Assembly (NCBI GenBank): GCA_031424495.1
Contig: JANPHP010000270.1
Location: forward strand, 10,929-74,928
From: Bacteroidota bacterium
Lineage (GTDB): Bacteria > Bacteroidota > Bacteroidia > J057 > JADKCL01
Length of the DNA stretch: 64,000 nt
Reading direction: 5' to 3'
The notes beneath the pieces are model-generated. The model did not search any database. It had not been told where the DNA came from and saw only the letters and a list, made by a program, of their open reading frames with translations. Both the position numbers and the translations under genes were made by a program. Numbering within the stretch: position 1 is the first letter of the stretch; the number at the start of each line of letters is the position of its first letter. This document shows positions 1 through 64,000 of the stretch, one piece after another.

Positions 1-867
1 GGCTATCCGCCGCTGATGATCTTTGGGCGCAATGCCAAATTTCGGGCGACGACGGTCACCCTCCCGGGGAATGTGAGCAGCCAATTCATCTCGGCGCTAC
101 TCCTCATTTCCTACGCGCAACCCGACGGGCTGCGCATTTGCATCCAAGGCGACGTTTTGTCGCGCCCTTATATAGAGATGACGCTGGAACTCATGAGCCG
201 TTTTGGCATCGTGCACACCTGGGAAGGCGACACGATCACGGTCGCGCGGCAGCACCTGCGCTCGGGTACATACGCGGTGGAGGCAGACTGGAGCGCGGCG
301 AGTTATTGGTTTTGCATCGCAGCGATGAGCAATGGCTGCACGATCAGGTTGCATGGGCTGCGGCAAGACTCGCTGCAAGGCGACAGCGTGGTCGCTGACA
401 AAATGGCCGTGCTGGGTGTTGCTGCAAAATGGCAGGATGAGATCTTGGAATTGCGCAAAGTGGCTGTTGAGAATACGCCAATCCATTGGGATTTTGCCGA
501 TTGCCCTGACTTGGCGCAGGGTATGATCGTGGCAGCGGCGGCGCTCGGCAGACAAGGCACCTTCACTGGCTTGCAAAGCCTGCGCATCAAGGAAACCGAT
601 CGCATCGCGGCCCTGCAGGCCGAGCTAGCGAAATTTGGGGTACAGCTGCGGGAGGATGAAGATTTGTGGTCGTTGGAAGGTGAATTTCAGGCGAATGCCG
701 CTGTCATTCCGACTTATCAAGACCACCGAATGGCGATGGCTTTTGCTCCGCTTGCGCTTCGCTGCCCAGGATTGACCATACAGGAACCCGAAGTGGTGGA
801 GAAATCCTATCCGCATTTTTGGCAAGACTTGGCAGCCGCTGGATTTGTCATACAAGCAGAAGCCTAG
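1..867 (+). CDS. aroA: 3-phosphoshikimate 1-carboxyvinyltransferase (EPSP synthase), 5'-truncated by window edge
   Basis: SSQFISALL, EADWSAASY, LRIKETDRI, DHRMAMAF and KSYPHFW motifs; frame is open from base 1. Confidence 0.95.
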   Translation, partial: GYPPLMIFGRNAKFRATTVTLPGNVSSQFISALLLISYAQPDGLRICIQGDVLSRPYIEMTLELMSRFGIVHTWEGDTITVARQHLRSGTYAVEADWSAASYWFCIAAMSNGCTIRLHGLRQDSLQGDSVVADKMAVLGVAAKWQDEILELRKVAVENTPIHWDFADCPDLAQGMIVAAAALGRQGTFTGLQSLRIKETDRIAALQAELAKFGVQLREDEDLWSLEGEFQANAAVIPTYQDHRMAMAFAPLALRCPGLTIQEPEVVEKSYPHFWQDLAAAGFVIQAEA

Positions 868-884
868 CGCTTGACAGCAATGCA

Positions 885-911
885 AATGGCTATCCCGTGG
901 GGATAGCCATT
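885..911. terminator. Hairpin between convergent aroA and ECF sigma genes
   Basis: AATGGCTATCCC-GTG-GGGATAGCCATT, perfect 12-bp stem. Confidence 0.7.
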
Positions 912-933
912 CACGATGGAATCACTCAAATCC

Positions 934-1446
934 TTAGTTTTCAAACTGATAACCCACGAGGTCATCCTTGAGAAACTTACGGGCGATGTGAATGCGGTTT
1001 TTGACCGTGCCAATCGGAATCTCAAAATACTCAGCGATCTCGTGGTATTTGAAGCCTCTGAAGTGCATCATGAAAGGCTCGCGGTACTCGTCTTTGAGGT
1101 TAGCGATGGCCTCATTGATATCCTCCATTGCAAAACTACCCGATGCGCCATTTTCAGTGACATTGCTGGGAGAGTTGATGTAATGAAGGTTTTCGGTGGT
1201 ATCGATGAATGTATTCCTTCTCACCATACGGTGGTATTGGGTGATGAAGGTGTTTTTCATGATGGTGTACAACCAAGCTTTGAGATTGGTGCCTTCGGCA
1301 AACTTCTCGCGGTTGGTGATGGCTTTGAGCATGGTCTCCTGCATCAAGTCGTCGGCATCTTCAGCATCACGGGTGAGCTTCAGTGCAAAGGGCTTCAAAA
1401 ACCTGTTCAAGCCTTGTATTTTCGAATCGAACTCTAAAGCCGTCAT
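934..1446 (-). CDS. ECF-type RNA polymerase sigma-70 factor
   Basis: Region 2 DADDLMQET/NLKAWLYTIMKN; region 4 GFKYHEIAEYFEIPIGTVKNRIHIARK. Confidence 0.93.
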   Translation of the reverse strand: MTALEFDSKIQGLNRFLKPFALKLTRDAEDADDLMQETMLKAITNREKFAEGTNLKAWLYTIMKNTFITQYHRMVRRNTFIDTTENLHYINSPSNVTENGASGSFAMEDINEAIANLKDEYREPFMMHFRGFKYHEIAEYFEIPIGTVKNRIHIARKFLKDDLVGYQFEN

Positions 1447-1973
1447 AATTCTCGTATTCTAATTGTGTTCAAAAAGAAGGAAGCATTTGCTTTCCATGTT
1501 CCAAAGGTGAGCATCTTGTTTAACAAATGCAATAAATAAATTCAACAAAACACGCTTGTACTCATTCCAAATAACCAGCCACCTTCTACAATATCCCTCC
1601 TAAAATCCTCACGATCAGCTGACTTAAGTATTAAAATTTCAGTTATTACTGAAACTTCTGCTTTGCAAAAATATTTTCTGTTGACAGGTACACACCTCGG
1701 ATTAAACAATGAACGTGGGCAAAAATGCCGCTTGCATGACCGCCTTCCTACAAATCATGCACCAAGGATGGTAACCTGCCATCTTGGCATAGTTAAAAGA
1801 TGTGAAGGAATTTTTGGCCGCAGTGGTTCGCTGCAGTCACATGTTTGTTTGCCCCAAAAACCGATAAGCTAACATGTTTGTTTCCAGCTCCATCAAAATT
1901 GCTAGCTTGGGTTCAGGCGAATGAGCCACTCATCGGGGGAAATGCAAATCCAAAGGCAATGCATCGAATGCGA

Positions 1974-2852
1974 TTAACGCCGCTCAGCAAAGGGCAAGAG
2001 GTCGGAGGCCTTTTTCAGAATCGTCACATTAGCAGGCATTTGCTTCATTCCGTCCATCGCTATTCCAGAAAGGAGAATTTTGGTGGATGTAAAATTGTGT
2101 GCCAACCTGTCGATGTAGGCCTCCGTCACATCCTTGCCAAGATTGGCAGTCAAGATGCTGAGAAAATAGTCGGGGTGGCAGGTCTGTTGAATGGATTTAA
2201 GATCCTCCTCGGGTACATTGGGTCCCAAGTAAAAAACCTGATTTTTGCGCGAACGCAGTAAGTAACAAGCAAATAGCAAGCTCAATTCATGCATTTCGCC
2301 CTCAGGCAGAAACAAAACGTACTTTGGCACGCCAGGTCCCTTGATTGGCGATTGTGCATCGATGGCCACCACGAGCTTTTGACGCACAAGATTGCTGACA
2401 AAATGTTCGTGAAGCGGCAGCACTGTACCGGTTTGCCACAACACCCCTACCCGCTCAAAAAACGGATAAATGAGCTTGGTCATGGCATCTTCAAAACCAT
2501 ATTTGAGCGTGTTGCTCGCAAACACCTTTTCAAATCGCTCCTCGTCGAGCTCGACCATGGCGAGGGTCAAGGCATTGATCTGATGGGAAAATTCATCATT
2601 TACATCGTGCAGGCTCCCGCAAAAGCGGTGAATCTCCGCGCGGCCCATCTTGGCAATCTTGGAAATCTTGTAGCCGTTGTCGTTGAGCATGGAGATGCTC
2701 AGCAGCAGGCGCAAGTCGTCATCATCGTAAAAACGGATGTTGGTGTCTGTGCGTTTGGGCTGCAGAATATCATACCGCTGCTCCCACATGCGCAGTGTGT
2801 GGGCTTTGATGCCCGAGATATTCTCTAAATCTCTAATAGAATAGGTTGCCAA
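1974..2852 (-). CDS. MerR-family regulator with B12-binding domain (CarH/LitR-like)
   Basis: N-terminal MerR HTH (YSIRDLENISGIKAHTLRMWEQRY); W-x9-EH (WQTGTVLPLHEH) and ExHxxxL (GEMHELSL) cobalamin motifs; TTG start. Confidence 0.88.
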   Translation of the reverse strand: MATYSIRDLENISGIKAHTLRMWEQRYDILQPKRTDTNIRFYDDDDLRLLLSISMLNDNGYKISKIAKMGRAEIHRFCGSLHDVNDEFSHQINALTLAMVELDEERFEKVFASNTLKYGFEDAMTKLIYPFFERVGVLWQTGTVLPLHEHFVSNLVRQKLVVAIDAQSPIKGPGVPKYVLFLPEGEMHELSLLFACYLLRSRKNQVFYLGPNVPEEDLKSIQQTCHPDYFLSILTANLGKDVTEAYIDRLAHNFTSTKILLSGIAMDGMKQMPANVTILKKASDLLPFAERR

Positions 2853-2877
2853 AATCTACACTTTATGATGATAAGCA

Positions 2878-2923
2878 CAAAGATGCAGGGATGTTTAGAC
2901 TTTGTCGATAAATTCTAAACAAA
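2878..2923 (-). promoter_or_regulatory. Putative promoter and CarH-type operator (three 11-bp direct repeats)
   Basis: Minus-strand -7-like box CATCTTTG (2885-2878); TGTnnA cores at 2892 and 2903 plus a degenerate one at 2914, 11-bp period. Confidence 0.5.
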
Positions 2924-3518
2924 ATTTCTCAAACTGATCGTGGGATTCGGGATCGATGAGGTATGTCTGCCAACCGATGCTGCTAGCGCCCGACAGATTG
3001 TCAGCTGAATCATCTAAGAAAAGCGTTTCCCGCGGATTGAAACCCATAGCTTGTGTGACATACTGATAGATCTCAGGATCTGGCTTGCGCATGCCCATAT
3101 CATAGGAAAACCAGGTTTTCTCCATGGCAGCAAACATTTCCGCACATTCTGGGCCCCAGACAGCACCATGAATGCGATTGGTGTTGCTGAGCAAGATCAC
3201 ACGGTATTTTGCGCTGAGCCGACGCACCCACTCGGTGCGCCCTTCAATTGGGCCTAGCAGCAATGCATTCCAAGCGGCCTCAAGCTGCGCATCGCTTGCT
3301 GTGCTGTCGATCGCCTCCCGCAACTGCGGCAAGAAATCGGCAGGCTCGACCACGCCGCGCTCCAGCGCTAGAAACAGGGGATCGTCCATTGCGAGCTGCC
3401 GCGCACGCGGCCCGGCAAGCTGCGTGAGGGCATGGACCGTGCGCGCAGGGTCGATCGCATAGAGAACGCCCCCGAGGTCCAAAACGATGTTGTGAATGCC
3501 TGACTGCTGAGCCTCCAT
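2895..3518 (-). CDS. HAD-family phosphatase (YihX-like)
   Basis: DLGGV motif I, LSNT motif II, KPDPEIY, FLDD. Confidence 0.9.
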   Translation of the reverse strand: MEAQQSGIHNIVLDLGGVLYAIDPARTVHALTQLAGPRARQLAMDDPLFLALERGVVEPADFLPQLREAIDSTASDAQLEAAWNALLLGPIEGRTEWVRRLSAKYRVILLSNTNRIHGAVWGPECAEMFAAMEKTWFSYDMGMRKPDPEIYQYVTQAMGFNPRETLFLDDSADNLSGASSIGWQTYLIDPESHDQFEKFCLEFIDKV

Positions 3519-3530
3519 CTGTCTACGGAA

Positions 3531-4244
3531 TCAGTTGATGTGAGCATAATCCTTGAGCACAAACCGCAAAAATTGCTCTGCATTCATGGTTGTGGGCGGC
3601 TTCACGCCCATGACATGGCATACCCGGTTGGCGCAAACGTTGAGAATGGAGTGGTCGCCGTCCAAGCGGTGCTGCTTCAAAACATCTCTGATGGTATTGA
3701 TATCGACATCGTCGAGTTTTTTTACTTCGGGGAAGAGCGCTTCATAGCCCTCTTTGTTGGGGGCAAAAACGGTATCTGAAAGGGAGACTTTGCGCTCCAA
3801 CTTGATCACCGTGGTGCCAGCGATCATGTCGCCGAGACGCTGACCGCGTTTGGTGAATGCGATGGAAGCCAGCGAAGTCGCTCCGTAAAATATCGCAGGA
3901 TTGGTTTCGAGCAACCTGAAGACCCAACGCAAAACGAAATTGCCCAGATTGGGTGGCCCGCCATCAACGCGCACGACCTTGATGCGCATGGCCATTTTGC
4001 CGACGCTCTGCCCCTGAAACAGCGCCTCGCAGAGCAGGTGGTAAAGCAAAGCGGGAACGGTCAACAAAGCAACGATGCCCGATGAAGGCTGCCCCATGAT
4101 CACGGCAGCAACCAAGACCGCGATTCCTACGTATGCGACGATGATCACGATGTCGATGAGCCAAGCAAGGATCCTATCAAAAATCGTTGCGAGTTCATAC
4201 TCGATTTCGATATTTTGCGTGGTTGTTATTTTGATTTTGGTCAC
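3531..4244 (-). CDS. RDD family membrane protein
   Basis: RILAWLID, GQSVGK, QRLGDMIAGT. Confidence 0.9.
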   Translation of the reverse strand: MTKIKITTTQNIEIEYELATIFDRILAWLIDIVIIVAYVGIAVLVAAVIMGQPSSGIVALLTVPALLYHLLCEALFQGQSVGKMAMRIKVVRVDGGPPNLGNFVLRWVFRLLETNPAIFYGATSLASIAFTKRGQRLGDMIAGTTVIKLERKVSLSDTVFAPNKEGYEALFPEVKKLDDVDINTIRDVLKQHRLDGDHSILNVCANRVCHVMGVKPPTTMNAEQFLRFVLKDYAHIN

Positions 4245-4292
4245 TGGAAAAGAATTAATAATTTAGGCAATCCTTAATCGTCAACGAAGATA

Positions 4293-5363
4293 ATGAGAGA
4301 AACCGCCTTCCTCAAACAAAACGAAAAAAAGTGGAAAGAGTTCGAGGCGCTCGTCCATGCCAAAAAAGGCATGGTGACCCCAGACAAGATCGCTGAGCTC
4401 TTCATCGAGGTTACGGATGATTTGGCCTTTTCCCGCACGCACTATCCGCAGAGCACGACCACACAGTACCTCAATGGGCTTGCAGGACAGCTGCACCAAG
4501 CCATCGTGCGCAACAAGAAACCGAAGTCGGGCAGCTTCAAGACGTTTTGGCTTCAAGAGTTGCCGCAGATCATGTTTGAGACGCGCTTCAAGCTCCTGTA
4601 TGCCTTTGCGATCTTTGTCGTGGCCATCATCATCGGTGCTGCATCCACCAACTACGACATCAACTTTGTGCGCACCATTTTGGGCGACGAATATGTCGAG
4701 ATGACCCTCGACAACATCGACCGCGGCAAGCCGCTCGGGGTCTACGCCACCCAGGGCGAGGTCGACATGTTTTTATCGATCACCGTGAACAATGTGAAGG
4801 TGAGTTTTCTCGCTTTTGTGATGGGTTTGCTCCTCTCGGCCGGCACGGCCTACATCCTATTTAACAATGGTATCATGGTCGGCGCGTTTATGACCTTCCT
4901 ATTCAAACATGGCTACTTGAAGGAAACGATACTCACAGTATTCATCCACGGCACGCTAGAGCTGAGTGCAATTGTGATTGCAGGCTCAGCAGGCTTTCAA
5001 TTGGGGCATGCCATTCTCTTTCCGCGAACGCATTCCCGCTTGGAGTCGTTGCGCATCGGGGCGCTCAAAGGCATCAAGATCATTGCGGGCCTGATTCCGG
5101 TCTTCATCGCCGCCGGCTTTTTGGAGGGCTTTGTAACCCGGCACACAGAGATGCCTGCCGTGATGAGCCTTGCCATCATCGTCGGCTCGCTCGGATTCAT
5201 CGTCTACTACTTCATTGTGTACCCGATGCAACTGCATCAAAGTACCATAGACCTCACGGGCACCAATCCCTTTACCGACCCTCGGAGTACCCTCGGTGCC
5301 CAAAGCGCCAAAATCATGACCAGCCCCTGGAGCACCACGACCACCAAGATTGAGACAAAATGA
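4293..5363 (+). CDS. SpoIIM-family (DUF95) membrane protein
   Basis: NN..V, NG..VG, HGTLEL and EGFVT motifs; typical RDD/MoxR cluster context. Confidence 0.88.
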   Translation: MRETAFLKQNEKKWKEFEALVHAKKGMVTPDKIAELFIEVTDDLAFSRTHYPQSTTTQYLNGLAGQLHQAIVRNKKPKSGSFKTFWLQELPQIMFETRFKLLYAFAIFVVAIIIGAASTNYDINFVRTILGDEYVEMTLDNIDRGKPLGVYATQGEVDMFLSITVNNVKVSFLAFVMGLLLSAGTAYILFNNGIMVGAFMTFLFKHGYLKETILTVFIHGTLELSAIVIAGSAGFQLGHAILFPRTHSRLESLRIGALKGIKIIAGLIPVFIAAGFLEGFVTRHTEMPAVMSLAIIVGSLGFIVYYFIVYPMQLHQSTIDLTGTNPFTDPRSTLGAQSAKIMTSPWSTTTTKIETK

Positions 5364-6268
5364 TCAACACTGAAAAATTGGAGCTCCTGCACCGTCGCAA
5401 CTTTGGGGAAGTTGTGGGCGATGCATTCACGTTCATTCGCCTGAATCTCGGGCTGATCTTGAAAGTGCATTTTTTGCTGTCACTGCCCATGATCATCGTG
5501 ACAGCAGCGATTTTTGTCTTGCTGTTTCGTGATCACTTTTCGCTCGTTGGCACGCTGTCATCAGGTGTTTTCAATGACTCGATCGCATTCAAGGACGATT
5601 TTACCAATTTTGCCGTTGCGCAGCTCTTTTCTATGCTGGCTGTGATGCCCGTGAGCATCAATACCTTTTTGATCGTGGACCGCTACACGCGTAGCGAGAC
5701 TGGCATCGTCACCTTTGAGGAAGTGGCCAAGCTTGCCCGGCAGAAGTACCTGCCTGTGATGGCTGCGAAACTGATCATCGCACCGATCATCTTCTTTACG
5801 AGTTTCATGCTGGTGCTGCCCGGGATCGCATTTTTCACTTTGTTCCTTTGCGTCGAGTTGCTCATCATCCAGCACAACTTCGGCATCTTCAAGGCGATTG
5901 GCCGCTCGACCACGATCATGTCGCGCTTCTTTTGGATGCCTTTTTTGTTCAATCTCGTGTTTGTGCTCGTGTATTTTATTTTCATCGGGCTCATGCAGCT
6001 GCCTGTGATGGCGCTAGAAAAAGCGACAGACCTCACGACAGGACGCATCGACCCTAGCAGCATTTGGTCCATTGCAGCGATGACCCTGCGCACATTCAAC
6101 ACCGTGCTCAGCTACATCATCTACACGATACCCACGGCTGCCATGGCCATCATGTATTTCTCGCTGCGCGAGCGTGCGAGTCAGTCGAGCCTCATGGACC
6201 GCATCTGGAGCATCGGTTTGGAAAAGAAAAAGAAAAACGAATTCAGCCTGGGCGATGAACAGTACTAA
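5360..6268 (+). CDS. Integral membrane protein of the MoxR cluster
   Basis: Several TM segments; R.FGEVV.DAF N-terminus and YFSLRER C-terminus; ATGA coupling to the upstream gene. Confidence 0.75.
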   Translation: MINTEKLELLHRRNFGEVVGDAFTFIRLNLGLILKVHFLLSLPMIIVTAAIFVLLFRDHFSLVGTLSSGVFNDSIAFKDDFTNFAVAQLFSMLAVMPVSINTFLIVDRYTRSETGIVTFEEVAKLARQKYLPVMAAKLIIAPIIFFTSFMLVLPGIAFFTLFLCVELLIIQHNFGIFKAIGRSTTIMSRFFWMPFLFNLVFVLVYFIFIGLMQLPVMALEKATDLTTGRIDPSSIWSIAAMTLRTFNTVLSYIIYTIPTAAMAIMYFSLRERASQSSLMDRIWSIGLEKKKKNEFSLGDEQY

Positions 6269-7046
6269 GCACATTTTGGGCCTTTTGGCAATTGCAATCT
6301 TGTTGTGCGTGCCTGCGGGTCCACTCTTCGCGATTGAGCTGCCACCGTCCCCCCCAACTCCTACGGATCAGTCTCAGGAATCTGGTCAATATGTCGAGCG
6401 CAAATTCGACCCGGAGCGGCTCGAACGGTACCGCAATGATGCCAAGTACCAATACAAACGCGACAAGCCCGAGCCTCCTCAGCGCAAGCCCAAGCCGCGC
6501 GAAGAACGCCGCGTTTCAGAGGCTCGCCCCGTGCACTACGATGGCCCTAGCGCCGACCTCTCAGGCCTCGGCACGGTTGCCAAAGTCATAATGTGGGTGG
6601 TCATGATCGGTATTGTCGCATTTGTACTTCTGCAGCTCCTCCAAGTCAATTGGCGCGGACTCGCCAAAAAGAAATCTGACAAGGCCAAGGTGGTCGCTGA
6701 GAATGAGATTCCGATCGAGGAGGATGTGACCAAGATGGAGTTTGAGGACCTTGTGCAAAAGGCCATCGACGCCGGTAACTTCCGTGTCGCGGTGCGTCTG
6801 CTCTACCTGCGTGCGCTCAAGCAGCTCACTGAGCAGTCACTCATCAATTGGCACCGTGAAAAGACCAATCACGATTACATCCGTGAACTCAAGGACAAAA
6901 ACTTGCGCCCAGGATTCAGCGACGTCACGCTGATCTTTGAGTACATTTGGTATGGCGAATTCCCAGTGAACAAGGACGATTTCAACCTTGCGCGGGCCTC
7001 TTTCATTCGGTTTGAACAAACACTGAGGCAAAATCATGCGGTCTAA
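6255..7046 (+). CDS. DUF4129 domain protein
   Basis: AVRLLYL, KTNHDY, FEYIWYG; start taken as the ATG at 6255, followed by a signal peptide. Confidence 0.8.
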   Translation: MNSTKHILGLLAIAILLCVPAGPLFAIELPPSPPTPTDQSQESGQYVERKFDPERLERYRNDAKYQYKRDKPEPPQRKPKPREERRVSEARPVHYDGPSADLSGLGTVAKVIMWVVMIGIVAFVLLQLLQVNWRGLAKKKSDKAKVVAENEIPIEEDVTKMEFEDLVQKAIDAGNFRVAVRLLYLRALKQLTEQSLINWHREKTNHDYIRELKDKNLRPGFSDVTLIFEYIWYGEFPVNKDDFNLARASFIRFEQTLRQNHAV

Positions 7047-8229
7047 GCTCCCCTATATCATTCTGGCAGTCTTGTTTGTGGGCTATATCCTATTGGAAAT
7101 GCTTGGCCCGCAACCCACCAATTGGAATCCTTCGTTCGCGCAGGACAAAGATGTGCCTTTCGGAAGTCGGCTTGTGTTTGAAAGCCTGCCCGATCTATTT
7201 CCCAGCGGCAAGATCACGACGGTGGATGAAAGCCCTGCCAAAGTGCTCAAGACCTTCGAAAAAGGGAAAAGCAACTACATCATCATTCAGGAAGAATTCA
7301 ATACCGATCAGTTTGAAGCAAAAGCCTTGATGGATTTCGTGAATCGGGGCAATGATGTCTTCATCGCTGCCTCCATTTTTGATGGTTCACTCGCAGATTC
7401 CCTCAAAATCAATAACAAAAACAATTATTGGGAGATCTTTGAAAGCTTCAATGAAACACCTTCCAAAAACGACTACCTCACACTTTCAGAGGACATCGAT
7501 CCTGATCAAAAACACTTTCCCTTGCTTGACAATGTGGTGTACAGCAGCCTGTCATCTTCGATCGCAGACGCTGAGATCTTGAGCGTCAATAAAAGGACGG
7601 AAACGATGTTTGTCCGTGTTCCCCACGGGGATGGTTTTTTCTACCTGCACTCCGTGCCCCTCATGTTTACCAACTACTTCATGGTAGACCCGGTAAACAA
7701 TCAATACATCAGCAAAAGCCTTTCTGTATTGGAAGACCGTGATGTCTTGTGGGATGAATATTTCAAGCCGGGCAAGGTCAGGACCGAATCATCTGTGAGC
7801 TACCTGCTGGACCAAACGTCGCTCAAATGGGCTTGGTTTCTCACGCTCGCAGGCGTGCTGCTGTTTGTGGTGTTTGAAAGCAAACGCAAGCAACGCATCA
7901 TTCCCGCGATCGAGCCGCCTCACAATACCACCCTGGAGTTTACCGAGACGGTGGGCCTCCTCTATTTTGCCCACGGCGACCACAAAGACATCAGCGAAAA
8001 GAAGATCAAGTTCCTGCTGGAATACATCCGCAATCGCTGGAGCCTCTCGACTTCTGAACTGGGTGAAGAATTCAGGGATAAATTGTGCGCCAAATCGGGC
8101 GTGCATCGCATGGATATCGAAAAACTCTTTACCTTGATCGAGCGAATCCACAAGGCTACCGAAGTGGAGGAAGACGCGCTGATGCAACTGTCGCGTTGGA
8201 TCGAGGATTTCTACGCAAAGTCAAAATAA
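7036..8229 (+). CDS. DUF4350 domain protein
   Basis: N-terminal TM, PFGS, FTNY, WDEY, KRKQRIIP, LEFTETVG.LY. Confidence 0.8.
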   Translation: MRSKLPYIILAVLFVGYILLEMLGPQPTNWNPSFAQDKDVPFGSRLVFESLPDLFPSGKITTVDESPAKVLKTFEKGKSNYIIIQEEFNTDQFEAKALMDFVNRGNDVFIAASIFDGSLADSLKINNKNNYWEIFESFNETPSKNDYLTLSEDIDPDQKHFPLLDNVVYSSLSSSIADAEILSVNKRTETMFVRVPHGDGFFYLHSVPLMFTNYFMVDPVNNQYISKSLSVLEDRDVLWDEYFKPGKVRTESSVSYLLDQTSLKWAWFLTLAGVLLFVVFESKRKQRIIPAIEPPHNTTLEFTETVGLLYFAHGDHKDISEKKIKFLLEYIRNRWSLSTSELGEEFRDKLCAKSGVHRMDIEKLFTLIERIHKATEVEEDALMQLSRWIEDFYAKSK

Positions 8230-8278
8230 TACATCTATCTAGGGTTGCAGAATCAGCCCGCCAAGGAAGACTACACGC

Positions 8279-9262
8279 ATGGACACACCTGAAATGTTTC
8301 AGAATAGCAGGCTCGACCTGACCGCACTCCGCGATGGCGTGCACCGCATGAAAGACGAGGTCGCGAAGGTGATCGTGGGGCAAGAAAAAGTGATCGAGCT
8401 GCTCATCGTCGCCCTGCTCGCCGACGGGCACGTGCTCATCGAAGGCGTACCGGGCGTCGCCAAGACCCTGAGCGCAAAACTGCTGGCCCGCACATTCAGC
8501 GTAGATTTTTCCCGCATCCAATTCACGCCCGACTTGATGCCGAGCGACGTGATCGGTACCTCGATCTTCAATCAAAAGACCAACGATTTCGAGTTTCGCA
8601 AGGGGCCGATCTTCAGCAATATCGTCCTCATCGACGAGATCAACCGTGCACCTGCAAAAACGCAGGCAGCACTCTTTGAATCGATGGAGGAGCGGCAGAT
8701 CACGATCGACGGGCATACCTACAAATTGGCGCCTCCATTTATTGTGTTGGCGACACAAAACCCTGTGGAGCACGAGGGCACCTATCGCCTGCCTGAGGCG
8801 CAGCTCGACCGTTTCCTATTCAAGGTTTCGATCGACTATCCGACGCTGCACGAGGAGGAGGCCATCATCAGAGGCCACCACACACGGCAGTACACCGACC
8901 CCGTGTCGATGATCACGCCCATCCTTACCGCCGACCTCGTCGCTGCCTACCGCGAAAAGGTGCGCTCGATCCATGTCGAGGAAAAACTCATCGGCTACAT
9001 TGCCCGCTTGGTGAATGATACCCGCCAAAACAAGTCGCTTTTCTTGGGCGCCTCACCGCGTGCGTCCATCGCCATCCTCAATGCCTCCAAGGCCATGGCT
9101 GCGATCAGGGGCCGCGATTTCATCACGCCCGAGGACATCCGTGAGGTGACACTACCCGTGATGCAACACCGCATCATCCTCACGCCCGAGCGCGAGATGG
9201 AAGGCATCAAACCCGCCGACGTGATCCGCGAAATCATCCAAAAGATCGAGGTACCGCGGTAG
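8279..9262 (+). CDS. moxR: MoxR-family AAA+ ATPase
   Basis: GVPGVAKT, RIQFTPDLMPSD, DEINRAPAKTQ, ATQNPVE.EGTY.LPEAQLDRF. Confidence 0.95.
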   Translation: MDTPEMFQNSRLDLTALRDGVHRMKDEVAKVIVGQEKVIELLIVALLADGHVLIEGVPGVAKTLSAKLLARTFSVDFSRIQFTPDLMPSDVIGTSIFNQKTNDFEFRKGPIFSNIVLIDEINRAPAKTQAALFESMEERQITIDGHTYKLAPPFIVLATQNPVEHEGTYRLPEAQLDRFLFKVSIDYPTLHEEEAIIRGHHTRQYTDPVSMITPILTADLVAAYREKVRSIHVEEKLIGYIARLVNDTRQNKSLFLGASPRASIAILNASKAMAAIRGRDFITPEDIREVTLPVMQHRIILTPEREMEGIKPADVIREIIQKIEVPR

Positions 9263-10596
9263 TGAAACGATTTTTCAAAAGCCTCTACCTGAGTCCACTG
9301 TTGTTTGGGCTATTGTCGGGAAATGTCGCCCTGTTTGTCTTGGCGCATTTCGTGCCGCCTTTTCAGATCATGGCGATCGGTGCGCTGGGCCTCACAGCGA
9401 CCGCGACGCTCATCGATATTGCGGTGCTGTACCGCGTACAAAAAGGTCTGGATGGCCGCCGCATCACGCCCGAAAAGCTGAGCAATGGCGACCACAATGA
9501 GATCACGGTCGAGATCGACAACTTCTACAATTTTGCCGTGCGGGCAGAGGTCATCGACGAGTTGCCCTTTCAATTTCAGAAGCGCGACACGCTGTTTCAT
9601 ACCAAAGTCGATTCTGGCAAGCGCCAAGAGCTGCTGTACAGCGTGCGCCCCATCAAGCGTGGCGAATATGAATTTGGTGCGCTCAAAGTCTATGCGCGCA
9701 CAGCAATGGGCATCATCGCACGTCGCTTTGAGTTTGAGATGGGCAAGACCCTGCCAGTTTATCCCAGCTATATGCAAATGCGTCAATATGAACTGCTTGC
9801 GATGAGCAATCGCCTGCAAGACATCGGTGTGAAGCGCATTCGCCGACTCGGACACAGTATGGAGTTTGAGCAGATCAGGGAATATGTCGTCGGCGACGAC
9901 CTGCGCACGCTCAATTGGAAAGCGACGGCCCGCGCCAATCGCTACATGGTAAACCAATATACCGAGGAAAAATCACAGCCGATCTATTGCGTGATCGACA
10001 AGGGCCGCATGATGAAAATGCCGTTTGAGGGGCTGAGCCTGCTCGACTATGCCATCAATGCGACCTTGGTCATGAGCAATATTGCGATCTACAAGCAAGA
10101 CCGCGCCGGCCTCATTACGTTTGCAGAGGAAATGGGTGTGGTGCTCAAGGCCAAGCGCAGTGCCACGCAAATGCAAGCCATCACCGAGATCCTCTACAAC
10201 CAAAAAACACGCTACCTAGAGAGCGACTTTGAATTGCTCTACACCAATGTAAGGAGGCAGATCAGCCACCGCTCCTTGATGCTGATTTTCACCAACTTTG
10301 ACAGCCTCTCGGCCATGCGCAGGCAGCTCCCCTACTTGCGCCGTTTGAACCGAGATCACCTGCTCGTCGTCATCTTTTTTGAGAATACCGAATTGCAGGA
10401 AATCATCCTCGCCCCCGCAACCAATACCAAAGAAGTTTACCTCAAAACCGTCGCCGAAAAATTTGCCTTTGAAAAGCGGCAGATTGTGCGCGAATTGAAT
10501 TTGCATGGCATACAGTCGGTGCTCACGGCGCCCGAGAATTTGACGGTGAATACGTTGAATAAGTATTTGGAATTGAAGTCTAGAGGGGTGATTTGA
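9262..10596 (+). CDS. DUF58 (VWA-like) protein
   Basis: EFEQIREY..GDD.R.LNWKATAR; directly downstream of moxR; GTG start. Confidence 0.9.
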   Translation: MKRFFKSLYLSPLLFGLLSGNVALFVLAHFVPPFQIMAIGALGLTATATLIDIAVLYRVQKGLDGRRITPEKLSNGDHNEITVEIDNFYNFAVRAEVIDELPFQFQKRDTLFHTKVDSGKRQELLYSVRPIKRGEYEFGALKVYARTAMGIIARRFEFEMGKTLPVYPSYMQMRQYELLAMSNRLQDIGVKRIRRLGHSMEFEQIREYVVGDDLRTLNWKATARANRYMVNQYTEEKSQPIYCVIDKGRMMKMPFEGLSLLDYAINATLVMSNIAIYKQDRAGLITFAEEMGVVLKAKRSATQMQAITEILYNQKTRYLESDFELLYTNVRRQISHRSLMLIFTNFDSLSAMRRQLPYLRRLNRDHLLVVIFFENTELQEIILAPATNTKEVYLKTVAEKFAFEKRQIVRELNLHGIQSVLTAPENLTVNTLNKYLELKSRGVI

Positions 10597-10710
10597 GGGG
10601 GGGAATTTCTCTTCTTTGAACATTTTCAGCCAATATGTGTTTGTCCTTTGTCGCTGATACCTCCAAGTCAGTGGGATCACAATTTTTCCATTTACCTGAT
10701 GCATTTCCTT

Positions 10711-11223
10711 ATGCAAAAGTTATTCGTTGCCTTGATGGTCGCATTGTTGAGCAGCCTGAATGTCGCGGCCCAAAAGCCTGCAAAAATTTCCCCTGCCGAC
10801 TTCAAGCCCGTATTCGGCGCTTGGAAGGGGGCGCTCACCTACCTCGATTATGGCACCGGCAAGCCCTTCAGCATGCCTGCAGACGTCGCGATTGCACAAA
10901 TTGGCAAGAGCAACCAATTGTTGTTCATCCATTCATACCCCGAGGAAGCCGAGGCCAATGAGACAGACACCGTCAGCATTTCGGCGGATGGGATGCTGCT
11001 CGACGGCGAAAAAGTCATTTCCAAGCGCAAACTCAAAGGCGGCAACCGCGAAATCGTCACCGAAATCATGGGCGTGGACGGCAACGACAGCAGGGCCGCG
11101 CGCATGCGTCACACCTATACCCTAGGCCGCAATATTTATGCGGTGCGAAAGGATGTCATGTTTGTGGGCGAAAGCAATTGGATCATGCGGCATGAATACC
11201 GATATGAAAAACGGTCCAATTGA
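10711..11223 (+). CDS. Hypothetical secreted protein, possibly a beta-barrel
   Basis: Signal peptide ending AAQ; W.G.LTYLDY motif. Confidence 0.65.
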   Translation: MQKLFVALMVALLSSLNVAAQKPAKISPADFKPVFGAWKGALTYLDYGTGKPFSMPADVAIAQIGKSNQLLFIHSYPEEAEANETDTVSISADGMLLDGEKVISKRKLKGGNREIVTEIMGVDGNDSRAARMRHTYTLGRNIYAVRKDVMFVGESNWIMRHEYRYEKRSN

Positions 11224-11335
11224 CAATTGACAATTGAGCCTGTTACGGGGGTGGCTTGAGTGTGATTTCGAGAGTGAGAGCGAGTGTTTTGGGACGGCTT
11301 GAGTGTGAGTTTGAGTGTGAGAGCGAGTGTGAAAG
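11217..11335. repeat. Short tandem repeats: (CAATTGA)x3 then a degenerate GAGTGT/TTGAGT hexamer array
   Basis: Read directly between convergent genes. Confidence 0.7.
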
Positions 11336-11347
11336 CTAGCGGTCGCC

Positions 11348-11518
11348 TTAGGGCTCCCATCCCTGGCAACGACTCACAGGCTGCGGCGGGTATTTCATGA
11401 ACCTTTCATCCGTCTTGGCCTTCTCGCACATCATGAACACAGACCCACGCGCATTGGCGGTCGTGCGCAGGTGGCGGCAGCGGTGACAGAGACTCGTGGG
11501 AAAGGGCTGGGCTTCCAT
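11348..11518 (-). CDS. Small Cys-rich protein (56 aa)
   Basis: C-x2-C...C...KYP.QPV..C pattern; fills the gap between genes. Confidence 0.6.
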   Translation of the reverse strand: MEAQPFPTSLCHRCRHLRTTANARGSVFMMCEKAKTDERFMKYPPQPVSRCQGWEP

Positions 11519-11601
11519 GATGGCCAAACTACGCAATTCGGCCAATGTTTTGCAAGCTGCTTGAGATGGACTATTTTTGGGCCGCTTAAACTGGTAGGTT
11601 G

Positions 11602-12777
11602 ATGAAATTTCTAGAAGTAAAACTCGGCGACAAAAAGCTCATCCGTGAGTTTTTGGAGCTCCCTGTGCGCATTTACAAGGACGATCCACTTTGGATTCGC
11701 CCACTCGACAAGGACATAGAGGGCATTTTTTCGGCCGAAACCAATAAATTTTGGCGTCACGGCAAGGCGATTCGTTGGATTTTGCAGAATGACAAGGGCG
11801 AAACCGTCGGCCGCACCGCCGCCTTCATCAACGATCGCACGGCCAAGACCGAAGATCAGCCGACCGGTGGCATGGGCTTTTTTGAGTGCATCGACGACCA
11901 AGCCACCGCCAATTTGCTTTTTGACAAGTGCAAGGAATGGCTTGCCGCTGAGGGTATGGAGGCCATGGACGGCCCCATCAATTTTGGGGAACGCGAGGCG
12001 TGGTGGGGCTTGCTGTATGAAGGCCGCCACGAGCCGGTTTATCAAATGAATTATCAGCCCGCATATTATATCCCGCTGTTTGAAAACTATGGTTTTCAAA
12101 CGTATTTCAAGCAGCATGTTTTGTACCGTCCTGTCATGGAGCCCATGCAGGAGCGCTTCCGAGAAAAGGCCGAAATGGTCGCCCGCGATCCCAACTATCG
12201 ATTCACGACCCTCAAAAAGAGTCAAATCACAAAATTTGCGGAAGATTTTCGCACGATTTTGAATGGAGCCTGGGGCGGACATGCAGGCTTCAAGCCGATG
12301 CGCACCGAGCAAAGTCGTTCGATTATGAACAAGCTCAAACCAATTTTGGCGGAAGAATTGGCGATTTTTGGCTACTATAAAGATGAGCCGATCGCATTTT
12401 TCATCATGATCCCCGACATGAATCAGGTGTTCAAGGATTTTAATGGGAAATTCGGACTGATCGAGAAACTCAAAACTTTGTGGCGCATCAAAATGCGCAA
12501 AATCACCAAATGTTATGGCATTGTTTTCGGCATCGTGAAAGCCCATCAAGGCAAAGGCGTCGATGGCGGATTGATCAACCATGCCCGCAGCGTCTTGCAG
12601 CCCATGAACCATTGGAACCACATGGAGATGATCTGGATTGGCGATTTTAATCCTAAAATGCTCAATGTAGCCTACGGCATCGGCGGTACCGACTATAAAA
12701 TCTACCACACATTGCGCTATCTTTTTGACCGCGAAAAAACCTTCAAGCGCCTACCGATTATCGGTGAAGGACATTGA
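11602..12777 (+). CDS. YghO-like / GNAT-fold hypothetical protein
   Basis: GFFEC, GPINF.ER..WG.L, C-terminal acetyl-CoA-binding-like HQGKG motif. Confidence 0.7.
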   Translation: MKFLEVKLGDKKLIREFLELPVRIYKDDPLWIRPLDKDIEGIFSAETNKFWRHGKAIRWILQNDKGETVGRTAAFINDRTAKTEDQPTGGMGFFECIDDQATANLLFDKCKEWLAAEGMEAMDGPINFGEREAWWGLLYEGRHEPVYQMNYQPAYYIPLFENYGFQTYFKQHVLYRPVMEPMQERFREKAEMVARDPNYRFTTLKKSQITKFAEDFRTILNGAWGGHAGFKPMRTEQSRSIMNKLKPILAEELAIFGYYKDEPIAFFIMIPDMNQVFKDFNGKFGLIEKLKTLWRIKMRKITKCYGIVFGIVKAHQGKGVDGGLINHARSVLQPMNHWNHMEMIWIGDFNPKMLNVAYGIGGTDYKIYHTLRYLFDREKTFKRLPIIGEGH

Positions 12778-12791
12778 TTGGTGATCGTTTT

Positions 12792-12880
12792 GAATTAGGA
12801 ATTAGGAATGAGGAATGAGAAATTCCTAATTCCTAATTCCTAATTCCCAATTCCTAATTCCCAATTCCTAATTCCTAATT
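12792..12880. repeat. Inverted heptamer tandem array, (GAATT/GAG)x4 facing (AATTCCY)x8
   Basis: Read directly; overlaps the stop codon of the LuxE-like gene. Confidence 0.9.
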
Positions 12881-13840
12881 GTACATCAAATTGCATCCCC
12901 GCAATTCCGCATTGTCCATGCGGCCTAGGACTTCGAAGCTGCCGTCTTGGTGCAGGCGACCTAGGTCGTCGGTGGCGATGAATGCACAGGAATGCAGGTT
13001 GGCGAGGTCGATCACATTGAGGCGGCCGACTTGCCCAGCGGGCACGATGCGGTTGGGAATATAGCTGTCGGTGATCACCACACGCATCCACGGCGGGCAA
13101 TGAAAGCGCTCGTCGCCCATGCTATAGGCCTGACTGAGCAGCTCAGTCATACCATATTCTGAATGGATATTGCGCAGGCCAAATGCGGTGCGCAGCTCTG
13201 CATGCAGCGCACCGCGCGTAAGCTCTTCGCGGCGGCCTTTCATGCCGCCCGTTTCCATCACGATGGTATCGGGCGGCAATTGCAGCGCATATTGCGCTGC
13301 AAAATCAAGCAAAGCGAAGCTTACACCGATGAGCAGGATGCGTTCGCCGCGCTCGGCGGCCTCGACCAAACCTTGCTGCAATGCTGCAAAGTTGTCCAAA
13401 TAAAAGCCGCTTCCCGGTTGCCCAAACGTCAAGATCCATGTCTTGACCATGTGAACCAATGAGGAATCTGTGCGCTCCAAATAGCTGGGCAAAAGGGCAA
13501 ATATAGTGTAGTCGCCTGCACCATAGGAGTACCGAAATCCTTCCAACAAGGAAGCTTCATAAAGCGACAAATCCTTGACGAGGTGGCGCGAGGGCTCCTG
13601 CCCAGTCGTGCCGCTGCTGCGGTAGACCGCCTGCGGCGACCAATCCTCCCCGCAACGCATATCGAAATCCTTGAAAAACCGAATCGGAATGAATTGCTGC
13701 TGTACATCACCTAGCGCTGCGCAATATCGTTCAATCACTGGATTGGCAACACGCTGGTATTGCCAAATACGGTCTACGGTGACTTCAAAGTCCAGCGCAG
13801 TGTTGCATATCTCCTGAGCCGTCGGCAGCAATAGATTCAT
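12875..13840 (-). CDS. LuxE/PaaK-like acyl-protein synthetase / acyl transferase
   Basis: SSGTTG, ETGGMKG, SEYGMTELLSQAY, GR...ELRGC. Confidence 0.85.
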   Translation of the reverse strand: MNLLLPTAQEICNTALDFEVTVDRIWQYQRVANPVIERYCAALGDVQQQFIPIRFFKDFDMRCGEDWSPQAVYRSSGTTGQEPSRHLVKDLSLYEASLLEGFRYSYGAGDYTIFALLPSYLERTDSSLVHMVKTWILTFGQPGSGFYLDNFAALQQGLVEAAERGERILLIGVSFALLDFAAQYALQLPPDTIVMETGGMKGRREELTRGALHAELRTAFGLRNIHSEYGMTELLSQAYSMGDERFHCPPWMRVVITDSYIPNRIVPAGQVGRLNVIDLANLHSCAFIATDDLGRLHQDGSFEVLGRMDNAELRGCNLMYN

Positions 13841-13907
13841 GCCACCAAATTAAGCCTTTTTGTCGGAATGCATCGTTTTCCCTGCTTGGGCACTCCGGCA
13901 ATCGCGC

Positions 13908-14561
13908 TCATCCGCCGGTACCGACGCAAGTATTGCGCTGGGTGGCGGAGCGATACCAACGCGCTGATTCACCGCCGTAGCTATAGTGAATGGTGACGAG
14001 GACCTCATCGACCTGTGGGCGTGCAATCGTGCCGGCACTTTGGACTTCAATGGAAACCCCAAAACCTGCGGAATTTACATCTGCAACCTTCCAAGTCGCA
14101 TCCCATTTCTCTGTCGCTTCACCATAATATGCCGCTGTCCACTCTGCATCCCAAGTATCATTGGTATGCAGGCTCGCGCCGACCGTTGCATTGCCGCGCA
14201 ACAACATCACCCGCTTGTCTTGGATCGATCCATCGACATCGGCCTTGCGAATCATGATGACCTCGATCCCCTCGATTTTGGCTTCGGCAGGGAGTTTGAA
14301 TCCAAAATTTGTGATCTTGAGGGCTTGGCTGAATTGATCCTTCGTGAGCGGCGCAGTATAAGTACGCGACTCATCGTCATCCCACCGTGCATTGCTCGGC
14401 TCGGCCCAAACGAATCCCTGGCCTGGCTCGGAGACAAATGATCTACCACCATTCGGGCCCAACTCTTCGCCTTGCCCATAGACGGAACTTCCAGAAAAAA
14501 TGATCCCCACGGCCATGACTATCCCGGTCATGCGCTGCAGATGCAAGCCAATTTTTTTCAT
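13908..14561 (-). CDS. Secreted hypothetical protein with a single beta-rich domain
   Basis: Signal peptide; TNFGF.LP....I.GIEV...YG....W...W...DVNS..FGV pattern. Confidence 0.65.
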   Translation of the reverse strand: MKKIGLHLQRMTGIVMAVGIIFSGSSVYGQGEELGPNGGRSFVSEPGQGFVWAEPSNARWDDDESRTYTAPLTKDQFSQALKITNFGFKLPAEAKIEGIEVIMIRKADVDGSIQDKRVMLLRGNATVGASLHTNDTWDAEWTAAYYGEATEKWDATWKVADVNSAGFGVSIEVQSAGTIARPQVDEVLVTIHYSYGGESARWYRSATQRNTCVGTGG

Positions 14562-14902
14562 ATCACCACACCCAAAATTACAACGACAAGGGCTTTTCAC
14601 CCTGAATCCATTCTCAAAAGGCAACCTGATCCAATTCGTTAAGCAAAGTAGCTCCCAGCAACAAAAGCACCAACTTTTCTTATGCACAATCTCTGCACAA
14701 ACTGAGCAGTGCTCACAAACAATCCATTCAATTTCAAAGCTTTAAACATGAACTCCTTAACCAATACTTCGTTTGTGTCCATGAGATCCCTCCTTGCGGC
14801 AACACAGCAGTAGATTTCACAAATCAAGGCCAAAAAAGAAAGAAACCCTTTATCAAACCCGTACTTTCTCACTAAATTGCAATCCAAAACGCGGAAAGAT
14901 CG

Positions 14903-15820
14903 ATGATTCCATACAATCCCAAGAATTGGTTAACCCTGATTTTTAATTTCCATTCCTCCCAAATGATGCGCAACATGATCCCCACGATGTTGGGCATTGG
15001 CATACTTTCGGCTGGCATGACTTGGTTTTTTACAGCTATCGTCCCTCTCAACATGCCCGAGGGCCTCAACATTCACACGTTTGTAGGCATTGTTTTGGGC
15101 TTGGTACTCGTTTTTCGCACCAACACGGCATACGACCGCTGGTGGGAAGGTCGCCGCCAATTTGGGGCGCTCACCAACTGCTCCCGCAACATGGCGCTCA
15201 AGCTCAATGCAATGCTGCCAACCCAAGACCACGAGTCGAGGCAGTTTTTTGGGAAGACCATCCCCAATTTCTACTTTGCCCTCAAAGAGCACCTGCGCGA
15301 TGGCGTGAAAAAAGACGAATTGCATCTGGATGCAACCGATTATGCCGATGAGTTGGGCAAGGTGCGCCACGTGCCCAACCTCATCGTGGCCCACATGCAG
15401 GATCGCATCAACCTAATGCTGAGGCAAAAAATCATCGAGGGCGATCAGTATCGCGTGCTCAACGACGATCTTGTGACCATGATCGATGTCGCAGGTGCCT
15501 GTGAACGCATTCAGCGCACGCCGATTCCGATTTCCTACAGCATTTTCATCAAGCAGATCGTCATCATTTACCTGCTCTCAATGCCACTCAGCACGATCAC
15601 GTCACTGGGCTATTACACCATCCCGATGGTGATGTTTACGACATATCTGCTCGCGGGCATCGAATTGCTTGCCGAGGAAATTGAGGACCCTTTTGGGCTG
15701 GATCCCAATGACTTGGATACCGACGGTATGGCTGCCAATGTGCGGGCACAAGTACAAGAAATCTTGATCGGGGGACTGGGCATTTCCCAAAATATCCGGC
15801 TGAACAAGCTGGAGTCTTGA
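14903..15820 (+). CDS. Bestrophin-family ion channel (YneE-like)
   Basis: FRTNTAYDRWWEGR, CERI..TPIP, EIEDPFG.D.NDL. Confidence 0.92.
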   Translation: MIPYNPKNWLTLIFNFHSSQMMRNMIPTMLGIGILSAGMTWFFTAIVPLNMPEGLNIHTFVGIVLGLVLVFRTNTAYDRWWEGRRQFGALTNCSRNMALKLNAMLPTQDHESRQFFGKTIPNFYFALKEHLRDGVKKDELHLDATDYADELGKVRHVPNLIVAHMQDRINLMLRQKIIEGDQYRVLNDDLVTMIDVAGACERIQRTPIPISYSIFIKQIVIIYLLSMPLSTITSLGYYTIPMVMFTTYLLAGIELLAEEIEDPFGLDPNDLDTDGMAANVRAQVQEILIGGLGISQNIRLNKLES

Positions 15821-17283
15821 ATGCAACACCACAATTGAGTCCCGATTGGAAGTTGTTCGCAACCGCCGCATTGGCTTTGTTGCTTCTGGTTTGGACAATG
15901 GTATTGCCTCAAACTTGCACGCCAATTCCGCTGTTTTGGGGCTTGGTTGCCTTAGCAGGAATGAGCCTCCTTTACTTGCTATGGCGCGAGCCAATCGCCT
16001 ATGTAACCATCGCGACAGCAAGTATGCTCGGCTTGCCGATGACTGGCGAATGGGCGCTCGCGGGATCGTGGGTTGCAACAGCCATGATGGCATTGGCGGC
16101 ATTGCGTTGGTGGCTTTTGGTACTTCAGGGGCAAATGCATTGGCGGTCAGGGTATGGATGGGCCATTTTGTTTACCGTTTTGTGGATCGCTTGGGGAATG
16201 GTAGCTGCTGCCAGCAGTCCCGAACCTTGGGTTTCGGCAAAGCCGGCTGTGCAAATCGCGGCTTTGGTACTTGGCGCCATCGCCTGCGGTCACTGGATCG
16301 CGCAGGCTCCCGCCGCGCGCAACAACTGGATCGTACTCTGTACCCTAGGCTTGGCTTGCCTCGCGATCCGTAATTGGATGCTTTTCCCAACCTTGTCCAA
16401 AGCAGCGCCAATGCCCTATTGGTTGGATGCAAATTTTTTCTCGGCAGGCTTGGTGATCATGGTGCCGTTGCTGTTGTGGCGCATCACCCAAGCGGCAACA
16501 CTGCCGCCGATGAGAAAACGCATTTTTCGAGTGGTAGGGCTTGTTTTATTGTTGGCGTTCTTGGCAACGATAGGCCATTTCAATTCTCGCGGCGCTTGGC
16601 TGAGCCTCGCAGTCACTGCTGCAATCATGCCACTCTTTTTTTGGAAGGGTCGCAAATTCAGGCGTTTTTGGATCGTGGGAATCGTTGCGTTTGCCGCAAT
16701 TCTCATCCTGGTTTTGCCCAATATCAAGTCGGCCCATTCGCCCCAAACACGAAACCGCATACCACAAACGATCGACCGCCTACAATCGATCGGCGACACG
16801 CAAGAATTTAGCAATCGCGAGCGCCTCATGCGATGGACCTGCGCGTGGCGAATGGCCTATTCCAAGCCCGTGGTCGGGCACGGGCCCGGCAGATTCGCTC
16901 CGCTTTTCAAGAACTTCCTCCAAGATCGGCATGAAACCGCGCAAATCGCCTACTGGTTTGGCTGGCGATTTGGCGCGCATTCAGACGGCCTCACCGTGCT
17001 TGCAGAAACAGGATTCCCCGGTTTTCTCCTGTTCCTGCTCATGTTGGGAGCCTGGGGCTGGGCGGCCTTGCGCCCTGGGCAAATGGAATTTCTGCCAACG
17101 CATTTTCGCTGTGCCGTTTTCAGCGCATTGCTCACATGGCTCGTGCATGGACAATTCAACGATTTGCTGGGCAGCGCCTGCATAGCGACTTGGGTGTTTG
17201 TCCTATTGGGAATGCTGTCCGCGCAAGCGCCCACTTCAGCGCATTCGATTCCTGCCGAAGAGAACGAGATGCTGCCTGTGTGA
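15817..17283 (+). CDS. O-antigen ligase family membrane protein
   Basis: Many TM segments, SRGAWL, R...W, G.GPG.F, AHS....LAETG..G. Confidence 0.8.
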   Translation: MNATPQLSPDWKLFATAALALLLLVWTMVLPQTCTPIPLFWGLVALAGMSLLYLLWREPIAYVTIATASMLGLPMTGEWALAGSWVATAMMALAALRWWLLVLQGQMHWRSGYGWAILFTVLWIAWGMVAAASSPEPWVSAKPAVQIAALVLGAIACGHWIAQAPAARNNWIVLCTLGLACLAIRNWMLFPTLSKAAPMPYWLDANFFSAGLVIMVPLLLWRITQAATLPPMRKRIFRVVGLVLLLAFLATIGHFNSRGAWLSLAVTAAIMPLFFWKGRKFRRFWIVGIVAFAAILILVLPNIKSAHSPQTRNRIPQTIDRLQSIGDTQEFSNRERLMRWTCAWRMAYSKPVVGHGPGRFAPLFKNFLQDRHETAQIAYWFGWRFGAHSDGLTVLAETGFPGFLLFLLMLGAWGWAALRPGQMEFLPTHFRCAVFSALLTWLVHGQFNDLLGSACIATWVFVLLGMLSAQAPTSAHSIPAEENEMLPV

Positions 17284-17353
17284 TCGCCGACTTTTCCAGC
17301 GGCCATGCCTGAAATTGCCCATCCTTAAGCCATTCCCCATCTCCGAAAAAGGC

Positions 17354-17361
17354 TATCTTTG
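17354..17361 (+). promoter_or_regulatory. Bacteroidota -7 promoter box upstream of nadE
   Basis: TATCTTTG matches TAnnTTTG, 17 nt before the ATG. Confidence 0.6.
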
Positions 17362-17378
17362 CCAAAACCGTCGAAAAA

Positions 17379-19307
17379 ATGAAATACATTCGCGTAGCCG
17401 GCGCCGCTGTCAATCAGACGCCTTTGGATTGGGAAAACAACGTCCAAAACTTGATCGGAGCCATCAGAGAGGCTAGGTCGCAAGGTGTGTCCCTGTTGTG
17501 CTTGCCAGAATTGTCGATCTGCGGCTATGGCTGCGAGGATACTTTCTTTAGCAGCTCGGTTTTGGAGCGCAGCCTGCACGGCCTGCGCCGCATCGCTGCC
17601 GAGTGCTCAGACATTATCGTTTCCGTAGGCTTGCCGATGGAGCTGGAAAACTGCCTTTACAATGTATCGGCATTGATCCAAAACCGTGAGATCCTGGGTT
17701 TTGCAGCCAAGCAGGAGCTCGCTGGCGACGGTGTACACTACGAGCCGCGCTGGTTCAAGCGCTGGCCCGACAACCTCGTGCTTGACTACAGCCTCGACGG
17801 CGAATCCTACCCATTTGGCGACGTGATCTTTGAGATCGACGGCATCCGTATCGGGTTTGAGATCTGCGAAGATGCCTGGAACGGCGTGCGCCCCGCACAG
17901 GACCACTACCTGCACAATGTCGACATCATCCTGAATCCCAGCGCATCCCACTTTGCCTTTGGCAAGAGCAAGGTACGTGAGAAACTGGTGGCCGAGACCA
18001 CGCGTGGTTTTTATTGTGCCTATATCTACAGCAACCTGCTCGGCAATGAAGCGGGGCGCATCATTTACGATGGCGAGATCCTAATTGCCCAAGGCGGGCA
18101 GATTTTGGCCCACAACGAGCGGTTTTCCTTTGAAATGTTTCAAGTCGTCACGGCGGTGCTCGACGTCGAGGCCATTCGTCGGCAGAAGAAAAAGTCCTTC
18201 AATTTCGAGCCGATCTTTCCCGACAATCTCATCCACGGCGACTTTGAAATCCCCGAGGTGCAGAGCGGCTATACCGAGGCGCCTGCGGCCATGGTCCACT
18301 TGAGCAAGTACGAGGAGTTTCACAAGGCCCTGGCCTTGGGGCTTTTTGACTACATGCGCAAGAGTTACAGCCGCGGCTTTGTGGTCTCGCTCTCAGGCGG
18401 CGCCGACAGCAGTTGCTGCGTGGCGATGGTGAGCGAGTCCTTGCGCATGGCGCGCAAGGAACTGGGCGACGAGGCCTTTCGCAAGCGCCTCGCTTACCTG
18501 GACCTGGGCGACCTCGACACGCTCAATGCACGCTTGCTCACGACCGTGTACCAAGAGACCGACAACAGCGGTGACGCCACCGAGACGAGCGCCCGCGAAC
18601 TCGCCAAGAGCTTGGGTGCGACATTCTATATGTGGAATGTCCAGAAACTTTATGACAATTACATCTCCCTCGCCGAGGGCAGCATTGCGCGGCCGCTCGA
18701 GTGGTCGACCGATGATATTACGCTGCAAAACATTCAGGCGCGCCTGCGCTCGCCGGGCGTGTGGATGCTCGCCAACATCAACAATGCACTTTTGCTCACG
18801 ACGAGCAATCGCAGCGAGGCTGCAGTCGGCTATGCCACCATGGACGGCGACACCTCTGGCGGATTGTCGCCACTGGGCGGCATCGACAAAGCATTTTTGC
18901 GCGGATGGCTCATCTGGGCACAGGAAACACAGGGCCTGACCGGGCTGCAATATGTGAACAAACTCGCGCCCACGGCCGAGTTGCGTCCGGCCGAGAATGC
19001 GCAGACTGATGAGGGCGACCTGATGCCCTACCCTATTCTGGACAAGATCGAGAAAGCTGCGATCCGCGACTACAAAAGTCCGGTTGAGGTCTTCAAGACC
19101 TTGCGCGGCATCGTCGACGACGCAAGTCTGAAGCGCTACATTACCAAATTTTACACCCTCTGGTCGCGCAATCAGTGGAAGCGCGAACGCTACGCGCCGA
19201 GTTTCCACCTCGACGACGAGAATCTCGACCCCAAGACCTGGTGCAGGTTCCCGATCCTGAGCGGCAGCTTCCGAGAGGAATTGAAGGAGTTGGCGGCGTA
19301 TATGTGA
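17379..19307 (+). CDS. nadE: Glutamine-dependent NAD+ synthetase
   Basis: Nitrilase domain (LPEL, EICED.W), SLSGGADS, QNIQAR.R, PTAELRP, RNQWKR. Confidence 0.95.
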   Translation: MKYIRVAGAAVNQTPLDWENNVQNLIGAIREARSQGVSLLCLPELSICGYGCEDTFFSSSVLERSLHGLRRIAAECSDIIVSVGLPMELENCLYNVSALIQNREILGFAAKQELAGDGVHYEPRWFKRWPDNLVLDYSLDGESYPFGDVIFEIDGIRIGFEICEDAWNGVRPAQDHYLHNVDIILNPSASHFAFGKSKVREKLVAETTRGFYCAYIYSNLLGNEAGRIIYDGEILIAQGGQILAHNERFSFEMFQVVTAVLDVEAIRRQKKKSFNFEPIFPDNLIHGDFEIPEVQSGYTEAPAAMVHLSKYEEFHKALALGLFDYMRKSYSRGFVVSLSGGADSSCCVAMVSESLRMARKELGDEAFRKRLAYLDLGDLDTLNARLLTTVYQETDNSGDATETSARELAKSLGATFYMWNVQKLYDNYISLAEGSIARPLEWSTDDITLQNIQARLRSPGVWMLANINNALLLTTSNRSEAAVGYATMDGDTSGGLSPLGGIDKAFLRGWLIWAQETQGLTGLQYVNKLAPTAELRPAENAQTDEGDLMPYPILDKIEKAAIRDYKSPVEVFKTLRGIVDDASLKRYITKFYTLWSRNQWKRERYAPSFHLDDENLDPKTWCRFPILSGSFREELKELAAYM

Positions 19308-19328
19308 TTTTTTGATTAGCTTGAAGGT

Positions 19329-20516
19329 ATGTTTACGAGAGTAGAGGTTAAGAATTTCAGGTCGTTGCGGGACGTGAGCGTGCCCCTGAGCAATTTTCAT
19401 GTGCTGGTGGGTGGGAATGGTAGCGGGAAGACTACGTTTTTGGATGTGTTTGCGTTTATGGGAGATATTTTGAATGAGGGGGTCGATGAGGCGGTCAAAG
19501 CGTGGGGAAGTCTCAAAGAGCTTACATTTTGTGGATTAGGTGAAGAAATTGAATTTGCATTTGAAGCGATAATCCCAGAAAGCATCCAAGAGAAATTTCA
19601 TGGCGATTTCGACTCCATTCGTTATGAAATTTCCATTTTCGGTAATGAAGTTCGTATTCCTTGTGTTAAAAATGAGCATTGTTTTCTCTTTCATTCGAAA
19701 CATGGTACGACCGAAGGCAAAAAACAGTTTGTGATTGAGCGTTTGGATCGCAGTTCCACAATCATGTCTGCTGAAATCAGCGATGATGATAAGATCAATA
19801 GAGTTCTTCAATTTGGACTATGGAATGATACACTGGCTTTGACAAATTTACCCGAGGATGTCAATAAATTTCCATGCTCGATTTGGCTCAAAAACCAATT
19901 CAAAAAATTCATCCAACCCATCCAAATAGAAAGCGATGCGATCAATAAAGCAGGAAAAGAAGGTCGCCTTGGAACAGTAAGTGCTGATGGCTCCAATTTG
20001 CCTTGGCTGATTGCTTCGCTCAAAAAGACCTATCCCGACCGCTACAAATTATGGTTCAGGCATATACATAGTGATTTTTCTGAAATCAAATCGATCAAGA
20101 CAGTGCTGCGCGAAGACCAAGACGATATGTTCCTCAAAATCAAATACAAAGAGGGCCATGAAGTCAAACAATGGATGGTTTCCGATGGTACATTGCGTTA
20201 CCTATTGTTGACGATCATCCCTTATTTGTTGAATTTGGAAGGATTATTTCTGATCGAAGAGCCAGAAATTGGATTGCATCCACGGGCCATACAGTCAGTC
20301 ATGGATTCTCTGCGCAGTGTCTATAGCGGGCAGGTTTTGGTGACGACACATTCACCTGAAACGGTGAATTGTGCAACAAAAAAAGAGCTGCTCATTTTTT
20401 CAAAAAATGAAGCGGGGGAAACGCAAATCGTTCCTGCAACGGAGCATCCCTACTTTAAGGATTGGAAACTTGATCTAGGCTCTGGCGCATTCTATGGTCC
20501 GGGAGTCATGAAGTAG
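19329..20516 (+). CDS. AAA_21/OLD-type ABC ATPase (MAD3-like)
   Basis: Walker A GGNGSGKT, signature VSDGT, Walker B IEEPE..LHP, H-loop TTHSP. Confidence 0.85.
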   Translation: MFTRVEVKNFRSLRDVSVPLSNFHVLVGGNGSGKTTFLDVFAFMGDILNEGVDEAVKAWGSLKELTFCGLGEEIEFAFEAIIPESIQEKFHGDFDSIRYEISIFGNEVRIPCVKNEHCFLFHSKHGTTEGKKQFVIERLDRSSTIMSAEISDDDKINRVLQFGLWNDTLALTNLPEDVNKFPCSIWLKNQFKKFIQPIQIESDAINKAGKEGRLGTVSADGSNLPWLIASLKKTYPDRYKLWFRHIHSDFSEIKSIKTVLREDQDDMFLKIKYKEGHEVKQWMVSDGTLRYLLLTIIPYLLNLEGLFLIEEPEIGLHPRAIQSVMDSLRSVYSGQVLVTTHSPETVNCATKKELLIFSKNEAGETQIVPATEHPYFKDWKLDLGSGAFYGPGVMK

Positions 20517-20525
20517 TTTCCCAAA

Positions 20526-21152
20526 ATGAAAAAGGATCTCATCATTCTTGCTGCCGATTCAACTGCTCGTATCATGCTCGAACAGTTGATTGTTCGGTTT
20601 CCAAATGCTTTAGGAGTGAGGCCATTTTCTTGCGAAATATTGGTTCATCCCAAGCGTGATCCTGGCTGCTACAATTTCGGGGTAGATGATTTGACCGAAT
20701 ATGAAAAGCATTTTAAGCATTGCATCCTCATTTTCGACCATGAGGGCTGCGGTTTTGAACACAAAACTCCTTTGGAAATTGAGGCGGAATTGGAAAGGCA
20801 ACTGACAATCAGAGGATGGTCTAATCGCAATGCAGTCATAGTCATCGAACCAGAATTGGAAAATTGGGTATGGACCAATTCCATTCACACAGCAACGGCA
20901 ATGGGATGGGAAGACCTCACCTCGCTGAACGAATGGCTGGTCGAGCGAAGATGGTTGCAGCCTGATGCTGCGAAACCTAGGCGCCCCAAAGAAGCTATGC
21001 AAGCTGCTGTAAAGCAGAAGCTAAGAACTCAGATCGCATCCTCCACCTTCGCCACCATCGCCCAAAAAGCCTCCTTCAAATCCTGCACATCCCCCTCATT
21101 CCTCAAATTCAAGTCCACCATCACCACTTGGTTTCAAACGCAAAATCCATGA
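20526..21152 (+). CDS. TOPRIM/RloB-like partner protein (MAD4-like)
   Basis: KDLIILAAD, HP.RDPGC, IFDHEGCG, PELENWVW, KP.RPKEA, C..PSF....L..WF resemble the MAD4 family as I recall it. Confidence 0.65.
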   Translation: MKKDLIILAADSTARIMLEQLIVRFPNALGVRPFSCEILVHPKRDPGCYNFGVDDLTEYEKHFKHCILIFDHEGCGFEHKTPLEIEAELERQLTIRGWSNRNAVIVIEPELENWVWTNSIHTATAMGWEDLTSLNEWLVERRWLQPDAAKPRRPKEAMQAAVKQKLRTQIASSTFATIAQKASFKSCTSPSFLKFKSTITTWFQTQNP

Positions 21153-21502
21153 GTCTGCAAGAAGAATTTCATGCTTACCGCACTAAGATGAATGCCCGCA
21201 TTTTGGGCAGCGACTCCAAGGTCTTCAAGCGCCTGTGGAGCCTCGACACCCTTACCTACCAAGACCAAGGCGCGCTCGACAAAAAGACCAAGGAACTCAT
21301 GGGCCTCTGCGTGTCGCTCGCGATGCGCTGCGACAGTTGTGTGAAATACCATATCGAGGAGGCCCTGCAAGCAGGCGCCTCTGAAGCCGAAATCATCGAG
21401 ACCTTCGAAATCGCCACCGTGATCGGCGGCAGCATCGTGATCCCTGAGCTGCGCCGCGCATTTGACTACCTCGACGAGCTCATCGGCAACCGGGCAAACT
21501 GA
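21149..21502 (+). CDS. Carboxymuconolactone decarboxylase / AhpD-like protein
   Basis: GALDKKTKELM, RCDSCVKYH; ATG overlaps the upstream TGA. Confidence 0.88.
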   Translation: MSLQEEFHAYRTKMNARILGSDSKVFKRLWSLDTLTYQDQGALDKKTKELMGLCVSLAMRCDSCVKYHIEEALQAGASEAEIIETFEIATVIGGSIVIPELRRAFDYLDELIGNRAN

Positions 21503-21552
21503 AATCCCCCCAAAATACCTAACTTGAGGTCTTGAATCTAAGGTAGGTAAGG

Positions 21553-23925
21553 ATGAAACAACGCTACGCACTCACGCTTTTGCTATTGCTGACGGTGTAC
21601 TTGGGCCACGCCCAAAACATCGTCAATGAGCTTTTCAACGCTGGCATCCCCGGCACATGGACGGTCGTGAATGGCGGCGGAGCGGTCGATACCTGGTTTG
21701 GCACGACCAATGGCCTCGCTGGCAATACACTCAACGGCTCCCAGTTTGCATTCGTGAACAGCGATGCCGCTGGCAACGCCCCCCACCCCATCCTGAGCGA
21801 GCAGCTGATCACGCCGACCTTCAACGGCACCACTTACACACAGATTTTGCTCGAATTTGACCAATACTATCGCGTCTACTCCACGGACCGCGGTTATGTC
21901 GAGGTCTGGAATGGCTCGTCTTGGATCATTTTGCTCACGCTCAGCGCCAATACCGGCGCCTGGAATGCTCCTAATCACCAGACAATCAACCTCACACCTT
22001 ACAGCAATGCGGCGATGAAGGTGCGTTTTCGCTATGAAGACAATACCGTCTGGGCTTGGTGGTGGGCCGTGGACAATGTGCGCATCTATTCGCCCCCGAC
22101 CAATGAGGCTCAAATCACGGGCGTGACCCTGCCCAGCAAGCAGTGTGGACTCTCTGCGACCGAGTCCATCACCCTCGCTGGCCGCAACAACGGCACCAAT
22201 ACCATCACCTCGCTGCCCCTGCGCTACCGCATCAACGGCGGCGCGATCGTTTCTGAAACGATGACCACTGCCGTCGCGCCCAATGCGACCTTCAACTACA
22301 CATTTACGACGCCCGCAAACATGTCGACGGCGGGCGTGTACAACGTGGATGTATGGGCGAGTCTGCCCAACGATGCCATCCCCGCCAACGACAGCATTTT
22401 GGGCACGAGCACCAAAAACCATATCGTGATCGGTGCCTTCCCTTATGTCGAGGACTTTGAGACCAGCCAAGGCGGCTGGTTTGTCACAGGCACCGCCCCG
22501 AGCTGGGCTTGGGGCACGCCAGCAAAGACCACGATCCAAGGGGCCGCATCGGGCACCAAAGCCTGGGTCACCGGTGGCTTGGGCACGACGCGGTACGCAG
22601 ACAATGAAAACAACCACGTCGAGGGCCCCTGCCTCGACTTTACCAACACGGGCGCTCCCTGGGTGGGCCTCAATACTTGGTGGAATGCCGAATTTAGCTG
22701 GGATGGGGCCAATCTACAGACGAGTATCGACAGCGGCCTGACCTGGGTGAATGTCGGACAGCTCGGCGACCCTGACAACTGGTACACCGACGATGCCATC
22801 GACGGCAATCCCGGCGGATCACCCGAGGGCTGGTCGGGCCGAGCAGCCACCACTAATGGCAGCGCAGGCTGGCGTCGCTCAGTGCACAGCCTCGCCTACT
22901 TGGCAGGCGAGGAGGATGTGATCGTGCGCATCAACTTTGCGAGCGATGCATCGGTTGTTGATGACGGCTTCGCCTTTGACAACTTCAATGTCGCCCGGCA
23001 GCCTAGCATGTACCTCGGCCCCGATGTGCAGGCTTGCGACAGCGCCATTTTGGATGCAGGATTCGCCGCTTCTTGGATTTGGAGCACAGGCGACTCCACG
23101 CAAACCGATACCATTTACCAGACGGGCAACTATACCGCAACCGTGCGCGACAGCTTTGGATTTCCGGCAACAGACGTGATCCAGGTGACGATCGAGGGGC
23201 CACGCAATTGGGATTTGGGCAATGATAGTTCGCTCTGCAATACCACCCAGTTTGTGCTCACAGCAGGCTCCATCGGTCAGGATTTCCTCTGGTCCACAGG
23301 CGATACCACGCAGCAACTCACAGCTACGAGCTCGGGTTTGTACACCGTGACGGCGACCAGTGCCATCGGCTGCGCACGTGCAGACAGCATCAACCTTTCA
23401 TTCTCTGACTTACGGGCGAATATCGATATGCTGGCTACACCCATCTGCCGAGGCATGCCTTTCACATTTTATGATTTTAGTGGCGGCAACCCGACGAGTT
23501 GGTATTGGGATTTTGGCAATGGGAATCTGAGCACCAACCAGAATCCGACGACCGTGTACACTGCGGGCGGCACGTTCAACCTGAGCCTGCGTGTGAGCGA
23601 CGGACTTTGTACCGACGATACGACGATGCTTGTGCTCGTAGAGATTTGCACAGGAAACGATGCAGTACTGGTGGATGGATTCAGCGCCTACCCTGTACCG
23701 ACTGGCGATCAATTGCAGCTTGCGGGACTTGATCGCCACGATGAGGCCTTGCAATTGCGCGTGATGGATATTGCAGGGCGCATGCTGATGGAAAACGAAA
23801 TTCCACAAGGTTCCAAGCCAGCGCAATTGCCGATCGATACACACTCACTTGCTGATGGCGTGTATTTTTTGGAGTTGCATGGAGACGGCATTCAATGGCA
23901 GCAAAAATTCATCGTGCGGCACTAA
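21553..23925 (+). CDS. T9SS type-A cargo protein (adhesin/MAM-like modules, PKD, CTD)
   Basis: Signal peptide ending AQ; PKD WYWDFGNG; CTD YPVP...GVYFL...KFIV. Confidence 0.85.
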   Translation: MKQRYALTLLLLLTVYLGHAQNIVNELFNAGIPGTWTVVNGGGAVDTWFGTTNGLAGNTLNGSQFAFVNSDAAGNAPHPILSEQLITPTFNGTTYTQILLEFDQYYRVYSTDRGYVEVWNGSSWIILLTLSANTGAWNAPNHQTINLTPYSNAAMKVRFRYEDNTVWAWWWAVDNVRIYSPPTNEAQITGVTLPSKQCGLSATESITLAGRNNGTNTITSLPLRYRINGGAIVSETMTTAVAPNATFNYTFTTPANMSTAGVYNVDVWASLPNDAIPANDSILGTSTKNHIVIGAFPYVEDFETSQGGWFVTGTAPSWAWGTPAKTTIQGAASGTKAWVTGGLGTTRYADNENNHVEGPCLDFTNTGAPWVGLNTWWNAEFSWDGANLQTSIDSGLTWVNVGQLGDPDNWYTDDAIDGNPGGSPEGWSGRAATTNGSAGWRRSVHSLAYLAGEEDVIVRINFASDASVVDDGFAFDNFNVARQPSMYLGPDVQACDSAILDAGFAASWIWSTGDSTQTDTIYQTGNYTATVRDSFGFPATDVIQVTIEGPRNWDLGNDSSLCNTTQFVLTAGSIGQDFLWSTGDTTQQLTATSSGLYTVTATSAIGCARADSINLSFSDLRANIDMLATPICRGMPFTFYDFSGGNPTSWYWDFGNGNLSTNQNPTTVYTAGGTFNLSLRVSDGLCTDDTTMLVLVEICTGNDAVLVDGFSAYPVPTGDQLQLAGLDRHDEALQLRVMDIAGRMLMENEIPQGSKPAQLPIDTHSLADGVYFLELHGDGIQWQQKFIVRH

Positions 23926-24011
23926 AATCGGATAAAAAGCAGGTGATTTCGGGATGAAAGATTAACTTGCAACCGATTAAGAATCTCCCACAATCCGCTA
24001 TCTATCAAAGT

Positions 24012-27000
24012 ATGAGAAATAAGATTACCACAAAAATGCTTCTTGCAACATGCGCACTTGCATGTTGGCTTTTGCTTCCTACACAATCTGTACTTGCACA
24101 GTATTGCCTACCGACCTACAACAATCCTTGCACCTCTGATGACTTCATCAACAACGTGAACTTTGCAGGCATAGTGAACAGTGGAACGGGCTGCAGCAAT
24201 CCAGGTGTAAGCAACTATACCAGCTACACGGGCTCCTTCACGGCCAATATTGTCATCAACGCGCCCTCCACGATCACCGTTGCTCCGGGTCCCACTTGGG
24301 GGCAGTATTTTGTGGCAATGATCGACTTCAACCACGACAATGACTTTGCCGATGCAGGTGAATTTTTTGACATCGGCTACTCGCTCGGCGGCGGTACTGT
24401 CACCAACACCATCACAGCTCCTTGCGGTGCCACGCTCGGCCTTACGAGGCTGCGCATCATGTGCCGCTACGCAAATACCCCGATCCTGCAAAGCGATATC
24501 TGCACCACAGGCCTTAGCTTTGGTGAGATTGAGGACTACAATGTGAACGTGAGTGCTGCTACAGGAATCGATGGCGCCATTACAAGATTTGTCTCTCCTG
24601 TCACGGCCTGCGGCCTCACCGCCAACGAAGTCGTGCGCGTGAAAATCAAAAACATCGGCGGAGCTGTCATCAACGGCTATACCGTATGCTACTCGGTCAA
24701 CAATGGCACCCCGATATGTGAGACTGTCGCGACCGTAATTCCTGCATGCGACTCCGCCACGCATACATTTGCGACTCCAGCCAACCTCTCTATGGCTGGC
24801 CAATATGACCTAGATGCGACGCTCACCGTCAGTGGTGATGCCAATACCGCCAACAACGCCATCACCAATTTCATGGTCGACAATATCCCTGTGATCGGCG
24901 CCCTCCCCTATGTCCAAAATTTTGATGTTACCAATGGCGGCTGGACTACAAGCGGCGTGAGTTCGTCATGGGCTTGGGGCGTGCCTGCGGGCACCATCAT
25001 TTCCCATAGCGCATCACCGACCAAGGCTTGGGTTACCAATCTCACTGGAGCCTACAATGATGACGAATTTTCTTACCTCACCTCGCCTTGTTTCAACATG
25101 AGCGCGCTCACCGCTGACCCTTACTTGTCGATGTCCCAGATAATCGACATCCAAAGCTTTAGCGACATTTCCTACCTTGAGATTACCACCAATGCAGGCG
25201 CAAGCTGGACCCGTCTCGGCACGGTCACCACTGGCAACAACTGGTACAACGCCTTCAATGACGGCTGGGAAGGCACGTCGAGTACGGCTGGCAACTGGCG
25301 CAGCGCCGACCACCAACTCACCGGAGCCGCAGGATCAGGCGGAGTGCGCGTGCGTTTTGTGATGAAAGCCGATGCATTTGGCTCGCAAGAAGGCATGGGC
25401 GTCGACGATCTGAGGATCAGTGACACCTTGAAAAATGCTGGCGCAGTCGCGCTTGTGGCACCAATCAACGGTTGCCAACTGAGCGCAACCAGCCCAGTCA
25501 CTGTTTCCATTAAAAACTGGGGATCTCATCCGATCTCCAACGTCCCTGTTTGCTATACCTTCAACGGTGGCCCAGCCGTATGCGCGACTGCCCCCGGCCC
25601 GATCGCTCCAGGGTCCACCTACACCTATACGTTTACGACTACTGTAAACATGGCCGCTCCCGGCAGTTACAACCTTGTCACCTACACCAACTGGTCTGCT
25701 GACTACACCCACCTGAACGATACGGTACGCGCTACGGTATCGAGCTTGCCTTTGGTGACGACATTCCCCTACAAGCAGACCTTTGAGTCGGGTCAAGGCG
25801 GATGGGCGAGCGGCGGCACGGCCTTCAATGACTGGGCTTATGGCACACCTGCCAAAACTACCATCGTCGGCGCAGCATCGGGAACCAAGGCTTGGGTGAC
25901 CGGAGGTCTGAGTTCGGGTCTTTACCAAGACAATGCCAACAACTGGGTCGAGAGCCCCTGTTTCGACCTGAGCACGCTGAGCAGCCCTTGGGTCACAGCG
26001 AAGGTTTGGTGGAATTCAGAATCTTCATGGGATGGAGCCGTGTTGGAATACACGACCAACGGCGGTGCATCTTGGATTGAAATTGGTGCATTTGGTGATC
26101 CATTCAACTGGTACACCGACAATACTGTAGACGGCTTGATCAACAATGGCGCCACTGGCAATGGCTGGACTGGTCGCGCGGTAACAGCAAATGGCTCTGG
26201 CGGATGGGTATTTGCCAAACACAATATTTCAGCACTCGCTGGCCAATCAAGCGCGCGGTTCAGGATGCACTTTGCCACTGACGGTAGCGTGACAGACGAT
26301 GGCTTCGCCTTTGACGACTTTGTCATTGCAGAAACACCAGCCGTGGCATTGGGCCCAGACGTGATAATTTGTGGAAACTACACGATCAACCCCGGCTTGA
26401 CGAACGGTACCTTTCTTTGGACGGGTGGTGCCACCACCCCCACGCTCACAGTGAATGCACCGGGCACCTATACACTGGAATACACCGATAGCTTGGGTTT
26501 GACGGGCATCGACACCATTGTTTTGAGCAGTTCACCGACCTTACCTGTGAGCTTGGGGAATGACCAAATCGTCTGTCACGGCGACAGCGCTTGCTTCACC
26601 GTCAATACCACCGACTACCCTGCATTGATTTGGAGCACCGGTGCTACCACGGGTCAAATCTGTGTGACCACCGGCGGCACTTGGAGTATCCAAGCCACAG
26701 ACGCCATCGGCTGTACCACGCGCGACTCGGTCACGACCACCGTCGTGGCCCTGCCTACCCCCAATATCGGTGCCGATACTACACTTTGCACAGGCGATAC
26801 CCTTTGCATAGGCAGCAACTGTGGCCCCAACCATACCTATATCTGGTCAAACGGATCCACCACCCAACAGATCTGCCTCACATCTGCTGGCCAATTTTGG
26901 ATGCGGTGCATCGATGCCAACGGTTGCAGCGGTGGCGACAGCATAGCGGTTACCGCAGCGGCTATGCCCGTAGCCATCGGCTCGGCAGACACAGCCAACT

Positions 27001-27467
27001 GCCCGATCGTGCAGTTTACCAGCAGCTCCACCGGAACCAGTGTCATGTGGCAATTTGGCGATGGCACTACTGCCACCACTGCAAACGTGAGCCACGACTA
27101 TACAGCAGCCGGCAACGGCAGCTATACCGTCACCCTCACGAGCTTGAACGATTGCGGCTCCAACTCGACAACATTTGTGGTGGATATCAACTGCCTCGTG
27201 AGCATCGGTAGCAGCCTCGACAACCAAGTGAAGGTATTTCCCAACCCGAACGACGGCAAATTCAAGTTGGAGACTACACTCATCGGCAGCGCTGATGTGA
27301 CAGTAACCATCGTGGACTTGGCAGGCAAGACAGTATTTGCCCGTAATTATGGTCAGGCAGCGGGCCGCTTCTCTGAGGCGATCGATCTGCAAGCCAGCAA
27401 AGGCGTCTATTTTGTCAAGTTTGATGCAGGTGGCCAAGTCACCGTCAAGAAACTCGTCATCCGCTAA
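24012..27467 (+). CDS. T9SS type-A cargo protein (GEVED, two MAM-like modules, PKD, CTD)
   Basis: IDFNHDNDF...GE, GEIEDY, WQFGDG, FPNPN...GVYFV...KKLVI. Confidence 0.88.
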   Translation: MRNKITTKMLLATCALACWLLLPTQSVLAQYCLPTYNNPCTSDDFINNVNFAGIVNSGTGCSNPGVSNYTSYTGSFTANIVINAPSTITVAPGPTWGQYFVAMIDFNHDNDFADAGEFFDIGYSLGGGTVTNTITAPCGATLGLTRLRIMCRYANTPILQSDICTTGLSFGEIEDYNVNVSAATGIDGAITRFVSPVTACGLTANEVVRVKIKNIGGAVINGYTVCYSVNNGTPICETVATVIPACDSATHTFATPANLSMAGQYDLDATLTVSGDANTANNAITNFMVDNIPVIGALPYVQNFDVTNGGWTTSGVSSSWAWGVPAGTIISHSASPTKAWVTNLTGAYNDDEFSYLTSPCFNMSALTADPYLSMSQIIDIQSFSDISYLEITTNAGASWTRLGTVTTGNNWYNAFNDGWEGTSSTAGNWRSADHQLTGAAGSGGVRVRFVMKADAFGSQEGMGVDDLRISDTLKNAGAVALVAPINGCQLSATSPVTVSIKNWGSHPISNVPVCYTFNGGPAVCATAPGPIAPGSTYTYTFTTTVNMAAPGSYNLVTYTNWSADYTHLNDTVRATVSSLPLVTTFPYKQTFESGQGGWASGGTAFNDWAYGTPAKTTIVGAASGTKAWVTGGLSSGLYQDNANNWVESPCFDLSTLSSPWVTAKVWWNSESSWDGAVLEYTTNGGASWIEIGAFGDPFNWYTDNTVDGLINNGATGNGWTGRAVTANGSGGWVFAKHNISALAGQSSARFRMHFATDGSVTDDGFAFDDFVIAETPAVALGPDVIICGNYTINPGLTNGTFLWTGGATTPTLTVNAPGTYTLEYTDSLGLTGIDTIVLSSSPTLPVSLGNDQIVCHGDSACFTVNTTDYPALIWSTGATTGQICVTTGGTWSIQATDAIGCTTRDSVTTTVVALPTPNIGADTTLCTGDTLCIGSNCGPNHTYIWSNGSTTQQICLTSAGQFWMRCIDANGCSGGDSIAVTAAAMPVAIGSADTANCPIVQFTSSSTGTSVMWQFGDGTTATTANVSHDYTAAGNGSYTVTLTSLNDCGSNSTTFVVDINCLVSIGSSLDNQVKVFPNPNDGKFKLETTLIGSADVTVTIVDLAGKTVFARNYGQAAGRFSEAIDLQASKGVYFVKFDAGGQVTVKKLVIR

Positions 27468-27485
27468 TCGCTAGCCGACTACTTG

Positions 27486-27527
27486 CAAGACCTCCCTGGC
27501 ATCGCGCTGGGGAGGTCTTGTTTTTTT
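27486..27527 (+). terminator. Rho-independent terminator
   Basis: CAAGACCTCCC...GGGAGGTCTTG followed by a T-run. Confidence 0.85.
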
Positions 27528-27561
27528 GCACCTATCGCTTACTTTACCCCCAAGCCCAGAA

Positions 27562-27784
27562 ATGTCATGTCGACCGAATCGAAGATGTAGCGGAGACATC
27601 TAGCGCCTATCGATACACTTCCAACTGTCTGCTATTGCTGATGAAGAGCGACAAATCGGAGTCTTCAAGTAGGAGGTGTATTTGTCGGCGCTAGATGTGC
27701 TCATGACCGCCTTTTTTCAAAGGTATTCGCGAGTGCTTCGCAATTCTCGGCGGCTCCGCCTCGGCGGATTGCTCGACATGACAT
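27562..27784. repeat. REPIN/MITE-like element with nested inverted repeats
   Basis: Terminal ATGTCATGTCGA/TCGACATGACAT; inner ACATCTAGCGCC (27596-27607) / GGCGCTAGATGT (27687-27698). Confidence 0.75.
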
Positions 27785-27895
27785 GATACCGACTTCATTC
27801 AGCCAAGTCCTGTTTTCTGAAATTCGTTTTCCTGATGGCAACGAGGCCTACTAGCAAACTTCCAGACTAGCATATTTTTTTCCTAAATTCGTAGC

Positions 27896-28357
27896 ATGAA
27901 GCATATCACAATGTTGTTGCTGCTGGCTGCCCTCGTTATGGTGAGCTGCAAGAAATTTGATCCTGAAAAGCAAGCGGAGTTGGATGAAACCATCATCACC
28001 GACTACATCACTGCCAATGGCCTGACCTCCAAGGCGGTGGCTACGGGTTCTGGCTTGTATTACGTGATCGATAGTTTGGGGACAGGCGTGTACCCGACGC
28101 TGGCTTCCACGGTGACGGTAGCCTACAAGGGCACGCTTACAGACGGCACGATCTTCGACAAAAGCACTGTAACAGGCGCGACCTTTCCGCTCTCGGGCGT
28201 GATCGAAGGCTGGCAAGAAGGCATTCCGAAATACAAAGAAGGCGGCAAGGGCAAATTGCTGATCCCATCGGCCCTCGGCTATGGCAATCAGCTAGTTGGC
28301 TCGATCCCGAAAAACTCCGTGCTCATCTTTGACGTCACCCTGATCGACGTGCAGTAA
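27896..28357 (+). CDS. FKBP-type peptidyl-prolyl isomerase (lipoprotein)
   Basis: Lipobox MVSC; YKG.L.DG..FD, VIEGW.EG, IPS.LGYG, IP.NS.L.FDV. Confidence 0.93.
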   Translation: MKHITMLLLLAALVMVSCKKFDPEKQAELDETIITDYITANGLTSKAVATGSGLYYVIDSLGTGVYPTLASTVTVAYKGTLTDGTIFDKSTVTGATFPLSGVIEGWQEGIPKYKEGGKGKLLIPSALGYGNQLVGSIPKNSVLIFDVTLIDVQ

Positions 28358-28414
28358 TCGTTGCTGCTGGCTAGTTTGCAGCTGCATGGAGGAGGACTTC
28401 ATGCCCCATTGTGC

Positions 28415-29146
28415 ATGAAAAAGATTCTCATTCCCCTCCCCGATCACGATTTTGACATCACAGAGGTGGCGGTGCCTTGGAAACGCTGGCATGATCAAGG
28501 CTATGACATCACATTTGCCACCGAGCAAGGGCTCGTAGGCGCTTGTGATCCTTTGCTCATCAAAGGGGTGATCTTTGGGCAATTGGGGGCGAATGCAGAA
28601 GCACTTCAGTGTTACCAAGAGATGCTGCAAAATCACGCATTCCAGCACCCGATACGCTATGCCGACATCCGCCCAGCCGACTATGACCTGTTGCACTTGC
28701 CCGGTGGGCATGCGCAGGGCATGAAACAATACCTCGAATCCAAGACACTGCAAAGCAAAGTCTTGGCGTTTTTTCAAGCGCAAAAGCTGGTAGGCAGCAT
28801 CTGCCACGGCCCCGTGGTGCTCGCGCGCACCATCGATCCCGCCACGGGCAAGAGCGTGATCCATGGGCGCAAGGTCGCAGCCCTCACCAAATTTCTGGAG
28901 CGCCTCGCTTATTACCTGACAGCCTGGAAACTCGGCAAATATTACCGCACCTATCCCGCCTACGTGCAGGACGAGGTCGCGGCAGCCATCGGCCAAGCCG
29001 GCCAATTTAAGCGCGGTCCACGGCAATTTCAGCCTTATGTCTGCGACGACGGCAATTTGGTGACTGCAAGATGGCCCAAAGACTCGTGGCTTTACGCGCA
29101 GCACCTCATTGACCGCCTCCAAAAAAACACTCAGCCAAGCGCATGA
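28415..29146 (+). CDS. DJ-1/PfpI (type 1 glutamine amidotransferase-like) protein
   Basis: TEVAVPW, LPGGH, ICHG, TARWP.D. Confidence 0.85.
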   Translation: MKKILIPLPDHDFDITEVAVPWKRWHDQGYDITFATEQGLVGACDPLLIKGVIFGQLGANAEALQCYQEMLQNHAFQHPIRYADIRPADYDLLHLPGGHAQGMKQYLESKTLQSKVLAFFQAQKLVGSICHGPVVLARTIDPATGKSVIHGRKVAALTKFLERLAYYLTAWKLGKYYRTYPAYVQDEVAAAIGQAGQFKRGPRQFQPYVCDDGNLVTARWPKDSWLYAQHLIDRLQKNTQPSA

Positions 29147-30408
29147 AGCAGCCATCATTTATTACCTTCAGTATGGCGACTCGCCGCTTATGCCGCCTCG
29201 CTGGCGTGCTCGTGCTCATCGTGGGCATACATGCCAAGCATGTTGCAAGTGCACAGCTTGACCAGATACAGACCATGATGGCAAATGTCACCTTGGAAAA
29301 TAAAGTCGGGCAGCAAAACGACACAACGGGCCTCTATCTGATGCAGATCCCACCCTACGATTGCGAGCCCATGCTGCCCACCTATTTCCATGTCGTAGAC
29401 TGGAGCGGCGATGGCGTCGACGACCTCATCTTCAATGGCCCCTGCAATCCCTATCCGCAGACGCAATTCATCCTTCAGACCAAAAAGGGGCTCATGCTTG
29501 CCTACGAAATGGGCGGCACCCTGCTCAATATCGAGCCGGCTGGCGATCGCTGCCTCGCTTGGGTCTATGGCGAAGCCATCGGCTGCCTGCGCACGGCCTC
29601 GCTCACCGAGATCGCCCTGGGCAGCGATGGTGCATTGCTGAGCCGCACCATCATCGAGTGGAATCCAGAAGACACCCTGCCCAAAAGCGATGAATATGCT
29701 CAGGTGCAAGTGGCGGGTATCTTGCGAGAGACCGCTAGAGAATATGACGATGTGCTCAAAGACGAATGCACAGGGCTCAAAATCATCGGCAACCAAGTCG
29801 CAAACCTCAAAACAAAATGCACTGCGCTCCTGTTGCGGTCTCGCAACGATTGGCAGCTCGTGTGCGCACCCGTCGCCGACAACCATTGGCGCATAGCTTG
29901 GATCAAAAACTCATCCCCAAAAGAAGATATGAACGCGAACGAGAAAACGATTTTGAGCCTCTACGAAGGCTTTCAGCAAAAAAATTACCTGCAAATGGGA
30001 GCCTGTTATGCCGACAGCGCGACCTTTCAAGATGAGGTCTTTACCCTCAAAAACGGTAAGGAATGCCGCGCAATGTGGCACTACCTCGTGACCAATGGCA
30101 AGGATTTGAACGTGACCTTTCGCGACATCAAGGCCGACGACAAGCGTGGCACCGCGCACTGGGAGGCGACCTATACCTTCTCGGGCACAGGCCGCAGGGT
30201 CCACAACGTGATCGAGGCCAGTTTTGAATTTGAAAACGGCAAGATCGTGCGCCACCGCGACCACTTCAAGTTTTGGAAATGGACGCGCATGGCCCTCGGC
30301 ACCACTGGCACCCTGCTCGGCTGGACGCCCCTCGTGAAGAACAAAGTGCGCAAAACCGCCGCAGGCGGCCTCCAAAAATTCATGGCCGACAAGCCAGAGT
30401 ATCAATGA
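29143..30408 (+). CDS. Apparent fusion of a secreted hypothetical domain and a SnoaL/NTF2-like domain (from Met at 29929)
   Basis: N-part has a signal peptide and DWSGDGVDD; C-part has M..CY...A.F.D..F, MW..L, HWEA.Y.FS.TGR.V.N, I..H.D.F. Confidence 0.75.
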   Translation: MKQPSFITFSMATRRLCRLAGVLVLIVGIHAKHVASAQLDQIQTMMANVTLENKVGQQNDTTGLYLMQIPPYDCEPMLPTYFHVVDWSGDGVDDLIFNGPCNPYPQTQFILQTKKGLMLAYEMGGTLLNIEPAGDRCLAWVYGEAIGCLRTASLTEIALGSDGALLSRTIIEWNPEDTLPKSDEYAQVQVAGILRETAREYDDVLKDECTGLKIIGNQVANLKTKCTALLLRSRNDWQLVCAPVADNHWRIAWIKNSSPKEDMNANEKTILSLYEGFQQKNYLQMGACYADSATFQDEVFTLKNGKECRAMWHYLVTNGKDLNVTFRDIKADDKRGTAHWEATYTFSGTGRRVHNVIEASFEFENGKIVRHRDHFKFWKWTRMALGTTGTLLGWTPLVKNKVRKTAAGGLQKFMADKPEYQ

Positions 30409-30800
30409 ACGCAGTCGATCGACTGAGCCCCCGGCAATTGTATGTCTTGCATGAAAATCGCAGGGCCTATGATCGGCAGTTGCGCGCAGCGATCGAGACA
30501 GCTTGGCAGCAGAGCGGCCTGCAGATCGCCGATTTTCCGCAGACTGAGGCTGAGCGTGAGCAGACAGCAGACCGCGTCGCGCCATTGCCCTGGCAGTGGC
30601 GGCTGTTGGTGATATTATTGCCTTTCCCTTCGCCCTTGCATCCGCTCATCGCGGCGCAATTGATGGATCACGGCCTCGTGCAGATGTGCAAGGATTTTTA
30701 CCGTTTCCGTGCTTGGGGATTTGGAATCTGGTTTGGTGTGGTACTGCTGCTGGGCACGCGATTTCCATTTTGGTTCATTTTTTTTTTGACGGCCGGATGA
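30405..30800 (+). CDS. Hypothetical membrane protein
   Basis: ATGA overlaps at both ends; two hydrophobic C-terminal segments. Confidence 0.55.
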   Translation: MNAVDRLSPRQLYVLHENRRAYDRQLRAAIETAWQQSGLQIADFPQTEAEREQTADRVAPLPWQWRLLVILLPFPSPLHPLIAAQLMDHGLVQMCKDFYRFRAWGFGIWFGVVLLLGTRFPFWFIFFLTAG

Positions 30801-31306
30801 GGAAGGGGCTCTCCTATTGCCTGGTGCTAATGTTTTGTGGTTTACTGCTCTTGGCAGGCTGTGGGCCTAGCCCCGAGGAGCTTGCAGCCGCCGAGGCGGC
30901 GCGGGCGGATTCGCTGGAGGCCGCAGAAATGCGTGAATTTTATGCGAAAAAGGAAGCTTGGTACCAATCTCCTGCTGGCATAGCCGAGGACTCGATCAGG
31001 CAGCGGGAAAACGACAGCATCCTTTCAAGGGCACAATATGAATATGGCAAAGGAAAAAAGCTCTACACACTCGGGGGAACAGTTACTGCGACGCATGAAT
31101 TTCTCTTTCTACTTGCTCATACTGTAGAAATGTACGGCGTTACCATAGAGTTCCACTGCGTCACTCCATGGAAAGACATGCTCTACACTGGCGAGATGAA
31201 CAAGCTGGTACAGAAGGAATTTGGCGAGGATTTTTTTGAGCAGGCGAGAAAGACATCCCACCAAGCTTACGTAGCCCGATTCGGCGAACCTTGCGAAGAT
31301 GAGTAA
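30797..31306 (+). CDS. Hypothetical lipoprotein
   Basis: LLAGC lipobox. Confidence 0.7.
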   Translation: MRKGLSYCLVLMFCGLLLLAGCGPSPEELAAAEAARADSLEAAEMREFYAKKEAWYQSPAGIAEDSIRQRENDSILSRAQYEYGKGKKLYTLGGTVTATHEFLFLLAHTVEMYGVTIEFHCVTPWKDMLYTGEMNKLVQKEFGEDFFEQARKTSHQAYVARFGEPCEDE

Positions 31307-31322
31307 TCCATAATCCAACAAA

Positions 31323-31973
31323 GTGCCCTCCCAAAGCAAATACCGGAAAACATGGCTGCTGATTTTCTGCGCGGCTGTCTTTTGCGTTTGCTGTATTGCC
31401 CTGTTTGCGCCTGTTGCCAAAAAAGCATCCACCAAGCCCCTGCAAGGGAAGCACTTTCAAAGGAAAAATAAGTTTCTCTGGAGGAGCGAGATTTACAAGC
31501 ATGATGGTCTTGAGATTGTGTACGAATGGAATGAATTTGGACGCATGCTGCACATCAAGGGGAGCAAGGTCAGTGGCGCCATCAATATGGAAGGCAAATG
31601 CGAATGGTGCAACGCCAACTTCGATGTCAAATGGGTCAACGACGACTACATCTGCCTGCTGACGGGGACCGATGGTGACATGGGAGATTTCCTATTCATT
31701 CCCATGCAGCCCCAAAACGAGCTGCAATATTTCCCCAAACACCTCAAACATGCCGACAGCCTCACCAACAATATTTTGCTCATCGACAAGGGCGACGATG
31801 AAATCTGGCTACGGGTGCAAAATCTAATGACGCACAAAAAAGACTCACTCTTGCTCGATCCCAGCCGTGGCGTCTATCCCTTCTTTTGGTTCGATGCAAT
31901 GACACCCTCCAAGCTGCGCGTTCATACGATCGCGAGGAAGTATGAATTGGATATTAGGCAGCTTTCCCGATGA
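31323..31973 (+). CDS. Hypothetical membrane-anchored protein
   Basis: 216-aa ORF with an N-terminal hydrophobic segment. Confidence 0.55.
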   Translation: MPSQSKYRKTWLLIFCAAVFCVCCIALFAPVAKKASTKPLQGKHFQRKNKFLWRSEIYKHDGLEIVYEWNEFGRMLHIKGSKVSGAINMEGKCEWCNANFDVKWVNDDYICLLTGTDGDMGDFLFIPMQPQNELQYFPKHLKHADSLTNNILLIDKGDDEIWLRVQNLMTHKKDSLLLDPSRGVYPFFWFDAMTPSKLRVHTIARKYELDIRQLSR

Positions 31974-32176
31974 CTCAATGATGTGAGTACGCTTCATAAT
32001 GCGCAGTCGTCAATCATATCTTGCGTGCTTTTTTTGCTAGTGTACACGATCTCGGCAACTATCTCTTTGCATTTGGAAGGCGGCGCTGATGGGGATATTT
32101 TGTGGCAAAGACAATGCTGGCAATACATGAAATCCAATAACTTTGACCTTGAAAGACTCCTCAAAAAAAAGAAAAC

Positions 32177-32860
32177 ATGGGCTACGACGTCACCTTCCAT
32201 CCATTCAGCCGCCGGGAATTTGAATACTACATCGAGCAGGTAGTGGACAATCCCGAGGATTATAAATTTCAACTGATCGGCCTGCATGACGATCCTGAGG
32301 AACATGCATTTTTGACAGATGCGATCTACTCACGGTTTGGCCGATTCAAGGCGCAGATTTTGGCGGGTACGATGGATTTTGAGAAGGGCATCGGCAGCTG
32401 CATGGCTTCGATCTTTGGTTACCTGCATCCTTACTGGTACTCGCGCGGCGGCATGTTGTCGCGGCTCTACGAGGCACCGTTCAATGACTACCGTGGCGAT
32501 ATTTCCAACCTTGTGACTGGCCCGAGCAAGCCTGTTTTTGACAAGGCTTTTGGAGTGATCATGGAGAATTATTCATCGGGGGTCTATGTGCCCAACGAGA
32601 AAATCGCGCGTTTGCAAGAGCTACTCAAGGATCCCGCCAATGCAGCCATGGTCGAGGAGGTCATCGGTGGCTCCAACATCGCCTCGCTGCTGCAATGCTT
32701 GCAATATTGCCTGGACCACGGCCTGGACCTGCTCGAAGCGACCGACGTCTACGTGCCCATCTCGGGCGATTGCAGCACGCTCCCCGCCAATATGCGTGCC
32801 GAATACCTGAAAAATATCACCGATCACAGCAACTCTGGCCGCCACATGTCGCTGACATGA
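32177..32860 (+). CDS. Hypothetical cytoplasmic protein
   Basis: 227-aa ORF with host-like codon pattern; MGYDVTFHP N-terminus. Confidence 0.65.
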   Translation: MGYDVTFHPFSRREFEYYIEQVVDNPEDYKFQLIGLHDDPEEHAFLTDAIYSRFGRFKAQILAGTMDFEKGIGSCMASIFGYLHPYWYSRGGMLSRLYEAPFNDYRGDISNLVTGPSKPVFDKAFGVIMENYSSGVYVPNEKIARLQELLKDPANAAMVEEVIGGSNIASLLQCLQYCLDHGLDLLEATDVYVPISGDCSTLPANMRAEYLKNITDHSNSGRHMSLT

Positions 32861-32899
32861 CGACACCCACGATTGCTTACAATTGATTAAATTTGCAGC

Positions 32900-33607
32900 A
32901 TGAAAGTAGAGATTTGGTCGGATATCATGTGCCCCTTTTGCTATATCGGCAAGCGCAAGTTTGAGGCTGCGATGACTCAATTTGCCGGGCGTGAAGACAT
33001 CGAAGTGAACTGGATGAGTTTTCAGTTGGATCCTGAGTTGCAAGCACCCGCTGGCACGAGCACGATCCAATACCTCGCCGACCGCAAGGGGCAGAGTCTC
33101 GCGTGGTCGCAACAGGCCCATGCGCAGGTGACCGAGATGGCGCGCACGGTGGGCCTCGACTACCGCTTTGACAAAGCTGTGGTCGCAAACTCTTTTGATG
33201 CGCACCGCCTCATCCACCTGGCCAAAACCAAAAATCTGGGCAGCGAGGCAGAGGAATGCATTTTCAAGGCCTATTTCACCGACGGTGAAGATATCGCTGA
33301 CCATGCAACCCTAGCTCAGCTCGGGCAAAAAATCGGCTTGGACCCCAAGGAGGTCATGCGGATGCTAGCCAGCAATGCCTTTGCGGATGAGGTGCATGCC
33401 GAATGTGAAATGGCTGCCCGCCTGGGGGCGCGCGGCGTTCCGTTCTTTGTGGTGGACAGCAAATATGGCGTGTCGGGCGCACAGGAGCCGCAAACCTTTC
33501 TCAATGTGCTCGAAAAGGCGCATTCTGAGTGGAAAAGCACGCAGTCACCGCTCGTCGAGGTCGTCGAGGAAGGCGCATCTTGCAGCCTGGATGGGGAGAA
33601 CTGCTAG
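32900..33607 (+). CDS. DsbA-family oxidoreductase (FrnE-like)
   Basis: WSD..CPFCYIGK, GVPFFV, SGAQ. Confidence 0.92.
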   Translation: MKVEIWSDIMCPFCYIGKRKFEAAMTQFAGREDIEVNWMSFQLDPELQAPAGTSTIQYLADRKGQSLAWSQQAHAQVTEMARTVGLDYRFDKAVVANSFDAHRLIHLAKTKNLGSEAEECIFKAYFTDGEDIADHATLAQLGQKIGLDPKEVMRMLASNAFADEVHAECEMAARLGARGVPFFVVDSKYGVSGAQEPQTFLNVLEKAHSEWKSTQSPLVEVVEEGASCSLDGENC

Positions 33608-33658
33608 TGCTCCCTTTTTTAGATTACTGGGCTATTGAAATGGATACGTGTTTCGCGA

Positions 33659-33829
33659 TGTGCGACTCCGCTGGAGTCGATATAAACCGTGTGGTGCATG
33701 TTTCTATAAATGTAAGACCCCGCTGGGGTCCTGTTACCACTGACATTGGGTTGTGATAGGACCCCATCGGGGTCAAACCTTTTTAGAAACCCAAAACGTA
33801 CAGTAATTCGACTCCAGCGGAGTCGCACA
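33659..33829. repeat. REP cluster: four small palindromes arranged as one long inverted repeat
   Basis: TGTGCGACTCCGCTGGAGTCGA ... GACCCCGCTGGGGTC ... GACCCCATCGGGGTC ... TCGACTCCAGCGGAGTCGCACA. Confidence 0.85.
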
Positions 33830-33936
33830 ACACACCAATCAATTTGGTCATGATTTCAGCGAATGATATGCTAGGCAAAATGAAACGTGGATCCTCTACT
33901 GAATTCCAGGTCCCGCAATCGATCTGCAACTTGGGT

Positions 33937-35019
33937 TCACTCCGTGAAACTCAATTGTGACCGCCGCAACACTTGGGTCACGGCTGCTTTGCCGTCGACA
34001 GTTTTGAGCTCCATTTTCAGTTCGGGATCGGCTTTCCAGTCGATCGTGAAAAGGCCATAATTGTTGGCGGGCTCGACCTTGCCGACGCGGTATTTGTTGG
34101 GTTCGGTTTTGGGCCAGGTCTCGGTGATGCCGCTGCTCGTCATGTCATAGAGCGGATACATGCCCGGCAATTGCAGCATCGACAATTCGCCCCAATGTAC
34201 GTCGCCACTGATCATCACCACGCCCTCTGCCCTTGTTTTGCGGATCAGCTCGACCATGCGCGCTTGCTCGCGGGGCACATTGGTCCAGCTTTCCCAGCCA
34301 TTGTATTCGTGACAAAATTGATTGCTGGTCGCGATGATGCGAAACACGGCGGGCTGTTTGAATTCATTTTCGAGCCAAGCCCACTGCGCTGCGCCGAGAA
34401 ACGTGCTGTCGGCATTTTCATTGGGGCGGTAGTCGTTTTTCCAGCGCTTTTTGTCGTTGTTGAGGAGCAGATTGTCGCGAAATGTGCGGGTGTCGAGCAA
34501 GATCACTTGCACACGCTTGTCGGCGGGACCATAATATTCGCTGTGGTAAATACCGGTGTGCTGCCGGCGTGTGCTCGTGGCCGGTTCATTCCAAAAATCA
34601 AGGAAAATCTCTTTGCTCTCGGCCTTGAAGGGATAGTGGCGACCCACATCGTTGGTACCGAAGTCGTGGTCGTCCCAAGTCGCGTTGAGGAAGGTGGTCT
34701 TGCGCAGGTGCTGAAACTCGGGTTTTGCGCCGAGTTCGCGGTAGCCTTTGCGCAGCTCGTCCATGTCTTCCGTGTCGCCATAGATATTGTCGCCGAGGAA
34801 GACGAAAAGGTCGGGCTTTTCAGTGACAACGCGCTCCAGGATGGGCATGGGTTCGTCTTGCTCTGCACAAGAGCCGAAGGCGATGCGGGTGAGCAGCTCG
34901 GGGCGGGGGACAGCGCCAATGGCTGACTGAGGATAGTGGGCATCTGCCTGCGCCGACGGGCGCGGATGGCAGGCAACAATGCAAGCGAGCCCGAGCAGGG
35001 CGAGAAGGTGATGGCGCAT
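33937..35019 (-). CDS. phoD: PhoD-family alkaline phosphatase (lipoprotein)
   Basis: AFGSC, GDNIY.D, WDDHD, LD.R, SGDVH. Confidence 0.88.
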   Translation of the reverse strand: MRHHLLALLGLACIVACHPRPSAQADAHYPQSAIGAVPRPELLTRIAFGSCAEQDEPMPILERVVTEKPDLFVFLGDNIYGDTEDMDELRKGYRELGAKPEFQHLRKTTFLNATWDDHDFGTNDVGRHYPFKAESKEIFLDFWNEPATSTRRQHTGIYHSEYYGPADKRVQVILLDTRTFRDNLLLNNDKKRWKNDYRPNENADSTFLGAAQWAWLENEFKQPAVFRIIATSNQFCHEYNGWESWTNVPREQARMVELIRKTRAEGVVMISGDVHWGELSMLQLPGMYPLYDMTSSGITETWPKTEPNKYRVGKVEPANNYGLFTIDWKADPELKMELKTVDGKAAVTQVLRRSQLSFTE

Positions 35020-35061
35020 GCACGAAGGTAGGGAGAAATGGAGGAATTGCGGGTGAAAGAC

Positions 35062-36570
35062 TCACTCCACCACCAAGCGCTGCACCTCCATCCGCACACC
35101 ATCTGCCGAATAAATCTCTACCAAATACAAACCCGCCACGAGGCTGCTCAGCTCCAAAAATTGCTCATTTATCTGATCTGACAAGTCTGCACGACACACG
35201 ACCTGCCCGGCAAGGTTGTGCACCACGAGCTGCCCGCCACCCAATTCGCTGGGATAGCTGCACCTCACCCTGTTATGCGCAGGGTTGGGCGACAAGGTGA
35301 CCGTGCGCAACATTGCTGGGGTGCGGACCACGAGCGTGCTGATGTCGAGACAAGTGCCCCAGGTTTCAGAGCCTTTGCAATAACAATAAAGTGAATCGCT
35401 TTCCGTGTCTGGATAGGACCAAACCATCTTCTTCACGCTGCCGAGCCCCTGTACAAAGCTCTCTTGGTACAGCAACTCAAATGGTGTGATCGCATTGAAA
35501 CAGGAATCATAATCTTGCAGGTTCTCTATCTCGATGCGGATGCGGCCATGATTGCCATACATGAAGCGCATACCGATTTGTGCTGGGCGGGGAACCTGAA
35601 AACCGCCAATACGCACATTTTCAGGATTGTGCTGTTGCGGGAGCAGTCGCAGCAAGTCCAAATATGCTGAGTCCACGACCGCAGTGTCGAGCACGGGCGG
35701 ATAATACTGCCCCACCACACCTACCCAGTTCTGATACCAAAATGCGGCCGACTCCAGGGTATAGGAATAGGAAAATGGTGACAAGGAAATGATAGCCTGA
35801 ACCACCGTCTCGGAATAACTCCAACTGCTGCTGTTCGTGGAGCTGTAGTGGCTCTCGAACCCAAACTTGTCACCAGGCTGCACATCCAAGATTTCTCGGA
35901 TCGTGGGCAGGCGCCCTGCTCCCAAACCCTGCTCCGGTATCGCCCACAACTGAAAGGTGCAGGTGTCCTCATAATTGGTGTAAAACTGCGGGAATGGCAG
36001 GAAATTGAAGGTCGCTACAAAACCATGTTCGCGGCTCAAGGAAATCTGCTTGCCGTTGGAGAGCGAAAAATATTTGACGGAGTCAGCGACACCCAAAACT
36101 TGCTGCGCGACTATACTGTCCACGGTGGCGGTGATGCCGCTCTGCCAAGTCCAGCTAGCGCCGACATTCGTCTGGCTCAGTAGCCGAAATGTGTCGGCCT
36201 TGCTGCTCACAAACAGGCAGGTGCCGTCGGGCTGTAGCAGCATTTTCTTGCCGAGGTAGTGGTCTCGGTCGAGCAAGATGATTCCGTTGCCATTGACATT
36301 GGCTTGGCCATTGCAAGAATCGAGCGAATCAGAGGCCATACCATGCCGGTCGATCCGGTAGAGGTAATAGGCGCTGTCGGCTCCCTCCAAACGCACCGAG
36401 TCCACATGGCTCGCAAACAACCACCTATCGGCCGAGTTCGTCTGCCGATAGGTGTACAAATAGGTATTGCCGGGCGGAAATGGATGCCAAGACTGGCCAA
36501 AAAGGCCCGTGAAAAGACCAGAAAGCAAAAACAGCAAGTGCAAGCAAAGGTATTTGTATTTGAATGACAT
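35062..36570 (-). CDS. T9SS type-A cargo, unknown function
   Basis: Signal peptide ending GQ; SPNPA...GLYLV...RLVVE CTD. Confidence 0.8.
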   Translation of the reverse strand: MSFKYKYLCLHLLFLLSGLFTGLFGQSWHPFPPGNTYLYTYRQTNSADRWLFASHVDSVRLEGADSAYYLYRIDRHGMASDSLDSCNGQANVNGNGIILLDRDHYLGKKMLLQPDGTCLFVSSKADTFRLLSQTNVGASWTWQSGITATVDSIVAQQVLGVADSVKYFSLSNGKQISLSREHGFVATFNFLPFPQFYTNYEDTCTFQLWAIPEQGLGAGRLPTIREILDVQPGDKFGFESHYSSTNSSSWSYSETVVQAIISLSPFSYSYTLESAAFWYQNWVGVVGQYYPPVLDTAVVDSAYLDLLRLLPQQHNPENVRIGGFQVPRPAQIGMRFMYGNHGRIRIEIENLQDYDSCFNAITPFELLYQESFVQGLGSVKKMVWSYPDTESDSLYCYCKGSETWGTCLDISTLVVRTPAMLRTVTLSPNPAHNRVRCSYPSELGGGQLVVHNLAGQVVCRADLSDQINEQFLELSSLVAGLYLVEIYSADGVRMEVQRLVVE

Positions 36571-36675
36571 ATAGACAAGTTCATTAAAATCCGCCCAACA
36601 TCCAAGTCGCGAGATAACATTCAGCTATGTTTGAGCATACGTCCTTCTTCATCCTCAAACGATGCCAATTTCAGA

Positions 36676-38082
36676 CTAACGAACCACGAATTTCTGAAAT
36701 ACCGTCCCCGCCCCAGACGCAATCTTTGCAGTGTACATTCCTGAAACCCATTCGCCACAATCGACCAGCTCACCAGCCACAATATCCCGATCCAGAACGA
36801 TGACACCAGCCATGGAAACGACCTGCAAATGCAGACATCCGCCCAGATCACTTGTCTGGACCACTCGAAATTGCCCATCGACGAGCGAAGGCACGATGCG
36901 CGCATCTTGTGATAAGGCGGTCAAACGCTCGGTTGCAAGGTCTTGAAACAGCCATTTCACCGCCTCGGGAAACTCCCGCGCCCAAAACCATTCACTGTGT
37001 TGGCCGTCGGCTTTGGAGACCGTGCGCAACTCGGCAGGTGAGAATCCATTTGCAAGCAGGGTATCGACCATCGCATACATATTGGGCAGCATTGATCCGC
37101 TTTCCTGCCCACCCGCACAATGGTAGATGCGCATGGGTGCTTGATGCCCACGCAGCCGCGCATGCACGTAACAGGAGTCGTCAAACCAATATGAAGGTGA
37201 AAAAATGCCGATTTTGGAGAATATATTTTGGTATTGAAGGCCACCGTATTGGCTGATCAGACCGCCGAGACTGCTGCCCATGAGTCCCGTGTTTTCACGG
37301 CTGCTGCGTGTGCGAAAATAGCTGTCGATAAAAGGCTTCAAGTCATTGACGAGCCACGCAATGTAGTCATCGCCTTGCCCGCCGCCATATTGTGTATTCA
37401 CCCACGGAGAATACTCGTCGATGCGATCGCCACCGCCATTGTCGATGCCCACGACGATCAGTTTTTTGTAGCCACTGTCTTCGCGGGCCACCATGGCCTC
37501 ATCGACCGACCATTCCGTACCAAAGGCCGTTGTGACCTCATCAAAAAGATTTTGGCCATCGTGCATGTACAACACACCAAAACTGTCGGTGCTCGCATAA
37601 TAATCTTGTGGCAAATACACCCAAACCTGCCGCGTGCGGCCCAATTGCGGCATATTGAAGAAGATCGTCAAAATATGCGTGTTGCCGACGGCGGTATGCA
37701 AGCCAGTTTGATCTTCCCAATTCCACACCGTGTCGGTGAGCGTGAGCCCATCGGCATAAGTGAATGAGCGGTTGGGCTGAAACGCACCATTGAGTTGCGT
37801 TTCGACCCGAGCCCAGTCGCCGCGCACATATTTGTATTCAATCACCTGCCCAGGCGTACCCGTAAATTGGATGGAGTAGGTGCCGTCCGGATTTTGGGTC
37901 ATTGTACTCACAGCGCCGCTCTCGTTCCAAGTATTGAACGTGCCCGCCGCGTGAATCGGATCGATCAAGGGCGTGTAATAGGGGGGAGTGACCGTGAGAT
38001 GGAGCGTAACCTGAGCCCGTGCAGCGTGTGAAACCAAGACCGCCAGGGCAATGCCGAGAAAATGAAGCAATCGACTTTTCAT
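36676..38082 (-). CDS. Secreted alpha/beta-hydrolase (esterase) with CBM20-like N-domain and degenerate T9SS CTD
   Basis: AGTFN.W...EYKY.RG.W; YMHDGQNLF; GSSLGG; H.E.FW; G.Y...KFVVR. Confidence 0.82.
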   Translation of the reverse strand: MKSRLLHFLGIALAVLVSHAARAQVTLHLTVTPPYYTPLIDPIHAAGTFNTWNESGAVSTMTQNPDGTYSIQFTGTPGQVIEYKYVRGDWARVETQLNGAFQPNRSFTYADGLTLTDTVWNWEDQTGLHTAVGNTHILTIFFNMPQLGRTRQVWVYLPQDYYASTDSFGVLYMHDGQNLFDEVTTAFGTEWSVDEAMVAREDSGYKKLIVVGIDNGGGDRIDEYSPWVNTQYGGGQGDDYIAWLVNDLKPFIDSYFRTRSSRENTGLMGSSLGGLISQYGGLQYQNIFSKIGIFSPSYWFDDSCYVHARLRGHQAPMRIYHCAGGQESGSMLPNMYAMVDTLLANGFSPAELRTVSKADGQHSEWFWAREFPEAVKWLFQDLATERLTALSQDARIVPSLVDGQFRVVQTSDLGGCLHLQVVSMAGVIVLDRDIVAGELVDCGEWVSGMYTAKIASGAGTVFQKFVVR

Positions 38083-38216
38083 GCACGAAATTTAAGCGTG
38101 GAAGCATTGGGAACCAAGGAATTGTTGGATATCGCGAAGTGGAATATGCCAATCTTGCCCCTGCAACTTTGCAAAAGTCTACGCCCTCGGTATCTTGGCA
38201 ATCAAATTCCAAAAAG

Positions 38217-38573
38217 ATGGCCTTCTCCTGGTTCAAGAAAAAACAAGACGCCCCGCAAGGGCCCGATTTCAGTGCGATCGACTCCGCCGAAAAGGCACAA
38301 GCCGCCTATCGCCGTGGCGAATTGGCGATGCTGTACCTATTTCCCCTCGATTTGGGTGGCCAAGAAAATGAGATGAACCGCCTCTATGTGCCGCAGGCTG
38401 TGACGATGCTCAAGGATCGCTTCGACAACCTCGTCGGCGACCTGCTCGATCAGGGCTTGGTGACGGGCTATTCAGCCCACCCCGAACACAAGGGCACGAG
38501 CTTTATCCCCAGCGCCATCGTGATGGAAGCCAAAGGCAAGGGAGGCATCACAGAGCGGATTGAGATTTGGTGA
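38217..38573 (+). CDS. Hypothetical protein (118 aa)
   Basis: Start taken as the ATG at 38217; LFP...GG, SFIP motifs. Confidence 0.6.
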   Translation: MAFSWFKKKQDAPQGPDFSAIDSAEKAQAAYRRGELAMLYLFPLDLGGQENEMNRLYVPQAVTMLKDRFDNLVGDLLDQGLVTGYSAHPEHKGTSFIPSAIVMEAKGKGGITERIEIW

Positions 38574-38822
38574 GGGAAAGGCCTTTACACTGATTTTCAG
38601 CCTACTGAACGATCGAAAAATGCAGTGATCACAGCGAGGCTGCCAAGCCCGCGATTTGCGTTTCTGTCGAATAATCCGCACTTTTGACAAAGCGGGAGCT
38701 ACAAAAGCTGCTCGGAGTATGTGCGATGATCAGCGACCATCCAAGCACCTTGAAAACGCAATACTATCTAAAAACCAGCGCTCTGATACGATGCTCCTCG
38801 CCCAAAACCCCTAATATCCACC

Positions 38823-39320
38823 ATGCCACCCTACCATTTCCAAACCCCTGAATTCGGGATATCCGACACAGGCATCCACCTGCTACGCGGTGGTTACAAC
38901 CATGAGACGATCCAATTTGCCGATGTGGCAACTGCCGAAATCAAACGCGGCAAAGAATTCAAGAATTGGCTGATTCTATTGGTGTTCTCCAACGGGGTGA
39001 TCGGCTTTGCGATTGTTTTTGCTTGGAGACTTTATCATTTTTTTCAATTGGAGTATGTATCGAGAATTTATGCGAGGGAATTCTTGGTGCCCGTAATCCC
39101 GCTATTGGTCGGCGGATATTGTCTCTACCTTTCCTTGCGCAACGGCGTCGTCTTGCGCATCGTGACCAACGATGGCAAAAACAAAATCTTCATGTTGCGG
39201 GATTTGGTGAAGGCCAATCAAATGCCGGCAGTCATTGCATTGCTGCGCAAACAACTGGATCGCAAATTTCAAGATCAGCTCGCGTCCGCAGGAAACAAAA
39301 CGACGAAATCGGTCGCTTGA
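38823..39320 (+). CDS. Hypothetical 2-TM membrane protein
   Basis: Two hydrophobic segments. Confidence 0.6.
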   Translation: MPPYHFQTPEFGISDTGIHLLRGGYNHETIQFADVATAEIKRGKEFKNWLILLVFSNGVIGFAIVFAWRLYHFFQLEYVSRIYAREFLVPVIPLLVGGYCLYLSLRNGVVLRIVTNDGKNKIFMLRDLVKANQMPAVIALLRKQLDRKFQDQLASAGNKTTKSVA

Positions 39321-39442
39321 AGGACCACTGAAAAATAAATTGTCCCGCCCTGCAACCAAGCCTCTCCCAGCAGCGTCTCATGCCCAAACGCCGCCGCATT
39401 GGCGACGGCTTCCATTTTCGATCCACGCAATTCGCAAGAAAA

Positions 39443-41365
39443 ATGAAACTACGCATTCGTCCTCCTTACCGCAGTGGCTTGTTTGCCTTCGCCCTGCTCA
39501 TCACCTTGTTGTACACAAGCTGCGCGCCCAAGGAGCCCAAGACGCCCCCACGCCCGATCCAACAATACACGATCGAGCAATTCTACAAAAACACCCAAAT
39601 CGGCGGGGGCGCATGGTCGCCCGACGCATCCAAGTTGCTGGTACACAGCAATGCCACGGGTATCTACAACCTCTATGAGATCAATGTGGCAGATGGCAAA
39701 ATGACGCAACTCACCCACAGCAAAGAGGAATCCTACCTCTCAGTTGGCTACCTGCCGAGCGGCGATGGCGTGCTCTACGCAGCCGACCAAGGCGGCAACG
39801 AGCTCGCCCACATCTACCTCTTGCGCGGCGACAGCAGCACCGACCTCACGCCCGGCGCCACCGAGCGTGCCGACTTCCTGAGCTGGAGCGCTGACCACAA
39901 GGCGATGTATTACATCAGCAACAAGCGCAATCCCGAGATGATGGACCTCTACAAAATGCAGCTCAGCGACTGGACATCCACCCTCATCTTTCAAAACGAC
40001 GAGGCCTACGAGGTCAATGAAATCTCATGGGATGAAAAAATCATCTCCCTCGCCAAGCCTGTGACCACAAGCGAAAACCAATTGTTTTTGCGGGATATTG
40101 CGTCTGGCAAAATGACCGAATTGAGCGACAGTACGGCGCGCGGCAGCGTCGTGGGAAGCGGATTCAGCAAGGATGGCGCACACTATTATTACCTCACCAA
40201 CGGCGGCACGGAATTCAATCATTTGGTCGAATATGACTTCGCCACAGGAACGAAAAAAACCATTTTTGAGGCCAAGTGGGATGTGCAATACAGCTACCTC
40301 AGCGAGCATGAAAAATACCGCGTGGTCGCCATCAATGAAGATGGCAAAAACGCACTCAAAGTCCTCGACAGCAAGACGATGCAAGCAGTCGAGTTCCCCG
40401 CAATCCCTGACGGTGACATCACCGCCGTGAATATCAGCGATGATGAAAAGTGGATGCGCCTCACCGTGGGCAGCTCCAAAGCCCCCGCCAATATTTATGC
40501 CTACAACTTCGCCACCAAGGAACTCAAAAAACTCACCAACACCCTCAATCCCGAGATCAATGCCGACGACTTGGTGACTGCCGAAGTCGTGCGCTTCAAG
40601 AGTTTTGATGGCTTGGAAATCCCAGCTATCTATTTCAAGCCCCTCATGGCCACGCCCGACAGCCTCTCCCCTGCCCTCGTGCTCGTGCACGGCGGCCCCG
40701 GCGGACAGTCGCGCATCGGCTACAACAATGCGCTCGTGCAATACCTTGTGAACCACGGCTACGCTGTGCTCGCCGTGAACAACCGCGGCAGCGGCGGCTA
40801 TGGCCGCAGCTTCAACCAAATGGACGACCGCAACCATGGCGACAAAGACCTCAAGGATTGCATCTGGGGCAAGAAATGGCTGCAATCTCAAAACTACATC
40901 GACAGCACCAAGATCGGCATCATCGGCGGCAGTTATGGAGGCTTCATGACCATGTGTGCCATGACCACAACGCCGGATGAATTCAAGGTCGGCGTCAATT
41001 TCTTTGGGGTCACCAATTGGCTGCGCACATTGCGGTCATTTCCGCCCTACTGGGCCTCTTTCAAGCAAGCGCTGTATGCCGAGATGGGCGATCCAAGCAC
41101 GGCAGACAGCGTGCGCCTGCGCAATATCTCCCCGCTCTTTCACGCCGACCAAGTCAAGCACCCCATCATGGTGCTCCAAGGCGCCAACGATCCCCGCGTG
41201 CTCAAGATCGAAAGCGATGAAATCGTGGCCGCCGTCCAGAAAAACAATGTCGTCGCCGAATATGACGTCTTCCCCGACGAAGGCCACGGCTTCCTCAAAA
41301 AAGAAAATGAGATCAAGGGTTATGCAGATGTGCTAAAGTTTCTGGACAAATACCTCAAGAATTAA
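39443..41365 (+). CDS. S9-family (prolyl oligopeptidase / acylaminoacyl) peptidase, lipoprotein
   Basis: Beta-propeller N-domain; HGGP, GGSYGG, D.RV, DEGHGF. Confidence 0.93.
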   Translation: MKLRIRPPYRSGLFAFALLITLLYTSCAPKEPKTPPRPIQQYTIEQFYKNTQIGGGAWSPDASKLLVHSNATGIYNLYEINVADGKMTQLTHSKEESYLSVGYLPSGDGVLYAADQGGNELAHIYLLRGDSSTDLTPGATERADFLSWSADHKAMYYISNKRNPEMMDLYKMQLSDWTSTLIFQNDEAYEVNEISWDEKIISLAKPVTTSENQLFLRDIASGKMTELSDSTARGSVVGSGFSKDGAHYYYLTNGGTEFNHLVEYDFATGTKKTIFEAKWDVQYSYLSEHEKYRVVAINEDGKNALKVLDSKTMQAVEFPAIPDGDITAVNISDDEKWMRLTVGSSKAPANIYAYNFATKELKKLTNTLNPEINADDLVTAEVVRFKSFDGLEIPAIYFKPLMATPDSLSPALVLVHGGPGGQSRIGYNNALVQYLVNHGYAVLAVNNRGSGGYGRSFNQMDDRNHGDKDLKDCIWGKKWLQSQNYIDSTKIGIIGGSYGGFMTMCAMTTTPDEFKVGVNFFGVTNWLRTLRSFPPYWASFKQALYAEMGDPSTADSVRLRNISPLFHADQVKHPIMVLQGANDPRVLKIESDEIVAAVQKNNVVAEYDVFPDEGHGFLKKENEIKGYADVLKFLDKYLKN

Positions 41366-41399
41366 CAGTGAATCCCGCATCGGGATCGCCTAAGGCAAT

Positions 41400-41501
41400 G
41401 ATGAATGATGCCTTTGCTTTGTGAAGGCATCATTCATCGTTCTCCAATATCATGTCCGATGAAAAATGCCTCCACTCCAGCAGGCATTTTTCATCGGACA
41501 T
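41400..41501. repeat. Two related tandem hairpins
   Basis: 15-bp stem at 41400-41438 and perfect 20-bp stem at 41452-41501, sharing GATGAAnnATGCCT. Confidence 0.75.
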
Positions 41502-41567
41502 TATTCATTGTAGTGTGTAACCATTCCTCCTCCAAGCATTTCAGCAATAAACCCACTCCCGAAAAAT

Positions 41568-42191
41568 ATGAAATACAGCATTACCCTCCTGATCTTGCTC
41601 GCTTGCACGCTCGCGCTCAGCGCCCAGTCCAAAAAGAATCTCAGTATGAAGTACATGCTGAGTGGCTACCTCTTTGCCGGGACTGTGCGTGAAGATACCA
41701 ATGCTTCAGGTGGATTTGCCGACAGCGACAATGTGCCCAAGAACCTCTCTAAGGGGTTCAAAACCAGTAAAACTGGCCTTTTCATCTACGTCGACACACT
41801 TTCTCACGCGACCTTCGCACAGAAATACAATGGCTATAAGCTCTTCATTGTGAACAAAACCGATGTCGAGGTTGGCATACCTGCCTCCGACGGCTGTTTG
41901 AATGCCGTTGCCGAGGCTTGGGTCGATGGCAAATGGCAGGCCGTCGAGTACTATCCCAGCAGTTGGTGTGGCAACAGCTACCACACCGTCTTTGCCAAGC
42001 CCAACCAATTTTGGGAATTTGTCGTGCCACAATATACCGGCGAGCTACCTACCAAAATACGGTACCGCCTGCAATTAAAAGGAAACAAATGCATCTATTC
42101 CAATGAATTCAGGGCAGGCATCAACCGCAAACAACTGGGCGAAAAACAAGAGCATGAATCGCAAGGGTTGATGGATCCATATACGGATTGA
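41568..42191 (+). CDS. Secreted hypothetical protein
   Basis: Signal peptide ending AQ; W..VEY...SWCGNSY, Y.G...T..R. Confidence 0.7.
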   Translation: MKYSITLLILLACTLALSAQSKKNLSMKYMLSGYLFAGTVREDTNASGGFADSDNVPKNLSKGFKTSKTGLFIYVDTLSHATFAQKYNGYKLFIVNKTDVEVGIPASDGCLNAVAEAWVDGKWQAVEYYPSSWCGNSYHTVFAKPNQFWEFVVPQYTGELPTKIRYRLQLKGNKCIYSNEFRAGINRKQLGEKQEHESQGLMDPYTD

Positions 42192-42226
42192 TGGGGGATG
42201 AACCATGTGCGGAACGGTGATATTTA

Positions 42227-42290
42227 TGTAAGCACGCCATGCGGCCAATTGTATTTTTGTAGGCACGCCATGCATGGCATGCCTACAAAA
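42227..42290. repeat. GTAG-type REP palindrome plus a partial upstream copy
   Basis: TTTTGTAGGCACGCCATG|CATGGCATGCCTACAAAA (1 mismatch); half copy TGTAAGCACGCCATGC at 42227. Confidence 0.7.
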
Positions 42291-42554
42291 TATTACCCCA
42301 AATGATCAATATCCCCGCACAAAATCATCAGACAACGTCGACATCGTCAATTTGCCCAAAGGGTTGTGCGGGTTGATTTGCGGCATTGTTTGCGACCGCC
42401 GCCTGAGACGTCATATCGATGGGCATGGGGCTCCCACTCGCTAAACCGGACGTGCATCAGCCCACGCCTCTTGTTGATGTCCTCGCTGTCAATTATCTTG
42501 CAGCCCCAAAGGAGCGTTTTTCATTCCTTTTTGAATCCGATTTGCAGTATCGCT

Positions 42555-44732
42555 ATGAAAAAGTTGCTTATGCTGCTGTGCTTGCTGTTCGCTTGCATTG
42601 CCCACCAAGCCCAAGTCAATACCGTCACCTATGCCGGCGGCAGCGGCAAGGAGACTTTTTACGATGTGATGCAAATCACCGACGGATCGTTTTTGGTTTC
42701 GGGATATGCTGAGGACCTCAATTGGATCCCCGCGAATGTGCCGCTGACGGTACTCACATATACCGGCAACATCCCCAATTCGCTGGGCACCAACCGCTTT
42801 GGATTCATCATGCAACTGTCGGAGGATATGTCGACGATCCTGAATGTCGCGCATTTCCCGCAGGGCGCCGTCGAGGACATCCGCTTCTTGAAGACGAATA
42901 CGCTCCCCTACCAAGGCACGGGCGATCTCTATATCAGCGCCTCTACGGCAGATACTTATGCGAATGACGGCGGCTATATCATCGCCAAGCTCGACCACAA
43001 TTTTGTGAACGGCGTGCCCACGACCCTCTCATGGTTCAAGATTGTCTGGGCGGAGGCGGGCCCCAAAGACACCCAACCTTGGGACGTGACGAGCAACGGC
43101 GAGGTCTATTATGTCTCCGGCCAAAACCATGCTGCCGATTGGAGCGCCATGTATTGCCTCGACAATATGGGTAACCGCAAGATCGTCCCCAATTGGCGCA
43201 CGCACTGGCTAACGGCAGGTGGCGAATGGAAAGGTACGCCTGCAAGCGCTGCGCCCAGCGCTGTGAATTACAGCGGCATCGCATTCAAGATCGGTGGCCG
43301 CTGCGAATTGCGTTCTTGGTCACAAACAGAGTTTGATGCCACGACCACCGACGGCAATGGCGGCACCCGCAAGGGCACTTGGCCCGCAGATTTCCTCTTC
43401 AGCACACCCTGTGATCCGCTTTCGCCGACCGCCAGTGGCGGCGGCTACAATGGCTATTCACCTGAGAGCTGCTGCCCAGTCTGGGGCGCAAGCTGCGTCG
43501 CCGTCGACAAGCGCAACAATTACATGTACCTCGGCATCAACTTTAAGAGTTATTCCAACCCTGCGAATTCGCCCGACTTTGAGCCGGCCGTGATCTGCTT
43601 TGATGAGACGGGAACGATGGTCTGGTGGAGCCGCCTCTACCATGAAATCACCCCTGCGGGCGATACCCTGTACAGCCTGCCCGACCAATATGTGGATGCG
43701 CTCGCCATCGACTATGCCCACGACAAGCTCGTCGTGGGTGCCCGCGCCCATGGCAACAATACCGAGAACCTCTGGGAGGGCAATACGATTGCCGCCAATC
43801 CGAGTGCCAAGGGCTTCCAAAACCAATTCACAGGCACCAATGGCAATATCCACGAGAGCTGGATCGGCAAGTTGCGCCTCAACGACGGCACCCTCACCAA
43901 CAGCACCTATATGGCGGAGCTGTTTGAGGGCACTGGTTCGCTCGGCACGCAGCATCCGGACCCCAACTTGGCAGGTTGGCCCGATCCCAACACGGGTTGG
44001 CCCAATGTGAACACGACCCGCTTGAGCAAAAACAATTTGAAAGTGAGCAGCACGGGCCAAGTGATCGTCGTCGGTGTGGGCCGCCGCACCATCACAACCG
44101 TCAATGCCTATCAGCGCAATATTTCGCCGTGGTCGACGGGGCTGGGCTGCTGGAACAATTTTGTGCGGATGTATGACCCGACGCTGGGCGTGCCCAAGTA
44201 CAGCTCGCTCATCGTGGGCGCGTGGGACACGCTCACGCAAGCCGGCGGCGACAATACAGAGATGTTTGCAGCCTACAAAACCTCCAAAGGCATCGTCTGC
44301 GTCGGCCGCCAAAAAGCCGCCAATGGCCTGCCCGTCGGCAACAACCTGCCCCTGAGCAACGTGCCCACATGGGGCACCAATGCCCCCAACAACGAAACCG
44401 CAGTGCTCATCTATTACCAAGACGACAGCCTGGAAAATGCGACGGATGTGATCACGGGCATCGCGCCCAGCGGTCCCTACACCGCGCAATATGCAGGCCG
44501 CTGCTACCCGAATCCAACGAAAGGGGAGGTGCAAATCATGCTGCCCTATGAGGTGGAGGCTTTTGACTTTGCGGTGTCGAATGTATTGGGGCAGGTCGTG
44601 CAATCGGGGCATCGTGCGCTTGGGGATGCTTTTAGGCACTTTGATCTTTCGGATGCTGTGGATGGGGTTTATTTTATTGCGGTGCGGAGTGAGCGTGGGA
44701 CTTGGGGGTATCGGGTTGTGAAGGGGGAGTGA
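42555..44732 (+). CDS. T9SS type-A cargo, probable beta-propeller of unknown function
   Basis: Signal peptide from the ATG at 42555; YPNPT...GVYFI...VVK CTD. Confidence 0.82.
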   Translation: MKKLLMLLCLLFACIAHQAQVNTVTYAGGSGKETFYDVMQITDGSFLVSGYAEDLNWIPANVPLTVLTYTGNIPNSLGTNRFGFIMQLSEDMSTILNVAHFPQGAVEDIRFLKTNTLPYQGTGDLYISASTADTYANDGGYIIAKLDHNFVNGVPTTLSWFKIVWAEAGPKDTQPWDVTSNGEVYYVSGQNHAADWSAMYCLDNMGNRKIVPNWRTHWLTAGGEWKGTPASAAPSAVNYSGIAFKIGGRCELRSWSQTEFDATTTDGNGGTRKGTWPADFLFSTPCDPLSPTASGGGYNGYSPESCCPVWGASCVAVDKRNNYMYLGINFKSYSNPANSPDFEPAVICFDETGTMVWWSRLYHEITPAGDTLYSLPDQYVDALAIDYAHDKLVVGARAHGNNTENLWEGNTIAANPSAKGFQNQFTGTNGNIHESWIGKLRLNDGTLTNSTYMAELFEGTGSLGTQHPDPNLAGWPDPNTGWPNVNTTRLSKNNLKVSSTGQVIVVGVGRRTITTVNAYQRNISPWSTGLGCWNNFVRMYDPTLGVPKYSSLIVGAWDTLTQAGGDNTEMFAAYKTSKGIVCVGRQKAANGLPVGNNLPLSNVPTWGTNAPNNETAVLIYYQDDSLENATDVITGIAPSGPYTAQYAGRCYPNPTKGEVQIMLPYEVEAFDFAVSNVLGQVVQSGHRALGDAFRHFDLSDAVDGVYFIAVRSERGTWGYRVVKGE

Positions 44733-44756
44733 ATGTTGTGAATTGAGATTGTGCGT

Positions 44757-44828
44757 AAAAACCGCAAAGGTCGCAAGGAACGCAGAGAACAATACATGCT
44801 CTGCGGCCTTTGCGACCTTTGCGGTTTT
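44757..44828. repeat. Inverted CGCAAAG-type nonamer repeat, probable bidirectional terminator
   Basis: AAAACCGCAAAGGTCGCAAGGAACGCAGAG ... CTCTGCGGCCTTTGCGACCTTTGCGGTTTT between convergent genes. Confidence 0.8.
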
Positions 44829-44875
44829 ATCTTGACGAGCCTCGCTTTTGGAATATTGCGATCCCCCGCCTCGCC

Positions 44876-45799
44876 CTACTTCAGCGCCGCAACCACCTGC
44901 TTCACAGCCTCCGCATTGCTCGTCGGCGTATAATTAAAACGCTTGTTGAATTTGCTGGAGTCGAAGACGTAGGCGCGGTCGTATTGGTAGCGCATTTCGT
45001 ACATCTCGCCGACGATGGGGATGAAGATGCCGAGCAATTTGATGCCCCAACTTGGGAGGACGCTGACTTTGTCTTTGCCGCCCATTTCGTTAGCGAAGAG
45101 CTTTACCCATTGCCTTGCGGTGATGGGCGTGGGGTCCACGGGCAGGTTCCAGATTTGGTTGAATGCGTCGGGCGTGTTGCCGAGCATGGCTGTGCCCTTG
45201 GCGAGGTCGGGCGTGTAGCCGGTCGTGTGCACAATATCGGCATTGCAAAACCATTGCGCTGCCTTGCCCTTGGCAATATTGTCATACACGAGGTTCATGA
45301 GCATGCTTTTGTCCTTGATCGGACCGAAGAAATCTGGGGCACGGGCAATGATGGCATTCAATTTACCTGCCTCAACATTCTCCAAAATATGACGGTCTAC
45401 CCAAGCCCGCACTTCCCCCTTTTTGGAGCTGGGACTGATGGGGGATGTCTCCGTAATATGCTTGACATTGTCGCCGCCGATGGCATAGACGTTGTCAAAA
45501 AAGACAAGCTTACTGTTGTGGGCGATGCAGGCTGCGACGACATCTTTGATGAGGGCAGGCCACCTTTCTTGCCAGAGTTTGGTCTTGTAGTCAAAGCCGA
45601 CGACGAGGTAACAAACCTCGCTGCCCGCCACGGCCTTGGAGACGCCTTCGGCTGTCGTGAGGTCGGCCGGAAAAAGGGTGTCGGTCGCATTGACCTTTTT
45701 GGGATTGCGGCCCACGAGACGAATGTCGGTGGTATAGGCTGTGAGCGCCTTGGCCAATTCAACGCCGATGGCGCCGCCAGCTCCTAAGATCGTATGCAT
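44876..45799 (-). CDS. NAD-dependent epimerase/dehydratase (atypical SDR)
   Basis: ILGAGGAIG Rossmann motif, DNVY, ARAPDFFG. Confidence 0.88.
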   Translation of the reverse strand: MHTILGAGGAIGVELAKALTAYTTDIRLVGRNPKKVNATDTLFPADLTTAEGVSKAVAGSEVCYLVVGFDYKTKLWQERWPALIKDVVAACIAHNSKLVFFDNVYAIGGDNVKHITETSPISPSSKKGEVRAWVDRHILENVEAGKLNAIIARAPDFFGPIKDKSMLMNLVYDNIAKGKAAQWFCNADIVHTTGYTPDLAKGTAMLGNTPDAFNQIWNLPVDPTPITARQWVKLFANEMGGKDKVSVLPSWGIKLLGIFIPIVGEMYEMRYQYDRAYVFDSSKFNKRFNYTPTSNAEAVKQVVAALK

Positions 45800-45896
45800 A
45801 GTGAATGCAGTTGAGGGTGAAAAGAGTGGAACTCAAGCCACGGTTATTTGTTTAGCAAGCGAAGCGCTTTGCGAAAAGCCGCATCGGCACGACGCG

Positions 45897-46307
45897 CTAG
45901 ACATTCAGCAACTCACCATTGATGATGTCAAACGTGAAGACGCCCTCAAAATCCTCCCAATGCTCCTGGATATAGAGGCTGTCGTTGAAATAATCCATTT
46001 CTTCGTCCTCGTCGCCATGCATCTCAAAGCGGGCCGTGCAGCTCGCTACCGCCGTCTTGAGGTCGGAGTCGCCTTTCAATATCTCGGCCATCTCCTTGGA
46101 CTCGGCCAAGACTGTCGGCGCATCGTTGTAGTGGATCGTGAATACATAATCTCCCAAGCTCAGCTTGAGCTGATTGCCATCGAGCTTGAGGTCAAACAGG
46201 TCGTCTGACTCGCTATACCAAGTATAGAGCTTGTCTTTCAATGCTTTCAAACTGGCGTCAGAGCCGGGGGCGATGAGCCCGAAATATTGATAATAGTTGT
46301 ATCCCAT
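45897..46307 (-). CDS. Acidic hypothetical protein
   Basis: 136-aa ORF from the ATG at 46307; D..MDYFND motif. Confidence 0.6.
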   Translation of the reverse strand: MGYNYYQYFGLIAPGSDASLKALKDKLYTWYSESDDLFDLKLDGNQLKLSLGDYVFTIHYNDAPTVLAESKEMAEILKGDSDLKTAVASCTARFEMHGDEDEEMDYFNDSLYIQEHWEDFEGVFTFDIINGELLNV

Positions 46308-46338
46308 TGGATGCGGATTGATATGAATTTCTTTCCTT

Positions 46339-46782
46339 TTAGGTCGTGGCATTCGTCGCCTTTCCAAAGCTCAAATGTAGAAACAAGAGTGTTACGACCA
46401 AACAAACGATGGCAGGAATGATGGATGCGAGTGTTTTGTACAATGCATTCCCCAGTGGTGAATCGGATGAGCGGACGTCCATGAAGGTAAACACGACATG
46501 GGCTCCGCAGATGAGCCGCGCGAGCCATACTTGGGCCTTGCCCTCGGTGACCCACATGCCCATGCCGCCGATGAGCAGTCCCAAAATGAGCATCTCGACA
46601 TACACCCAAAGGATTGCATCGAAGTAATGGGGCGAATCCAATTGCAGCTGCGGCACCTCGTAACCAGCCATGGCCGTCATGAGTCCCTGCGCAAAGAGGC
46701 CGCCTGTGAGGAAAATGTACAAGCCGCAAACGATCAAGCAGCTCGCCTTGAAACTGGGGAGGAAGGAAATGGGCTTTTTCAT
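46339..46782 (-). CDS. Hypothetical 4-TM membrane protein
   Basis: Hydrophobic segments; SDS.LGN.LY. Confidence 0.65.
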   Translation of the reverse strand: MKKPISFLPSFKASCLIVCGLYIFLTGGLFAQGLMTAMAGYEVPQLQLDSPHYFDAILWVYVEMLILGLLIGGMGMWVTEGKAQVWLARLICGAHVVFTFMDVRSSDSPLGNALYKTLASIIPAIVCLVVTLLFLHLSFGKATNATT

Positions 46783-46911
46783 GGGTGCAAAATCATCGTT
46801 GCGGGGATACAATTCGACTATCTTAAGCAACCAATTTAAGAAAAATGCAACTCCCTACATTTCCCCACCCAAAAATGGAAAAAGGCCGATCTTTGTTGCG
46901 CATCAATATCA

Positions 46912-47481
46912 ATGCTGCATCAACCCATCATGGAATGCACCTATCATACCCCCACCATCTGGACCATCGAAGACTTCTTGTCCCCAGCCGAATGCGACGA
47001 AATGCTGCTCTTCAGTGAAAAAATTGGCTACCAAGAGGCGGAGGTGAGCCTGCCCGGCGGCGCCAAGATGATGAAGGGCCTGCGCAACAACGATCGTTTG
47101 CTCTATACCGACCAGGATCTCGCCAACCGGCTCTGGGCCAAGCTGCAGGCCTTTTGCCCTGCCCAAATCGAAGATGCATTGGCGACCGGGTTGAATGAGC
47201 AATTCAGGTTTTACAAGTATGAGGACAGCCAGCGTTTCAAGCGACATATCGACGGCAGGTTTAGGCGAAATGCGTTGGAGCAAAGCCGCATCACCTTTAT
47301 GATCTACCTGAATGAAGATTTTGAAGGCGGCGAAACGGCATTTGACACGGTCAGCATCCGCCCACAGACGGGCATGGCGCTTTGTTTCATCCACGAGCAA
47401 AAACATGAAGGTTGTCCCGTCTTGAGTGGCACCAAGTATGTATTGCGCTCAGATGTGATGTATCGCCGCGCGGAGGGGTGA
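46912..47481 (+). CDS. 2OG-Fe(II) oxygenase (prolyl-4-hydroxylase-like)
   Basis: HxD (RHIDG), YLNE.F.GGET.F, HEG..V..G.KY.LR. Confidence 0.9.
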   Translation: MLHQPIMECTYHTPTIWTIEDFLSPAECDEMLLFSEKIGYQEAEVSLPGGAKMMKGLRNNDRLLYTDQDLANRLWAKLQAFCPAQIEDALATGLNEQFRFYKYEDSQRFKRHIDGRFRRNALEQSRITFMIYLNEDFEGGETAFDTVSIRPQTGMALCFIHEQKHEGCPVLSGTKYVLRSDVMYRRAEG

Positions 47482-47497
47482 TGGCGCTCAGCCCCAG

Positions 47498-48490
47498 TCA
47501 CTTGAGAAACACACGCGAAAATTGCTGGGCGCCATCATCGCCGCGCAAGAGGTAGATGCCTGGCGCCAAGGTCGATACATCGACTGTGGCGGTGCTTGCT
47601 TCGACCGGCGTGGCGAGCTGCCGTCCCCAAGCATCCCACACCGTGAGCTGCCATTGCGCGTTGGGCATTCCTTTGAAATCGACATGCAAGGAATTCGTGG
47701 CAGGATTGGGGAATATGCTGATCGCAGCTTCCAATGCTGGCGCGACAGCCGTCGCGGTGCAATTTTTCACAGCATCAAACAGGGTCTGCAAAGTATCGAT
47801 GGGCTCGATTCCAGCACCGCTGTGCGTCTTGACGGATACGAGAAACGAGGGCGCACCGTCGGGATCGGTTGGCTGGGAGACCTTGACAAATGCAAAAAGG
47901 GACGAACTGCCGTTGCTCGTGCAGCGGGTGTCGGCGCCGACCATGTTGGCGCCTTGCATGGCTGCCATGAGTTTGCAGGACAGATCGCCCGTGGCGGCGT
48001 TGAAGCGGGCCTCCATCGAGTCGAGCACGATGGCGCCGAGGAGGATATTGCCTTGGATGCTATAGTTGGGGCCGACGCGATGGCCCTTAAAATCGTTGGT
48101 GCTCACGCCCGTGTGAGCGGCGGCCTGCGGGCTGCCGTTCACCAGCCCGACGACGCCATATTGCCGGATGTTGGGATTGCCTTGGATATCGTTGGCTACC
48201 AGCCAATCGATGACCTGCTGCGGGCTGTCACCGCCCACCATGCGGGTACGCGCATTGGTTTGGTTGCCTGCAAGGTAATAGGCCTGCGTATTGATCGCGC
48301 CAACACCAGGTATCAAATCGCCCAGAAAATGGTTGGAATAGCCGGTGCCAAACAAATCCACGCAAGAAGCTCCGGCACTGCCGACCTCGCCCGTCATGGA
48401 GTCGACGGCGACGATGGAAAAAGTGTCTTGGGCCACCGAAGGCATCCAACAGGACAGGCACAAGCAGACGATAAACAATGCGCGATTCAT
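47498..48490 (-). CDS. DUF1028 (Ntn-hydrolase-like) protein with T9SS CTD
   Basis: TFSIVAVD after the signal peptide, G...TQA, RQYG, QGN.L; FPNPA...GIYL CTD. Confidence 0.85.
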   Translation of the reverse strand: MNRALFIVCLCLSCWMPSVAQDTFSIVAVDSMTGEVGSAGASCVDLFGTGYSNHFLGDLIPGVGAINTQAYYLAGNQTNARTRMVGGDSPQQVIDWLVANDIQGNPNIRQYGVVGLVNGSPQAAAHTGVSTNDFKGHRVGPNYSIQGNILLGAIVLDSMEARFNAATGDLSCKLMAAMQGANMVGADTRCTSNGSSSLFAFVKVSQPTDPDGAPSFLVSVKTHSGAGIEPIDTLQTLFDAVKNCTATAVAPALEAAISIFPNPATNSLHVDFKGMPNAQWQLTVWDAWGRQLATPVEASTATVDVSTLAPGIYLLRGDDGAQQFSRVFLK

Positions 48491-48640
48491 CGATTTTTTT
48501 GATGGAAAGATAGGCAAAATGAATGGCTAGAAAAATGGGCCCTCAGCAAATTTGGGCGAAATGCGGCATTGAAATACAAAACCACTGCATTCCTTTTGCG
48601 CCAATCTCACGCAACGAGACGCGCAATTACCCGAGATCGT

Positions 48641-49729
48641 TCAGCTCGGCTCACGCTCAGGCCCGATATGCAACAACCGTTCGATCCAGGCCGTAGGCCT
48701 GTATTTTTTCAATTTTAGTGCGCGCTTCTCCACAAGGTGCCAAGAAGCAAATGCCAGTACCAACGTGATCAGCGTAGAAGACAAGAAAAGTACATAGACG
48801 CTAGGCTGGTAGAAATACTCTAGTGTCTGCAGCACGGGAAAACCATAGATGTACAGGCCATAACTCAAGTCGCCGATCTTTTCGCCGATCGTGTTGAGAA
48901 CAGGAGTGCTTAGCACGCCCAAACCAATGACAAAGAAGGGCAAAAACGCAAAATTAAATCCCGTGTGAAAGATGCCCAGCATCACCGAAACCGTCATAAT
49001 TACCCCAGAAATGATCACCGCTGCGGGAATGTACTTGAATTTTTCAAACTTGAAGACGGCCAGCAATGTGCCGCCCAAGAAGTAACCCGCCAAACCAAAC
49101 AGTCGGCCAAAACTGATGAAAATTGCATATTCGTTAAGCTTGTTCTCAAAGAATATCGTGCCCAGGGCGACAGTGAGAAATGCCAAAATGATCAATACCG
49201 CGGAGACAGGGGCCCATTTTCGCACAAAGATGAATACCGACAAACCCATGTAACAGGTAAATTCATAGCAGATGGTCCACAACGACCCATTGACGGACTT
49301 GTGATAATTGTTATCAAAAACACCTGTGACGCGGTGCTGTACCAGGTAGAGCGCCATATTGTTGGGCAAATAGGTGAGCACCTGATGGTTTTGCCAGTAG
49401 GGAATCGTACTCTCGTAGACAAATGGCCCCAACAAAAGACAGAGAACCAACATCACAAAAAGCGCGGGAAACAGGCGCAGCACACGTTTCCAATAGTAGT
49501 CGATCAAGTCTTTGCTGCGCAACAAGCTTTGGTAGATAAGGTAGCCGCTGATCACAAAAAATCCGCGCACGCCGATATAGGAAAAGCTCACTTGCAAGCC
49601 GGTGGCATCGCCCAGGAAATCCTCGGCGCCATTTTCGCCAACGTTAAATGCGTGGGTGTACATCACAAACAACGCAAACAACAGCCTGAGAAAATCAAAG
49701 TTATTTCTGTGTAGCGTCGTTTTTTCCAT
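48641..49729 (-). CDS. Acyltransferase family 3 (OafA-like)
   Basis: NNFDFLR, FFVISG, R..R.FP, GSLWT..YE, SYGLY, SW..VE. Confidence 0.9.
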   Translation of the reverse strand: MEKTTLHRNNFDFLRLLFALFVMYTHAFNVGENGAEDFLGDATGLQVSFSYIGVRGFFVISGYLIYQSLLRSKDLIDYYWKRVLRLFPALFVMLVLCLLLGPFVYESTIPYWQNHQVLTYLPNNMALYLVQHRVTGVFDNNYHKSVNGSLWTICYEFTCYMGLSVFIFVRKWAPVSAVLIILAFLTVALGTIFFENKLNEYAIFISFGRLFGLAGYFLGGTLLAVFKFEKFKYIPAAVIISGVIMTVSVMLGIFHTGFNFAFLPFFVIGLGVLSTPVLNTIGEKIGDLSYGLYIYGFPVLQTLEYFYQPSVYVLFLSSTLITLVLAFASWHLVEKRALKLKKYRPTAWIERLLHIGPEREPS

Positions 49730-49759
49730 ATCCCAATCCCAATACTACAAAGAAATGGA

Positions 49760-51883
49760 TCATGAGAAAAATTGATAAACAAGCAAGGAGGCCCCGTAGG
49801 CAAGCCCAGTCATGTAAACCAGCATGACCAAGGTCATTTTCCAAGAGCCGGTCTCTCGCTTCACGACGGCGAGCGTGCTCATGCACTGCATCGCAAACGC
49901 ATAAAATACCAACAAAGAGAATGCAACAGGCGTCGTATAGACCGGCAGGCCGGTCTCGGGATACACTTCTGCCTTCATGCGTGCACGCAAACCTCCAAAT
50001 TTGCCCTCTTCATCATCGGCTGCCGCCTCCCCTGCCCCATAGAGCGTCGCCATCGTGCCCACAAAGACTTCGCGGGCAGCAAACGAACTGAGCAAGGCGA
50101 TGCCGATCTTCCAATCAAAGCCCAGGGGGCGTATCACAGGTTCCATCGCATGCCCCAACATGCCAGCGTAGGAAACTTGCAATTTCTCAGCCGCCATCTG
50201 ATCGCTCAGCACGGTTTTGAGCGAATCTCCCACGGCAAGCTCGATCTGTGGAGCATATTTGCCATCGATGGCCTGCATCTTGCTCGCCGGGCCATAGACC
50301 TTCAAAAACCAAAGCACGATCGAAATCACAATGATGATCTTGCCAGCCTCCACCACAAAGGTGCGGCTCTTGTGAAACATGGTGAGCAGGGTATTGCGCA
50401 TGCGTGGCAAGCGATAGATCGGCAACTCCGTCACAAAAATGCCGCCTGATTTGTATTTGCTCACGGTCTTGATCACCCAAGCCACGATCAAAGCCATGAA
50501 AAAGCCCAAGAAGTACATGCCCGCCATCACCAATCCCTGCAGGCTGATGAAGCCCCAGATATACTCCTCTGGCACAAACATGCTGATGAGCAGTACATAA
50601 ACCGGAATGCGCGCCGAGCAACTCATAAGTGGCGTAACCATGATGGTGATGAGCCGCTCGGTGCGATTGGGAATCGTGCGTGCCATCATGACGCTAGGCA
50701 CGGCGCAAGCCATGCCTCCGATCAATGGAATCACCGACTTGCCGCTAAAACCAAATGGCCGCACGATGCGGTCCATCAAAAACACTACCCGCGACATATA
50801 ACCAGAGTCCTCCAGCAGGGAGATGAAAAAGAAAAGCATCGCAATTTGCGGCACAAAAATCACAATGCCCGCAAGACCCGACCAGGCGCCATCGATGAGC
50901 AAATCTGTGAGCCACCCTGCGGGCGCGATCGCCTTCATACCTTCGCCCGCCCAAGCAAAGCCGGCATCGATGGCATCCATCGGATAGCTCGCCCAAGCAA
51001 AAATGGATTGGAATATGATCCCCAAGAGCAATACAAACACGACATAGCCTCCGACGGGGTGCAGGAGCACACGGTCGAGGCGGTCGCTGATGCGATTGAT
51101 GGGGTGGATCGGGCTCTGCTCGACGGCATCTACGATATCGTTGATGCGGTCATAGCGCAGTGCCATCTCATTGTTGATGAGTCCCTCGGGGTCATCGAGC
51201 AGGTGGTGGCCGTCTGCACTCAAGATGGGGTCTGAGTCGAGCCACCTGAAGTTTTCGGGACGCATGAGCAGCAACCAACCGAGGTAGCGCGAGGCAGTAT
51301 CGATCTTTTTGATGACGGGCACCAAAAGCGGATCAAAAACGGCGGGCACCTTGAAGAAGGGCTCCTTGGGGGCAATGGGCATTTGCGTCACAGCTGTGAG
51401 CAGCTGTTGAATGCCCAAGCCTTTGAGGGCAGAGATCACAACCACTGGAATGCCGAGTTGCTTGGCGAGCAATTTGGCATTGAGGCTGCGGCCCTCTTTC
51501 TCCAAAAGATCGGCCATGTTCAGGGCCAAGATGACGGGCAGGCCCAAGTCCATGACTTGGGTGCAGAGCAGCAAGCTACGGCGCAGGTTGGTAGCGTCGG
51601 CGACAAGCACGACGAGGTCAGGATGGTCCTTGTCTTGCCGATTGGCGAGCACCGATGTGGCCACCAACTCGTCTTCCGCGTGGGGATAGAGGCTGTAGGT
51701 GCCGGGCAGATCGATGAGGGTTGATTCCTTGCCATCGGGCAGGGCGATTTGCCCTGCTTTGCGGTCCACCGTGACACCCGGAAAATTGCCGACTTTTTGA
51801 CGCAGCCCCGTGAGGACATTGAACAAGGAAGTCTTCCCGCAATTGGGATTCCCGACGAGTGCTATTTTGGGGCCTGCTTGCAT
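49760..51883 (-). CDS. feoB: Ferrous iron transporter B
   Basis: GNPNCGKT, DLPG.YSL, N..D, MSCSAR.P, FAAREV, QC.ST. Confidence 0.96.
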   Translation of the reverse strand: MQAGPKIALVGNPNCGKTSLFNVLTGLRQKVGNFPGVTVDRKAGQIALPDGKESTLIDLPGTYSLYPHAEDELVATSVLANRQDKDHPDLVVLVADATNLRRSLLLCTQVMDLGLPVILALNMADLLEKEGRSLNAKLLAKQLGIPVVVISALKGLGIQQLLTAVTQMPIAPKEPFFKVPAVFDPLLVPVIKKIDTASRYLGWLLLMRPENFRWLDSDPILSADGHHLLDDPEGLINNEMALRYDRINDIVDAVEQSPIHPINRISDRLDRVLLHPVGGYVVFVLLLGIIFQSIFAWASYPMDAIDAGFAWAGEGMKAIAPAGWLTDLLIDGAWSGLAGIVIFVPQIAMLFFFISLLEDSGYMSRVVFLMDRIVRPFGFSGKSVIPLIGGMACAVPSVMMARTIPNRTERLITIMVTPLMSCSARIPVYVLLISMFVPEEYIWGFISLQGLVMAGMYFLGFFMALIVAWVIKTVSKYKSGGIFVTELPIYRLPRMRNTLLTMFHKSRTFVVEAGKIIIVISIVLWFLKVYGPASKMQAIDGKYAPQIELAVGDSLKTVLSDQMAAEKLQVSYAGMLGHAMEPVIRPLGFDWKIGIALLSSFAAREVFVGTMATLYGAGEAAADDEEGKFGGLRARMKAEVYPETGLPVYTTPVAFSLLVFYAFAMQCMSTLAVVKRETGSWKMTLVMLVYMTGLAYGASLLVYQFFS

Positions 51884-52137
51884 CAGAGTCGCTTCACCAA
51901 AACTGATCGTGCATCTGCCTTGCGCAATGCGACCTTGCCTCCACGCACGCGCAGCGCCACGGGTCCACCCCAAGGGGCACGCTCGGCAACTGTGAATTTG
52001 TCGCCCTCTACCAAACCGATGCGCAGCAAAGCTAGCTTGAGTTGTGGATCTGAGATCCGCAAAACAAGGCCTTGTTCGCCGCCTCGCAGCATTGCCAAAG
52101 TCACCTCATCCACCATTTCTGACGCTACTATCTGCAT
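51883..52137 (-). CDS. feoA: Ferrous iron transport protein A
   Basis: LL.IGL..G, AP.GGP, ALR...A; abuts feoB. Confidence 0.88.
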   Translation of the reverse strand: MQIVASEMVDEVTLAMLRGGEQGLVLRISDPQLKLALLRIGLVEGDKFTVAERAPWGGPVALRVRGGKVALRKADARSVLVKRL

Positions 52138-52182
52138 TCTCAGGAGGGCCGCGACTAGGTTGCGGCAAATTTCAAAACGGGC

Positions 52183-52209
52183 GCTAATTTAGAACTATTC
52201 TAAATTAGC
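52183..52209. promoter_or_regulatory. Fur-box-like palindrome
   Basis: GCTAATTTAGAA-CTA-TTCTAAATTAGC upstream of feoA, between divergent -7 boxes (minus GAAATTTG 52173-52166; plus TATCTTTG 52228-52235). Confidence 0.8.
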
Positions 52210-52343
52210 CATTCAAAAACTGACAAATATCTTTGTTCTGTTACGGCTTGGCGACTGAAAGAACGCCTGCATGTCGATTTTGGAACAGGATTTGTACTTG
52301 AATTCGTTCATGAGATTGGTTACTTTGGTAAAAATTTAGGCGA

Positions 52344-53207
52344 ATGCGCAGAATCTGGCCACTATTGTTTGCGATCGTTTTGCTTGCAGCCTGCAAGCGG
52401 GAAAAGGAAGTCATCATTCCCGACAACGAGGCGCCACCGGACTCGACGGTGAGCAATGTCGTGCTCGAGAGTTATGTGAACCGCAGCTACATCGCATTGC
52501 TCGGCTACCAACCCGATGCCGGGCAGATGGCTGTGAGTACAGGCATTTTGCGCACCCACAATTGCTCGCAGCAAGACCGCGATGCCTTTTTGAGCCAGTT
52601 GGTCGTGCAGCCTGCCTACTTTCAGCGTGTATTTGACATCGGCCGTGGGACCTTGCTCAATGGCATCGACACCTCCGACATCCGCGACGAGCTCACCATT
52701 CTCAATTTCATCCTCTCTGATTCCAACTATTTGCCTTTTTGGCCGCAGGCGCAGCTCGAGCGGGGCCAATTGGTCGACGTGATGGCGATTCCGCAAGACC
52801 TGCAGGCTGGCAGCATTTCCATCATCGAGATGCACCGCCGCCTGGTCACCAACAAAGGTTACGATCAGATCAACATGGGCACGCAAAACTTCGTGATCTC
52901 GGTCTTTCAGAATTTTCTGGCGCGGTACCCGACCGATGCTGAGCGTGCTGCGGGCGAGGTCATGGTGGATGGCTTTCCTTCGCAGTTATTTTTGGAGAAT
53001 GGCCGCACCAAAACCGATTTCATCGCCATTTTCCTTCGCTCCAACGACTACTACGAAGGTCAAGTGCGCGAACTCTTCAGGCGTTACCTATTTCGGGAAC
53101 CGCAAACGGAAGAGCTGGAATCCTATACCCTCAGCTACAAGGCCTCTGGCAACTACCAAGCCCTGCAAAAGGCAGTTTTGAGCATCGACGAATACCTCGG
53201 ATTGTGA
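52344..53207 (+). CDS. Lipoprotein with helical DUF4214/DUF1553-like repeats
   Basis: LAAC lipobox; three repeats YVNRSYIALLGYQP / FVISVFQNFLARYP / QVRELFRRYLFREP; ends LSIDEY. Confidence 0.7.
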   Translation: MRRIWPLLFAIVLLAACKREKEVIIPDNEAPPDSTVSNVVLESYVNRSYIALLGYQPDAGQMAVSTGILRTHNCSQQDRDAFLSQLVVQPAYFQRVFDIGRGTLLNGIDTSDIRDELTILNFILSDSNYLPFWPQAQLERGQLVDVMAIPQDLQAGSISIIEMHRRLVTNKGYDQINMGTQNFVISVFQNFLARYPTDAERAAGEVMVDGFPSQLFLENGRTKTDFIAIFLRSNDYYEGQVRELFRRYLFREPQTEELESYTLSYKASGNYQALQKAVLSIDEYLGL

Positions 53208-53707
53208 AAAAACAATATCATATCATTGCAGGCGTCGCGGTGCTGGGCATCGCGCTGCTGCTGGGCACAGGCTGCAAAAAGGAACCCATTTACACCTACG
53301 GTGTAAATGATGTCACCGTCGAGCAACCCGGCGCCATCAAGCCCAATGTAAAGTCTGACCTGGAGGTGCTGAGCATCGCCTACACCGACCTGTTTGGAAC
53401 GAGCATCTCCGCCGACAAGTTGGAGGCAATGGCACGTGGCTATCAATCGTTTGGCGACAAACGCTTGGTGATGGAGATGGTGATCCTTAATTTTTTAAAT
53501 GATCCCAACGTCGTGATCCCCACCGATGCAGCAATGCGTGCCAATGTGGAAGCCTTTGTCGATGCGTCCTACCACAAGTTTTATGTGCGTGAACCATCGG
53601 CTTTTGAGCGGTGGTTTGTGAGCGACCTCATTCGTGACGACGCCACACTCACACCTGATTTGGTGTACTATGCTTTTATGACCAGTGCTGAATACCGTTT
53701 TTATTGA
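53204..53707 (+). CDS. Lipoprotein with a DUF1553-like C-terminus
   Basis: GTGC lipobox; FV...Y.KFY.REP...E; MTSAEYRFY; GTG start overlaps the upstream TGA. Confidence 0.7.
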   Translation: MKKQYHIIAGVAVLGIALLLGTGCKKEPIYTYGVNDVTVEQPGAIKPNVKSDLEVLSIAYTDLFGTSISADKLEAMARGYQSFGDKRLVMEMVILNFLNDPNVVIPTDAAMRANVEAFVDASYHKFYVREPSAFERWFVSDLIRDDATLTPDLVYYAFMTSAEYRFY

Positions 53708-53718
53708 GGAGCAGGAAG

Positions 53719-55044
53719 ATGAATCGAAGTGAATTTCTGAAAACCTTGGGCCTCGCGACGGCGGGCGCGATCGCATCGCCTTATATCTTGCCCTCGGGCA
53801 GGCTATTTGCCTCGACGGGTTCACGCGCCGTGAACCATGTGGTCGTCTGCCTGTTTGCAGGTGGTGTCCGCAATTTTGAGTCGGTGCAAATGATCGATGG
53901 CAACCTCATGCCCAGCATGTTGCAAGGCTCGGCCGGCATCAGCCCCGACATCGCGGCGGGGATTGCGTCCTTGCCTAGCTCACCCTTGGGTCAGCCCTTG
54001 CAGCAATATGGCACCCTTTACAAGGAGTTTCGCTTTGGCGAGGGGCCCACGGGCCACTACTCAGCCCATCAAGTCGCCCTTACCGGCCGCTATGCCGATA
54101 CCAACCTCAACCTGCGTGAATCGCCCAAGTGGCCGACCATGTTTGAGCTCTACCGCAAGCACTCATCCCCCGTCAAGAATGCGCTGAATGCATGGTGGAT
54201 TTCCAATCAGCTCGGGCCTTACCCCTATTTGAATTACAGCAGTTACGAGGGCTATGGCAGCCTCTATGGCGCCAACTACATGCAGCCGACTTCCTTTTAC
54301 CAGCCGAGCACAGCGCAGGCGCTCGGCAATATGCGCGCCTACACGGCGGGGCAACGCACGAGTCGCGACAAGGTGCGCGACTTCTTGGACAAAAACTTCA
54401 ACTCAGGCTACAACCCCAACGATGCTGGGGTCATCAACACCACAACTGAGGCGGACCTGTTGCGCGATTTCCACGCGGCTACGCTTGCCGGCGTGCAATC
54501 GGGCCTTTATGTCGATCCATGGGCCATCGGCGCACCAAACATGAACAATGACCTCTATTGCATGTTTTTTGCAGAAAAGGTCATCCAACAATTCAAGCCA
54601 GAACTGCTGGTCGTGAACATGACCGATGTCGACATCTGTCACTTTGACTTCACCCGTTATGCCGACGCGCTGCACAAGGCAGACTATGCCGTGGCCCATC
54701 TCTGGAACACGATCCAAAACACGCCCGGCATGGCCAATGATACAGTGCTGATCGTGGTTCCCGAGCACGGCCGCAACCAGATGCCCAATACCGTGATCGA
54801 CGGGTTTGGGCGCTATGCGATCGACCACACGGCGATCGACGGCAGCGGCGACCAGATGTCGCGCGAGATTTTTTGCCTCGTGGTGGGCCCGCCCAACATT
54901 GTGCGGCAAAACCAAGTGATCTCGCAAGTGCGTGGAGAGAGCATCGATGTCGTGCCGACCGTCGCTCGACTTTTGGGCTTTGATTCAGACATTCCAGTAG
55001 GTGTGAGACCTCCTGGACAATACTTGGGGGACGCTCTGATATGA
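53719..55044 (+). CDS. DUF1501-like / alkaline-phosphatase-superfamily exported protein
   Basis: Tat-like MNRSEFLK; VVVCLFAGG, D.DICH, TVLIVVPEHGR, IDH. Confidence 0.7.
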   Translation: MNRSEFLKTLGLATAGAIASPYILPSGRLFASTGSRAVNHVVVCLFAGGVRNFESVQMIDGNLMPSMLQGSAGISPDIAAGIASLPSSPLGQPLQQYGTLYKEFRFGEGPTGHYSAHQVALTGRYADTNLNLRESPKWPTMFELYRKHSSPVKNALNAWWISNQLGPYPYLNYSSYEGYGSLYGANYMQPTSFYQPSTAQALGNMRAYTAGQRTSRDKVRDFLDKNFNSGYNPNDAGVINTTTEADLLRDFHAATLAGVQSGLYVDPWAIGAPNMNNDLYCMFFAEKVIQQFKPELLVVNMTDVDICHFDFTRYADALHKADYAVAHLWNTIQNTPGMANDTVLIVVPEHGRNQMPNTVIDGFGRYAIDHTAIDGSGDQMSREIFCLVVGPPNIVRQNQVISQVRGESIDVVPTVARLLGFDSDIPVGVRPPGQYLGDALI

Positions 55045-55964
55045 AAACACTCCGCATCTTGATCCCAGCCATGTTTTTGACGGTAATCTTGGTGGTTGCA
55101 GCCTGCAAGCGCGAAGACCCACTGCCTGACAATCCTTATGACCACGTGGATTATGGCCATGGTGGCACCAACAATTACACGCCCGACCCAGACGGCATCA
55201 CTGGGATTTACGAAAACATCCTGCGCCAGAAGTGCAGCCTGCCTGGTTGTCACGACGGCCATTTTGAACCCGACTTCCGGTCCATCCAAAGTGCGTGGTC
55301 CACACTGGTCTACCACAAGATCGTGAAGAATACGGCCGACACGGCTTATACCTATCGTGTGCTGCCCCATGACACGGCCGGCTCGATGCTCTGGCACCGC
55401 ATCAGCCGCGGCGATGCGCAATTGCAGCAGATGCCAGCCACGGGTGCCTACTTGTCGGCGACCGAGCTCGCCCACGTGCGCAATTGGATCTTGGGCGGAG
55501 CCAAAGACATGTTTGGCAATGCGCCTTCGCTTCCAAACAACGAGCCGCGCATCTTGGGTTTTGTGGCCTTCAACCAAGCATTTACCACGCAACTCGACGT
55601 CACTGAAAACCGCTTGGACTCCGTGCCCTATTTTCCATTCATCGTCACGCCCAATACCAATTTTAATGTGATCATGCTGGTGGAGGACGACAGTACGGCG
55701 CTCAATCAGCTCCAAGTGAATCAGTTGAAGCTGTCTTTGGATAAAAACAACTTTGTCGGTGCGGCCACGGTGAATGCCTATTTCTTGGGATCGGGCTTCA
55801 ATGTCTGGGTCTGCCCGGTCAACAGCGGCAATTTTACCGTCGGCGACACCGTATACATGCGCTACTATGTCAATGACGGGAATCAGCCCCAAAACTCTGA
55901 GTTTCCGCGCGACGACAGCCAAGATGCCTACAAGACCTACGCAGCATTTTTCGTGAAGCCATGA
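55041..55964 (+). CDS. Lipoprotein with Planctomycete-type cytochrome c domain (CX4CH) and Ig-like C-domain
   Basis: VAAC lipobox; IL..KCSLPGCHDG, S.L..RI, QMP, WI..GA. Confidence 0.7.
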   Translation: MKTLRILIPAMFLTVILVVAACKREDPLPDNPYDHVDYGHGGTNNYTPDPDGITGIYENILRQKCSLPGCHDGHFEPDFRSIQSAWSTLVYHKIVKNTADTAYTYRVLPHDTAGSMLWHRISRGDAQLQQMPATGAYLSATELAHVRNWILGGAKDMFGNAPSLPNNEPRILGFVAFNQAFTTQLDVTENRLDSVPYFPFIVTPNTNFNVIMLVEDDSTALNQLQVNQLKLSLDKNNFVGAATVNAYFLGSGFNVWVCPVNSGNFTVGDTVYMRYYVNDGNQPQNSEFPRDDSQDAYKTYAAFFVKP

Positions 55965-56416
55965 GGAGAATTCCATTCATCTACAGCGCGCCCCTGCTGG
56001 GCTGCCTGCTGCTCTTCGCAGCCTGCAAAAAAGACAAGGTCGACCTGCTCGATCCGGTTCCGACGATCCTATCGGTCACGATCAACCCCTCCAACGTGGT
56101 CGAATACCAAGATTCCATCGTCTTCTCGGTGGCCTACAGAGACGGCGACGGCGATCTTGGCGAAAATGCGCCCGACGTCAAAAATCTGTTCCTCGTTGAC
56201 AATCGCATACAAGTAACCCAAGAATTCCGGATCCGTGAATTGGCGCCAAGTGGGGCCGAGATACCGATCACAGGCACCCTGCGGGTTGTCTTGCGCAACA
56301 CGGGCATCACCGATAATTCTGCTTCGCAAACATTTGACTACACAATCTACCTACGCGACCGAGCAGGGCATGAGAGCGCGCATTTCATCACCGATCAGGT
56401 GACGGTGCGGCGTTGA
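55961..56416 (+). CDS. Lipoprotein, Ig-like
   Basis: FAAC lipobox; Y.DGDGDLG, L.DRAG.ES. Confidence 0.7.
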   Translation: MRRIPFIYSAPLLGCLLLFAACKKDKVDLLDPVPTILSVTINPSNVVEYQDSIVFSVAYRDGDGDLGENAPDVKNLFLVDNRIQVTQEFRIRELAPSGAEIPITGTLRVVLRNTGITDNSASQTFDYTIYLRDRAGHESAHFITDQVTVRR

Positions 56417-56571
56417 ATGGGGGTGGGTGTGTTAACAATTTAGTAGCGGGGTCCATAACGGAGTCAATACCCCGTCACAAGACTTGATCACGTTCATTGA
56501 GTAGAATATTGTCGACCTTTGCAACTATTCCACCGCATAGGTGGTTTTGACCGTGTATTACTACTTGCTCT

Positions 56572-57888
56572 ATGAAAGCCAACGTTCCAGATCTCAATCA
56601 ACCCCGTGTCCTGATCATAGGCGGGGGATTTGCAGGGATCAATGTCGCTCAAGCGCTCAAAAATGCGCCCGTGCAGGTCGTGATGTTTGACAAGCACAAC
56701 TATCACACCTTTCAGCCGCTGCTCTACCAAGTCGCCACCGGTGGGTTGGAGCCCGATTCGATCGCCTTCCCCCTGCGCAAAATGTTCAAAAAGCAGCAAA
56801 ATTTCATCTTCAGAATGGCTGAGGTGCTGCATGTGGACGCCGACAAGCAGGTGGTGACGACATCCATCGGCGAGATCAAGTATGACTATCTCGTCGTGGC
56901 GACGGGCTCCCGCACCAATTTTTTTGGGTTGCAGGGCTTGGAATCGATGTCACATGGCATGAAAAATATACCCGAGGCACTCGATTTGCGCAGTGTGATC
57001 CTCCAAAATTTTGAAGCAGCCGTGCTTACATCAGACCTCGAGGAGCGCAATGCCTTGATGAATTTTGTCGTTGTCGGCGCGGGTCCTACGGGCCTCGAGA
57101 CGGCGGGCGCATTGGCGGAGCTCAAGCAGCACATCTTGCCTACCGACTATCCCGAGCTGGATTTGCGCCGCATGCAAATCCACCTCATCGAGGCTGGCGA
57201 CCGCGTGTTGCCTGGTATGAGCGCCGAGTCTTCTGAAAATGCACACAAGGCATTGGCCAAAATGGGCGTGCAAATCTGGCTCAATGCCAAAGTCGAAAGC
57301 TACGATGGCGTGCAGGTGCACCTCGCCGGCGGGCGCGAGCTCGATGCAATGACCGTGATCTGGTCTGCAGGCGTGATCGGCAATGCATTGCCCGGTCTGG
57401 AGACGGCAATCTCACGCGGCGGACGATTGGAGGTCGATCAGTTCAATCGGGTCAAGGGTCATACGCAGATTTTCGCGATCGGCGATACCGCCTTGATGCG
57501 CACGGAAGAGTACCCTGCAGGCCACCCTGGCGTCGCGCAGGTGGCGATACAGCAAGGACAATTGCTGGCGCGCAACATCAAGAGCTTGGTTTTCCAACGT
57601 GAATTGCGCGCCTTTAAATACAATGACAAGGGCAGCATGGCCACCATCGGCCGCAACAAGGCCGTGGGCGATGTGAAGCGGCTCAGGATCAAGGGACTCA
57701 TCGCATGGCTCATGTGGATGGTGATCCACTTATTCTTCCTCGCAGGTTTCCGTAACCGGTTGGTTGTCTTTATCAACTGGTTTTGGAGCTATGTCACCTA
57801 CGACAAAGGCACACGCCTCATCATCAGACGGTATGACCGCAAGGTCAATTATCACGATGCGGATGTTGCGGATGAGCTGGTAAAATAA
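56572..57888 (+). CDS. ndh: Type II NADH dehydrogenase
   Basis: GGGFAG, FQPLLYQVA, GAGPTG.E.AG, AIGD, A.VA.QQG, KGSMATIG. Confidence 0.92.
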   Translation: MKANVPDLNQPRVLIIGGGFAGINVAQALKNAPVQVVMFDKHNYHTFQPLLYQVATGGLEPDSIAFPLRKMFKKQQNFIFRMAEVLHVDADKQVVTTSIGEIKYDYLVVATGSRTNFFGLQGLESMSHGMKNIPEALDLRSVILQNFEAAVLTSDLEERNALMNFVVVGAGPTGLETAGALAELKQHILPTDYPELDLRRMQIHLIEAGDRVLPGMSAESSENAHKALAKMGVQIWLNAKVESYDGVQVHLAGGRELDAMTVIWSAGVIGNALPGLETAISRGGRLEVDQFNRVKGHTQIFAIGDTALMRTEEYPAGHPGVAQVAIQQGQLLARNIKSLVFQRELRAFKYNDKGSMATIGRNKAVGDVKRLRIKGLIAWLMWMVIHLFFLAGFRNRLVVFINWFWSYVTYDKGTRLIIRRYDRKVNYHDADVADELVK

Positions 57889-58057
57889 GCCTTGCTTCGT
57901 TCCGTCGAGAATTGGTTGAGCATTGATCGAATTGCAGAAATGTGGTCCGCGCATTTGCCCGCACAATCCTGCCGATAAAAGGCCAGAGATCAGCGGCAAC
58001 CAAGCACATGCGGAACGACCGCACTTTGTACCAGAATCATTTCGCAAGAAAAATGGA

Positions 58058-59413
58058 TCAATGTTGGATCACCAATCGTTGGGTGACTTGCTTGCCTTGC
58101 AAGTCTCTCAAGCGCAGGACATAGATTCCTTCGGCCCACAATTGGGTATCCAATTGCATATCGCCAGCCGTCGAGAGCGCATCCGAAATGGTTGCGGCAT
58201 AAACGAGCCTGCCCGATGCATCGATTACATCCAATTGACTCCCTTGCTGTGCATGCTCAAACTGTAGATGCACCGATGCATCGGCCGGAACAGGCCAAGC
58301 ACCAAGCGCCAATTCAGCCTCGTCGGTACGATTCAGGATCATCACTTCAGACGTCTGCATCTCTCCTGATTTCAGGTAGCCTTTGACACGGTAATAGATC
58401 ACAGGTGCGCTGGGGGTCGTGGCATCTTGCAAGGCCCAAGTCGTGGTCGCACCATTGTCGCTGTTTGCATCTGCGGCATCCTTGTCTCCAATGGCCGAAA
58501 ATACCTGCCCATCCAAGGAGCGCTCGACGACAAATCGATCAAACGTTTGTGCATTGCCGCTTTCCCAATCGATCTCGGCGGTGGAAGAGCTAAACCAAAT
58601 TGCGTTTGCGCTGAATTCGTTTTCAGGCAATAGCGCATCAAATATGCGGTAGCTTTCCCAGTTGCCGGCGCTCAGGTTGAATAGCCAAGCGCGGCCATTG
58701 GCATAAGAAAAGCGGAATGAGAAACTCGTGACCGTCGTCGTGGGCAACACGCTCATGCCTTGATAGGCGCCCGTGGCCTTGTTGTAAACATAGATGCGCT
58801 TGTTCACATAGTCTTCAAGGGCTATCTCCTTACCGATACACATCGTGTAACCCAGCGAGTTATTGGTGAGGTTGGAGGTTGCCACAGGCGTGCCTGTGAT
58901 TGGATATGAGCCCAAGAAGGCGTTTGTAGCCCTAGAATAACGGTAGATCGCACCAGCATTGTAATACAACACCTCATTGGTCGTGGGATCATACGCCCCA
59001 ACCGACTGTATGTTTGGCTGGGACTGCCCAGAAAAAATTAATGAACCTGAACCCAAGGCGTTTCCAGTGCCATCAAGATCACAGCGCCACATCCCAAGGT
59101 TGGCGTATCCATTGCCTTCCAATTGATTGGTACTCGGATTCCACCACAAGCCACGAAAATCCCATCCTGCCAACGTTGTATACAGTTGCGTTCCCGTAGC
59201 TGACCATGTTTCCAAAGGAAAGGTTGCATTGCCAGCACGCACGCCATAGTAGCGGCCCAAGATTGGGTTGAATGCCACCGCTGAGCAATTGAGCAAGTCA
59301 GTCGATTGGTAATCCAGAACCAGACCAGGCACTGCATTTGACAGCAGAGTGCATTGCCCGAAGGCGATGTAGTGAGTCAGCAGCAGGAAGGCAAATATGT
59401 AAACCTTGCGCAT
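58058..59413 (-). CDS. T9SS type-A cargo with unnamed N-domain
   Basis: Signal peptide ending GQ; AGNATFPLE domain; VERS.DG..F fn3-like linker; WPVPA...GIYVL CTD. Confidence 0.8.
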   Translation of the reverse strand: MRKVYIFAFLLLTHYIAFGQCTLLSNAVPGLVLDYQSTDLLNCSAVAFNPILGRYYGVRAGNATFPLETWSATGTQLYTTLAGWDFRGLWWNPSTNQLEGNGYANLGMWRCDLDGTGNALGSGSLIFSGQSQPNIQSVGAYDPTTNEVLYYNAGAIYRYSRATNAFLGSYPITGTPVATSNLTNNSLGYTMCIGKEIALEDYVNKRIYVYNKATGAYQGMSVLPTTTVTSFSFRFSYANGRAWLFNLSAGNWESYRIFDALLPENEFSANAIWFSSSTAEIDWESGNAQTFDRFVVERSLDGQVFSAIGDKDAADANSDNGATTTWALQDATTPSAPVIYYRVKGYLKSGEMQTSEVMILNRTDEAELALGAWPVPADASVHLQFEHAQQGSQLDVIDASGRLVYAATISDALSTAGDMQLDTQLWAEGIYVLRLRDLQGKQVTQRLVIQH

Positions 59414-59577
59414 AGACGTTGGACATTAGATTCTGATAAGAGGACACAACTTAGTTATTCACATTTAGAATCACAAGTGTCCAGCAAAAAATAATTGAAC
59501 CTTTTGTTCCTAAGTTTCAAAGTATTCTTCTGAATTGGTAGACTTTCACGATTTTTGCATGACTAAAAAGGAATCCA

Positions 59578-60306
59578 ATGGGAACCAGAATCACCCTCCT
59601 CGCCATTCTTCTTACATTTTTAAATTTTGCATTTTCGCAAAAACTGGTGAATTTCAAAGCCGCCGATGGGCTGGAGATTACCGCAGACCTCTATGAAGAT
59701 GCACCGGGCTCACCACTGATCATCCTCTGCCACCAAGCGGAATGGAGCCGGGGAGAATATCAAGAAACGGCAAAATGGTTCAATGAAAATCATTTTAGCT
59801 GCCTTGCAATCGATCAGCGATCGGGTGATGCGGTCAATCTAATTACCAATGAAACCGCAGAACGAGCAAAAAAAGCAGGAAAAGGTCAAGCATATCTCGA
59901 TGCAGAGCAGGACATCGTGGCAGCCGTAACTTGGGCGACGGTATATGGTGCAAAAAAGATAATCATACTCGGCAGCTCCTATTCGGCATCCTTGGCACTC
60001 AAAATCGCCAAAGAAAACCAAGCGGTCATCGGCGTGGCTGCATTCAGCCCCGGCGAATATTTTGGAGCAAAACTCAAGCTAGGTAAGGCGATCGACGGAT
60101 TGAATAAACCTACATTTATTACTGCTTCAAAATCTGAAATGATCAAAGCCAAGCAGCTCGCGACGCACGTGAACGCAACCGCACTCACGACCTATACGCC
60201 GACAACCGATGGCTACCATGGATCGCGGGCATTGTGGAGCACAAAGGAAGGATTTGAGGGCTATCGCAAGGCCTTGTTGGCGTGGTTGGTACAATTCCAA
60301 GCCTAA
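59578..60306 (+). CDS. Secreted alpha/beta hydrolase (dienelactone hydrolase-like)
   Basis: LCHQA..SRGEY, DQRSG, GSSYSA, FSPGEY, HGSRAL. Confidence 0.82.
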   Translation: MGTRITLLAILLTFLNFAFSQKLVNFKAADGLEITADLYEDAPGSPLIILCHQAEWSRGEYQETAKWFNENHFSCLAIDQRSGDAVNLITNETAERAKKAGKGQAYLDAEQDIVAAVTWATVYGAKKIIILGSSYSASLALKIAKENQAVIGVAAFSPGEYFGAKLKLGKAIDGLNKPTFITASKSEMIKAKQLATHVNATALTTYTPTTDGYHGSRALWSTKEGFEGYRKALLAWLVQFQA

Positions 60307-60329
60307 ATCGACAACTTAGCAGCCCCTTT

Positions 60330-61565
60330 TCAGCGGTCGACCTCGCCCAAAACGAAGTCAATCGAGCCCAAAATCGCAATCAAATCTGAGATCATGACGC
60401 CCCGAGAGATCTCAGGCACAACACTTAAGTTGCTAAAACTCGGAGCCCGGCATTTGCAACGCAGGGGGATGTCGCGCTTCCCATCCGCAATGAAATAAAA
60501 GCCCAATTCACCCTTGGGGTTCTCGGCTCTGCTGTAGTATTCGCCAGCTTTGGGACGCGCCTTGGGCGGACACATGGCACGCGGGTCAAAGTTGTCCCCT
60601 CGCGGATGCGCCTTTGTTAACTTTTCCACACACTGCTCAATGATCTTGAGCGACTCGGCGACTTCATCCACCCGCACTTTGTAGCGGTCCCAGCAGTCGC
60701 CGACCTTGCCCATCTCGCCGCGCCCGATGCAGACCTCAAAATCAAGCTCTGGGTAAACGGAGTAGCCGTCCAGACGCCGCAAATCCATTTTCAGGCCAGA
60801 TCCACGGAGTACGGGACCTGAGCAACCATAGTTGATCGCGACATCGAGCGGCAGCACACCCACACCTGCGGTGCGCTCCACAAAGATGAAATTTTCGGTC
60901 ATCAGGCCGTTGAGCTCGGCCAGCTTGGGTTTGAAATAGGCGACAAACTCCGCGCATCGTTCCTCAAACCCGATCGGGATGTCATAAAACAGCCCACCGA
61001 TCCACACGTAATTGTAGAGCATGCGTGCACCAGAAGCCCATTCCAGCATTTTCAAGATATGTTCGCGGTCGCGAAAACACCATAAAAAGGGGGTGATCGC
61101 GCCCACATCCAAGCCGAAGGTGCCTATCGCCACCAAGTGCGAGGCGATGCGGTTGAGCTCTGCGACCAAAACCCTGATATATTCGACGCGCTTGGGCAGC
61201 TTGCCCGTGATGCCCATCATGTCCTCGACCCCCATCACAAAGGCCCAGTTGTTGTTCATCGAGGCGAGGTAATCGAGGCGGTCGGTATAGGGAATGGTCT
61301 GCGGATAAGGCAGCGACTCGGCATGTTTTTCAAAACAGCGGTGCAAGTAGCCGAGGTGCGGGACCACTTCCAGCACGATTTCGCCGTCGGTCACGAGCTC
61401 CAAACGCAGCACACCATGCGTGCTAGGGTGCTGTGGGCCCATGTTGAGGACCATTTCCTCAGAGGCGAGGTCCTGCAAATTGGTTTTGGAGGGCGCGGAA
61501 CGGCGCAGCAACTCGGCATAGTCGAGTTCTGTGCGTTTTGCATTGGGGTGCTGGACGGCGCTCAC
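60330..61565 (-). CDS. nuoD: NADH-quinone oxidoreductase subunit D
   Basis: [37 protein letters not shown]. Confidence 0.96.
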
Positions 61566-62060
61566 TCAGTAGGCAGTTTTGAAATCGTGGTAAAATTCAG
61601 GATTCACGTAGTCTTTGCGCAGCGGATGGCCGGGCCAATCCTCGGGCATGAGGATGCGTCGCAGGTCTGGATGACCTGCGAAGTGGATGCCGAGAAGGTC
61701 AAAGGCTTCGCGCTCATGCCAGTCGGCAGCGCGCCATACGTGCGCAATCGAGGGGATGGTCGGCGCGGCGTCGCCGCGCGCAGCCCAGCACTTGAGCACG
61801 ATGCGGTGCCCGCGTGTGATCGAGCGCACGTGGTAAACCACCCCGATACGAGCAGCCTCTGGCCCCTCGTCGACCCCGCTCAAGCATTCCAAAAAATCAA
61901 AATACAGCGATGGCTCATCCCGCAAAAAGGCGCAAACTGCTACCAAACTTGCTGGAGCAAGCTCCAAATAAGGCTGCGCCACCTGCAAATCGCTGCTAAG
62001 GATGGCCTCCTCACCGACCTGGGCGGCAATGGCTTGCAAAATTGAGGCGGCGGTCATCAT
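61566..62060 (-). CDS. nuoC: NADH-quinone oxidoreductase subunit C
   Basis: [26 protein letters not shown]. Confidence 0.95.
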
Positions 62061-62560
62061 GGCATTTCGGGGTTATTGGGCGTGCCCAAGCTCTGGTTGC
62101 GGATTTTTTCTTGCAGCATCATGATACCGCCGATCAGTGCCTCGGGCCGGGGTGGGCAACCGGGGATGTAGACGTCGACCGGGATCACCCTGTCTACACC
62201 TTTAAGTACATGGTAGCCATGCTCCCAATAAGGGCCGCCGCAATTTGCACAGGAGCCCATCGAGATCACGTAGCGTGGCTCGGCCATCTGCTCATACAAT
62301 CTGCGAATGCGATCTGCCATTTTGAAAGTCACTGTACCCGAGACGATCATCACGTCGCTTTGCCTGGGAGAAGGCCTTGGGAACACGCCCATGCGGTCGA
62401 GGTCATAGTGGCTGGCATTGGTGGCCATCATCTCGATGGCGCAACAAGCCAATCCAAAACCCATCGGCCACAAGGAATTGAGACGCGCCCAATTGATCAG
62501 GTCGTCTAGTCTTGCGAGCACCACGTCGGGCTCTCCGCTCTTCACATCTGAAATTCCCAT
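62057..62560 (-). CDS. nuoB: NADH-quinone oxidoreductase subunit B
   Basis: [28 protein letters not shown]. Confidence 0.96.
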
Positions 62561-62684
62561 ATTTACCCTGCAATATCTGCAATTACACCCAATGCGGAAA
62601 TCTTCACGAAATTCTTTTCCTTAACTTGTGCCTATCATTGTTGGTTTGCGTTTACTGATGTAATATTTCCGTTTTAAATTTTGA

Positions 62685-63503
62685 ATGAGAATGAAAACCC
62701 ACACACCTCGCATGTTCGTTTTACCCCTTGCCCGCTGGGCAGCGCTCTTTTGCTTGCTGTACCTCTCTGCGACGCAGGCCTTTGCGCAAGCGCCTCCCGA
62801 GTCGCTAAATGAGGAATTTTCTTATGAAATGCAGCTCGAAGACGGCACCAATGCTACCGCAGTGGCTTGGAATGGTTCCAAAGGGCACTACCTCGCGGTG
62901 ATCGCAGGCAACGCCACGTTTCCCTTGGAAATTTTTGATGGCAGTGGCAAAGCTATTGTACAGGATGAGGCAGGAAATGACTGGCGCGGCCTGTGGTATG
63001 ATGAAGGTTCCAAATCTTATGTCGGCAACGGTGCTGGAGAAAGCGGCTGGGTCAAATTCACTTTGGATGGACAAAACCGCCCCTCAGATATCACGCTTTT
63101 GAAAGAAGGCCAAAACCAACCTGATTTCCAGTCGGTTGGGGCTTATGACGCTAGCAAGAAGCAAGTCGTCTTTTTGGACTATGCCGTGGATGGATTGTCC
63201 ATGTATTCCATCAAAAACCCAAAAAAGATCAAACACCTGAACTTGGATTGGTCCAATTCTGAAATTGGCAATGTCAATAGCACCACTGTGGGCTACACGG
63301 GTCACAAGGGCTTTGAATTTGTGCTGCTCGATTACAACTTGGGCAATTTGGTTTTCTTTGACCGCACAGGTAACCAAACTGGCATGTCAAAATTGCCAGA
63401 GGACGCTCCGCTCAATGACGCGTTTGCATTTTCCTTCACCAATGATCGTGCGTTCCTCTATGACAAAGAGGGCCGTGTCTGGCATGCATACAAGGTCTGG
63501 TGA
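62685..63503 (+). CDS. Secreted hypothetical protein (unnamed domain, paralogue of 58058-59413)
   Basis: Signal peptide ending AQ; AGNATFPLE, DWRGLWY, QPDFQSVGAYD. Confidence 0.75.
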   Translation: MRMKTHTPRMFVLPLARWAALFCLLYLSATQAFAQAPPESLNEEFSYEMQLEDGTNATAVAWNGSKGHYLAVIAGNATFPLEIFDGSGKAIVQDEAGNDWRGLWYDEGSKSYVGNGAGESGWVKFTLDGQNRPSDITLLKEGQNQPDFQSVGAYDASKKQVVFLDYAVDGLSMYSIKNPKKIKHLNLDWSNSEIGNVNSTTVGYTGHKGFEFVLLDYNLGNLVFFDRTGNQTGMSKLPEDAPLNDAFAFSFTNDRAFLYDKEGRVWHAYKVW

Positions 63504-63547
63504 GACCTACGACTTCTATCCGAAATCTATATAAGACCACTTTGAAT

Positions 63548-64000
63548 ATGAAAAATTCAGTTTTCGCAGCGAAGAATTGGCTGGGTGCAGCCGTGATGTT
63601 TGCGGCACTGCTCATTGGCAACATGGCTTGGGCTCAGTCGCCGCTTGCAAAAGCAGCGCTTGCCTTTACCTACACATTTAGCAGCAGCGATGGCACCAAT
63701 GCGAGTGCTGTCACTTATGTGCCAGGCCCCAATGTCTACATTACCTGCATCGCAGGCAATTCCAACTATCCGCTTGAAGTATTCAACCGGGAAGGCAAGA
63801 CCATATCTACCGCAGGAGCTGGCATCGACTTGCGCGGCATCTGGTACAACCCAGCCACCAACAGCTTGGAAGGCAATTGCGCCGGCGAGGAAGGTTGGTT
63901 CTCCACCCCCCTCAACGCCCAAGGCATTCCGAGCGGAGACTGGTCGCTCATCCGTCAGGGGCAACTGCAACCTGATTTCCAATCGGTGATGAGCTATATC
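63548..64000 (+). CDS. Secreted hypothetical protein, third paralogue, 3'-truncated (absent from the ORF track)
   Basis: Manual translation MKNSVFAAK...AWAQ...DGTNASAV...AGNSNYPLE...DLRGIWY...QPDFQSV, open to the window end. Confidence 0.75.
   Translation, partial: MKNSVFAAKNWLGAAVMFAALLIGNMAWAQSPLAKAALAFTYTFSSSDGTNASAVTYVPGPNVYITCIAGNSNYPLEVFNREGKTISTAGAGIDLRGIWYNPATNSLEGNCAGEEGWFSTPLNAQGIPSGDWSLIRQGQLQPDFQSVMSYI

Follow-up and report, generated by a model that had tools for sequence, protein, structure and literature searches.

Modules that combine DUF1501 proteins (PF07394) with PSCyt1, PSCyt2 and PSD1 domains (PF07635, PF07583 and PF07587) have been described from Planctomycetes, Verrucomicrobia and Lentisphaerae, and are abundant in the first two (PMC3542564; PMC5615132). 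Their function is called unknown in the passages that treat them, where an electron-transfer role is proposed (PMC3542564) and carbohydrate use is considered possible (PMC5615132).

Here we describe five consecutive genes, G1 to G5, from a Bacteroidota bacterium, in which such a module appears to be cut into five small proteins. They lie in a 64,000-nucleotide stretch of contig JANPHP010000270.1, hereafter the window. In a limited survey of the literature on DUF1501, DUF1800 and the planctomycete cytochrome we found no account of this five-gene cassette. As in the published modules, a Tat-type DUF1501-like protein stands beside a cytochrome c motif and helical partner domains. The partner of the published modules is one fused protein, whereas in the cassette it is split into four small lipoproteins; the cassette uses CX4CH rather than CXXCH, and its helical parts carry no second haem motif. 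No member reaches the Pfam cut-offs, with PSCyt1 matched in 1/40 relatives at E 0.095 and PSCyt2 and PSD1 in 8/40 each, all weakly. A preliminary description of this DNA had proposed a split, lipoprotein-anchored version of the DUF1501 and PSCyt/DUF1549/DUF1553 module. This stands as a resemblance, carried by the full-length alignment of G3 with a DUF1501 protein (probability 95.8%), weak DUF1549 and DUF1553 matches among relatives of G1 and PF07635 in Atlas neighbours of G4, and does not extend to membership of the Pfam families.

A DUF1800–DUF1501 pair in the host genome (locus L081; we take DUF1800 to be PF08811) offers a further comparison. Here too a Tat DUF1501 protein lies directly behind a helical partner, but the pair consists of two genes, with no cytochrome gene in the 4-kb locus read, and its identity to G3 is about 20%.

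Gene arrangement and conservation

The features of the locus are as follows.

feoB, start about 51886, to 49760, minus strand: Pfam FeoB_N, TIGR00437
feoA, 52137-51883, minus strand: Pfam FeoA, divergent from G1
Fur-type palindrome, 52183-52209, no strand: 12-bp arms, 19-mer core at 52187-52205, in the 206-nt feoA–G1 spacer
G1, 52344-53207, plus strand: 287 aa, lipoprotein
G2, 53204-53707, plus strand: 167 aa, GTG start, lipoprotein
G3, 53719-55044, plus strand: 441 aa, Tat-like leader, predicted alkaline phosphatase fold, DUF1501-like
G4, 55041-55964, plus strand: 307 aa, lipoprotein, predicted single-haem c-type domain and Ig-like domain
G5, 55961-56416, plus strand: 151 aa, small lipoprotein

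The five genes are co-oriented, and the 4-nt overlaps and 11-nt gap noted earlier are confirmed, the junctions in order from G1 to G5 being GTGA, the gap, ATGA and ATGA. All five stand in this order at 37 of 51 related loci, most of the other loci being cut by contig ends, and the arrangement recurs in many genomes of Bacteroidota; G1 is present in 45 of the 78 genomes of the host order. The four lipoboxes recognized in the preliminary description are borne out by a cysteine that is invariant in G1 (40/40), G2 (41/41), G4 (40/40) and G5 (40/40) and always preceded by Ala, Ser or Gly. G1–G5 are likely to be one conserved Bacteroidota cassette that builds one lipid-anchored envelope complex. The cassette is also found broken up: G1 or G1–G2 occurs alone in L141, L145, L149 and L150, L098 is without G1, and G3 is alone in L047 and L048.

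Immediate neighbours were scanned as 54 proteins, one representative per cluster, the 61 second-rank neighbours being left out. They comprise housekeeping and unrelated genes, with one TonB_C/peptidase M56 protein. No recurring iron-uptake gene and no TonB-dependent receptor was matched among the 54 representatives. A scan for sigma-70 promoters and terminators, with a model that does not cover Bacteroidota promoters, remained at chance level. G2, G4 and G5 matched no Pfam or NCBIfam family; matches to SscB, phosphopentomutase, SoxZ and GST were below significance and were rejected.

G1 (lipobox Cys17) is formed of helical repeats of the DUF4214 or phycobilisome-linker type, with a conserved YDxINM motif. 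DUF4214 is matched by 33/40 members (best E 1e-8), and in the PDB the G1 profile finds domains of phycobilisome linkers (E 2e-7). DUF1549 and DUF1553 are each matched by 8/40 relatives at E ≤ 0.1, weakly and below the Pfam cut-off. G2 (lipobox Cys24) aligns with G1 in hhalign with a probability of 89.9% (E 1.7e-6). Judged by these profiles the two are DUF4214-like paralogues, and G1 is likely to be a scaffold for G3.

G5 carries conserved DGDGDLG and DRAG motifs, and C22, D61, G64, G67, D80, D133, G136 and S139 are invariant. It has no Pfam match and no PDB match under E 1, and its Atlas neighbours are unnamed. The sequence C-X-K-(D/E)2, described in a passage of PMC5080379 as the Bacteroidota signal for surface-lipoprotein export, is present in 19/40 G5 sequences, compared with 1/40 for G1, 3/41 for G2 and 2/40 for G4.

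The phosphatase-fold protein G3

The Tat-like leader reported for G3 is present. The window copy has a single arginine (NRSEFLK); among relatives RRxF is found in 26/42, RK in 13/42 and RS in 2/42, and Pfam TAT_signal is matched by 10/42 at E ≤ 0.1. The AlphaFold model (pLDDT 85) superposes on PafA (PDB 5too) with a VIA Z of 27.6, rmsd 3.7 and 302 aligned residues; 70 chains are found at Z of at least 8 (VIA), and Foldseek gives E 7e-12. The α/β core fold of the alkaline phosphatase superfamily is present in this predicted model, which agrees with the superfamily-like motifs first noted in gene 3. G3 resembles PafA, NPP and sulfatase structures (PDB 5too, 7stt, 7mw8) in fold (Z 23–28) and in D305, H308 and H370, which we take to be the Asp/His/His ligands of the first metal. 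E349 and H350 are presumably the D/E–H pair of the second. D305, H308, H370 and E349 are found in 42/42 sequences, D369 is also invariant, as are R51 and R352, and H350 occurs in 35/42, with Cys or Ile in the remaining 7/42.

The departures from these enzymes are a His in place of the Thr/Ser/Cys nucleophile, a Gly in place of the first Asp, a variable second His and a Tat-like leader where theirs is Sec. His113, present in 42/42, aligns with the Thr nucleophile of PafA, the residue mutated in the T79S structure. Gly48, present in 41/42 (the remaining sequence is truncated), aligns with the Asp of the PafA VVDQ motif. G3 thus has neither the Ser/Thr (or Cys/Ser-derived formylglycine) nucleophile nor the Asp metal ligand after the first β-strand of canonical AP, NPP and sulfatase members. 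Gly48 together with His113 is the only feature that clearly sets G3 apart from the known enzymes of this fold.

This pair of positions was surveyed in 83 representatives of more distant relatives. Thr or Ser is found in 12/13 of those with the first metal Asp, and His in 60/67 of those without it. An RRx[FL] leader is carried by 44/60 of the His-swapped proteins and by 0/12 of those with Asp and Thr/Ser; the Gly/His/Tat combination probably arose once, so that these counts are not independent events.

With a deeper alignment, G3 matches the DUF1501 protein of L081 over its full length (hhalign E 7.5e-9 at the probability given above), its best profile match of this extent, and GG, D-x(x)-H, E-x-G-R and DH motifs are common to both. 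G3 itself has no match to PF07394 (Pfam cut-off 27 bits), and a search of the genome with this family finds two other genes but not G3; among its relatives 11/42 match at E ≤ 0.1, the best at 3e-5. The 42-sequence alignment gave weak hhalign results against single DUF1501 and PafA-like proteins (71.7%, 0.8% and 0.4%). With the deeper alignment a second DUF1501 protein reached 32.5% and a PafA-like protein 21.8%, both still weak. As the PafA-like comparison stayed weak, the register with PafA rests on the shared motifs and the fold match. Searches of PDB sequences gave nothing useful for G3 or for a canonical Asp/Thr relative.

The predicted cytochrome G4

The CSLPGCH motif (residues 65–71) and the downstream MP (131–132) that had been picked out in gene 4 are invariant in 40/40 sequences. 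In a wider count, made over the 40 aligned sequences and a partly shared set of 120 homologues, CX4CH is found in 160/160; MP is found in 120/120. G4 has the Cys…Cys-His attachment motif (Cys65, Cys70, His71) and distal Met (Met131) expected of a c-type cytochrome; its CX4CH spacing differs from the CXXCH that a passage of PMC3601427 gives as the usual haem motif.

Searched against the PDB, the haem-domain profile finds FoxE of Rhodobacter ferrooxidans SW2 (PDB 5mab) at E 2.6e-4, followed by cytochromes c6 at E 0.24–0.94. The CH…RMP…WIxxGA elements of FoxE and the class I cytochromes c6 are in register with G4. FoxE has two haem-type domains; the single one of G4 carries CX4CH, and the protein has a lipid anchor and an Ig-like domain besides. 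To our knowledge G1, G2, G3 and G5 bear no resemblance to the partners of the fox operon. Residues 166–307 form the Ig-like β-sandwich, the only part matched when the whole G4 model was used in three fold searches; the structures it matches are generic modules of this kind, with Z of 9.8 at most. Atlas neighbours of G4 carry PF07635. The N-terminal region is predicted to be a single-haem c-type domain of the PSCyt1/FoxE type. The host genome has two PF01578 cytochrome c assembly genes, and since CX4CH domains of the G4 type occur in four further proteins encoded there, the motif is not peculiar to the cassette.

Proposed function

We read the cassette as a split form of the DUF1501/PSCyt module, itself unexplained, and as a likely redox-coupled metalloenzyme complex. 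For its mechanism we tentatively favour, at somewhat less than an even chance, a lipid-anchored assembly in which G3, with His113 for Thr, would contain a metal site of altered make-up, and single electrons would pass between this site and the predicted haem of G4. G3 would take up metal in the cytoplasm and be exported folded by Tat, and the paralogous helical adaptors G1 and G2 would hold it at the membrane. Of the two metal sites, the first would be kept by D305, H308 and H370 and the second rebuilt from His113, E349 and the variable H350, so that the chemistry would differ from the usual hydrolysis of phosphate or sulfate esters. G4, with a His/Met haem c, would oxidize or reduce the G3 metal site, and its Ig-like domain and G5 may serve to bind a partner or the substrate. 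At a guess, the substrate would be an anionic sugar or envelope polymer.

Counting in favour of this model are the conserved gene order, the alkaline phosphatase fold, the His113/Gly48 exchange and its association with RRx[FL] leaders among distant relatives, the invariant G4 motif, the register with FoxE and c6, the assembly genes and the roles proposed for the related published modules. Counting against it are the four other proteins with G4-type CX4CH, the variability of H350, the broken-up cassettes and the host DUF1800–DUF1501 pair, whose lack of an adjacent cytochrome in the 4 kb read suggests that a haem partner may be dispensable for proteins related to G3. A wider proposal, which we regard as somewhat unlikely, is that DUF1501 and G3 belong to a large branch of the superfamily, exported by Tat, that exchanged its hydroxyl nucleophile and the Asp of the first metal position for a His and turned to redox chemistry as a metalloenzyme coupled to a dedicated c-type cytochrome; the five-gene cassette would be its smallest, fully dissected form.

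The same exchange of residues can be read without redox chemistry. G3 might be a phosphotransferase or phosphodiesterase with His113 as a covalent nucleophile, forming a phosphohistidine, with G4 as a sensor or accessory; the second-metal Asp would be lost because only the first metal is needed. The His occupies precisely the place of the nucleophile, and R51 and R352, both invariant, fit an anionic substrate. Moreover, in canonical members the metal ligated by the equivalents of Asp48 and His350 activates the Ser/Thr, and it is these ligands that are lost or variable in G3. We nevertheless consider a His nucleophile unlikely, if a serious contender: a full-text literature search for one in the superfamily gave only an unrelated acid phosphatase paper, and the haem-type protein beside G3 in nearly every complete locus is left unexplained. 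Whether nucleophile or redox site, His113 would represent chemistry for which a limited literature search found no report in the superfamily. A mainly structural complex seems improbable; it would be a platform in the envelope or on the surface that binds metal, catalyses weakly and serves to anchor or mature a cargo secreted by the type IX system. The likeness of G1 and G2 to DUF4214 and phycobilisome-linker scaffold domains and the export motif of G5 would suit it, as would a sixth gene with CUB/PKD/CHU_C domains that is found in one clade (L042–L046, L095) and followed in one locus by a PorP gene. However, this gene is missing from the window and most loci, few G1, G2 and G4 sequences carry the export motif, and the strict invariance of D305, H308, H370, H113 and E349 suggests catalysis.

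Relation to feoAB

The preliminary description identified feoA and feoB head-to-head with the cassette across a Fur-like box, and these assignments hold. The 19-mer core of the palindrome matches the 19-bp Fur box of Riemerella anatipestifer at 18/19 positions, one central base differing (PMC5609570). For two 8-nt arms about 0.001 perfect matches are expected in the genome by chance, and with 9-nt arms the spacer copy is the only perfect one. The passages on MliR in PMC9478572 give no operator sequence for comparison.

From this arrangement it had been proposed that the cassette forms a complex under iron control, one that would reduce or handle iron and possibly provide FeoB with Fe2+, a role that we judge very improbable. 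The head-to-head arrangement occurs in 8/10 genomes of the host family, in three genera; in the window 138 nt separate the box from gene 1, and some repression of gene 1 through it may occur in this genus. FoxE, the nearest solved relative of G4, is described in a passage of PMC11570789 as an iron oxidoreductase, but the match is weak and domain-level, to a widespread domain. Outside the host family feoA and feoB are absent from the DNA of 29 loci, and likewise from 37 further loci for which 1 kb or more of upstream sequence was covered. A box (≤3 mismatches) is absent within 400 nt of G1 in 34/34 and 39/39 non-feo loci (73 in all) and present there in 3/8 feo-adjacent loci, while the feo-adjacent L059, L065 and L078 have no box at all. 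As regards linkage, this is the outcome by which, according to the preliminary description, its iron reading would be refuted.

The box instead follows feoA. In L074 and L055 its distance from gene 1 is 500 and 2358 nt, yet it is within about 90 nt of feoA, and it stays at feoAB in genomes G002, G007 and G009, in which feoAB and the cassette are not neighbours. Box and flanking block are also conserved in a genome with feoAB but no cassette beside it. Since it keeps about 50 nt from feoA with a longer spacer and with the cassette elsewhere, the palindrome is, on comparison of these loci, the Fur-type box of the feoA promoter block and not of the cassette. The cassette is independent of feoAB and of this box, which removes a tempting false lead. 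A quick version of the G1 tree requires three changes for the feo-adjacent rows, which is compatible with one origin or with more. The host genome has fur homologues, and a near copy of the palindrome precedes a DUF4856–imelysin–HTTM–TonB-receptor operon in the same genome.

Organization and distribution of the cassette

The preliminary description placed five co-oriented, tightly packed genes in the window with feoA and feoB divergent from the first, and this arrangement is borne out. The spacer between feoA and G1 is 206 nt.

Genes of the cassette (window coordinates)
52344-53207, + strand: G1, lipobox protein, co-oriented with G2-G5
53204-53707, + strand: G2, lipobox protein, junction with G1 GTGA
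53719-55044, + strand: G3, DUF1501-type protein, 11-nt gap after G2
55041-55964, + strand: G4, predicted cytochrome with lipobox, junction with G3 ATGA
55961-56416, + strand: G5, lipobox protein, junction with G4 ATGA

The four lipoboxes and the Tat-like leader proposed for these proteins also hold in their relatives. Every aligned sequence keeps the lipobox cysteine in G1 (40/40), G2 (41/41), G4 (40/40) and G5 (40/40); the G3 leader has one arginine in the host copy and reads RRxF in 26 of 42 aligned relatives. A co-oriented NDH-2-type NADH dehydrogenase gene lies 3' of G5 (56572-57888); its proximity to the cassette is limited to loci of the host family. Three genes at 60330-62560 resemble, by eye, NADH-quinone oxidoreductase subunits B, C and D.

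G3 matches define 51 non-redundant loci, of which 37 have the complete G1-G5 order; contig ends cut most of the remaining 14, one lacks G5 and four are a lone G3 or distant relatives. G3 is present in 24 of 41 relatives' genomes (host counted) and in five of 400 genomes sampled across the phylum, and G1 in 45 of 78 genomes of the host's order. G1 or G1-G2 occurs without the rest at L141, L145, L149 and L150, while L098 lacks G1. At L055:10001-11327 (genome G001) G3 occupies two reading frames, reflecting a frameshift or an assembly error. A divergent four-gene form (L094:7307-11258, genome G191) has a long G2, no G5 and a G1 without an obvious lipobox; by eye, its surroundings look like a sugar-nucleotide/glycosyltransferase cluster.

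The Fur-type box

The palindrome in the feoA-G1 spacer (12-bp arms, 52183-52209) is very likely a Fur operator, since its core (52187-52205) is one base off the Riemerella Fur box, a near copy precedes a TonB-receptor operon and fur homologues are present in the host genome. The Riemerella study gives that box as a prediction, with EMSA on four promoters (PMC5609570). Allowing up to two mismatches, the host genome's other copies all fall on a single contig (L079:2730-9533, G000:C485). One stands before a LuxR-type response regulator gene adjoining an Fe/Mn superoxide dismutase gene, the other before a DUF4856-imelysin-HTTM-TonB-receptor operon.

The box belongs to feoAB. Where the spacer has grown, the box is 500 nt (L074) or 2358 nt (L055) from G1 and within about 90 nt of feoA in both. 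At L074:5250-5500 a repeat of roughly 42 nt, seen by eye, separates box and G1 in about six tandem copies. In genome G002 (93% complete), where neither G1 nor G3 was found, the box and a conserved flanking block are still 5' of feoA, beside a NuoM-like gene. Genomes G007 and G009 carry feoAB with the box on one contig and a box-less cassette on another.

The preliminary description took the head-to-head position with feoAB across a Fur-like box to suggest an iron-regulated complex; the gene-neighbourhood survey does not support this. feoAB adjoins the cassette in eight of the ten host-family genomes that carry it (host counted), and three of these eight loci have no box. In a first set, 29 loci outside the family showed no such adjacency, and it was likewise missing from another 37 loci that had 1 kb or more of upstream sequence (one duplicate removed). 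A box with three or fewer mismatches was absent within 400 nt of G1 in 34/34 and 39/39 non-feo loci. The most likely reading of the adjacency is synteny inherited within one family, like the downstream NDH-2 gene. In three genomes of the host genus the box lies 110-140 nt from G1, and some effect on G1 is therefore possible there.

G3 and its histidine

G3 behaves as a DUF1501-type protein, although it scores below the Pfam cut-off for that family: it aligns at full length with the host genome's DUF1800-linked DUF1501 protein (probability 95.8%). Its predicted AlphaFold model (pLDDT 85) has an alkaline-phosphatase fold, with PafA as the top match (Z 27.6, rmsd 3.7, 302 aligned). The nucleophile Thr of PafA was identified from the T79S PDB entry. 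In a profile alignment of the G3 family with the host genome's PafA-like protein, His113 falls on this Thr and Gly48 on the Asp of VVDQ; as the profile probability is only 21.8%, it is the motif matches and the fold that support this register. His113, D278, D305, H308, E349, R352, D369 and H370 are present in 42/42 sequences, Gly48 in 41 (the remaining one is truncated) and H350 in 35. In this register G3 lacks two features that define a canonical phosphatase or sulfatase, the nucleophile and the first metal Asp.

A G3 profile search returned 1221 representatives at E<=0.001; among the 150 matches listed, 83 of 280-520 residues were kept. Thirteen have the first-position Asp, with Thr/Ser at the nucleophile position in 12 and a gap in one. 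The 67 without this Asp have His (60), Thr/Ser (1), another residue (5) or a gap (1), and the other three representatives have a gap in place of the first-position residue. Among the 60 His-bearing proteins without Asp, 44 contain RRx[FL], against none of the 12 with Asp and Thr/Ser. Since the representatives are kin, the association of Asp loss, His and RRx[FL] may reflect one evolutionary event. The twelve (P0082, P0104, P0105, P0112, P0118, P0122, P0135, P0138, P0140, P0149, P0152 and P0153), which lack a twin-arginine leader, may form a family of hydrolases that is sister to the His branch; P0118 had no solved relative at E<=0.01.

G4 and the remaining proteins

Cys65, Cys70, His71 and Met131 of G4 are present in 40/40 sequences. 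Homologues number 1771 at E<=0.001 in a 90%-clustered collection; the 120 listed are unnamed or 'hypothetical'. Beyond the 40 aligned sequences, 120/120 homologues keep the CX4CH spacing. With CH, MP and WIxxGA in register, a profile of the CX4CH domain picks up FoxE (E 2.6e-4) and, at weak scores, cytochromes c6. PSCyt1 is found on Atlas neighbours at 0.82-0.84, which gives a lead only. G4 ends in a generic Ig-like sandwich that makes up its C-terminal half. Four other host proteins have the same PSCyt1-like CX4CH domain (L103, L105, L106, L110), two of them with longer C-terminal regions after it. The host genome has two cytochrome-c-assembly genes.

G1 and G2 are paralogous (profile-profile probability 89.9%). 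G1 members match DUF4214 (33/40) and, weakly, DUF1549 and DUF1553 (8/40 each), and the G1 profile matches phycobilisome linker domains in the PDB; a scaffold role fits these matches. DGDGDLG and DRAG motifs are conserved in G5, for which Pfam, Atlas neighbours and a PDB sequence search gave no family.

Possible function

We tentatively favour a redox-coupled metalloenzyme complex. G3 would be loaded with metal in the cytoplasm and then exported by Tat, with G1 and G2 as its anchor and scaffold. His113 and E349 would rebuild a second metal site beside the intact D305/H308/H370 site, and the His/Met haem of G4 could carry one electron to or from it.

The main rival, that G3 is a His-nucleophile phosphotransferase, draws on the position of His113; we regard this reading as somewhat unlikely. 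Less likely again is a mainly structural role for the complex, as a platform serving type IX cargo. It is suggested by a paralogous cassette clade (L042-L046, L095, L096) in which a co-oriented extra gene of about 1160-1180 codons follows the cassette, with CUB/PKD/CHU_C domains (type IX cargo) confirmed in L042; in L095, PKD/CHU_C were confirmed and a PorP/SprF gene lies 3' of it. The extra gene is missing from the window and from most loci. Iron supply to FeoB, proposed from the feoAB neighbourhood, is the least credible of these readings, given that the adjacency was seen in one family only among the loci surveyed.

Relation to known modules

Among described systems, the cassette comes closest to the DUF1501 + PSCyt/PSD module found in PVC phyla, whose function two reports give as unknown (PMC3542564, PMC5615132). 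No description of the five-gene cassette was found in literature outside subscription journals on DUF1501, DUF1800 and planctomycete cytochromes. We regard the cassette as a variant of a known but unexplained module: real, widespread and testable, without the iron link.

The host genome holds further DUF1501 genes. At L081 (G000:C318) one lies 3' of the gene for a helical partner, which we take to be DUF1800-like, with no cytochrome gene within the 4 kb read. At L080 and L107 (G000:C179) a DUF1501 gene with a score of 517 bits comes after the gene for a large planctomycete-style PSCyt1-containing protein; this is either a true PVC-type module of the host or a contaminant contig, the assembly having 2.68% contamination. 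A haem-motif protein is encoded there on the strand opposite to the PSCyt1-DUF1501 pair.
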